Shown one piece after another: positions 1-64,000 of a stretch of DNA of 64,000 nt; within the stretch, counting starts at the first letter, position 1, and each line of letters begins with the position of its first letter. Source of the DNA: Phyllosticta citribraziliensis (lineage: Eukaryota); assembly GCF_038025025.1 (NCBI RefSeq), contig NW_027117343.1:1984001-2048000 (forward strand). The letters run 5' to 3'. A program made the position numbers and the translations under genes. The notes beneath the pieces are model-generated. The model made no database searches. It saw only the letters and a program-made list of their open reading frames with translations, and was not told where the DNA came from.

Positions 1-2
1 GG

Positions 3-1610
3 ATTCGCACGGCATTCGAAAACTGCGCTGCCGAGAAGCAAGAACGCGCCAACACCATGAGAAAATTACGGCAAGTTGAGCGCCGCATCTCGATGATTTC
101 GGCCTGGATTGCTGGATTCGACGCAGTCTGCGAACAAAGAGAGGACGAGGAGCCTCCACGAAGCCTCATCGCCATGAGAAAGACAGCCCTGGGGATTCAG
201 GCAGAGTTGGAGGCGAGCAGACAACATTACCACCAAAAACTCGCAAGAAGCGCATGGGATCGTGCTCTCGATACTGCTCTTCAGACTGGCATCCGTCAAC
301 TTAGGGAGATTGACAGTGCCAACTGCGGCAGTGATGTTGCCAGCTTGATGAGGGAGGCAGAATTACTTAGGTCGTGTGCCGAAAGAGAGGCTTTCATGGC
401 TGTTTTGGAGCAAGAGAGAGGAGGCGATGCGGCCGTCGTCCAGGTGTTGCTCCAAGCGCATTTTGAGACTGTCGCGATTCTCGGCCAAATCATGGTCATG
501 AGCGAGGAAGATGCTGTCAGGGCAGCCAAGGAGATGTTGGGCAAGCTAATCTCTTCTTGCTCTGATGCGGCATCACAGGTAATCAAGCCGGAGGGTGGTC
601 TCCCCGTTATAGAGGCTTTCCCGCCAACCAGCAAGGGCACACCAAAGAGGAGGAATCCAACCAAGTTGATGGGCCCATCACCGATGAAGCTTCCCGTTCC
701 CGTTTGGAGCGAAAATCAGTCACCCTCCAAGGCCATGTCTTCTCCTCGCCGGAAAAAGTATGGTGCCCCAAGGAAAGGCGTCAAGGTAACGCCGAAGAAA
801 TCTCCAACCAAGGTCGCAAAGCGTGGGGTGCGCTGGCGGGACGACGTTGAAGACGGCGCTCTTGCAGACTTTCAGGCCACGCCGCAAGCCCTTGATTACA
901 CCCCGTCCAGCACTTCATCGCGCGCCGGCACTCCTCCGCTCTCAAGCATCCCAGTCCGCACGAGTCTCGATTCTTCTCCCATTCCAGCACCTCCTGACCT
1001 TGGCTCCCTCGACATTAAGCCCAGCCGCAACAGCCGCTTCCAAACCGGCTTCCTTTCCAAGGCGCGCTCCGGATCACCTCAATCTCTCCTCCCAGCCTTT
1101 TCGTCCGACTCGGACATATCACCACTCCGCGACGCAGAGGGCAGCAGGACCCACGGCCGCTCACCGTTGCACAACGTCGCCCTACCAACCACCTCGTCCG
1201 CCGATAACACGCCAAATGACTCGGACAAGGGCTCCGCGCCCAGCTCAGAGGACGAAAAGTCGTGGCTTGATTCCGTCTCGAAAGACCAGAACGCTGCTCG
1301 CAGTATTCGATCGGCCATGACGTCGATGCGTCGTAGCTCTAATGGCGGGCTGCCTGGCGGTCCCAGCCACCACAACCACCACCACAAGACTGCCTCAACA
1401 GGCAATATTCGCACGCGGAACGTCAAGTCGCCCCCACAGACGCGCCGCAGTAGTATTAGCAAAAACGGCGCGCCGGGCCAGGCGCCGCGGCGCGTCACGC
1501 TGAGCGAGGACCGCGGCCGTCCTGGCTTGGATGCGCGGGCGCTGCGGATTGGCGGGGCGAGAGCAGCTGGTGGTGGGAGCGTGAGGGCGGAGAAGGGCGT
1601 GTGGAAGTGA
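3..1610 (+). CDS. Probable kinesin-8 (Kip3/KipB-like) C-terminal stalk and tail; 5' part including the motor domain lies outside the window
   Basis: Frame is open from position 3 to TGA at 1608-1610. A helical/coiled-coil segment is followed by an S/P/K-rich tail containing 'KRGVRWRDDVEDGALADFQATPQ' and ending 'KGVWK', which I recall from fungal kinesin-8 tails. The motor domain is not visible. Confidence 0.65.
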   Translation: MRTAFENCAAEKQERANTMRKLRQVERRISMISAWIAGFDAVCEQREDEEPPRSLIAMRKTALGIQAELEASRQHYHQKLARSAWDRALDTALQTGIRQLREIDSANCGSDVASLMREAELLRSCAEREAFMAVLEQERGGDAAVVQVLLQAHFETVAILGQIMVMSEEDAVRAAKEMLGKLISSCSDAASQVIKPEGGLPVIEAFPPTSKGTPKRRNPTKLMGPSPMKLPVPVWSENQSPSKAMSSPRRKKYGAPRKGVKVTPKKSPTKVAKRGVRWRDDVEDGALADFQATPQALDYTPSSTSSRAGTPPLSSIPVRTSLDSSPIPAPPDLGSLDIKPSRNSRFQTGFLSKARSGSPQSLLPAFSSDSDISPLRDAEGSRTHGRSPLHNVALPTTSSADNTPNDSDKGSAPSSEDEKSWLDSVSKDQNAARSIRSAMTSMRRSSNGGLPGGPSHHNHHHKTASTGNIRTRNVKSPPQTRRSSISKNGAPGQAPRRVTLSEDRGRPGLDARALRIGGARAAGGGSVRAEKGVWK

Positions 1611-2067
1611 GATGAGGCGAGGCGAGGTAGATATTTGGTAGGAGGATGAAGTTCCCGCCGGTCTGTCGTCAACTCCTCTTTTTTTCCTCTTCTGCTTGCC
1701 TTTTCCTTGCCTTGCCCTCGTGGGCGTCGCTTCTTTTTATTCTTCGCGCCATGTCTTCTTTTGCCTGTCATCGTTCTCCCTTTCTTGCCTCTATTTGCTC
1801 TGGCACGAGCATGCGGGCGTGGCTGTCTGTCCATCCGTATGCTTGCTTACCTGCGGCTTGGCTTACCCTTGCTCTTGAACCCTTTCTTTCTTTTCATTAT
1901 CTCTCTTTCCTTCTACGCGTGCTTGCCAGACGTCCTCATTCCTCGCTCTGCAACGAGCGGGCGGCATTTCCAAACACATGTACGCAACACCATCCCATGC
2001 GAGGAGTCATTCAGGAGGAGTCTGGCTGGCTTGCTTGCTTGCTCGCGTGCGCATTTTTTTAGGGATC

Positions 2068-2088
2068 CATCATCATCATCATCATCAT
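2068..2088. repeat. (CAT)7 microsatellite
   Basis: Read directly from the sequence. Confidence 0.9.
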
Positions 2089-5000
2089 CGGTTTGGCCGC
2101 GGTGTCGGCGTCGGTGGCTGGCTGGCTGTCTGGCTGGCACTATAGGGAGTTTGGGGTGGTGGGCGGAGTCTTTTGGGAGTGGAGTTGGTTGGGCGGGGTG
2201 GTTTGTTTGCTTGCTTGCTGGTTTTCGTCTTGTCTTGTGGGGTTTTCCCGTTTTAAGTTCGAGCTACCAGGCTGATCAATTTGCCGTGAATGGAGTCGAG
2301 TCGAAGTGAGCTCGGTCCAGTGAATGAAGTTGATGCCATACCGATACATGCGTCCGTTTCTCGCGCGTCTACCACGGACAGACAGCGCCGTTGTCGGCCA
2401 CCTCAATGGCCAGTCGGCGGCTTCTCTCTTGGCTGCTCACGCATAGAGCTTGCATCTGTCTGTCTACCATACCTAGCACACAAGGACTACTGTCTGCTTG
2501 CTTACGCCCTCGTCCTCAACCGCCGGTGCTATTGCTTCCTCGTCCTTCCACCTTTCTACCCTCCTCCTCCTCCGGTTTCGCACCTTACACCTCTGTTGCG
2601 TCTACGCCACCTCCCATCTTTTGCCAAGCAGAACTGACTGACTGAACATGTCGAAAGCAAAAGCAAAGTCTACTCCGTTGCGTGAAACGGAAACGCGATT
2701 AGCCGCATCATCACCATCATCACCATTTGAGAAACCACACGGCGGGAGTCGGCGTTTGCTGTGCGCTGCTTGGTCTTGGGCTGTGGCTGTGCTGGGTATG
2801 CCGTGCCGTCTGGTACGAGGAAGCAGGGGGTGGGTGTGGAGAGTGGCATGCATGGACAGGGGATGCTGCGAAGACGAGGGAGAGTGAGTGAGCGGAAGGA
2901 GACGCGTGAGGGCGCGACGCGGGGACGCGACGAGACTGATGGGGTGGATGAGCGAGGGGATGGATGGGTGGGTCGGTGGGCAAATGGAAAATCTTGAATG
3001 TTCTGTCTTTCTGCATACATGCATGTCTTTCCCCCAATTCATCGATCTGACTTTTGCTCTCCCTCCGAGCCTTCCTTCCCTCTGATTTTGCCTCGTCTTG
3101 GCTACCTATATGGATGTACCTAGGCTCCTTACTCACCGACTCACTCATCTTGCCCATGCAATCTGCTTTGTCTTCACGAACGATAAACGCATTTAGCCGC
3201 TGATCGCCCGCTCATGCATGCGTATCTTGGCTCTATCAGCGGTGGATGAGTTAGTTGACGGGCATGGCGAATGGATAGACGCAGAGACACGGAGGTAGAC
3301 AGGGAGGCAGGCAAGCAGGGGCAGCGGCCGAAATCAAGTTTCGCTCCGGAGCTTCGGGCGTGGACGGTTTCGGCACTTTTTGGCCGTTTTCTCGTACGAG
3401 GAGCTTGGAATTGCAGTGAAGAGGGCAGAGGGACGAGGGCAGGTGAGCTGAGCTGAGCTGAGCTGGGCCGAGGGAATGACCGAGCCCGAGAAACGAAGGT
3501 CGGCTGCAGGCGGTCTTGCCGCTGCTTAGATGACGGTGACGTCGCACTCCTTCATGGGTTGCTCTTGTCGATCATGCCGGGTCGGCAGTGTGGTTCATGC
3601 GCCATCATGTAAGGCCATTTTCTTACGCGGTGACGTCGAGAGGGGACGAGATGGAGGGAGAGGAGGAGATGGGGGAAGTCAGCGCGGCTCGGTTGTGCAT
3701 GGAGCTCCTGTTCTCGACCAAATACCTGTTTCTTTCTCATCAAACGGGTCAGTTGAGAAAGTGAGAGGGGGGTTGGATGGTGTTCTGCGTGCTGGTGTGA
3801 CGCGTACGCAGTGGCACTTTACCCCCTGACCGCTTCATTGCTCGCTCTCCCACTGCGCCACTGTCAGTCAGTCAATCAGCCAGATGGATATTCTGCCTCC
3901 TCGCTCATGCCTGCATGCATGCCTGCCTGCATACATGCATCCAAATTCCCTGAACAACAAGTGAGGCGTTTTGCCACGGGAAAGGCACGGCGCGTTTCCC
4001 ATCCTCAGGGTCCGGACGTATCGCAGCAGGCTCAATGCGCAGCAGCTCCCGGGTAAGCAGCGCGACGATTGGCTGGCTGCCGATCCGCAGCAAGGCATGG
4101 GTCCTGGAGGAGGGAGGGCATGAATGAGCACTAGTAAGAGGGACGAATCGGGTCGAAGTTCTGTTCAAGGAGCGTCTGTCTGAGGGAGGGATGGGGAAGC
4201 CTTGTCCAAAGTGCCGCGAGCGAGTCTTGGTGCGTGCTCGGGCGGGCCCGGCACAGTAAAACACTTGCGCCAAACGCCTGTGATTGAAGGGCCGTGAGGC
4301 TGAAGGGGTCTATTTCGATTTTCAACGATTGCGTATATTGCCTTCTGGGCAAGGGTGGCCCAGGCGAGGCTCAAAAGCTTGTTTGAACAAAAGTAATGGG
4401 CCCTTCGTCACTTCGCAATTTTGTCCCGTTGTGTTGGAAATAGCACGACTGGTTCTCAGATCACCTCCTCCCTAGCCGCAGCTCGCCCGTGGGAGGATTG
4501 AGAAAGTCATCGGAAGTCCTGCTGAGTCTGGTCGACGACGTCATTGCAACGGTCCTAGGCGGCGGGCGGCATATCTTCTCCCTTTCGCGACGCAGCAGGC
4601 AGAGCAAAACGCCGTGTCCGTTTAGCACTTCATCCTCTTCCAAGACTTGGCAGCAGTAGTGCAAAGAAAGAGTGTGGCGGTTGGGCCGTTACGGGGGCCA
4701 CTTCAGATCTGGATATGCAAATCACCAAAGGTGGTCCCCAAGGCTCATCGTTTCGCCCAGAGCGTGATCAGCGGCTTTATGCGGCCGCTGAGTGGCCAGG
4801 CTACCACGCTGGCGCTCCGCTCGAAACACTTGGCAGCAGCAGTGAGATGCTTATACTGCGGGAGCTGCGTCGTCGACCGTCGGCGGTGTGAGTGGTGGGC
4901 GGCGGGGCCAAGCGAGACACGTCTTGCACCAGTCGACACAGAACCCGCGTTTCCATTGCAGAGACTCTAAACGCTTGGCGGCAGTAGTCGACGGAGTGAT

Positions 5001-8000
5001 AGTGTCGTCGGCTGTTTGGCCTCAAAGCGTCGGCGTGTGTCCCTCTCTTCGCCGACTTCCGGATGACCCAGGAGGCAGGCTAGTCGCATACATTGTCTCC
5101 TTGGAGACAGGATCTTCAGTGGAGGGGCAGAGATGCCGCTGTTTTAGTTCGAAGCGGACACAAGCACCTGCCCATAGACCCGTTTGCATAGGGCTGGTTT
5201 GTTCTGGAAAAGTTGGTCGAGGGCATCCTACTCGCGCGCAGGGGGCGAGCCTCCCCTCCATGCGACTGGGGTGATTTCATTTCACTCTGCCGTCACATCC
5301 CCAAACCGGGCTCAAATTGAACGACACGAAAAAGGTCGAAATCAGGTTATCAATTCTGCCAAGTCTAACCATTGAACGCGGAATGCCGATGACGTCTGGT
5401 CGAGGTGATAGAACCGCTGGTCCAAAATTTTGCCAAATTTAATTGCTCGATCCTCTACCCTGTTCAGCAATACCTGTGCAGAACTCACCAGTAGAAATCT
5501 TACCGTCTACCTCAGCCTCACTTCACGTTGCACCACCTCTTTTCCCGCAGGAATTCCAAAATTTCAAGCCCGCCACGGCGTTCCAACGCCAAGGCCAGCA
5601 TATCATTCAACCACCTCTCCGCGAAACGTCAGTTTACATTGCACCATCGTCCATAGGCATGATATTTCACACACAAGACATCAGTGATCTTGGCCACTCT
5701 TTAGCCGTCGAGATGGCCAAGTATCAGCCAAGTGACCGACCACCGACGACACGGTGGTTCCTTTACGCTGCCGGCGACTGGCCCACCACCGCCAGCCTGA
5801 GCGGCAGACACTTACTCAGGGGAACGAGGACTGACACGGTGCGAAACCGTTGCTGAAGCTCTCCTCGCACTCCACCTCCCAACCGTCTGAGTTGCAAGAG
5901 AGCCAAGACGTGCGGACAGGACCTCCTCTCCTGAACGAGGATCCTGAACGAGGAGGAAGATGGATGGTGAATGGGATGCCGAATGAAACTCGACAAAAAT
6001 TCTCCGTCGAGCGGCCCCTAAACCTTGATGCGCGCACTACGTTCGACGTTAGATCTTTCGCGAAGCTGGCCCAAGGGGGGCCAAGACGCGGGTGCCGGGT
6101 GGGACGTGTGCCAGAGAACGGCTGTTGCTTCTTCTTGTGTGTGTTGGCAACAGACGACGGGTGTACCCGGTCCACTCGTCGGATTTGCGCGTGCGTGTGC
6201 GTCCCTCCACATGGGCGTAGAACAACGCAAGCCACCACCAAGCTCTGCCAAGTTGCCATTGCCGCTCGTCATGAACGGGCCGAGCAAAAAGAAAGCAAAC
6301 AGAAGGCTGCGTGGTGCTGGCCCCAAAAACAATCAGCTTTGCGGGTTGGAGTGGACCCTACAACCACTTCCCGCTGCTGGGGGCTCGCGGCACCTATCTC
6401 GAACACGACCGCAACCAGTGACCTGGCCAGCCAGCCCCCCTGCTGTCTAACCTCCTCTCTTTCTTTTTCAAGGTCGGCCGCAAAGCTGGCCAAATCGCCG
6501 ATCAATCCAGAGACAGACATGCACCCCTCTCCGACGCTCTCAAACCCCTCTTCTGAGGAGCGAATCTGCGCCGCTCGCTTTCCCACCTCGCCAATTCTTG
6601 TGTGTCATCTGCTCGGCTCACTTTCCTGGGATAAAACTGGACAAGTCGCGAGTGCGTGCATACAGGATGGAGCCCACGTGCGCACTCGACTCACCTACCT
6701 TATTCATCGCGCGAAGGATGAAAAGAGGTGACGTGATGCGTGTGATTGAGCAAGTTGGGGTTGCCGCGGCAGCTAAGATGGCAGGAGATGGAGCAAAGGA
6801 GGAGCGAGGGAGGAATCGACAGCAGAGCGAGCGTGCAGGGCAGAAAGGCACGTGGGGATGTCGTCACAGGTGTGGTAGAGCGAGTACGTGATGTGCGCGG
6901 GAGGATACGGTGCAGATGCGCGCGGGCGGGCGGGCGGGTAACCATGGGGTCCAAGTGCGTTTGTACATGCAACCAGGACATCTCTGTGGGGTGCGTGGTG
7001 GTGGTTGTGAAGGGGGAAGATGCAGGAGGGAGGGATCTTCCGTACCGTTGGATGCATGCATGGGTCAGAAGTTTATATCGACCCACTCGTACACTTCAGT
7101 TACGCAGACAGTCGCAACGTTGAATTTGCTTGCTTGATTGCCTGCCACGCAAGTACTCGCGCGCCGACGACCGCGCGAATCACCTGTAGCGGAGACCGTC
7201 TTGCTGCAAGCAATATCGACGGGCGGTCTGCAGACCACGCGGTGGATAACGAGCGCTGAGCCAACTGGACAGCAGCTTCAAAACCAACGACTACGAGTCA
7301 TTCTTTCAGCTCGGCATCTCGACCACAAAAGAAAGATTTGCCCACGACGGAACCTTCCCTCTGGCATTGACAAGGTCTCTGAGCTCATCAGTCGGTGTCG
7401 GTCAGGGACTGGCTTAGTGGTTATGGTTGTTCGTGGCCAGCAGATTGGTAGGATTAAGGTACCTTCAACCAACCTTGATCCTCGTATGCACGCCATGAGC
7501 ACGACGGGCGCGCGAACCCCCCTAGAACCCAAAGCAGCATGTCCACTCGCTCTGCTTCTCCCACGCTTCCACGTTTCAGGGAGACGGCCTTCGTGCGACC
7601 CCTTGCCCCGAGACTCGTACGTCTTGCAAACTCCGATTCGCCGACAGCCTACCAGAGTCCAGTATGGGATTAGCGGCGAACCCGGGCAAGTTGGCAGACC
7701 AGATTGCGGACGCTAGCAGGGTTACGTTAAGGTAACGGAAGCGGGCAAGCAGGGTGGAATGGGTTGAGTTGCGGGCGCTAAGTTCTAGCTCGGGAGCAGC
7801 CAAGAGACGACCAAAACTTGGCAAGGGCATCGTCTTCCTGCAAGTTGTGCGTGGGGAAGCGTAGACTGCGAAAGATGCGGTGAGATGAGGGAGATACGAG
7901 AGAAAAGAAAGAACCCGTGATTGTCGGTCTCGTGTTCGGGAGGTTGTGGTAGAGAGCTGAATATTCTGCGCTGTACGAATCCTTCCACAGCAATTGGCTG

Positions 8001-9075
8001 GACCCCATCTTCAAAAAATTCCCATATCAAGCTCTCCTTGGCAGGCAGGAAAAGCTTGTCTCGTCTTGGAGTGCTTGAGTCTCGAAAAAGCTTGGCCAAG
8101 CTCTCATTCATGAAGCTCTGTGTGTGCCAGTAGGCCTCGGAAGTACGATTGAAAAAGACCGTTACGTTTAGCTTTGACATGCCGCACGTCGGCTGACTAT
8201 GCGGCTCTTGTGAATGGCCCACTCTCCCAGGTCGCCGTTTTGGCTCACGGGGTGGCTGGCTTGGCGTCTGCGTCAAAGGAACGAACGAAGGATGAGAAAA
8301 GCTAGCCCGACGACTCGACTTAAAACGGAGCGTGGCTGGCGGATCGTTTCATGACGCACGACTCCGGCCGACCATGCAAGTGTGCCGTACATGGCAACAG
8401 AGACAGGCCGATGAAGGTGCTGACTGCTGAGGGATTGTTGACGTTGTCAAATATCCTGATGACGGCTCAGTCTTGAGAGTCCAGCATGCCGACTAGCTGA
8501 CGATGAGTGACTGCCAAGGTCGACGGTTGCAGTGACCGTCTCTCAAACCGTTCATCATATATCCGGTCGAGTATGGGAATCGCTTCGATCGCCTCGTTCA
8601 TGCGTCACATCTGCTCCCGTCTCTTTGGTTTGGCTCTGCAACCCCCATCTTAAATGTGTCCGAGACAAGATAGCCTGGCGTTCGCAGCCAGGTGTAGCGA
8701 AACTTGCAAATTTTTGTCGAGTAAATGATGATTGCTTTCCGCCATCATGCATCCCCACGTTTCGCAGTGCGTTGTTGTTGGTCCCATCATTCGTCAATCG
8801 TGAGTAAATTCGAAAGTAGAACTGGCCGCCCGTCGGGGTATTACCACAATGCGGTAGAAAAATTATACAAGGTGGAAATTAAGCCCAAGCGAGCGGCGAT
8901 AAGCTGTGGAAAAAAGCTGATCTCATCAGCTGCTGAAAGAATGTCGAGAAAGACGAGAAAAATCTCCAAATACGACGATCAGATCTAACTCCTGAAACTC
9001 CGTTGTGACCATTTCGGCAACGAAGCCTTCCTTTGCGCCCAAACGCCTTTCGCCATACCCTCGTAACATGGCCCA

Positions 9076-10172
9076 TTACCGGGGATTCCTGTCCTCGGTG
9101 AGCAGCGCAGCAACGGGAACGCTCTGCTCACTCAATGAGCGCTCAAGCGGTCTTCGATCCGCACTGTTCACCGATGACCATCTATTTTGCCCTGGTGGCA
9201 CGTGCAGTTGTCTTCCCGATTCCAGGGGACTCACTCCTTCAGCATCAGGAGGCGTCGGCGGTCGTGGGACGTGGATTCCCATACCCATGTTGGGGACAAG
9301 AGGGCTCTTCATACCGCCCCTTTTCCAAATGTCTTCGAGCTGAGCGGCTGACACGTCAGGACCGTAATCTGCTGCAATCGTGGCCCAAAACGCTGAACGG
9401 TGCGCTTCATAAATTGAACGGAGGCGGGCAGTGTCGACTGGTCCGACTGATGACATGGGACTGTGTGAGCGGGAGTCGGACAGTCTTGTGTCCATGCTAA
9501 GGGAACTGGGGTTAGACATGCGCATCGGCTGCATGCCTGGAGGAGCGAAGCCATGGTGGTGGAAGGGGAACCCAGGTCTGGCACTTCCAACGCCAGTGTC
9601 GACGCGGAGAGCAGCTCTAGGCTCCGGAGATTGCTGAGGAGTAATGAGCCTCGGATGGAGACGTGGCAATATTATCTTTTGCTGTTGGGCAGGGGACATT
9701 TCCATATGGTGTTGATGCAAGGGGCTTTGCCTCGTCATTGGAGTTTGCTGTCGAGGAGGGGTGATGTTCTGAGGTTCCTCCACCAAGTCGTTGGGGAGAG
9801 AGAATTGCGAGCGGGGGGAATTGTCCGCGGTGGAGCCCATGGACACGGCAGTACCAGAGGAGGAAATGGAAGCATTCCGTTTTCGGCGGTGTGAGCCATG
9901 GCTCAATTGGTGAAAGTGAAGACGACAAGCTAGTTCGGTCTTTTTCAGGTGTTGGGCAATGTGCTTGTAAGGCATTTTTTGCATGCGCGTCTGAAGCAGA
10001 TAGGTTTCCTGGTACAAGTCAGTAAGAACTAGGCGAGAGGAATAGCTTGACTGACCTCCTCCTCAGACCACGACCTGTTGCCTCCGGTTGACATTTTGCG
10101 GGATCTCAACAGCGAGGGGTTTTCCATATCACTGAACGAGGCTATAGAAGGGTTCCTGCGGTGATGCGCCAT
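9076..10172 (-). CDS. Myb/SANT-like protein (Myb-A), about 349 aa; exons complement(10056-10172, 9076-10008)
   Basis: A 47-nt intron at 10009-10055 (GTCAGT..TACTGAC..CAG) joins 'RSWSEEE|ETYLLQTRMQKMPYKHIAQHLKKTELACRLHFHQL', a Myb-like helix-turn-helix. A second degenerate repeat 'RLRSIYEAHRSAFWATIAADYG..AAQLEDIWKRG' lies near the C-terminus. Confidence 0.85.
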
Positions 10173-10360
10173 CTGATTTAGTCGGTGAGGTCCTGGATAT
10201 ATGTTGTAGTGTATCGATTGGCCAGCAATGTGCGTTGATAAGCCCAGCCAGTGGGTCTGTAACGAACGCAAGTTGGAATTGGAGCCGAATCCTCAACCGA
10301 CAGAGGGACAGTATAAAATTATCGTTTTGGAGAAGGGAAGACTGCGGCAGAGGTGGGTGC

Positions 10361-10367
10361 ATATATA
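10361..10367 (-). promoter_or_regulatory. Candidate TATA box of Myb-A
   Basis: TATATAT on the minus strand about 190 nt upstream of ATG 10172, in otherwise GC-balanced DNA. Confidence 0.35.
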
Positions 10368-13300
10368 ACTATAGATCCTGGGCGGCGGACCAAGCAAGCT
10401 AAGATTGTTCTGACGGCCGGTTCAAGAGTGTCCTAGGCGCATCATGATTGGAGAAAAGACATGATGTAGGTTGAGTTTCCAAAACAGCCATGCGGCCAGG
10501 AGCTGCAACAAAACCAAGGATTTGCAAACCTCGGGATCAGCGCGCATTCGACGAAGCTGTGTCTCTCGCACTTCCGCTTCGAGTAGTGCGGCTGGGGGTC
10601 CCGGCAGTAGGGCGAGGCGGTTGAAAGCTAGGCTGGGGGGCATCCTGGGAAGCGCGGGCAGTCAAGCGTGGGCAAGCTGAAGCACGGGCGCATGAGGGAG
10701 TCGCTGTTCTGAGGAGGGCTGGAGGCAGTTTCTAAACGGTTAGAGAGCCTCCGTATCCCATCTCATGCGAGGGACTGATTGCGGACCCTGGGATAACGAA
10801 CAAGCCTTGATGCGCCGGGCGCTAGCAGAATGGAGAAACACGTGTGGATCGTGTGCAGCCAAAATATAACCATGTCTGAAATCTCATGCGTTGGTAGCCT
10901 GGCCGCACGGCGGGCCGCGCTGTGTCTCTTTTTTAACCTCAGCCATGTCACTGTCGCTGGGGAGAGGTGAGGTGCAGGTCCAGAGTCGGTCCTCTCTGCG
11001 CCGGGGCAGACGGGCGGGACAGGCGAAAAAGCAACGTGCGTGCCAAAAGTTTAACGGCAACCGAACACGTCTCGAGCGATGGCATTGCGCGACTGCAGAC
11101 AGTCTCTGGTTCAGGTGGATAGGCAGACGGTCTCGTTGTCCGCTCCTTCGACGGCGCGAGGTCGACCTTCTTGGCAGCGAGGAGGCTCAAACGTACGTGT
11201 GGCACCACGGCCGTCTCAAGGGTCGGCGAGAGGTGTGGCGGCGGGAAACAAGACGTCAAATGTCACCATGAATGGACGACGAGGCAGGGCGTTGTTTGCT
11301 GCTGCGACGACAGGCGAGAGCGGCATTGGTCAGCATTGCCATGGCGCAGACGTCGGCGTGTTTGGTCGACATGTGAAGGGTCAGATGCGGTGGCGCAACA
11401 GCCAATGGACTGGAGCGCATTTTGGACGAGGCTGGAGAGCATGATGATTCGATCTGGACGGGAGGAGGCATTGTGCGTGCGTGGTGGATGAAGAGGTGCC
11501 GTGCAGCGCAGCGCAGCGCAGCGACGACGACGACCAACGGAAGCGAGCGACTTCGGGACTAACTCTCCTCGGGCTTAGCTCGCTCCCCACGTCACCTCCC
11601 CTCCCCCATGGATGGCCAACGTCGAGTGAACACCACGCCCGTCGGCCTCAGACTCGTCACCTTACTCGCAATCTGCAACACGCAGGCTCAGCCCATTGCT
11701 TCTGTTTGCGTCCTCGTAGGGCTGTTCTCTGACCTGACCTGACCTGACCTCAGCAACCCGATGCCGCACAACCTCAGCCAGCCTGCCTGCCTGCCTGTCG
11801 CGCGCTGCATGAAGAATCTCACGGCTCGGCGACGCCCGCCTGCGCTGCGGCTTTGGCGGACGCGCGTGACGACAATCAGGTTTGGTCTGCATGCTCACGA
11901 GAGAGAGAGAACGAGCGTCGTCGCTGCAACAACGCCCGCCGTCCTATCGCTTGCACCGTCGCGCCCACGGCCCAATGGATCCCCAGCCGCCACCACCCTC
12001 CAAGACCTACCCCGCACGCCCACCCCTCACTATCCAAAACCACACATCCCAAGACGTCGGCCGGAGGTATTGTCTACCTCGTTTTCCCAGCTTCCGTCAG
12101 GCACGATCCCGCGTATCCGCTACTCCTGCTATACGCCAGAAACATCACCACCTGTCGGCGCCCCGGCATCCTGGCAGCGTCATGACCAAAGCCACGACTG
12201 ACGGCCACGAGTAGAGTCCAGTCCGATGGACCGCTTCCGAGATCGACTTTATGCCCTCGGGCGGACCGACAGGGAGACGGAACCAGAGGGAAACGATCCG
12301 CCTGTATTTGTTTCTGCCCACAACACATGTTCCTCGTTTCCCCTCCCTTCTCAGAGTCTCCGCACCGTCCGCTCTCAATTACACTTAGACCCTACCATGT
12401 CCAATTTTTTGCGCCCAGCGAGTGGCAGGCCTTGCTCGCGGGCCATGCTTATGCGCCGGCGCACCGCTCGCGTGCGTGGCTAGCCGGAATCCGCGTGCCC
12501 TCAAGGCAAAACCCGTGCGTTGACAAAGCGACTGGATCGCACAGCAGGTAGGCAGGGACAGAGCAACTGGTGGCAAGTTGTATCATTACCCGGCAGCATC
12601 AACTCTGTATACGAGTTCGGTCCGGCGGGCAGAGACAGCAACCTGAGGCATGAGTTACCAGTCCAGAAAACATCGGAGGGTCTCCGAACACGAAACGCGC
12701 CTCTTGAATGATGAATGATGTGGTGTATGAATGCGGAAGGGGCCTGAACATGGCTTGTCATGTTTGGCTTGCGTGCCCTGTCCAACTGTCGCCAGCCCCC
12801 GGTCTCGAGGTCAGAGGGGAAGAGAGCAATGAGGCCTACTTGCCTTACCCTTGCTCGCAAAATGCAACTGGCTGCGCGTACGGGCTTGGATCATCGCGTG
12901 CGCACCCGCTGCTGCTTGCTGCTGATGATTGCTCTCGGCGACCTCTGTTCTCTACATACCTGCCTTCGTCTGGCCTTGTCGCTCAGTGTCGCGCGCGTCT
13001 CTTCGTCTTTCTGCTGACTTCTGCTGATTTCTTTCTACGCCTCCTCCGCCTTCCTCTCAACCTCATCTGACTTGCTCCCGCGTCTTAGCTCGCTCTTGAG
13101 GCCCCTCCCCTCCGCCCCCTTGCTGCATGAGAAGCAGTCGAAAAGCAGTGCGTCACTGATCGACCGCCGTTCCAAGATCACCACCACTCGGCCCATCACC
13201 GCCAGCTGCTCCACCGGCGCTACCAGCAACGCTATCCACGACGACCATAGCAGCACTCGCAAGCTCGTCTAGCGTCCCTGCTGCTGGTCTCGGCAGCGCC

Positions 13301-14104
13301 ATCTTCTACCGCTACTGGCCAGAAAGAATACCTCCCGATACCCTAACCGCTTGTAGCCGTCGTTTTGCCAGTCCAATTACCCTGTCGGTCACGTTTCTCA
13401 CCCATCCGCCGAATCGCAGCAGCTTCCCTTGTCCCTTCCCCTCCTTTGACTTGCTGACTCCGTACGTGTTGCGCCTTCAACGCAACCAAACATCCTTATC
13501 CCCGCAACCACTTCAACCTGCTGCAGCTGCGCAGTCGACATGTTGGTTCTCTGACCAGGAAGAGACACCTTGAAAGTCCCCTGTCCTGCGAACGACTGGA
13601 CGGACAAGAAAAGAGCCGCAGTTGGACCAAATTGCAAGGCTGGATCAGCGTCACTTCACTTGGCCAACAATAGCAACTTTCCCACATCGGACATCATTGA
13701 CAACCACGACTTGCCGGGTTGCTACGCCGAGTACACTTCCGCTCGCGCCGCCGAAAGAAGGACAAGCACTGCCGAAGACCAGTTGTTTCCCCCTCGGCGT
13801 GTTTCAAAACAGAACAAAGTCAAATCCGACGAAAACGGTCCCGACCAAGCATATTTAAAATCCACTTCTCAACCGCAGCCGGCCCGCTCCGTTGATTACG
13901 GGCTCGGTAGGCTATTAAGAATAAGACTTGGCTGTGCGCAGTATGAGCTGCGGAAACTAAGTAGGTGCAGCGCCGAGATAGCAGCAGCCCTATCGTGAGG
14001 ACGTTGGAAAGAGAAGAAAACCAAACTGTTGCGAGAAAGAGGAGTCACAGACAAGTCAACACTCAGCAACAGACTAAACAGACCAATAGGCGGCGTCAAT
14101 AACC

Positions 14105-15961
14105 ATGTCGTGAGTACTTTCCGGTCTACAACTCTTCAGCATGACTCGAGACGAATCTATTCACGACAACTTTTTACCTCGCGCTACAAGCAGTCACGTA
14201 TTCGACTGTACCTTTTCTTTTGTCTCCGATAGGTCTAACTTGACATGTCCACTTAGGTCGTCATCCAAACGCAACCTCAAACCAACACCCCTTTCTGCTT
14301 CTCCCTCCCAGCTCACCGTCTCTGGCGACTCATTCGGCGCAACCGGGCCCGGCGCATTTGCTACCTCCCAACAAGCTGCTGCCGCAGCCGGAGCAGGCAA
14401 TGCCACGGCGGCACCCGCTGTGGTTGACCCTTTTGCTGGCACCGCTTACGCTCAGCAGCCTGCACCCATTGGATCAACGTCGGCAACAGCAGGCGGATCA
14501 CCGACAAACCCACGCAAACGACGCGCGTCCGGAGCAGTAACCGGTGCAACGGCGCAGCTCGCGCCCAACACGGCGACGATTGCGCCGGCGAGCGTGACGG
14601 CGACCGGAGCAGGGACGACAGCGTATACGGATCCGGCTGGACTCGGAGCAGCGGGTGGAGGAGGGGGGCCAGGAGGAGGGGACCCGGCGATAATGGCAGA
14701 AGGGGGCGTGGTGGCGGGCGCTGGGGCGGTACAGCCGCCGCCGCCGAAAAAGGGGAGGACGAACACGCCCTGGACTGCGGCCGAGGAGCAGCGGCTGAAG
14801 ATTATGAGGGACGCAGGAAACAGCTGGAGTGAGATTGCAAAGGTAAGGCGGACCCCGCGCTCTTTGTGTGAGGGGAGACGTAAGATGAGGGCGACTGTGG
14901 TCAAGAAGAGGGGGACAGGTGCGGGCTTTTGAAGAAGGCGATCAACGCGGACCAAGTGACGTATCGACTTACACGGTGGGGACTGACGGCTGCGCGCGTG
15001 TAGACCTTTCCTACCCGGACCGAGGGCAGCGTGAAAAAGCACTGGTACAAGGTACGTTACCCCTATGTCCCCCACCACCTCCTCTGTCTGTCTCCCATGA
15101 GTCTTTCTCCACGTCACCCTCCATTTCCTCTTCCGTCCGTTTGCGCTTCTTCGGCGGCCAAAGAGCTGAGCAAGAGTCTCGGACACGTCGACCCTCTCTC
15201 ACACGGGCACACATACACATACACACAGACTATGAGAGGGCTTGCCCTTCTTCGCGCAACGTTACTGACCTGTGTCGCCGTTACGCTGTAGGACATGCAC
15301 TATGCCGAGTTCGCCGAAGACGAGGTGAGCCCCAAAAAGAATCTTCATCATCCCGCGCCCGCCGGACAACCGCATGAACTGCTGTTTGTGAGACTGTGGC
15401 GGAAGACAAAGAGCTCGGCTGATCAAAAGGGCGGGCCTCCTCTCTGCCCGCGAGTGAACAGAGCGCCGCACTACTCGCCGCCATCAAAGAGTACGAAGCT
15501 AGCAAGTGGAAAGTCATTGGGGCCAAGGTTGGCAAGCCTGCGAAGGTGAGTGCGCTCAAATCATTTTCCCCGCGTCTTTGTTCTATCGACCATTCGGATC
15601 CCTGCTCTGCGAGAGGAGGCGCTTGATTGTGCCCGCGGTTGCTCATGCAGATTTCTTTCCTTTCATTTCTCCCTTTTGTTCAACGCGTGTCAGACGAGCC
15701 GTGCTGTCGTAGAACGGTTGCGCGCTTCGGCCAGCAAAGAGCGTTCCCCAGCCCGGATGAGATAAGCAGCTGTGGCGTCGTGAAGAAACACAGCACCATG
15801 CCCAAGGCGGCCGGCGAACTGCGCGATTATCACACATTGGCTTTTGGCCCGCCTTGTCCCATGATTGCCACAAAAGCTTTGGAACGAGACTTGACGAGCT
15901 GACTTGGGACGGACAGGCTTGCGAACAGTATGCGAAGGAACACTTTGGCGGAAAGTTCTGA
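14105..15961 (+). CDS. Myb/SANT-like protein (Myb-B), about 266 aa; exons 14105-14109, 14257-14842, 15004-15051, 15292-15324, 15462-15545, 15917-15961
   Basis: Five GT..AG introns join a continuous frame (801 nt): 'KKGRTNTPWTAAEEQRLKIMRDAGNSWSEIAK|TFPTRTEGSVKKHWYK|DMHYAEFAEDE|SAALLAAIKEYEASKWKVIGAKVGKPAK|ACEQYAKEHFGGKF*', i.e. two Myb-like repeats. The 5-nt first exon (ATGTC|GTGAGT) is less certain. Confidence 0.88.
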
Positions 15962-18900
15962 CAAGAGGCAGTTTTCTTTCCTGGGTCATGAGGCAGACGG
16001 GTGGTGCTGGTAGCTGGCGAATCCCAGTCTTTGGGCATTCTCTGGTCTTTTTCATTTTCCTTTCCCTTTCTTTCATCAGTCCTCATAACACATGGCACGC
16101 ATCTGGATTTTTTTTATTTTTGGGCAATCTGGGCGAGTATGATGATACCAGTGGTCATTCTTCTAATTGGGACGGCACGACATATCAACGCACACAGCAA
16201 GTCGGAAGGGATGGCGAGGTGCGGGATTCCGCATCTGGGCAACACAAAAAACTTGCTGCTGCTGTTGGTTGCTTCTGCACTTTTTTTTACCCTCTACTGC
16301 GTCTTTTTGGCTTTTCTTCACCCTTGCTTGCTCTCTTCCCACCACTCCTGCAGCCATCCACCTGTCCCTGCCTGGCCTGCTCCTCGACAACCAGGCTGGC
16401 GGGAGTCGAATCGGTGCATGGTCCCTCGAGCGCAGCGCCGGCTCTAGTCGCCTGACGTTCCCTGGGCGATAGATGTGTCTGTCTGTCCAGTAAAGTTTCT
16501 ACGTGTAGTGTTGCAAGCGTATCCGAGTCATGATCCCACATTCGCTCTAGAGCAGTGCGCGGCGGCGCAGCAGCAGCAGCAGCAGCAGCGCGGCAGCTAC
16601 GCGAGATGGCGAATAAGATTTCCACGACCTTGTTACATTCCCAAGCTGTCGGGGCTCGAATTCCTGGGCCGGTGACGGGAGACTGGGGTCAAATTGGCCG
16701 TTTTAGACATGCCAAATTGGAATCCACCGTCTCTGGTTTAGTCTTCTATGAAAGCGGCTGGAGCTCCAGGGGGGCCGACTGGATAGGTCGGATTCCGGAG
16801 GAGAGGACTTGCTTGGACAGGGTGTAGAGCACGGTCGAATCATGTCCCAAGGCATCAAAGGCTATTTCTGTGAATATGCAAGCCGGACTTGGCCCCCGGC
16901 ACAGCGATTGCCCATATCACAACTGCCGGATGGTCAGAATCCGAAAAACAAATCGCACTCTGAGACAGGAAGTGCTGTCCAGAGTTCAAGGGATGTCAGA
17001 AAGTCTGATTTCCCGCGGTGTTGCCGGTTTGGGAGCGTTCAGAGCGAAGATATGCTTCGGTTGCGGTGCCGACAAGCTCAACGTCGTGGTCCAGGGGCCG
17101 AAGCGACGTGAACAAACGCAGACGCAGCGCTCCATATTCGGATGAGTGAGCTCTACTGGTCGCGCCCATCAGCTTGGATAAGCACTGTAGGTAGAAACCA
17201 GCCGCAGGCCCAGGCGGTGCCGTGAAGAGTCAAGGCGTTGACGGCCCGCCAGACACGGGAGGGAAGCGTGCCTGAGTGCCCTGCTCATCAGGCGCGCACG
17301 GGCGGGACCGTTGGAAAGCAAGCTGAACGGGTCGCCAACATTATATTGCTGACAATGGATTATGGCATCTGGATGGTTTGGATGGGAGTTGATGGCGATG
17401 CGATGACGGTGATCAAGGCCTTGGAGGATTTTGGGATCATCCACGTTCTTAGCGCCTCACGTGCCCACCTTGGTTCAACTCCCGTCCTGCCCATTTTCCG
17501 TCAGCTTTCCTCCTCGCCTTCCACTCTACAGCCTGGCATTTCCTTCAATCATCTCCCCTGACCAACGTCTTCAAGCTCTGTCGGTACCTCATCTGGACGG
17601 ACGGTCATGGCGCTCGACTTACGCCCGCATCATGCTTCCACCAGCATGCCTGGCTGTCCTTTTGCGCCCCCGCGCTGACGCTGCGGCCGGGCCTTCACCT
17701 CGACCACCGCCGAGTCAGATTCGTCCTTCGATTCATGGCTCATTCGTCGCCGAAACATTCAACCGCTCAGCCTTTTACACGCATGCCGCATGAGCTGCTA
17801 TTTGGAGGCTTTTGTACAAGTCAAAAGTTCCGCGTTCTCGGCGTGTCGCTCCACCGAAGGCCGTGTCGGCGGTGATCTTCACAGGGCCTTTATGCTGCCT
17901 TGACCAGTATAGACCGGGGCGTCGCATATAGTGCGGCCTGAAACGGCTTTCGTCTGGGTTACTTGACCCTCGCCTCCGCGACCCTTTGCGTCAGTGAGAG
18001 GCAATGGCCCGCACAATGGCCAAGGCCAAGTCCACATCCCACGGCACTTCATCGTCTGCGGTCCCGTGCCGCTGCTGCGGTGCAATGAAGATGGCCTGCG
18101 TACCCCAAGGTTGGATTCGTCGCAGCCAGCCCGCAAGCCTCGCCCGTTCCAGCTTGGGACTGCCGCGCTCAAAAGTTGTTCCCTACGCCTTGTTTCTGAG
18201 ACGACGCAATGTGCTGTAAGCTGTAAGCCTCCCGCACCCCGGCATGGCCCGCTGCCGGCAACGGTTTTCTCGCCTCCTATTCGACCCCGTCTGACGGTGA
18301 GACTTCTCCCCCAATGCAACATGCGGCGTGGTCGAGGACAGAGTGCGATGCTGCAGCCGTTCCAGGCAAGAGGTAAGAAAATGACCGCCACGGTCGCTCT
18401 GGTACGGTCGCTCTGGTCGTCTTCTCGGTGCCTTCAATCTTGTGCGCCCAGCCATTGCAACATGACCAGAGACGGCGATGGCTCAGAGGATCGGTACTGG
18501 GCCACTGCGGATCCAGGCAAATGATCACCGCAGCATCTGTTCGCGGTGGAGTGCGTTGCTGGTCCAGCCCGGGCCCAGCGTTCGCGCGCGCTCGCGCGCA
18601 ACACTCTTCAGGAACCAAGGCCGTCTGCGCCTGCTCGAGCAACTTGTACCCTCTGTGCCGTGTTGTGATCGCACAGGGCTGCGGATTGGACGTGGAGAAC
18701 AGAGGCCCAGTCCGCGATATTTCGATGCCACTTTTCTCTTGGACACTGACCACTGTTGCTCCTGGACCGTCCACCTGCGCCACTGCTATGATAAAACGCA
18801 TACCGCCCTCTCGACCACTGACGCAAACGACTACTCGCTCGTCGCTCCGATAGCTCCCCTGTTATTGCCGTGCCGGACGAAACCCTTGCCCGCTGACTGT

Positions 18901-19378
18901 TCGTCTGCTATGCTATAGCAAAACGCGAAAGGGAACCCCAAACACGTGCGATACACCCTGAACGCTGCCCACCACGGCTACTACGCCTCCCCTCACCCCA
19001 GGCCCCGAGCCTCAAACCGGGAAATTCCAGCAGACTTTGGCTCAGGTCTTACACGGGCAGCCTGCCAGAGCTAATCCGCTCTGGCAGTCCCCATGCATTT
19101 TTGCAACGCTGGCGAAATCCTATCGAGACTTCTCCCTCGAGTACACCGTGCACGAAAACCCGGGAGAAGAAGGCCAATCCTCAAACGTTGACATTCAGCA
19201 TGGCCTCCATCACTATGGCCTGGCACAGCCTTCTCAAAACCCCTTTCTACCTCCGGACCACGCGCCGACCCACCAGACGCTCCATCACCATGGCCATCAG
19301 CACCAACACACACTGGTCCACCTTACCACCTCGCCCGAGAACCACGCCAACTTATATCCGACCTTTCCAATCCGTCAG

Positions 19379-20302
19379 ATGGCCCATCACCAGCCACAGA
19401 CTCCCTACGTCTCTCCGACACATCCATATCAGTATCCGCCGCGGGGCCGCAAACGAAGTCCCCCTGGAGATGAACTACACTTGGATCTCCAATATGGTCT
19501 ACATAGCCCCGAGGAACCCGTTACAATGACACCCCACAGTCAGCATGGCCCATTCTTTTCTGCGCCACCGCACCCGGCACAACCGCAATTGCAGACACAC
19601 CACCATCACCGACTACCGAATCAAGGACCGCCTCATAAACTGCATCGAGGTATTTTTGGAGAAATATCGCCGCCGTCAACCTCCCACGGCCCCCCGAGCG
19701 TCGTTGGCCAAGAAGGAATGCCGCCGCCTGCTCCACGGCCACGTGGACCGAAGCTCAAGTTTACCCCTGAAGACGACCAGCTTCTCGTGGACCTAAAGGA
19801 GAAGAAGAATTTGACATGGAAGCAAATCGCCGAATTTTTCCCAGGTCGCAGCTCTGGCACATTACAAGTGCGGTACTGTACGAAACTCAAGGCCAAGACC
19901 ACAGTGTGGACGGACGAAATGGTGCGTATTCCTTCCAAAAGCTTGTCCTGACGTCGTGATGCTGCTCTGAGGCAACTTGCGTCTTGTCGGGCTGCTGAAA
20001 CGTACATTTTTTTTTGGATTTGTGGATTACATGAAGCTAATTCTTGCGTCAAGATTCAAAAACTTCGCAATGCAATGCAAGAGTACGACAATGACAAGTG
20101 GCGCATCATTTCCTCCAAAGTCGGCAGTGGCTTCTCGCCCGCCGCTTGCCGGGACAAAGCTGCCGAACTAGCTGGAGAACTACCTGCCGAGGACGAATTG
20201 GAATCAATCACGCAAGAGCCAGATGAAACCGGGCCTGCGACCTTTGGGCAGGAGGTTATCGGCTTGGCCAGCTCGAGCAGCCAACCGGTGACTTTTCAAT
20301 AA
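19379..20302 (+). CDS. Myb/SANT-like protein (Myb-C); exons 19379-19921 and 20054-20302; true start may lie upstream
   Basis: Two Myb-like repeats, 'KLKFTPEDDQLLVDLKEKKNLTWKQIAEFFPGRSSGTLQVRYCTKLK' and 'WTDEM|IQKLRNAMQEYDNDKWRIISSKVGSGFSPAACRDKA'. Intron 19922-20053 reads GTGCGT..GCTAAT..AAG. The frame is open back to at least 19037, and an acceptor (GCTAAT..CAG ending 19087) suggests an unlocated upstream exon. Confidence 0.85.
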
Positions 20303-23300
20303 CCAGCTTGCCAACTTGTCTCAGAAGTCGGTCATTTCAAACCCTTAGAGCATTTGCAATTACCCATCTAACCCCGTTGTAAATATTTTCGGACATTTCG
20401 CTTTACCGTTATTTTCTCATCCTTCCCGATCCGCGTCCTCCCGCTCTTCGCCTTCGCTTTTGGAAACTCGGAAACTTGGTTTCTGAGGGATTTCCCACAC
20501 AACGATACCCCTTTACCACAACGTTGGCAAGGCACCAGGGGGAGGCACTGCTCGCCATCTAGGCGATCGCGTTAATAAGCAATTCGAGAGGGGGTGGCAC
20601 AGGAGAGTCGCCAGGCAGACGCGCCCCGGAACAGCAGACGGCATCGGCATAGATCCGCTTTTTGACCATTTTGTGGTGTCGGTAGACTAGGGAGTAGTCT
20701 TCCCTACTTGTTTACACATATACGTCTTCTTTCGGTGCTGGTAGCCAATCAGCCTTTTTTCCATCTCGATTTTCGCAAACCCATACGTCCGTAAAACCGC
20801 TGCTTCGACGCCGGTGCGTTTCTCCTTTCACTTCGCTACTCTCCTTCGCTTCAACGTTTGAACTTTTTTTCCCTTCGGACCGGTCCGCGGATCCATCGAC
20901 CATGTCAACTCGGGTCCGGTCGCATGAGCAAGGAATATGCCATTCGGGGGGCCATTTCGCTGTGGTCGCTCTTTTGCCTGCTTGGGTGCGGATGCTCCAT
21001 CTCTTGGCCTGATGGTCTGCACATGCACGAAACAACGGCCGAAACGACTGTTCGCTGCGACCCCTGAACAACAACATTATCGAGAAATCGCATTCACAAT
21101 TGTTCCGTCACGCGGTAGATGCGACGGATCCATGGATATGCGCGTTGGTTGCGAAATCCGCACATAATGTCCATCGCTGTATATTACTCTCAACCGTTGG
21201 GCTTGCAGCCTGGATTCGCGATTTCCTGTCAAAAACAGCAAAGTCTGGGCATCTTCTGGTGCCTGATTTCTTCACAGAAAGAGAACTATCGTGTCAGATC
21301 GACAAACCCGAATACGCTGCGGCCTGGTATATAATTGTAAACAGCCTCTGTTTCCGCTCTTTCCAGAAACCCATGCCAGTTTTCCGGATAGAAGCTGTTT
21401 TGTTGGCCTGGATCTGAGTCGTCCCAAGGCTTCGTGCTAATGTGCAGATTCCCATCTATTTTCGCTGAGCCAACCCTCGGATTCTCTGACAGCGCCATCG
21501 CACCGCCATCCTGAATTAGTATTCGGGTTTCCTAGAATGAGGCAGAGGACTGACTGCCAAGCTTGTGGACACGTCCCACCCAGAGCTCCTCCAAGTTCGA
21601 GATCAAGTCGATGACGGGACCCAGCCACCTCCCGAGTACCCAAACATGGCAATCGACATGCCTTGCCGCGCCAACCGCGTCGCCTCTTGAGGTACCTGCA
21701 ACCTCTCCAGCGACACAAGACAAGGGAATAAACAAGTTGGCATGTGTCACAGCCCTGTCACATCGAAGATCCAAGGATCTATTGGCCACTGCTGGCTGAG
21801 CTCTTCACGAGCTACGCACGTGAACTTGCAGTGTCTATCACCTCGCACCGAGCATCAGTCACATTCCGACTACCCTTTCGACCACGTACCAGTACAGCTC
21901 TGGCCCACCAGATCGTCTGAATCATCCGCCACCCTGACCGTCCTCACAACCCATCATACCGCGACATTCGTACGGCTCTGGTCGCGCTTCTACCAGGAGC
22001 AGTCGTCACCGCCCCTCTTTCGAGAGCCGCTGTTGGGTCCGTGCTGATGCATCGCTTGCACGCATTCAGCCATGTACAGAGGCGAGGTCGACCGGTCGGC
22101 GATTGTGAGGGGTCGTCCTTCCTCGACGGCTCAGAAGAAGGACCACTATCGTCCACCGGTCAGAACGACTCATCAGGAGAGCCTATCAAATGTCAAAATG
22201 GAATGCTTGCAGCCTGGACTCAGTTGTCACCCTCGCTGGTCAGCCATGGCACCATGTCATTGGGCCCGTGATTACTGAGTTTCTGTGTCAAGGGTCGAGA
22301 AACGGCCGCTAAACCAGCGAGCTGTCGAGCGCTCCAGCATCCACATGTCCAGTGCAATGGATGGGTGGTTTAGCCCTTGCTAGCCAGGATGCTTGCGTGA
22401 TTGTTCATCTTCTGTCCTCCGAAGGTCGCGCGGCGCGCCTCACTGCTGTCCGTCTACCTGCAGCAAAGCACAGGCCGTGCTCGCCTCTGAGAAAACAATC
22501 CTATCCTGTCCACAGGCGTCAAAGAGCGCACTGGCAAGCCCCTCCCGACTGTGCCAAGTAACTATTGCCACAAAACAGAGCAGGGTGATTGGACGGCAGC
22601 GAAGTGTCAGGTGGCGACGTATAGCAGGGGCGAGGTATAGAAGCTGGAGCTTGCAACGTGGGAATAGTGGACCCGGCGTGCCTTGGGTGGTGTTGGTGGC
22701 CGCAGCACCGTCTCCTCTTCTTCGCCACAATGTGATACTCGGGACGCTGCTGGGTGCGCTCAGATTGAGACTGGCCCCTGCTGCTGCTTGTTCTGCCGTG
22801 GAGTTTGCGGGTGGAGAAAGCGGACCGAGGGCGTCGTGCCTGGTACGCGGAGCAACAGAGCACGGTAACTGGAGCTGGCTCCCAGACGGCCAACTACATC
22901 GCGCTGTATCTGACGGGTTATGGCAGTTGTGCGTGCGTGGAATGCTTTGACCTTTTGCCATGCTCCACAGCTGTTGGTCACTGTCATGAAGGGGTGCTCC
23001 TAGTCCTACAAGAACCAGCAACACTCGAAGCGCATCCAGTTGAAGAAGCCGCTCACCCGTCCATGACACATGAATTTTGACTAGCTAGCTCTCCAGTGTT
23101 TCCAGCTCCTACTAGCCCACCGGGCATGGAACATCGCTGAAGTACCTTGGTCTCAAGAAAGAACGACCTGCAGTCGTCATCAGCTCGCCGCGGGAACCAG
23201 ACTCTGCTTCAATCCCCATGTCCTTGTCCACGTCTTCACAGTCAAAACATGCTCAACTTACCAACCCGGACAAATATGAACGGCACGAACTGTCCATTTG

Positions 23301-23986
23301 TCAATCTGTCTTGTCTCGTCGACATGGGCGCGTCGGCCCGGTCGGCTTCATGCGCGGCAGGCCTGCACGCATCTAGATCCAACCCTACACATGTTGGCAT
23401 CATGCGTCCACGCATTCGACAAGCTTGTCCCAGAAACCAGTAATTCTCCGGCCTGAGCAGATTTGGCGGATGCAGTTGAACCTCATTCTGTGACGGTCTG
23501 GTTGGGCAGCGCCCCTTGCGTTGCGCTGTGCCGCCCGTCCTCTGTGTTTGCCGGCCAAAGGTTGACTTGCAGTTTTTTTCGTTGCTGACGCGCTGGTTAT
23601 CGATTTCTGGAAGAGATCAGGATAGTCGTCCCTTGCCTACGTTGGCGGTTTAACTGGCTCTGGTCCGTCCTCGTTTCGATGCTGAGAAGTGCGTCAAGTC
23701 GGTTGGTGGATCTCACGCGAGCTTGCTGTGCGCTTTACATAGAATGCTGCGCCGCTGAGAGCGCGTCGACAGCCAATGTTGTTCCAGTTGCGCGCGCTTG
23801 GAGTAGCCGCTGTCCGGCGTAGGTCTTCGTCGAAGACCAATCAGAAGACTTCGTGATGTCGTGGTGTGGGGCCTGTACGTGGAGCCTTGCAAAGCTTCCC
23901 AATTTAAATACACCACAGTCATTCATGTCTCTTTGTTGGCAATAGGCAGCCATACGGCAGCTGTTACCTGCAGAAGAATTCACATA

Positions 23987-23998
23987 TATAAATTTATA
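23987..23998 (+). promoter_or_regulatory. Candidate TATA element (palindromic TATAAATTTATA) of the F-box-like gene
   Basis: AT-only palindrome about 65 nt upstream of ATG 24063. Confidence 0.4.
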
Positions 23999-24062
23999 CA
24001 TCGATACATCACTCTCCCCAGGTCTTTTCTGTCTTTCTGCAAAGACCGGTCCAGCAACGGCG

Positions 24063-26002
24063 ATGTCTGATCCTGATCAGATTTCGACCCATCATGGCGT
24101 CGAATCAAGAGACCGCGGACATGCGGGCAAAATACTGCTTTCATTTCCGCAAGAGATTCTCGACTTGATCATGAGTCCTCTGGACTTTGACACGATCAAA
24201 TGTCTGCGTCTTGCCGCCAAGATATTCGTTCCGGGAGCCAACGCGCTTCTGTTTCAAGACTTGAAAGTTGCGCTGCCTCATGATTGGGAGAGGACCGTTG
24301 CGATATCCAAGAATCTTCCGCTTGCCCGGTGTGTCAAGCAACTGACATTGGTCCGGTTGCCAGCGCTTCCCCTGGCGGATATTTTTCAAAGGTTTCTCCC
24401 TGATTGTCAAGAAATATGTGAGTCCTCGTGTTCTTGTATCAGAAAATAGGTCGGTGGTGTCGGAAGACAGGCGTCGTACCATTGGTTTGTACCAATTCTA
24501 ATTCGGTATGTACAGTTCCTCAATGGTCACGAAGCAAGATCGAAGAATATCGCAATCTATACCAAAAGCGTCGACATGAAGGGGCCAATGAACAATACTA
24601 TTTGAGCCAAGCATGGAAAACCAGAATTTATGAAAGAGGAGATCCATTGCCTAAATTTTGTGAAAGTTGTGAGCAATCCACGGCGGCGGGCGACGAAGAA
24701 CTGAAGAAGTTCCTTCAGAGCGTGGTTGAAAAGTTCGAGAAAGCTCTTTTGAATATGCCAAATCTGCGCTCCTTCGTTGGCCCTGTGGAAAGCTCCGACG
24801 TGCTAGGGTTACTGGCAAACTCTCATCGCACGCCCAATGTTCGTGAGCATCATCCTCCAGAGGTATTCTACGGATTTGTCAGGGCCAAGTCGGGAGCGCA
24901 CTGGAAACATTCAAGACCATATCAACACGATCAGGTCCTTCACCTGATGCGCTTCTTTGGATGGCGCAATTCCCTCGGAAAGAGACTGGAGAACATCGAA
25001 GTGGAATTTGATTGCAGGCTGCCAGAAATGCAGCGAATTTTGAAGAGAATCGGATGGTGGAAGACAGAACCGGAATTCGGGGTGCGAAGCGTCTGCTCCC
25101 ACGGCCCACACAACTACTCGTTGTTTCTTGACAGCGTCGCGGAAGCGACAAATGTGGATTTTACGATCTACACTGAACTTGGTAGAGACGATGTCGAGCT
25201 TGAATTTTTGGGCGGACCTGGTCAGGATATGGTTATTGCTGCTCAGGGGGTCAAACATCTCTGCTTCAAGATCGCCAACGGGACTCGAGAGTACGCCCCC
25301 GATGACGACGATAGTTTGATGAATGTGTGGGGGAGCCAAAATGGCAAAATTGTCACCATCGGCCTTGATTTATCACTTCCCAAATGGAAAGACCTCCAAA
25401 TCCTCCTCCTCAACGGCATCCAATCGATTGCTCCGTCCTTCGTAGATCTCCTCAGATCGTACGCTTCTAGACTGCGTGAGCTACAATTGATCGACATTGT
25501 TCTTCACGTGGAAAGGCACGAAAAAGACCCTGTTTGGTGGACCATTTTCAAACTGATCAGGGCCCAAAATGTGAACAGAAACTTGAAGAATGTCCTCTTC
25601 TCTGGCCTGATTCAAAAGGCTGGATTTGTCTGTTCGAAGGGGGAAACAGTATCTCACGGCATTGAATACAAGCGATTTATCGAGGACGACGCCTACGCCC
25701 TAGAGTATTTCTCCGAAGGCTTCGCCAGCAGCAGAGTCTACCAGCTCGAATTCCGACAGAGGATCTATGACTTCATTCTCCAAAGAACCGACTACGTGCC
25801 AGAGGAACAAGACGACTGGGACTTTGCTTATGCACATGTTCAGACTTGCGACGTCCACATGAGACATCAGTTGTGTCCGCACGAAAATCTGCACTGGTCA
25901 CTGCTGAATCTCCTCAGGAAAACGAGGGGAAAAGCCCGCTCTAAGTCCAAAAATTGGGACGCGAATAAAATCCATGGTTTTGTGCGCATGGACAACATCT
26001 AG
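24063..26002 (+). CDS. F-box-like protein with leucine-rich/RNI-like C-terminal part, about 613 aa; exons 24063-24417, 24516-26002
   Basis: N-terminal 'LLSFPQEILDLIMSPLDFDTIKCLRLAAKIF' fits the F-box pattern. Intron 24418-24515 (GTGAGT..TTCTAAT..TACAG) joins the two track ORFs in frame. Later segments such as 'WKDLQILLLNGI' and 'RLRELQLIDI' are LRR-like. Confidence 0.72.
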
Positions 26003-26289
26003 AACTCAAGGCTTGTTATCAAACATTGTGACATGGTAATGGAATCTGGAGTGGTTGGCTTCGTAGAACCAATTGTACGTGACGGCGAGAAAATGGCCAG
26101 GTAGAAGTATCTCATAAATTCAGGAACGCAACAATGGACAGCAGAGCAGATGGGGAGCATTCCACGCTTCGATAGGCGATTAATAGAAAAGCCAAAGACA
26201 AACAAATCAATCGGCAGAACAAAGCGAAGTAAGACATGAAGTGGCACAAATTTTTCCAGCCACAAGCAACCAAGACGCCCTGACAAACC

Positions 26290-28705
26290 TCATCTCCTGA
26301 ACGCGCCCCAAGCGGGTAGTCGCCGACTCCCCGTCCCGCCGCTCCGTCCCGCTCTCGCTTCTGTGTCCACTTCCTTCGGCGGCAGTGGTGGCGGATACCT
26401 GTCGCGGTCCATTGGCTCGGGTTCGACGTTGCGGTTCCGATGACCACGGTGGCGGTGACGCGAATTTTGGGCTGGTTGCTGCGAGTCAATCCAGTTGTTG
26501 AAGATCTCTTTGCCTTTAGTTGAGGTTGTGGGGATCTGAACAGGACTATTGTCTGTTGTGGCCCCGGTGGGTGAGGGGATGGGGGTCAAGGAGGTGGAAG
26601 AACGGGGGGAGACGTTGAAGAAGGGCTGGGTCGACGAAGTGTCGGTGGAGGAGGGGACGTATCGCGGGTCTGTCGATGTGGCGTTGGTAGTGTTTGTGAA
26701 GTGCGATGTGTGCTGTGGGCGCGGATAGCCGTCATAGCTGTCGTAGCTGCTAGCTGCAGAACGGTCGTAGTCGTTCGGGTTACCTATTGAGTAATCATAG
26801 CTCGAGGGCTCGTGGCTGAAAGGCCCGTAGCTACCGTAGCTGGAGGGTGCAAGGTGTGTGGGATTGTAGCTGGACGAGCTGAAGTACCCTGGAGACCCAA
26901 GACTGGGGGAATCGAAGCTGTTGGTGCTGTTGTTCCAACGTTCATAGCCTGGAGACCCATATGCTGTGGGCGTGTAGCCGCTGGATCCATTACTTGTCGC
27001 TCCATAGGAACTGGGCATATATCCAGCAGAGCTGCCAACAGGGGGCTCATATCTGAATGCTCTGTGCGCTTCCGGCCTCGGAGATTCTACGTTATTGGCA
27101 TTGAAATCGATGTCGGAGTAATTTCCGCGGGGCGAACGGGGGTCATGGAAGGAGTTGAAAGAATCCATAGTAGAACTACGTCTCAATGGCGGCGTCGGAC
27201 GCTGTTCGTGGTGAAGTGAATTTTTGGATTTGCTGTCTCGAAGGGGAACTCCTCCTCCCTTTTCCACAATTCTACCGGAAGGCTTGACGAAAAAGGTTCG
27301 TCGTGTAGGATCAGGTAAAGGTCTGGATTCTTGCTGCACACCCAGCGCATCTTCTGCAGACCAGCGTCTACAAAATTCACGGCTTTGCGTGACGGAATTA
27401 GTTGAGATGGTTTTATCGAGGTTCGCTTTTTACTCACAAGTGCTCGAGGTTCTTTTGTTGTTCCATCTCTTTGATTCTTTCCTTGACATTCTCGATATCT
27501 TCTTTGATATTTTCCTTGTGCTTTTTTGTCCTAAGAAGGTCTGTATCGGCTCGTTTCGGTGGGCTGAAGTCGCCATTGTTTCGTGGCGGTGCGGGCGACG
27601 AGGGAGAATTGGCAGTAGCACCTTTCGACCCTACTGGAGGTTGATTAGAACTCCGCAAAGTGGATTCCACCGAGCTATCAGACGGTCGCTGAGATGCAGA
27701 TCCTGACGTAGGTGGATATGCGGAAACATCCTCATCCGCATCTTCGCAATCTTCAACTGTTGGTGGTCGATAGTTCTGGGAGCGTTCCTTCGTGGGAAGC
27801 GCCGAAGAAGATAATTTTGGCGAAAGGAGATGATGAGTCGAATCGTTCTGTTGTACGGGTGATCGAGGCTTTTGGATTTGAGAGGGTAGTGCCGGTGCTT
27901 TGGCCTCATTTAGCTGCGCAGGGACTACCGGGGAACGTGAACCTGGAGAGGGGGTAGGGGTGTTGATCTCATGAATCGTTGATTGGGGGATTTGAAGCCG
28001 AGGGGGAAATTCAAGTGATTTGGTCTCATCTGGACTAATTAGAGCATTGGGTGGGATCGTTTCCATCTCCCTGGAAAGCGCGTCCAGGTTGACAATCCTT
28101 GCAAGAACATGAGGGTCCCTTTTTCCAGACTGAATGTCCCTGATAAGGGTCCCAAGTTGACCATAGAGAACTTCTACGGAGGCAATCTTGGTACGTCTGT
28201 GGACTTCCTTGAGCCTGGTGGTATGACTTCGAAGCTCTTGGCCGATCTGGATAAGAGGATCGATGCTTTTTGGTGATACATCCTGAGAGATGGCATTTCC
28301 CTGAAGGATACGGTCCAAGACTTGGAAACTGCAGTGGCAGTCTTGGATGACTTGCTCGAACTCCACTCTGTGTTGTGGGATTCCTAGGCAGAAGGGAGAC
28401 CCTGCTATCTTGGAGTCTCTTTTGACTGTGCGGAATGCTTTTTCAAGCTTGTAGACTGATCGTGGTCAGTTCAACACAAGCCGTTGCCTGCATTGCTATA
28501 GCGATACGGTCGGATTTCTGGACGTGTCGTACCATCGCGACTGAGACCGTCAAATTCACCACCCACGGCCTCACCTGTATCATGTCAGTCAGCAAATCGA
28601 ATGTTGTCTGGCCGAGAGCTTACAAGCGTCCGAAAGTTTGAACGCGACTTCCGACACGTCTTTCACCCATGCAAGGACATCATTGGCCTCCATGAGGGCC
28701 GCCAT
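26290..28705 (-). CDS. Hypothetical protein, about 739 aa, with a fungal STAND-N/HeLo-like helical N-terminus and a low-complexity C-terminus; exons complement(28624-28705, 28533-28574, 27438-28455, 26290-27367)
   Basis: Three introns with GT donors, CTRAY branch sites and YAG acceptors give one frame (2220 nt): 'MAALMEANDVLAWVKDVSEVAFKLSDACEAVGGEFDGLSRDVYKLEKAFR..EFEQVIQDCHCSFQVLDRIL..LIRDIQSGKRD'. The domain assignment rests on recalled pattern only. Confidence 0.65.
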
Positions 28706-30078
28706 GGGGTGCGGAGAACCCGATGTCGAACAGATTCCTGAGAGGCAAGGCTTGCGGTTTGGGCGTGAGCAACGGAAGCGAGGCTGTCAATGATAAAAAG
28801 AGTAGAAGAGGCTGCGCCATGTCCGTGGACGCCGGCGAGGCTTCCCCCCGGCAAGAAACCAAATCGAAGACGCCCAACCAGTGCCCTCGCAAGGCTGGGG
28901 GCGGATTCAGCCTTGGTCATCAAACCTGTGGGAAATTGGCAGCATGATGTAGACCAGCGGCTGGGAATTGTGCTGGCCCCCAAATGCAGGTTTGCCGCGT
29001 CGCTCTCCAAATTGACCAATGGAAGTTGCATGGCGCTAATCGTCAGCAAGGCAAACTACATGTACGAGGTCGTTTTACCGCTTAATGATATGCATGGGGC
29101 CGTTAGCCTCGCGAAAGAAAGACCGAGGAGTATAAAAGTGGTGGTGATGTCACGTACGGACCATAGCCGACACATACCAGGGCGGCTGAACTCGAGGGTC
29201 TTCATTTCAGCATAGGCGGACACAGGTGGCTGGAGGCGGCGCAACTGCTGACCACATATCCGATTTGGGGATCACGAGGCACTCCTATTGCTCCCTATCC
29301 GCTCGTCCAAGTTTGCTGGAGCCAAGGTCCTCACTTGCCGCTTGTCTATGGTTGCATTTGAGGAGCGTGGCGCTTCGTCGCAGTGTGGCTCGATAGTAGC
29401 GGCAACAAAATGAGACGAGCCTTATGACGATGTTTTGATTGGAGTCTGATGGGCAATTTCAACGCTGGGCGTCGCCAGCCTGGATCCACGCTTGGCCACA
29501 ACCCGGAAAGGCTTCCCGTCCTTGCACTGATAGATTTGGGTCCAATGATGTTGCGGACTATGTTCTCATAGTTGGACTCATGTGAGCCGTGTCGACCAGT
29601 CGAGTTGGAAATCTCCCTGCTGCTCGTGACGCCCAGGAACTGAATCTGCGCTTTGATGATAAAATTTGACAATCTGTTCGGCCACAAGGTGGAGTTATTG
29701 CAGAGCTAGAGTCAGTATTAATACTTTCAAAGCAACAGAAATCGACCAAGCCCAATGCAGTCGAGGTTGAAGCTCAAAACCATCCATTTCTCGCAGCCAG
29801 AACCTTTGGGGACATCTTGTCTGTGAGCTTTCATCCATGAAACGAAGCCAAATGAAGCACACAAGACATGGTAAGGCCGGAATGTTTGCGCGTGCATTGA
29901 CTTTTGGGAGATCGTTTTTATTCATGCCACAGTCCGACCGTTTTTCTCCCATGACCGACGGAACTGACGTGGGACACAAGATTATTGCGCCCGAAAGCCG
30001 ATGAAGCCCATCCTGATGAATCTTCCCGCTGACTCCGACCGCTCAAAGTAAAGTTTTCCCCGAACCATCTCCAACCGC

Positions 30079-30792
30079 TTAGCGCTTCTTCTGTTGGGTC
30101 TCCTTGAGCACCTTCTTGACGATCTTCTGCTCCTCGATCAGGAAGGCACGGACGATGCGGTCCTTGACGCAGTTGGCGCAGCGCGAACCGCCGTAGGCGC
30201 GCTGGACGGTCTTCTGGGGACGGGAGATGGTGGCGTACTCGCGGGGGCGGAGGGCAGGAATCTGGTCAAGATCCATCAGCGTTTGCTCGAGCCTTGATCG
30301 ACATTCGGCCGCGATTTCTGGATGGCTTCAGGCTACACAATCGTCTCCCTGCAGTGGCGACGCGTCTGGTGTGTTTCCCGTCTTGCCTCATGCATCATTT
30401 TCCCTCGTACGCCTCTTTTTGCCGTTTTCCCCAGAAAGTCGCGGCCGATGTTCGTAATGGAGGAATCCGAGGTGCACTTACGCCGGCGAGCTTGGAGCCA
30501 CAGTCACCGCACTTGGGGGGAGCGGCCCTCTTCTTGAGGTGAAGGTACCTGAGAGCACCACCCGGGGTCTTGATGACGCGGACCTTGTTGGAGCGGGTGT
30601 TGTAGCTGCATCGGACGCATCAGTTTCAAATTCGCAAGGGAGAAAGGCTTGATCGGTTCGGGCGGGTTCGTCGTTGGCGGGCGCTGGAGACTTACGGGTT
30701 CCTACGGCGCTGTGGAAAGTTGGGTTAGCACTGCAAGACAGATTCGACAATTCTCAAGATGGACATACGTAAGTCAGTCTGTTGGACGGCAT
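30079..30792 (-). CDS. RPL34: 60S ribosomal protein L34 (eL34), 114 aa; exons complement(30769-30792, 30696-30709, 30482-30605, 30079-30261)
   Basis: Spliced product '[94 protein letters not shown]' is eL34. All three introns are canonical. Confidence 0.97.
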
Positions 30793-31270
30793 CTTGTCGG
30801 TTGCGAGGTCGTTTGATTCGGCCTGTGGTTGTCGTCGGTGTCGCGCGAAGAGAGGCCGCTGTCGAGATGTTTTTCCAGACGACTGCGTGCGAACGCTCGC
30901 TTAATTCTCCGCCCTTTACCCAAAGGGCTAGCCCCCGCCAAGACGGCTGGTCCAAGCTCGGATTACATCGCGGAAATCTTCCAAAGTCGCATCTCGACGC
31001 CACTCTAGACGCGTCGCTCGCCCCATTGCAACGCAACCCATCACGCCGGAGTGAGGGTGAAGCTCGATCCACCGTCCATTTCCATCACGCTCGACTGCAT
31101 CGCTCGTCGCGCCAATTGCATTGCACACCACAGGCGCCGACGGCCACCTCGGGCAACCGGGCTTGGTTTGCCTCCACTACCATCGAGCTCTCGACATCAA
31201 CTCCCGAATCGCGTCGTGTACATAACCTCCCCGTACTCTCCACCCGACCCCACACTCCCAACCCATCACC

Positions 31271-33086
31271 ATGTCTATCCCTCCGCCTCCACCTGGGTGG
31301 TCAGCCCCTCCTCCGCCAGGTGCTCCCCCAGGCATGTCCGCACCGCCGCCTCCGGGCTACCGGCCGCCCGCCGATCCCCATGTCGCCAAGTTTGCGCAAA
31401 AGAAGAAGGAATGGCTCCGGATGCAAAGGCAAAGATTTGGCGAAAAGAGAAAGGGTGGCTTTGTGGAGACTCAGAAGGCAGATATGCCGCCGGAGCACTT
31501 GAGGAAAATCGTCAAGGACATTGGCGACGTCTCTCAAAAGAAGTTTAGCAGCGACAAGCGCAGCTACTTGGGTGCCCTCAAATTTATGCCGCATGCGGTG
31601 CTGAAGCTTCTTGAGAACATGCCAATGCCTTGGGAAAGTCAGCGAGATGTCAAGGTGCTGTACCACGTCAACGGCTGCTTGACGCTGGTGAACGAGATTC
31701 CACGAGTCATTGAACCAGTATTCCACGCGCAATGGGCGACAATGTGGGTGTGCATGCGAAGAGAAAAGAGCGACCGAAGACACTTCAAGAGAATGCGGTT
31801 CCCGCCGTTTGATGACGAGGAGCCTCCGCTTTCGTGGTCAGAAAACATTGAAGACGTCGAGCCGCTGGAGCCAATTCAGATGGAGCTCGATGAAAATGAG
31901 GATGGCCCGGTCTTTGAATGGTTTTACGATCACCGCCCCCTTCTTGATACCCCACACGTCAATGGACCGAGCTACAAGACCTGGAACCTGTCTTTGCCTC
32001 AAATGGCAACGCTGTATCGCCTCAGCCATCAGCTGCTGAGCGATTTGGTGGACAAGAACTACTTTCATTTGTTCGACTTGAACAGCTTCTTCACTGCCAA
32101 AGCTCTCAATGTGGCGATCCCCGGTGGTCCACGGTTCGAGCCATTGTACAAGGACATTGACCCGAATGACGAAGACTTTGGCGAATTCAATGCGATTGAG
32201 CGCATCATCTTCCGCGCACCGATTCGGACGGAATACCGCGTTGCTTTCCCATTCCTGTACAACTCACTCCCGAGGAGCGTCAAGGTCTCGTGGTACTCGT
32301 ACCCTCAAGTCGTCTATGTCCGTGCTGAGGACCCCAGCCTGCCGGCCTTTTACTTCGACCCCGTCATCAACCCCATTTCATCTCGGTCAGTTGCCCCGAA
32401 GAACATTACCATCTCTCACGAAGATGAGATTTTTGGCGACGAGATGGAGGACGACTTTGAGTTGCCGGGAGAGATTGAACCGTTCTTGGAGGACCAGGAG
32501 CTTTACACCGAGGACACCTCGTCTGCAATTGCTCTTTGGTGGGCACCGTATCCGTTCGACCGCCGCTCTGGCCGCATGGTCCGAGCCCAGGATGTGCCGC
32601 TCGTAAAACAGTGGTACCTCGAACACGTGCCTCAGGGCCAGCCCGTGAAGGTCCGGGTCTCTTACCAGAAGCTTCTCAAGACATATGTGTTGAATGAGCT
32701 GCACAAGAAACAGCCCAAGGCCCTCAACAATCAAAGCTTGATGAAGACGCTCAAGGGCACCAAGTTCTTTCAGCAGACCACCATTGATTGGGTTGAAGCT
32801 GGTCTTCAGGTTTGCAGGCAGGGCTTCAACATGCTCAACCTCCTCATCCACCGCAAAAACCTTACCTACCTCCACCTCGACTACAACTTTAACCTCAAGC
32901 CCATCAAGACGCTCACGACAAAGGAGCGCAAAAAGTCTCGTTTCGGAAACGCGTTCCACTTGATGCGCGAAATCCTGCGCTTGACCAAGCTCATTGTCGA
33001 CGCTCAAGTCCAATACCGGCTGGGAAACATTGATGCTTTCCAACTTGCAGACGGTATTCTTTACGCCTTCAACCACGTTGGCCAAT

Positions 33087-33117
<31 letters not shown>

Positions 33118-36100
33118 CATGCACCAGATCCGTACCTGCAAGGATCTCAAGCACTTGATTTACTACAGGTTTAACTCGGGTCCGGTTGGAAAGGGTCCTG
33201 GATGCGGTTTCTGGGCTCCGGCTTGGAGGACCTGGCTGTTCTTCATGCGCGGCATCATTCCTCTGTTGGAGCGCTGGCTTGGAAACTTGCTTTCTCGTCA
33301 ATTCGAAGGACGCCACAGCAAAGGTGTTGCCAAGAGTGTTACGAAGCAACGTGTCGAGTCGCATTTTGATTTGGAGCTTCGTGCTTCCGTCATGGCTGAT
33401 CTCTTAGACATGATGCCTGAAGGCATCAAGCAGAACAAGGTCAACACTGTCTTGCAGCATCTCTCGGAAGCATGGCGATGCTGGAAGAGTAACATCCCTT
33501 GGAAGGTACCTGGTCTGCCGGCGCCTATTGAAAACATCATTCTGCGGTACGTCAAGAGCAAGGCCGATTGGTGGGTCTCAGTCGCCCACTACAACCGTGA
33601 GCGTATCCGGAGAGGTGCTACTGTTGACAAGACCGTGGCAAAGAAGAATCTGGGTCGTCTCACTCGCCTGTGGCTCAAGGCAGAGCAGGAGAGACAGCAC
33701 AATTACATGAAGGACGGCCCGTACGTTTCATCCGAGGAAGCCGTTGCAATTTACACAACCATGGTCCACTGGTTGGAGTCGAGGAAATTCCAGCCCATTC
33801 CTTTCCCCAGTGTCTCGTACAAGCACGACACCAAGATTCTCATCTTGGCCCTTGAGCGCCTGCGGGAGGCCTACTCCGTCAAGGGTCGCTTGAATCAGAG
33901 TCAGAGAGAGGAGTTGGCGCTCATCGAGCAAGCCTACGACTCGCCTGGTACCACGCTTGCCAGAATCAAGCGATTCTTGCTCACTCAGCGTGCATTCAAG
34001 GAGGTCGGGATCGACATGAACGACAACTACAGCGACATCAACCCGGTGTACGACGTCGAGCCTATTGAAAAGATTACCGACGCCTACCTTGACCAATATC
34101 TGTGGTACCAAGCTGACCAGCGGCACTTGTTCCCGCCGTGGATCAAGCCATCCGACTCCGAAGTCCCGCCTTTGTTGGTATACAAGTGGGCCCAAGGCAT
34201 CAACAACCTCGACAATGTGTGGGAGCACCAGGAAGGCGAATGCAACGTGATGATTGAGACGAAACTGTCAAAGGTCTACGAAAAGATTGATTTGACCCTT
34301 CTCAACCGTCTCCTTCGCTTGATCATGGACCACAACTTGGCTGATTATATTACTTCCAAGAACAACGTTCAGCTCAACTACAAGGACATGAACCACACCA
34401 ACAGCTACGGCATGATTCGCGGTCTGCAATTTTCGGCTTTCGTCTTCCAGTACTACGGTTTGATGCTGGACCTGTTGCTCCTTGGTCTGCAGCGCGCCAG
34501 TGAGATTGCTGGCCCGCCCAATGCTCCCAACGACTTCCTTCAGTTTAGGGACAAGGCCACCGAGACCCGTCACCCCATCAGGCTGTACACTCGGTACATT
34601 GACAGAATCTGGGTCTTCTTCAGGTTCTCCGCGGACGACTCCCGAGATTTGATCCAGCGTTTCCTCACCGAGCAGCCTGATCCCAACTTTGAAAACGTCA
34701 TTGGCTACAAGAACAAGAAGTGCTGGCCCCGAGACTCGCGCATGCGTCTGATGCGTCATGATGTCAATCTTGGTCGCGCTGTGTTCTGGGATCTCAAGAA
34801 TCGCTTGCCTCGTTCGGTTACGACCATTGATTGGGATGACACATTTGCCAGTGTCTACAGCAGAGACAACCCCAACTTGCTCTTCTCGATGTGTGGATTT
34901 GAGGTCCGCATCCTGCCCAAGATCCGCAACCAGAACGATGAATTCCCTGTCAAGGACAGCGTGTGGTCTCTGGTTGACAACTCGTCCAAGGAGAGGACGG
35001 CGCATGCGTTCTTGCAGGTCACGGAGGAGGACATTCAAAAGTTCAACAACCGCATCAGGCAAATCTTGATGTCCTCGGGATCCACTACCTTCACCAAGAT
35101 TGCAAACAAGTGGAACACGGCCCTGATTGCACTCTTCACGTACTACCGTGAAGCTGCTGCGTCGACGGTCAACCTGCTCGACACCATCGTCAAGTGCGAG
35201 ACCAAGATCCAGACGCGTGTCAAGATTGGACTCAATTCCAAGATGCCTTCACGTTTCCCTCCTGCTGTGTTTTACACGCCCAAGGAGCTGGGTGGTCTCG
35301 GAATGATTTCGGGCTCTCACATTCTCATTCCCGCCAGCGACAAGCGCTGGTCTAAGCAAACGGACACCGGCGTCACTCACTACCGCTCTGGCATGTCCCA
35401 CGATGAGGAGACTCTGATTCCCAACATCTTCCGTTACATCATCCCTTGGGAAGCCGAGTTCATCGACTCGCAGCGTGTGTGGACCGAGTACTCTCAGAAG
35501 CGTCTCGAGGCCAACCAGCAGAACCGTCGCCTGACCCTTGAGGATCTCGAAGACTCCTGGGACCGTGGTCTGCCTCGTATCAACACGCTATTCCAGAAGG
35601 ACCGCAGCACGCTCAGCTTCGACAAGGGTTTCCGCGCTCGTACTGAATTCAAGATTTACCAGCACATGAAGAGCAATCCGTTCTGGTGGACGAGCCAGCG
35701 GCATGATGGAAAACTTTGGAACCTGAATGCCTACCGTACCGACGTTATCCAAGCTCTTGGTGGTGTTGAAACCATTCTCGAGCACACCTTGTTCAAGGCA
35801 ACTGCTTTCCCGTCGTGGGAAGGTCTGTTCTGGGAGAAGGCATGTCTTGCCAAGGGTACGCTGCTGCTGCGGCACGATGGCACCAAGGTCGCAGTCGAAG
35901 ACGTCAAGGAAGGTGACTTGCTCCTTGGTCCTGATGGAGGACCTCGCCGTGCCTTCAACATCGTCAACGGCCAAGACCGTCTCTACCGCATTAAGATTGG
36001 CGCCGGCAAAGAGGACCTCGTCGTTACACCGAACCACATCTTGGTTTTCCAAAGGGAGCAGCAGGCGGATACTGTAGAGATGACGGCCGCCGAGTATGCT

Positions 36101-38900
36101 ACACTTGACAACACGGAGAGAGGCACGTACCGGATGTTTGCTTGTCCCAGTCTGGAAGGTGTTGGCCGCATCGCCGAGGCCCAGAGTTTCGTGGCCAAGG
36201 ACATTGTCCTCGAATCCGAGCCCACCGAGTGGGCTGGTTTCCGTGTCGATCAGGACCAGCTCTACTTGCGGCACGACCATCTTGTGCTGCACAACAGTGG
36301 TTTCGAAGAGTCGATGAAATTCAAGAAGCTCACCAACGCGCAGCGATCCGGTCTCAACCAGATCCCCAATCGTCGCTTCACGCTGTGGTGGTCGCCGAGT
36401 AAGTTTTCCCATGTTTCTCCAACTTTACCCCTTGAAAATCACAACTGCTCCCCGACTTCCCCGTGATTTCCAGCTCTTCATCACATTGAAGCTTACTAAC
36501 TTGACCACAGCTATCAACCGCGCAAACGTCTACGTCGGTTTCCAGGTCCAGCTTGACTTGACCGGTATCTTCTTGCACGGCAAAATTCCCACGCTCAAGA
36601 TCTCGCTCATCCAGATCTTCCGCGCCCATTTGTGGCAAAAGATTCACGAATCGGTTGTGATGGACCTGTGCCAGGTGTTTGATCAGGAACTCGAGGCTCT
36701 TGGCATTGAAACCGTGCAAAAGGAGACCATTCACCCGAGAAAGTCGTACAAGATGAACAGCTCTTGTGCTGATATTCTGCTGTTTGCCTCGCACAAGTGG
36801 AGCGTCTCGCCACCTTCGCTCCTCTTCGACACCAAGGACACGATGACGGCAACCACGACCAACAAGTTCTGGGTTGATGTTCAGCTGCGGTACGGCGATT
36901 ATGACTCTCACGATATTGAGCGTTACGTTCGCGCCAAGTACCTCGATTACACTACGGACAGCATGTCGATCTACCCATCCCCGACCGGTCTCATGATTGG
37001 CATTGACCTCGCGTACAATCTCTACTCTGCTTACGGCCAGTACTTCCCTGGTCTGAAGCAGCTTGTGCAGCAGGCCATGGCCAAGATTATGAAGGCCAAC
37101 CCGGCTCTTTATGTCTTGCGTGAGCGTATCAGGAAGGGTCTGCAGCTCTACGCGTCTGAGAGCAACCAGGAGTTTTTGAACTCTCAAAACTACTCGGAGC
37201 TCTTCAGCAACCAGATTCAACTGTTCATCGACGACACCAACGTCTACCGCGTTACCATCCACAAGACATTTGAAGGAAACTTGACAACAAAGCCCATCAA
37301 CGGTGCCATCTTCATCTTCAACCCCCGAACAGGACAGCTGTTCCTGAAGATTATTCACACCAGTGTCTGGGCTGGCCAGAAGCGTCTCGGCCAGCTTGCC
37401 AAGTGGAAGACGGCAGAAGAAGTGGCTGCTCTGATCAGATCTCTGCCGGTTGAGGAACAGCCCAAGCAGCTGATTGTCACCCGCAAGGGTCTGTTGGATC
37501 CCCTCGAGGTCCACTTGCTCGACTTCCCCAACATCTCCATCCGTGCCTCGGAGCTTCAACTGCCGTTCCAAGCTGCCATGAAGGTTGAGAAGCTGGGAGA
37601 CATGATTCTCAAGGCGACGGAGCCACAGATGGTTCTCTTCAACTTGTACGACGAGTGGCTCAAGACCATTTCGTCTTACACGGCCTTCTCCAGATTGATC
37701 CTGATCCTGCGTGCTTTGCACGTCAACCAAGACAAGACGAAGCTTATCCTCCGGCCCGACAAGACTGTCATCACCCAAGAGCATCACATCTGGCCGACGC
37801 TGTCGGATGAGGACTGGATCAAGGTCGAAGTCCAGCTGCGTGACTTGATCTTGAACGACTATGGAAAGAAGAACAACGTCAATACCTCATCTCTGACGAG
37901 CAGCGAAGTCCGTGACATTATTCTCGGTATGGAGATTAGTGCCCCGTCGCTGCAGCGTCAACAGGCCGCCGAGATTGAGAAGCAGCAGCAAGAGCAGCAG
38001 CAGCTCACTGCTGTGACTACCAAGACCCAAAACGTCCACGGTGAGGACATTGTTGTCACGACTACTTCTCAGTACGAGCAGGCCACGTTTTCGTCCAAGA
38101 CCGAGTGGCGCAGCCGTGCCATTGCCACGAGCAATTTGCGCACCAGGGCCGGAAACATTTACATTAGCAGCGACGACGTGCGCGAGGACGACCACTACAC
38201 TTACGTTGTGCCCAAGAACGTCTTGAAGAGGTTCATCACGATTGCCGATCTCCGCGTCCAAGTCGCGGGTTATCTGTACGGCAACTCTCCGCCCGACAAC
38301 GACCAAGTCAAGGAGATTCGCACGATTGTCATGATTCCGCAAGTCGGCAACACTCGTGATGTGCAGCTGCCGCACCAGCTTCCTCAGCACGAGTACCTCA
38401 AGGACATGGAGCCGCTAGGCATCATCCACACCGTCGCAGGAAACGAACTGCCATACATGAGCCCAATGGATGTGACACAGCACGCGCGTCTGATGAACCA
38501 GCACCCGACGTGGGACAAGAAGACGGTAACCATGACGGTCTCGTTCACGCCGGGCTCCGTGTCGCTCTCGGCGTGGGCGCTGACGCCGGACGGCTACAAA
38601 TGGGGCGCCGACAACAAGGACCTCAGTTCGGACCAGCCGGCGGGCTTCAGCACCAGCTTCGGCGAAAAGTGCCAGCTGCTACTGTCGGACAAGATCCGCG
38701 GCTACTTCCTGGTGCCCGAGACGGGCCAGTGGAACTACAGCTTCATGGGCTCGGCATTCGGCCAGGTCGAGAAGAAGCCGGTCGAGGTCAAGCTGGACAC
38801 GCCGCGCGCGTTTTACGACGACATTCACCGCCCGCTGCACTTTATGAGCTTTGCCGAGCTCGAGGACATTTGGGTCGATCGCGAGAACCAGTTTGAGTAG
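31271..38900 (+). CDS. PRP8: Pre-mRNA splicing factor Prp8 (U5 snRNP); 2505-aa precursor including the intein; exons 31271-36398, 36511-38900
   Basis: Prp8 sequence throughout (e.g. '[24 protein letters not shown]', '[28 protein letters not shown]', C-terminal Jab1/MPN-like region). Intron 36399-36510 reads GTAAGT..TACTAAC..CAG. Confidence 0.99.
35843..36295 (+). mobile_element. PRP8 mini-intein, 151 aa, no homing endonuclease
   Basis: In-frame insertion between exteins FWEKA and SGFEES. It starts with Cys (block A CLAKGT), has block B TPNH, a block F-like [13 protein letters not shown] and terminal LVLHN followed by +1 Ser. No LAGLIDADG motif. Confidence 0.96.
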
Positions 38901-41184
38901 GCGGTGGTGGTCGAGGTGCCTTGCGGCATTTGATGATGTGTGGTTTCTTTTCCCGTTTCTCCGGATTGATGGTGGAATGGACGGGGTTGAGCGTTTAGGG
39001 CGTTGGTTGGAGTCGTTTTCTGGCTGGATGGATCGACGGATGGATTGATGGGTGCAGCGAGCCAACAAAACATTGTAACAGTACAGACAGAAGCACGCTT
39101 CTTTTGAAGAAGGCAGTCAGCGGAGCGAGCGAGCGAGCGAGCGGAGGCAGTGGCTTTGATTTGGTAATGAGCTTTTTTCTTCGTACATTATGCATGCGAG
39201 TTGATTGGCAAGAAAAGATGTGGGATGCACATGATTTGAAATAGGTGAAAGCCGTCGTCGGGTTATCCATGAATGCTCCTCGTCCTCGTCCTCATCCCCC
39301 AACGTCCTCAGCACACAACAGTTCCTCCCTCTCCCCCCTTCTCACTCACCTCACCGCCCCGCGACGCCTTTCCCCCGCATCGCCTTCAGCGCCTCAATGC
39401 GACGAGCAGCGTACGCCGCATCCAAGAAAAGCGACGGCGCGGCGCTATTATCAAAGTCTTTGGCTGTCCTCGTTTGCCGTCAGCCTCCTTGCTTGCTTCT
39501 CTGCTTGCTTGGGACAGCGAGAAGGGGGGGTGTAAACGCAAACAAAGAAGTGAACGTACGCATAGCTCTACTCCAGTCTTTGCGCGGGAATGCCGTCGTC
39601 GTTGCTGTCGTCGCTGCGCCTGCCTCATCATCGAACTCGTCATGATCTTGATCTTGATCTTGATCCCCATCTTCGTCTTCCGCGGCATAGCTCAAACCGT
39701 CCGCCAGCACCCCCATCGGCACGTGCGCCTTCACGCTGCACGCCGTCCGCGGATCGGCTAGCGCATGGCGTGGTTTGCGCAGGGGGCGTTTGGGCAGTTT
39801 TTCTCCTTCTGTGCGGGGTTTTGGGTGTGGAGGTGGGTTTGAGGTTGGGGAAGTTGCGGAGGTAGACGTGATTGATGAGAGCCGTTGGTTTTGGCCTTGG
39901 TCCTGATCTTCTTCTGTACTTTGCTGTTGTTGGAGTTGGACTTGGTTTCGGCTTTGCCACGGTGAAGAGCTGCGGGTGCTCGCCGCGTGTGTGGCTGCGG
40001 GTCGCATGCTGGAGGGGGACATGGCGGGGTGGATTCGATGACTTGGTGGTGCTTGCGCGGTGGTGGCGGTGGTGTTTGCGCGGTGAAGACTAATCGACGT
40101 CGACACTCGTCGCCCCCGATGCTTGCAGTAGTGTCCAGGGAATTGTCTGGGATGACGTGGTGGCGACGTTTTCGTAATTCGTCTGCCGCCTCACGCTTGC
40201 GACGAAGCCGCCGAATGATTGCCCACAGGACCGGGAACGGTAGGGTGTCGTCGTCGTCGTACATGCTCAACACCATGGATTGGAGTGGTGATGGCGCGCA
40301 AGCTGCCAAGGAAGGCTCGGGTTTGATGTTGGACGTGCCTGAACTAATTATGGACAGTTGTCAGAGCCACCTGTCGGTGGGTCTGAATCTGCTCTAACTA
40401 TTGGTTGACATCAAGATGTCAATGGTCTATTAGGTGAGGCTTGAGAGCGTGTGGCTGAGCGGATGCTGGCGGCAACTAGATACGTCAACACGGTGGAGCT
40501 CGGGAAAGTCGCTGCCGCTCAGCGCCGTCCTTTCAACTCTCCCACCGACGCTTTTCCCGACGTCCGATCATCTCTCTGCACAAAAATCATAGACAAGTTG
40601 ATTACTTGGTCGTTTTCCGCATCATCACACATCATACCAGCTTTCAATAAATTCTTCCAGCTTCCCACAACCTTCGCCGTTGTACTTTTGCGACAATGGC
40701 ATTTTATCTCCGCGGGTTGTGACGAATTTACAGATGCGTAATAGACTGCGGGACTGTTCTGGCACACTGACAACAACAGGAAAAGAGTTTACTGGGGAAT
40801 AATCCCTCAAGGCGTGACAATGACATGATGAGGGTTAGACGCAAGAAGACATTGCGCAAGTAGACGACCACCCATCGCACAGAAGGCCGCACGATAAATC
40901 CATCCACAACTCACAAACCCACCACGACGCTGACACCAAAGCCTAGACCAGTCAGCCGCGCCAGCCTCAGCGCCACCACTGCCTCCAGCGGGCGGGCTGC
41001 CGCGCAGGGCAGAAGTCACAGCGACAAACAGCGGACGCCACGCCACACGGTTCGTTCCAAAGGAGAGAAAATGAGAAAGTCAGATACGTACACGGCAGCA
41101 GCAGCGCCGCTTATCGAGCGAGCGAGCGAGCCGCGGGGAAGAAAGAAGAGGGAGGTCTGGCCATTATTGAAAGAAACCCGACCA

Positions 41185-41210
41185 TCAGTCAGTCAGTCAG
41201 TCAGTCAGTC
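41185..41210. repeat. (TCAG)6 microsatellite
   Basis: Read directly from the sequence. Confidence 0.9.
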
Positions 41211-42219
41211 GGCCGGCCAGCCAGCCAGCGCACAATGCACTATCGCCGCCAGTCAGTCAACCATCGCTCTCTGCCAGTCCCATCGGTCAAGCAGATAAGC
41301 AAACGATAACCAAGCCGCCAGCCATCGAGATAACTCACTCGCCCGCCCGGCAGCGGTTGTGTGGCTTATGGCTTATGCGACAGAGGTTGGCATGGAGGGC
41401 TTGCATGACATGGCATGGCAAGGCGGCGGGGCACACCCAGGGTATATGCAGCCCAGCCCAGCCCAGCCCAGCTGCAGGGTGAAAAGTCTGCAGGTACCTC
41501 CGTACCACATGGCAGATAGGCAGATAGGCAGATAGGTAGATCTGGAGGTGATGGTTGGAGGGAGGGAGGGAGGAAGGATGGCCGAGGCTTTAATTTTGTG
41601 TTTGTGTGTTGTGTGGTGGGCTAGATCGGGCGGATGCAGGCGTAAATGCAGATAGGTAGTGGTAAGCAGACAGGCAGGTTTGCGCTTTGGGGGGTTTGGT
41701 TGATTCTTGGGTGCGTGCTGGATTCGTGATTATAGAGCGATTGGCTGCGACAGCGGAGAAGACGTGATTCTGCCATGGCTGCTCCTGTGGAAGCCTGCAT
41801 CTCTCCTCTTCTGCGACAAAAGAGCAGAGCTGACACTGTTCTTGCGACTTTCTCACAGCCAGCCACCCAACAACGGCCGCCCTCTTACAGCAGGAAAAAA
41901 ACACGCACACTCTCCCGTCCCGCCCTCCCTCACATCTCTGACATCAGCGGCTTACCCGATGCAACACTGACGACCTAACGCCACGCCACCACGCGGGAAG
42001 AGCTGTCGAAACCAAAAGACAGCAGAGTTGGATTAGATGGGGTGCGTGGACGAAAGAGCCCCGCGTGCGTGCGTGTATGCAGGGCCATCGAGAAATCTTT
42101 TTCCTGTGCGCTGGCTGGCTGGCTGGCTGGCGGCGAGCTCTCCTCGTCATGGAGTTAGGGTTTTCAGGGTTTTCAGGGTCTCGTGTGTGGCGTGCGCGAG
42201 GGCGGAACGGGCAAGGGTA

Positions 42220-42225
<6 letters not shown>

Positions 42226-42253
<28 letters not shown>
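42226..42253. repeat. (AG)n microsatellite, about 14 units
   Basis: Read directly from the sequence. Confidence 0.9.
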
Positions 42254-42258
<5 letters not shown>

Positions 42259-44270
42259 GAGAGGAGAGAAGGGCGGGAGGGTGTGCGGTGGGGTGGGGTG
42301 GCCTGGCTGGATCGAGATTTGCTGACACTCGAGAAGACGGGGAGGTAGGTACGTCTTGGCGTGTATTGATTGATATGCTGTAAGAGAAGTCAGTTCGGTC
42401 AGCGGCGGCAGAGAGAGAGAGAGAGAGGTACAGAACTGATGTACCTGCAGGCCGCCCGCACGCCGTCAGTCAGTCGTGTTTGCATGGCTACATACATGGT
42501 AGGTATGTGTGTAGAGCTGCGGGGATGGATGGGAGGAAGTGGGGTTCGAGCGGGCAGGCTGGCCGCGCCTCTGCGCGTTCACTGCTTCTCTCCGCTGCCT
42601 CCAGCGGGGCGAGTCTATGGTACGTACCATACCGTACGATACAGCAGCGCAGCGGTGTGTAGTCAGTGAGTCGGTCAATACAGTAGGTAAGTAACGGTTG
42701 CTCGAGCGTACGGCACGCATCCCATTACCGCATTGGGCAAGCAAGGACAGCGAGCGAGCGAGACAAACGGACGCGCCATGACCTGCCTACCAGCACGCTC
42801 CGCAATCCTCCACTCCAGTCTTCGAGCATCTCACTTCCACTCCCAAGATCAAACAGCGCAGCGCCAGAGATGGAGGCGCGGGACGGGCACCCAGCGCGGC
42901 CACGTCGCCGCGCTACTGCCGGCGCGCTGTCAGTGGTGGGTGGGCGGGTACATATGGTGGTGGGCAGAAATGGTAATGGTGGTAGTGGAGGTGAATGCCA
43001 TGCCCATGCCCATCTCTCGATCGGCGCGCCGACTCTTCAGCGCGCCTGCGGGAAGACGAGGGCTCTGCCTGCGAGCGAGCCAATGCCGTCGCCGCGACGC
43101 GACGCGCACACTGCCTTGAAGGCCTGGGCGCGTCGGTCGGTCCGCCGAGGGGTCCTGGTAGGTAGGTAGAGGAGGTGGACGAGTGGACGCGCCAAACTGC
43201 TGCGTCAGGTCGGCGGCAGGCAGGCAGGCAGGCAAGCAGGCAGGCGGGTAGGGTACCTAGGGTAGGCAGCGTCATCGGCGTCGGCGTCAGCGTCGGCGTC
43301 TGCATCTGCGCTTCGATGTTGTTGGCAGCGCACGTCGTCGACTCGACTCGACTCGAGCAAGAAAAAAGATGATGGAGGGTGGCGGGTGGAAGGGCGCGGC
43401 TCTTGGAGGGTACAACGCGCGAGGTACCCGGGTCTACAAAAGGCCAACAACACGCGGGCGGCCAGACTAGATTGGTAGGCTAGGCTTGTCCCGCCCGATT
43501 GCGACGGCCGTGGGACGGGTTGTCGGTATCGCTGGGCTGATGAGGGCGCGTGTTTGGTTGGGGAGGAGGGTAAACACGAGGGTCAGGAGCGTGTGTACTG
43601 GCTGGGTGAGAGAAGACGGGAGCCGCTGCGGCGAGCGAGCGAGCGAGCGTAACTATTGGGTTTGCCGCCGACGACCACAGGTCGCACGGCTTGACTCGAG
43701 GCGGCGGCGGCGGCGGCATATGTGGGTGGTGTTGTAGCTGCAGGGAGGAGGGACTGGAGGGACGGGAAGAAAGGGGATAGGAAGCGCCTCGATGCAGAAT
43801 GACTCGTCCACCGGGCGAACATCTTGTGATACACGATCTGCATATCGGCGCAACCAAGCCAAACCAAAACCTGGAAAGAGTTGTCTTGATTATGATGACG
43901 GTGAGATGATCCTTCTTAGTAGAACCAAGGACTAAAGACATTAACAGAGCGAGTGGGGTCATGGGGGGAATAGGTGTGTGTTAGGGATTACACTCAATGA
44001 CGTAAAAAGGGAGCTTTTTGTTGTGCAACATGACCTCAGCTCAAACACCCCGGCTTCAAAACATGATAACCCATGGACGAGGAGTAAACAGCCGCTGAAC
44101 CAACCGTAAACAAGACCCAGAAAAGCAAACAGACAATACCCAGTAAACCTTTTTACTTTTAAAACACGCCGGACCCGTGGATCGTCTTGAGGAAGTGGTT
44201 GTAGGAAACAAAAACAAGCGTATCGTTACTGCTGAGCAACCATTATGGCGGAGTGGTCAACGAGGCGAGT

Positions 44271-44300
44271 GGTGGTGGTGGTGGTGGTGGTGGTGGTGGT
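44271..44300. repeat. (GGT)10 microsatellite
   Basis: Read directly from the sequence. Confidence 0.9.
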
Positions 44301-44557
44301 CGGTACGTCATAAGCCGGAGACACTTGTGGCGTTCAAGGCGTTCGAGGCGACAAGCTGTTGTGGTGCGACAGAGCCGTGGCTTTGTGGCGGGCACATGGC
44401 CGTTGGCGCGAATCGGGATCGGAGGTAAAATCGAGGAGAGGCGTCATGGTGGTGGTTGATGGAGAGTCGAAGGATTCGTATATGTCATGGGCAGCGACAG
44501 CAGACAGCAGTTCAGTAGCAAGCAGGTTGAGGCGTTGAGGGAATGATGTTTTCGATG

Positions 44558-44817
44558 CTACTTGTACTGTCGAAGACTTTGCTGTGCCGAAGAGCCTTTG
44601 GAGTATTTTAACCAGGCAGGGCAGGCGTCTGCGATGGTCGAGAGGGATCCACGACGGTTGCTTCCGCTGCTGTCTATCTGACGTTTTCTGTGGCGACGTT
44701 AGAGAAGAGCAAGTGGTTGAAGAGGACGACTTACTCTGAATAGGTAGAGCTACGAGGGGAGGGAGTTGAGCAGCAAGGACACGGGCGCTGAAGATACTGA
44801 CTGTAGAAGCAAGGCAT
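44558..44817 (-). CDS. Small spliced hypothetical protein, 70 aa; exons complement(44735-44817, 44558-44687)
   Basis: CACCATG start context after a C/T-rich leader. A 47-nt intron at 44688-44734 reads GTAAGT..CTCTAAC..CACAG. Product: MPCFYSQYLQRPCPCCSTPSPRSSTYSEKRQIDSSGSNRRGSLSTIADACPAWLKYSKGSSAQQSLRQYK. Confidence 0.55.
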
Positions 44818-46418
44818 GGTGGATGTTGGAGAAAGGTGAGGTTGAGTGGAGTGGAGTGGAGTGAGATGGAGGTGGAGGAGCAGAGGTGAGCAGGTACTGT
44901 AGGTAAAATAGAGGCGGACCCAAGAGCAGAGCGGCCAGACAGGGTGTGGCGCGGGAGAGGACCTGACGAATGGGTGGTGGCTGTGGCTGAGAGACGAGAA
45001 AAAGGGTCTCAAGCCGTCGGCGGGGCAGAGGGAGCTAAATAGGGAAGAATACGAGGCCTTGGACGGATCAGGAGACGACAGCAGGTGGCTCTCGATCTAC
45101 AGGCAGAGCATGACGGTTGCTGGTGCGGTGGTGTCGGGTGCTTGTATCGTGTGAGGGATGCCGTTTGGCTTCCGGCCGTGGGACAGCGCGCTAGACTTGG
45201 AGGCTGCGCTATAAACGCGATTGGGCCCGAGGCTACTGTGCTGGAGGAAGGACGACCAGCGTTAGCCGCGGGTTGCGTCACAGGATGGAAGCAGACGATA
45301 CAATACGTACCAGAGGGAGGGGGTTTGTAGACAAAGGCCCGAGATGAGGGATTATCGGGAGGCAGTGCTCTGCAGTGCCAACACCAGAGGCGCGCCTCGC
45401 CTCGCCTCGCCTTTATCATGTAGCAACAATTTCCTCACGCCGTGCTGTAGGGCTGAGATGGATGGGGAAAATGCCTCAGCGGAGGCCATCATGAATAGCG
45501 GACAGTCGCACTGCATGCGATGCTACTCTCGCCCGCCTGCAGTCCAAACCCAACCCTCGTCCATGACGAATCGACGATGCAAGGTGATGGTTGGCCAGCA
45601 TGCGCGCAGAGGTACTCGATACCAAATTTGGGTTTGAGGCTATTCGCAACGCAATCAAAATGTCCTTGTCTCTGGACTTCACTTGACCCCGGCGACGATC
45701 ATCCGCCCCAGACGTCGACGGGTCGAGGTGAATCGCTCGGATGCTCGTGGAAGGCCTCACCTCATGGATGGTCGCTGTCAGCTCTCCACTCCCTGATGAT
45801 GTTTGTTGCTGTGCCTTGGCAGGTCAGCCTTTCTGCTCGCCCTCTCCACTTCCTGGAATTTGGCACACCGGCCATCGTCAAATATTACAGCCAGCCAGTG
45901 CAGCTGATGAGGCATTTGGCATTTGACCCTGGTCTCGCGAGTCGTTGGCCGGCAGACGCATGCTCCCCGCCGTCAACCTTGGCCTCTTTCGGCATCGTCG
46001 ACTGCGTGGTTTTCGACGGCTGCACTGCCCGCCTCTCAACTCCAACGCTTCTCGTGGCCTTCTGACAGCGGCTCTGGCCCTGAAACTGCCATTCATCTAC
46101 AACGCAAGCCAGCGTCATTTTCCCCCATCCCAATTACGTCGACGGTGCGTGCAGCCCGTTCCCCCTCGCCCGCCCTCGCCTGGGGAGCCTTCCGTCCCTC
46201 TCTAGTGTGGGGTGCGTACTACTTCCTCACCGCCGAACCATCGTGATGTGCATCTATATAATCCTCTTCTCGATACCCCACTCCGAGTGACAAGTTTTGC
46301 AGTCCGTCGTCATCTTTTCGTACCTCTGCTTGACCCTGTCGCTTTCTTGTTTGCATCTCCCAAGGGCCTTTTGCCTTAATTTTCCGCCGTGCTCCTCTTC
46401 TTCCCACCTCTCCGTTAA

Positions 46419-46862
46419 ATGCCTACTCCTTCCATTACTCTTTCCTCGCCACCTCCAACTGTACCGGCTCAAGCTCGAGGACCCACCCTTCTTAGTGGTC
46501 CACCTCCAACAAGTAGCGTCTCACTCTCCTCACCTGCTCATTTCTGTACTCACTTCGCACAGCAACCCTTACCTCGACTCAAACCATCACGAGCAGCTAC
46601 CGCAACCGCTACGCCCTCTACCTTGCTGCCCAGTTCAACATTAGCGCCGCAGCCGCCTTTGTCGAGATTGAAGAGCAGTTTCGAGCCAAGAAACCATCCC
46701 AAGTCTCCGAGGCCGACGTTCGAGATGTTCGAGCTCCTGGCAGCTTTTAGCGCCTTTGTGGTTGCCCTCGTCATTATGGATCTGCACTGCGGTATCGCCG
46801 AGACAAAACGAAGCCTGAGGATGGTCAAGCAGTCTGGTTGGAGTCAGTACGGAGGCATATAA
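46419..46862 (+). CDS. Possible small protein with one hydrophobic helix (147 aa, or 45 aa from ATG 46725)
   Basis: TATATAAT near 46254, a pyrimidine-rich leader and hydrophobic 'LLAAFSAFVVALVIM'. No homology recognised. Confidence 0.25.
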   Translation: MPTPSITLSSPPPTVPAQARGPTLLSGPPPTSSVSLSSPAHFCTHFAQQPLPRLKPSRAATATATPSTLLPSSTLAPQPPLSRLKSSFEPRNHPKSPRPTFEMFELLAAFSAFVVALVIMDLHCGIAETKRSLRMVKQSGWSQYGGI

Positions 46863-48076
46863 CACACGACTTTTTTCCTTCTCGCTGCGGCGTCTTGAAG
46901 TGTACGATTCGCGGACAGAGCTTCTTGATGATTTTCCTTTTGACTTGCCGGTGGCGTTTGGGCGGTCATTTTGCTTTGCGGCTATCAGCATTCATCAACC
47001 ACATTTCGTTTCCGTCCCCGTCCTATCATGACTTGGCAACATCAGACGCAGCCCTGTGCCTCGACTCCTCGGTGTATCCCACGTCGTGTAGTGCGTCTTG
47101 GCACCACCCGCTATGTGCGCCGCCACAGGGATGGCATTCCTTGTCAAAAGTCGGGGGTGTAAGCGCGGGATGAAGCAGTCAAGTCGCGACAAGCATCCAA
47201 CTGGGAAGACACCCCTTAGCCTCATGACGCCTCAGCTTGCGCGTCGACTTTGTACTGTAGAGCAATGTCCAAATGCAAAGTGCTTTCGCGCCCATGACTT
47301 GCTCGACGTTGAGACAGACTCGTGGAAGCAATCAAGCTTGAACAGCCCTCTCTTTGCTCTTTCTCAGGCTTCGCGCGGATCACCTTTGACTTTTTCCCAT
47401 CCAGAAGAAATTGACACCAGCAGAGTCAAAAAGAAGACCTCATCAACCACAGCCGTTTAGACGAAAATAGAAACAAGCACGACCAAGAACCACTGCAATA
47501 GTCGCAATCTCCCCCAGAACGAGAAATGGTCGTATTGTAGAATGCGCATCTTGGAAGACGGACGAATTGAATTTAAGATGGCAACCATGTTGTGGAAGAG
47601 CGCGGATGCAGAAGAGGTCCCGGAAGTTTTGGTGAGGCAGCTCAGCGTCTCGGCGTTTCTGTTCCACGACTTGACCGAAGCGCATCATCCACGAAACAGG
47701 TAGTTTTCTGCGACAGGACGACGTACCCCGAAGTGACGGTGGAGCTGGCGTGTGAATCGTATTTTTGCGCTGTAGAGGCAAGCAGAGATCAGTCGAGGGA
47801 CATCGCGGGCATGGTGTTGGTAAAGGGAGCCGCCTAAGCGAGGCCGCACACGCCGCCCAGGAAGCCGATTGTTGAAACCATCACGAACTTCGCGCCTCCA
47901 ACCCATCCGCCTCATCCACAACTCCAGGTACGCCAGCGCCCCTGCAACCACCTGCCCGATCGCGCGCTCGTCGTCAATCGCTCGCCGCCGCCCGTTCGTC
48001 TCACTTGCTCGCCTGCTGACGTCGCTTTTTGCTGCTCTAGCCCTCCCAACCCTCTACTCTCACCCAACCCGCAATC

Positions 48077-48839
48077 ATGGATCAGGCGAAGCTCGCGCGG
48101 ATGCAGGCCTCTGTGCGCATTGGTACGTTGAATTCCGGCTCTTTACAGCCAAAATCCAGCCTTGGAGCACTGTTTCACTCAATGAGAGCCCCGCTAATAC
48201 GATGACGTGAACAGGGTAAGAAGCTCCTACAAACTCGCATCACATTCCACTCTGGACTGCAAAAACACCCTTTTCCGACACCTTTCATCTCGGCCACTCG
48301 ACAGGATGGGATAGCTAATGGTTGTTGTACAGAGGCAAGGGTACTCCGCGCAGGAAGGTCAAGAAGGTCCACAAGAGCGGTGGCACTGACGACAAGAAGC
48401 TCCAAGGCGCTCTCAAGAAGCTGAACGTCCAGCCCATCCAGGCGATTGAGGAGGTCAACATGTTCAAGAGCGACGGCAACGTCATTCACTTTGCGGCTCC
48501 CAAGGGTGAGTGAATGGCCGTGGTTCCACGGATGCATCGGACGCGTCCAAACCCTGCTGTGGGGCATGTCACTCACACGCTGCAGTTCACGCCTCGGTCA
48601 ACGCCAACACCTTTGCCATCTACGGCAACGGCGAGGACAAGGAGCTCACCGAGCTCGTCCCCGGCATCCTCAACCAGCTGGGCCCCGACTCGCTGGCATC
48701 GCTCCGCAAGCTCGCCGAGAGCTACCAGAACCTGCAAAAGGAGAAGGGCGAGGGTGACGAGAAGAGGGACGACGACGAGGACGACATCCCCGACCTCGTC
48801 GAGGGCCAGAACTTTGAGGGCAAGGCCGAGGTCGAGTAG
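48077..48839 (+). CDS. EGD1: Nascent polypeptide-associated complex subunit beta (BTF3), 157 aa; exons 48077-48122, 48215 (1 nt), 48333-48505, 48586-48839
   Basis: '[126 protein letters not shown]' is NAC beta. Confidence 0.97.
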
Positions 48840-49351
48840 ACGAGTCACATCGTGCTAGGGTTGGCGGAATAGTCCATAGCAGCGGATGTACGAATGGGGT
48901 ATCATCATCTGCTCGACGTGTGAGATTGCTTCCTCGGACTTGCTTGGGAAAGTTGAGGCGACGGGAAAAGCACCACGAATTCAAATCCTCGTTCCAGTCA
49001 TGTACATGTAAACTTGAGGATGAAGCCGTGTCGGCAATGACGCGCCGTCTCGTTGCTGGGACGTTATGAATTCAAATGATTCGGTCCATTATGTTGAGGT
49101 TGCCGAAGAGGTGATCCATCAGTTGTCGATTATCGTGACTGCACTACTCTACGCCAGGAATCATCTCATGGATTCGCATGTCTCAGCGAACTGGTGGTGA
49201 GGTCAGCCGGTCACGATTTGCAGCCGATCTAATCAATCTTATCTCCTTCCCTGCCCAATCAAGTGCTCGACGCGAACCGAACGCGTCCGCGTAACCTCCC
49301 GCTCTCCATACAACCTCTCTACTCTGCCCGTACCCAGGGCTTCTGCCAACC

Positions 49352-52952
<3,601 letters not shown>

Positions 52953-53168
52953 GAGGGCTAAGGTGGGTGGAGTTGAGGGGGGGTGAACGGACGGACGGAG
53001 ATGGACGGGCATGGGTCAGGGGCAAAGGGGGTTGAAGGGATACTGGAATGGGCTGGGCTGGGATGGGATGGGATGGGATGAGCATGGCGTTTGGCTTCAT
53101 GGCACGGTGTTTTTCCGGTCGTCTGATGGTGGGTTCGATATGAAGCAGTACTTGGCGCACTCTACGCT

Positions 53169-53182
53169 GGGGGGGGGGGGGG
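53169..53182. repeat. G14 homopolymer
   Basis: Read directly; lies between the convergent SMC5 and SGF11 3' ends. Confidence 0.9.
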
Positions 53183-53715
53183 ATGCGGGTGCGGGTTACG
53201 TCTAAACGTATTTGACATTTGTGGAGTAGTCAGTCAGTTTGCGTACTACTTTTAAGACTCTGTTCATCATGTTTGCTACGTTGGGCGAGTGCTTGCTACA
53301 CTGCACTGCACTGCCCACTACCCTACTCGCTGCCTACGTTATATAGGTAGTCTACCAACACACCACCACTGTTCCCTGCAATATTATTCCCTTGGTGGAC
53401 CAAGTACTACAGCGGCGGCAGAGAATAAGCAAACAGGCAAGCAGCAGTAGGCAAGCAAGCAAGCAGAGAGACCAAAACTGTCATCAGACAACCCAAATAA
53501 ACGCCACGAATGATAAATGTCGACGGATGAAGAAGAAGATGATGATGATGATGATGATGTAGAATTACGACGACGAACGACGAACGATGCAGTAAAGAGA
53601 AAGACGATAGGTATGAACAAACGCCGTGCCCGTGCAGTGCCCTACTGCCCTCGTCCCCCTGCCCATGCCCCCCCTCTCCCCCTCTCTACCCACCACCACC
53701 ACCACTCCGCCCCCT

Positions 53716-55581
53716 CTACCCACCACCACCACCCTTCCCCACACCGCCCCCTCCTCCCCCGCCGCCAGCATTACCAAGCCTAACCTTCTTCCGCAACGGC
53801 GCGCCATCCTCATCATCGTCATCACTGCTACTATCGTCGCTCGCCTCGTCCTCCTCGTCCTCTTCCTCTTCCTCCCCCCCGTCCTCGTCTCCATCCGCAT
53901 CCGCTTCTTCCGCGTCGACAAACACGTCGCCGTCCGCATCGCTGCTGTCTTCGCCCTTGACTGTTGCGCTCGTCGCCGTTGCTGTTGCAGTTGCCGATGT
54001 GGCTGCCGTCGCTGCGCTTGTTGTTTTGGATGTCGTTTTGGGTGTCGCGCGCTCGCGCTCTTTTTCGCGCTCGCGCTGTTTCCGCTGCGCCGCCTTGTCG
54101 CGATCGCCGCGCTCGCGCTCGCGCTCGCGCTTGTTGTTGCTGTTGAGGCCCGTTGCCGTCGAGCTGCCGGTGCCGCCGCCGCCGCCGGCGAGCGGCGTGC
54201 CTTGCCTCTCCTTCTCCTTGGCCAACAACTTCGCCTTCTCCTTACTGCTCCCGCCCTCCTTCTCTTTCCCCTCATCCCTCTCCTTCGGCGGCCGTTTCGA
54301 CCCCGATCCGCCTGCCGCTGCAGCGGCTGCCGCCGCCGCCGCCGCCGCCGCCGCGCTCGGCGCTTTCAGCTTCAGGATCTTGGTGCCGGCGCGCTGGGCG
54401 TCTTTCGACGACGCGTGGGGGTTGAGGTTCGACGACGACGAGGGCGTGTTTGATTTGGGCGAGTCGTTTGCGCCGCCGGCGGCAGCCGCAGCGGCAGCCG
54501 CGGCCGCCTTCTCGCGGTCCGCCTTTTTGACGTAGCTGCTCTTCTTCTTGATTTTCTTAGGCGTGATGTCGGCGGCGGCGGTGGACCGCGCGTCGTCGTT
54601 GTCGTTGTCGTCATTGGCAGCAGCGTTATTGGCGCCCTTCTTGACGGGCGAGATTTTGCCTCCGCCGCCCGCCTGGCTGCCGCTGCCGGGCACGGGGGTG
54701 CCGACGCGGCTGCCCAGCGGCGTGTTGGCGCTGCCGGTGCCGTGGTTGTTGTTGTTGAGCTTGGCCATGGCGTTTCTGCTGCTCTGGCGGCCCGAGATGC
54801 CCAGGCACTTTTCGGCGTGCTGCGCGAAGCGCGTGATGAGCAGACTACGCTTGCAATTCGGGCACGTGTGCCAGGGGATGTACGAGGCGGGTTTGCCGCC
54901 GGCGGCCAGCTTGGACAACTGTTGCTGGCTGCCCGGCTGGTCGGCCGCCGCCGCCGCCGCCGTCGTGCCCTCCGTGTCCTGGCTCCCCGGCGTGTTGTCC
55001 TTCTCCTGCCGCTTGATCAGCTCGCGCTCCTTCTTGGTCTTGGCCATGTCCGTCGGGAACGGGTTGTTGTAGATGTCGTGCCCCTGCCGCGACACGAACG
55101 GGTGCCGGTTGCAGTAGTTCTTGGACAGGTCCGGCATCTGCGCGCCCGTGCCGGCGATGGGGTACATGAGGCGAGGCAGCTTGCAGCAGGGGCAGATGAT
55201 GTCGGGCGTCGTCTTGAGCGGATTGCCGCGCAGCGTGACGCGGCCGTTGTCGTAGACGGCGGCCGGCGTGTCAATCTTGACCGACGGCGGCTGCGCGCTG
55301 CTGGCGCCCTTGGACTTCTCCGCGTTGTCCTGGTGCTCCTGTATCGCGGCCTGCTCGGCGAGCGTGGCGGCCGACTGCATGCGCTGCAGCTTCTCGTCGC
55401 GGTGCGTCGACAGGACGATTTCGTGGATGATGTTGCGCAGGCACTCGTCGACAATGCCGGTGGCCTGCCATGCGCTCTTAGTTCTCTTCCTCGCGCCCAG
55501 ATATGTAAGACTTACCACGTCCGCAAAGCTCGGCGCGGCTCCCTGGCCCTTGCCGCTCCCGCTCGCTTTATCCTCCGACAT
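53716..55581 (-). CDS. SGF11: SAGA deubiquitination-module subunit Sgf11-like, about 604 aa, with a long low-complexity tail; probable intron 55465-55515
   Basis: N-terminal helix 'IVDECLRNIIHEIVLSTHRDEK' and zinc finger 'CPNCKRSLLITRFAQHAEKCLGISGRQSSRNA' match Sgf11/ATXN7L3. Confidence 0.85.
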   Translation of the reverse strand: MSEDKASGSGKGQGAAPSFADVVSLTYLGARKRTKSAWQATGIVDECLRNIIHEIVLSTHRDEKLQRMQSAATLAEQAAIQEHQDNAEKSKGASSAQPPSVKIDTPAAVYDNGRVTLRGNPLKTTPDIICPCCKLPRLMYPIAGTGAQMPDLSKNYCNRHPFVSRQGHDIYNNPFPTDMAKTKKERELIKRQEKDNTPGSQDTEGTTAAAAAADQPGSQQQLSKLAAGGKPASYIPWHTCPNCKRSLLITRFAQHAEKCLGISGRQSSRNAMAKLNNNNHGTGSANTPLGSRVGTPVPGSGSQAGGGGKISPVKKGANNAAANDDNDNDDARSTAAADITPKKIKKKSSYVKKADREKAAAAAAAAAAGGANDSPKSNTPSSSSNLNPHASSKDAQRAGTKILKLKAPSAAAAAAAAAAAAAAGGSGSKRPPKERDEGKEKEGGSSKEKAKLLAKEKERQGTPLAGGGGGTGSSTATGLNSNNKRERERERGDRDKAAQRKQREREKERERATPKTTSKTTSAATAATSATATATATSATVKGEDSSDADGDVFVDAEEADADGDEDGGEEEEEDEEDEASDDSSSDDDDEDGAPLRKKVRLGNAGGGGGGGGVGKGGGGG

Positions 55582-57205
55582 GGCGACCTTTGCGAGGTAC
55601 TCGATCTATAGACTGTACAAGGCGAATGATTCGTAAAATGGCGTGGCTCTTGTCGGCACCAGCGCAAAGAACATGAGCCGCCCAACGAATTGTTGGGTCG
55701 GGGGCCAAGTAAGGTAGGCTATCGGCGCAGACCCAAAGCTGTAGAGCCGCGACGGACAGACAGATGTGGCGGTGGTGATGTATCGAACAAGGGTCGATCG
55801 CGCGCAGCGCCCAGCGCCGAGTCGGATCGAAGTCGCGTGGTCGTCTCTAAGGAGCACAACCGGTGCAATCGGCGAGGGGTGGTGGAGAGTGTCTCCGGTC
55901 TGGTTCGGTTGGAGGTGCTTGAACTGGGCTCGGTGGCCCGTCACGAGCCCAGCAGTCGCGTTATGCGAGGCGGCGCCTGTAGATCATGCCTTGGATGCTT
56001 CGAAACAGGGAGTGGAGAAGGCGCAAGACGTGTGAGCCCACTCTTTGCGAAAGTGGGAGAGCGATGGACGGGGGATATTTGTTGGAGGTTGTAATAAGAC
56101 CCAAGGGTCACTAACAGACGGAGCCGCACTCGCATTAGCGCACATCAGCCACAGTGACGCCACCGCTGGTAGTCATGCAGTGCCACATCTAATCTCCTGC
56201 CGACGTCTGCTTGAGCCAATTCGAGAGGCTGATCACGGTAAGAACAGTTTCAAGCAAAGAATTCCCCAAAGGCATCAATTGCAGACGACGCGTTGTGATC
56301 ATTGTTTGACACATTAAGAGTTACTTTAACTACCTACTCCGCCACTTTTCACCCACCCCAAACCACATTTCCGACAGTCGCGAATCAACCGACTGATCCT
56401 CAAACCCACAGATCCGATTCAATACAGTCAATTCCACTCCACATCCACGATTCAGTCCCACAACCCTCCCTCACTCACCCCCTCTCGCACTCGGCGAGAA
56501 ATACCAATCCATGCAAATGCCCAATGCCCATGCAAATGAATGCACCAAATCAAACCAAGAAAATGCAAGCAAGCTAGCTAGCTGACCAGCTAAAGATAGA
56601 GAGCTTGGCATGCAAAGAGGGTGATGATAAGAATAAAGATGGAGATGCGTTCCAGCGTACCAAGCCAACCAAAGGAAAAGAGGGTGCCCTATAGGAGAGA
56701 GAAAGAGTAATGCTCGTAGGAGAAAGAAGGAGAAGAGCGGATATAGAAAAAAGAAAGAAAAGGGAAAGAATACGTCGTCAAGGCGAGATGAAGAAAGAGG
56801 AGAAGAGGAGTGGTGTGGTGTGGCGCAGGAAGTGACTGCGTTCCCACGCGACCAGCCAAACCAACCGTGTCAACGTTGGGAAATCATATCCCGGCATCAA
56901 GTCGTAAGCGAAGAGGAAGAAAAGAAGCAGAGGAAAACACAAAAGGGTGGTGGATGTAGGGAGAGAAGAGAACAGCGAAGAAGAATTCCTGACCCAGGGA
57001 CGACCCATTGCGAGCCCAGCCCCATCTCACCACACTCGTAAATCGTGACTGACGTCGACGCAAAAACAGGGACGGTGCGCAAACAGGACTCGACGCAAGG
57101 CAAGACCAGACCAGGCGGAGTGGTAGCTTTGGCAGGATGCCACATCGTCGTACATAAAAAGCTAAGCGGTTGCGCAAACGTCGTAACTGTACAGAAAGGC
57201 GTCGT

Positions 57206-58379
57206 CTAGTTGGGCGAGGTGGGACTGCGTTCCGAGTCGACGGTCGAAATGGTCGACGTGGGACTGCGCATGGTGGACGCAGAGGCATTCGAATCGCGAC
57301 GCGCCTTCATCTTGGACCGCATGGTGAGGATCGGAGACTGTAGAACAAAGTGGTGAGTAATTGGTTCATGATTGGTGGAAATCGACGAGCAAGGATTGGC
57401 GGGAAAGTGGTTCGATCAATGCTGGCATGGAGGACAGGGTCGCTTACGAGGAGAAGGAAGGGATTGAGGCGGCGCTTCTTCTTGGTAGGGTCGCCAGTCG
57501 AGGCCTGTGAGGCGAGCCGTGGTGGTTAGCGAGCTGGATACAATGCTGGACTGGACGGACGGCAGCAGTGGAGGAGGAGGGATGACATGACGTGAGATGA
57601 GCCCAACACCCACATCCCCAGACGGGAGAACCACTTCTCAGCCTTTTCCCCGTCTGAGGTGGGCCGTCGTCTTGTGGGCAGGGAATGTTGGACAAGTGAG
57701 GGGAGGAGACGAGACAATGGAAGCAAGGGACGAGACGCAGCCCTGGCAGCGCACGCGACAGACAAGATGACCGGAATGCGACAGCCAAAAGCCCCGAGAC
57801 AAAGCGGCCAAAGCAGCAAAATGAAAACAAAAACAAGGCGCTCATGGCAACGTACCTTGTCGTCGTCGGCGCCGATGATCTCTGAGAAGTCGGTGGCAGG
57901 AGCCTTGCCGGAGCTGAAAGTAGGCGACGTCTTGAGGAGTCGACCACCGTCCCAACCAACTGTTCGACGCAGCGTTTGGTTAGCCAGTAGTCTAAAGTAG
58001 CGCAACGGGAGCGGTGTTTTGTGGTAGTGGCGAGAAGCTAGCAACAGCAGCCGAGCCGACCAGTGGCTGGCAGGCGACGATCTGCGCAGTGCATGCAAAC
58101 GGCCTCCAAAGATCCGAGCTGAGGGTGCATCGAGGTTGTGGAGGAGATGAGGACGCAGAAGGAGAGTGGAGTGATTGAGTTGAGAGAGCAAAGAGACAAA
58201 TGTGATGGTCAAGACTTACTGCGTTCAAGTTTGCCGTAGGCCTCGCCGCTGCGACTAGCCCACTCATTGCCCGAGCGGTCTCTGAAGATGTACTTTTGCT
58301 CGTCGGCATCGTAGCCCACACGCGTCATTCCCTCGGGCAGACGGTAGGAGTCTTCGTCGTAACGCGAATAGCGGTTCAT
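57206..58379 (-). CDS. Small hypothetical protein, about 150 aa; tentative exons complement(58220-58379, 57856-57959, 57448-57504, 57206-57337)
   Basis: Exon 1 'MNRYSRYDEDSYRLPEGMTRVGYDADEQKYIFRDRSGNEW..GEAYGKL' resembles an N-terminal motif I recall from fungal proteins often annotated CBM50/LysM. GTAAGT/GTACGT/GTAAGC donors and CAG acceptors keep frame. Downstream exons are uncertain. Confidence 0.55.
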
Positions 58380-60924
58380 GGCGGCGAATATTTCGATACG
58401 GGGGTGTGGTGACAAGCCCGGCAGACGCGATGAGTCGGCGACGATGTTGTTTGGTGACGGCGCAGATGGAGCAGGTGGTGCGGGTTTTGGAAGGCTGAGT
58501 GGTGTCGGGGCCCGGCGACGCGGAGGAAGGAGGGCGGCCAAGATGTAGGTAATGTAGGTACCTTAGCAGTCCAAAGGTAAATAATGTGGACCGACGTCAA
58601 CGACCGGACGACGAGACAATGACAATGACGGCGGCGCGCCAACCGTCCGTCTCTGCTGAGTCAAAGAGCCTTTTTGCCTGTTGGGCCTTGGGTGAGGAAT
58701 GGAGGAATCGAGGGACGGCAAAGAGAGCGGGTAGGGTGGTCAGAGAGGCGGTTATGATACGAGCGAGTGGGCGAGGGTGGTGATAAGCTCGCAGGTCGTG
58801 CAGTAGGAGAGGTGTGCACAGGCTAGCCCCAATCTAAAAAGATAAGAAGCAGAGCAGATCAGAACCACCGGGCCTCAAGCTGACGAACGGGCCGGTGTCG
58901 AAGGAAGCGAAGCGTGAGGTTGTCTCTCTGGCTGTGGCAATGGCGATCGGGGAATAAGTCAAGTCGAGGTGGTGTGCAGACTAGACTGAACACTCGTACA
59001 TACAGCACTGGGTGGAGCCAGGAATATAAGCCATTGGCCCGCAGCCTCTTCTCCCTCTCTCCTGTCATGCAGCGTGGCAGTTCGACCGAGTGGTACATGT
59101 ACTGGTCGTCGTCGTACCACGACAACATGAACCTACCTACCCTCGCCCGAATGATCGCCCAGTCTAACCACACACGGCAATGTGGCACGCCTCAGGTCAA
59201 GCTTTGTACCTTGCAGCCTCCTCCCACCAACTGCCTCCCGCCCCTCCGTCCGTGGCAAACGGGAAACAAAACGGGATGCGCAGACGAGAAGACTCTTTTT
59301 TGGCCGCTGTGTGCGCCCGTTTGCCTGGAGCTGATGGACACCGACACCACCCAGCATGGCTCCACTTGCCCGTTGTTCGTCAATGGGGCCACGCTATAGG
59401 CACCGTAGGTGCTGTACATATCTTACCACTTTACCTAGGCATGGGTTGGTTTGGTTCTGTCTCCCACCCACCCACCCACCGATCGCGCATCGCGTCCGTC
59501 GCTTGCAACAACCGGTGCAGATACGCAGACCGACCGCAGTGGAGAAAGAGTAGAGTCACTGTACTGTGTCTGTGCTGCTGTGACATGTACCTAGGTAGTG
59601 CGCACAGCGTCCCCGCCCCTTCACCTCCGCCTCGCCTGCCTCCCGGCGTGTCTGCACAACACGCTGCAACAGCACAGCACTGCGCAACCAACGGTCAGTC
59701 AGTCAGTCACTCCGCCGCAGCAGCCGACGCCCGACGGCCCTTTCAGCAAATCGGCGCACACTATAGGCTGGCTCCGTAGGACAGTCGGCGTGCCTATGTC
59801 GCGTTTCAGCCGCCCGCCGCCCATCGCCCATCCATGCACCTCGCGCAGTGGCGAACATCACAGTGCGACGCGAACTGCCCTTTGTGCTGGTAGGTGGGTG
59901 GGTGGGTGGTGCAGACGCCCGCCTTCGACGTCGCCTTCGCCGGTGGCTGGGGTGCTGGTTGTTGGGGGCCATGATGTGTGATGTGCGTTGGATACGGTAC
60001 GGTACGGCACGGCGCGTGGGCGGGGCCAGCCAGCCAGCAACGGAACGAACGAACGAACGAACGGGCGGGCGCTGTGCTGTCTGCTCGGCTTGTTGTTGCT
60101 GTGGGTATGTAGGCGAGGCGAGGCGAGATGTAGGGCGATGATGGTGGGCCGGCCGGCGCGTATGTATGTGTGTGCGTAGGCGCTCGCTACCAGCCTACCT
60201 CCATACCTCCGTACCATCCCCAAAAGCGAAGGTGGGTGTGGAGGAGAGTGGGAGAGGTGGTGGTGGTGGTGACGGTGATGCATGTGATGTGATGGGCATG
60301 GCGGACCGACTGCTCCCGGCCGCCTGGTACGGGTGGTAGAGACACCAGAAACGAACCAAAGGCCGCAGTCTGCAGTCTGCACTGTGGATGGAAGCCGAGT
60401 TTGAGGTTCAAGAGCTGGGCTGGCTGGTGGGGCACAGATAGACAGGTACGCGGGCGTGTGTATGTACGACGGGGGGAGGCTGGGGGTCCCGTTTGTAAGG
60501 CTGTCGTCCCATCTCGTTTCGTCGCTCACATGTAGCTTGGTGGTCTTGTGCATGTACTACTGGGGCCGCTGCATGGTACATGGATTGTTTGTGCTGCATT
60601 TATCTGTCTCCATACATACCTTACCAACAGGAACCAAAACCTCTGCGTCCCCTCCATCAACACATATACGATCACATATCCCCCGCCTCTCCCATCTGCA
60701 CACCGTCAGTTCTCTCCCTGTACCCACTCATTATTCACAAACACCACACACAGCACGTCAAACAGCGAAAAAAAATGGTGCCAAATGTAGACTCCAAGGG
60801 ACGTTGTTGAAAAAGTCTGGTAGATGAGATGTGGATAGGTAGATGAGTAGGCGTGAAGCCCCGGCTAGGTAGGTAGTCAAGAGAGCAAGCAAGCAACAGC
60901 AAAGGAGAAAAGGGGGAGGGAAAG

Positions 60925-60943
60925 AAAAAAAAAAAAAAAAAAA
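60925..60943. repeat. A19 homopolymer downstream of ARG5,6 (T-tract on its sense strand)
   Basis: Read directly from the sequence. Confidence 0.9.
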
Positions 60944-61229
60944 GCACGAGCATCCACCTCTTGACCACCGGACAGCGGCTGGCTGGCTAGCAAGTAAGAA
61001 AATTTTCGGCAGATGTCTCGATCAAACCTGAGCGAGCATCGTGCCCTACTGTAGGTAGGCAAAGGAGAATAAAGTGGCCAAATCCATCCGCCACACCGCA
61101 CGACTGCTCCCTCCACGCGCGCGCACGCTATTTTCGCTCATTCAAGACTGCCGCTGCTGCTGCAGAAGAAACAACATTTTCGCCTCCTTTTCTCTTTTTT
61201 TGATTTTGAAATTTCCATCCACATTCCCC

Positions 61230-64000
<2,771 letters not shown>

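Follow-up and report, generated by a model that had tools for sequence, protein, structure and literature searches.

Evidence for a single-nucleotide exon between two introns of the NAC-beta gene in a Phyllosticta-like ascomycete

One-base exons in other genes and the layout of the NAC-beta locus

To our knowledge, exons of a single base have been documented in a mere handful of genes. The closest known systems are the following. The Arabidopsis gene APC11 contains a constitutive 1-nt exon between two GT-AG introns, for which intron definition and removal of the introns one after the other were argued (Guo and Liu 2015, PMC4674806). In Fusarium, the CYP621A P450 genes contain a single-nucleotide exon in an AG-G-GT setting, found in 20 orthologues within the genus and described as the first fungal case and the second altogether (Nelson and Syed 2026, PMC12940212). 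A long-read re-annotation of Coprinopsis cinerea counted 13 exons of 1 nt in 13 genes (PMC12230235). Two arrangements of another kind are the stwintrons of Pezizomycotina, the model of which also features intron positions 1 nt apart (Fekete, Flipphi; PMC5587772), and the zero-nucleotide recursive splice sites of long animal introns, which are mentioned by Guo and Liu (PMC4674806).

The locus studied here lies in a window of 64,000 nucleotides, the whole stretch of DNA that was analysed, and all positions refer to it. The features of the locus were assigned as follows:

48077..48122, plus strand: coding part of exon 1, ATG to ...CGC ATT G, 46 nt with a phase-1 end; transcript contigs cover 48043-48122
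48123..48214, plus strand: intron A, 92 nt, GTACGT donor and ACAG acceptor; zero depth in 4/4 runs (bins 48154-48323)
48194..48198, plus strand: CTAAT branch-site motif of intron A, branch A 17 nt before the acceptor (sequence scan)
48215..48215, plus strand: single-nucleotide exon G, the middle base of the Gly codon G|G|A; 209 letters removed around it in transcripts, G in 63/63 regions
48216..48332, plus strand: intron B, 117 nt, GTAAGA donor and TACAG acceptor (sequence and transcript contigs)
48315..48319, plus strand: CTAAT branch-site motif of intron B, branch A 14 nt before the acceptor (sequence scan)
48333..48505, plus strand: exon 3, A GGC AAG GGT ... CCC AAG G, with a phase-2 start (sequence and contigs)
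48506..48585, plus strand: intron C, 80 nt, GTGAGT...CAG; 80-letter skip in 3/4 runs
48586..48839, plus strand: coding part of exon 4, stop codon TAG at 48837-48839; the transcript extends past 48950

The sequence-only reading had placed introns 48123-48214 and 48216-48332 around G48215, and on the sequence these coordinates were found to be correct to the base. Inclusion of G48215 gave a coding sequence of 474 nt with an open frame of 157 codons, while translation of the model skipping it ended after 45 codons at a stop lying 81 nt upstream of the last exon junction, in agreement with the frameshift that had been predicted. In a sequence scan G48215 was the sole AG-N-GT of the region, and before splicing neither donor B (GTAAGA at 48216) nor acceptor A (CAG at 48212-48214) is interrupted. 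The following properties of a single-nucleotide exon were present at this position: one base kept, AG before and GT after it, flanking introns with their own signals, and a frame broken without the base. Two single-intron models also keep the frame, one using the AG acceptor at 48333-48334 (IGKGT, 156 aa) and one with the donor moved four bases to 48127 (IGTGKGT, 158 aa). Local alignment shows that neither of introns A and B is a copy of the other (score 13; shuffled mean 8.8, maximum 16), and no Rfam match fell in the introns when 47900-48900 was scanned at E values up to 1.

The 157-aa product of the one-base-exon model was identical (157/157 residues) to an NCBI entry from Phyllosticta citribraziliensis (P0001) named putative nascent polypeptide-associated complex subunit, a species placed by taxonomy look-up in Botryosphaeriales, Dothideomycetes. 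This entry carries Pfam PF01849, from which the NAC-domain assignment was taken via the identity, and together with the N-terminal RIGGKGT.RRK stretch it identifies an NAC-beta (EGD1, BTF3) protein. Because of this identity, the correct protein is already present in at least one public annotation. The locus is very probably an EGD1/BTF3-type NAC-beta gene of a Phyllosticta-like ascomycete, the second exon of which is the single base G48215, with both flanking introns constitutively removed.

The likeness to Fusarium CYP621A is close, since both cases are found in Pezizomycotina and share the AG-G-GT pentamer, a G as the middle base of a conserved Gly codon and a phase-1 to phase-2 joint; CYP621A is backed by SRA reads and was missed by automatic annotation (PMC12940212). 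However, CYP621A is a rarely expressed P450 of unknown role, whereas NAC-beta is a highly expressed housekeeping gene in which the layout was found in 63 regions assigned, approximately, to five classes. APC11 differs in being a plant gene, in having A (A333) as its exon and in having been tested by reporter constructs, whereas the NAC-beta exon is known from sequence and contigs (PMC4674806). The Coprinopsis cinerea cases are, like the present one, fungal 1-nt exons found from transcript data, although in a basidiomycete (PMC12230235). Stwintrons resemble the NAC-beta locus in having two U2 introns at one place and two splicing reactions, but in a stwintron a splice motif of the outer intron is split by the inner one, with no base left between the two, whereas here both introns are complete and one base is kept (PMC5587772). 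A stwintron reading was rejected, as donor B and acceptor A are intact in the unspliced sequence and the region has a single AG-N-GT. At the ratchet points of apparent long introns, an acceptor directly abuts a donor and the intron is removed stepwise; no base is kept and the first splicing step regenerates the donor. The NAC-beta locus, in contrast, keeps one base and has its second donor complete beforehand, and a zero-length recursive site was rejected because one G lies between acceptor and donor and is retained.

Features lying outside the coding region were also observed. A candidate 5'-UTR intron of 112 nt is located just upstream of the ATG (47928-48039), with a GTACGC donor, CTGAC at 48016-48020 and a TAG acceptor. 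The contig of run X2 carries 11 loose letters equal to 47911-47921 and continues with sequence from 48035 on, and this corresponds to the canonically spliced form of the candidate intron with one mismatch; the contigs of X1, X4 and X9 begin at 48043-48052. A 5'-UTR intron in a relative is likewise suggested when the database protein P0027 is compared with the metagenomic locus L035. The next downstream gene has its ATG at 49353 (window 49353-49475), and its reading frame apparently meets a GTAATT donor near 49470.

Transcript contigs and related loci

Four sequencing runs (X1, X2, X4 and X9) were mapped to the locus as assembled contigs. Run X9 is RNA on record, from a plant metagenome; X1, X2 and X4, which carry three different organism codes, are RNA by guess. 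In each of the four runs one contig joined 48122 to 48332, skipping exactly 209 letters (92 + 117), that is, 209 of the 210 bases of 48123-48332 were removed and one was retained. The depths of these four contigs were 3023.8, 7, 6.31 and 32.5, and their joints had 50-80 letters on the shorter side. No second type of joint, and so none skipping 206, 210 or 212 letters, was present at this place among the contigs of the four runs, and the 209-letter skip in all of them excludes every single-intron GT-AG model (206, 210 or 212). Since the depth over 48154-48323 was zero in 4/4 runs, the contigs represent spliced transcripts, and the empty intron bins in X1, X2 and X4 argue for RNA despite their guessed status. 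The X9 contig had 15 listed exonic differences from the window and the same 209-letter junction. As to half-spliced forms, intron depth was zero in the four runs, assembled contigs being uninformative on intermediates.

The mRNA carries exactly one G between ATT-G and A-GGC. The RNA junction has a one-letter ambiguity, and from RNA alone the retained G could be 48123, 48215 or 48332; the choice of G48215 rests on its having the sole canonical splice sites and on conservation. The exon 1/exon 3 junction had been named beforehand as the place to look, and the contigs of all four runs carry the predicted G there. The mRNA encoding IGKGT through the GAG acceptor, named as the outcome that would speak against the exon, was found in none of them (no 212-letter joint). 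A second contig of run X2 (depth 30.6) connects 48491 with 48604 of the window through 32 letters of other sequence, and is most simply explained as the spliced NAC-beta transcript of another, diverged organism in that run.

Related loci were obtained by scanning metagenome contigs with the exon 3 peptide. This gave 300 relatives, the best 80 of which, all at least 89% identical in exon 3, were fetched; by this choice more distant groups are unsampled, and Sordariomycetes and Eurotiales genomic DNA fall outside the sample. In 77 of these loci a pattern search located the exon 1 peptide upstream. Two others, L041 and L070, in which just 128 and 14 bases precede exon 3, were left out of the layout count, and L050, also missed by the pattern search, shows by eye the same layout and an extra intron inside exon 1. 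In L050 (positions 160-581) this additional intron splits exon 1 after ...GCT CG, with the one-base exon layout downstream. The distinct exon 1-exon 3 regions numbered 63, namely the window and 62 metagenomic ones.

In all 63 regions exon 1 ends in ...G followed by GT, and AG plus one base precedes the GGN-AAR-GGN codons of exon 3, so that the same mismatch of phase 1 and phase 2 is universal among them. The internal AG-G-GT was present in 63/63 regions versus 7.3/63 expected from mononucleotide shuffles in which the outer splice sites were kept, and is therefore not due to chance. The profile at this site was Y-A-G | G | G-T-A-(A/T/C)-G-(C/T). The sequence-only reading had proposed a Gly codon G|G|A assembled from three exons and a search for AG-N-GT in orthologues; the 209-letter skip in 4/4 runs and the layout in 63/63 regions bear out the former, and the latter returned AG-G-GT throughout. 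A CTRAY motif was found 5-45 nt before both acceptors in 59/63 regions, a strict match being absent from intron A in L019 and L059 and from intron B in L039 and L051. The counterparts of intron A were 61-475 nt long (median 98) and those of intron B 68-252 nt (median 133), with intron A reaching 475 nt in L032 and L046. The intron sequences are otherwise diverged among the regions, and apart from the splice signals the profile of the 63 regions showed no conserved element in the introns. Intron C (median length 88 nt) was found in 59/59 regions in which exon 4 was located, exon 4 not being found in the other 4 of the 63. Its retention makes that of introns A and B unexceptional for an NAC-beta gene, with no special selection shown.

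Splicing of the two introns and alternative explanations

In the preferred reading, two ordinary U2-type GT-AG introns flank G48215, both with a complete set of donor, branch site and acceptor, and their removal gives an mRNA composed of ATT-G, G and A-GGC, encoding a conserved stretch of eleven residues. Fungal introns are recognised across the intron. Since acceptor A and donor B share a very short stretch of sequence, there would hardly be room for two spliceosomes at once, and introns A and B are most likely removed one after the other, as was argued for APC11 (PMC4674806). Either order of removal would yield the same product, because neither splice site needs the prior loss of the other intron.

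The contig junction is formally compatible with one non-canonical intron of 209 nt, running from 48123 to 48331 (GT..CA) or from 48124 to 48332 (TA..AG) with the internal AG-G-GT unused, given the ambiguity of one letter and the listing of the ends as GT..CA. Both pairs of ends lie outside the known spliceosomal classes, however, and such an intron would leave unaccounted for an internal YAG|G|GTA.G that is invariant in 63/63 regions despite otherwise diverged introns, a branch motif before the internal AG in 61/63 regions, and a total length about twice that of intron C (medians 98 + 133 versus 88). This explanation is considered very improbable. A true model with one canonical intron, through the acceptor at 48334 or the donor at 48127, could be thought of as well, since each of these models keeps the frame and is represented among the database proteins (5 and 24 of 136 named entries, respectively), but it needs a skip of 212 or 206 letters and the 4/4 runs show 209. 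Equally, a base missing from the assembly, which had been named as a possible refutation, is opposed by the same phase mismatch in 63 distinct regions and by the 209-letter skips in 4/4 runs, which together rule out an assembly error. Taken as one alternative, a single canonical intron or a missing base can practically be dismissed.

A different question is whether the one-base exon has been kept because its skipping, with removal of 210 nt, would produce a frameshifted, NMD-sensitive transcript that tunes the NAC-beta level, as had been suggested at the outset. An early stop upstream of the last exon junction makes a plausible NMD substrate, which is the situation created here when G48215 is left out, and the layout does not vary across a broad range of fungi. 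On the other hand, the 210-letter skip occurs in no contig of the four runs, though contigs drop rare forms; intron C is kept in 59/59 regions, so the persistence of introns A and B needs no special function; and neither a conserved intronic element beyond the splice signals nor an Rfam match was found. The proposed switch thus gained no support and is regarded as unlikely, and constitutive removal of two introns around G48215 remains the preferred reading.

Database proteins and taxonomic range

Proteins listed by two homology searches (214 in total) were sorted by hand into 136 organism-named and 78 unnamed entries, and the exon 1/exon 3 junction was distributed among them as follows:

RI-G-GKGT, as in the RNA: named 16/136, unnamed 31/78
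One Gly short: named 5/136, unnamed 0/78
One extra residue after G: named 24/136 (T 9, I 7, H 2, E 2, and A, N, D and K 1 each), unnamed 0/78
Longer insertions at the junction: named 63/136, unnamed 7/78
Exon 1 peptide absent: named 25/136, unnamed 40/78
Downstream motif absent: named 3/136, unnamed 0/78

The RI-G-GKGT form was thus found in 31 of the 38 unnamed ORFs with an exon 1 peptide, and these 31 lie on contigs of at most about 3.4 kb. As the ORFs are uninterrupted where genomic loci carry about 230 nt of intron, we infer that only spliced RNA can be their source. Among them, P0027 (contig of 944 nt) matched the genomic locus L035 in 57/57 and 85/86 residues in exons 3 and 4, respectively, and L035 has the AG-G-GT layout.

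Gene finders unable to place a 1-nt exon would mend the frame otherwise, leaving scattered wrong junctions in database proteins. The fifth and sixth bases of donor A are GT or GC in 60/63 regions, so a gene finder can begin the intron four bases later and reach phase 2. With such a shifted donor (GTNN|GT or GC), the extra codon is made of donor bases 3-4 and the base after the last acceptor. This rule predicts I for L043 and T for L063, matching the named proteins nearest to them, P0046 (Pyrenophora teres) and P0091 (Knufia), respectively; for the window it predicts T, and the contigs show that this form is not made. Closely related Aspergillus entries read G, GT and GI at the junction, which points likewise to mis-modelling. 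For Aspergillus fumigatus three different N-terminal models have been deposited (P0166, P0175 and P0184), none with RI-G-GKGT. It is therefore probable that many of the NAC-beta sequences in public databases have a wrong N-terminus or contain an insertion that is absent from the real protein. Because the one-residue insertions obey the simple rule given above, annotation pipelines could detect and correct them by applying it.

The taxonomic range was estimated by scoring the loci against 60 organism-named proteins, from GKGT onwards only. The nearest named proteins were from Epicoccum nigrum (145/146), Ophiobolus (143/144), Pyrenophora teres (141/144), Oidiodendron maius (128/138), Letharia columbiana (138/149), Knufia peltigerae (134/141) and Sphaerosporella brunnea (134/145). 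By taxonomy look-up the nearest relatives span Dothideomycetes, Leotiomycetes, Lecanoromycetes, Eurotiomycetes and Pezizomycetes, that is, five classes of Pezizomycotina, the class of each metagenomic locus being approximate, as it was taken from the nearest named protein only. If the class placement holds, the arrangement would have arisen before Pezizomycetes and the other classes diverged. The one-base exon layout appears to be old and fixed. A much wider proposal would have the one-base exon present throughout Pezizomycotina, model fungi included, from the base of the subphylum, and kept as a two-step splicing checkpoint in which a failed step or a skipped G leads to decay, coupling NAC-beta output to spliceosome capacity. 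This proposal is highly speculative and judged improbable.

The NAC-beta exon is a further case of the already published class of one-base exons known from Arabidopsis, Fusarium and Coprinopsis, and an unusually widespread one. A one-base exon in NAC-beta, EGD1 or BTF3 was not found described in the literature searched, which consisted of full texts with few subscription journals. What sets the case apart is how widely it occurs, that its host is a housekeeping gene, and how much public mis-annotation it accounts for. If fixed across a large part of the filamentous ascomycetes, as it appears to be, it would be the most widely conserved one-base example found, and the highly expressed, universally present host gene would offer a convenient natural substrate for studying how the spliceosome handles an exon too short to bind.
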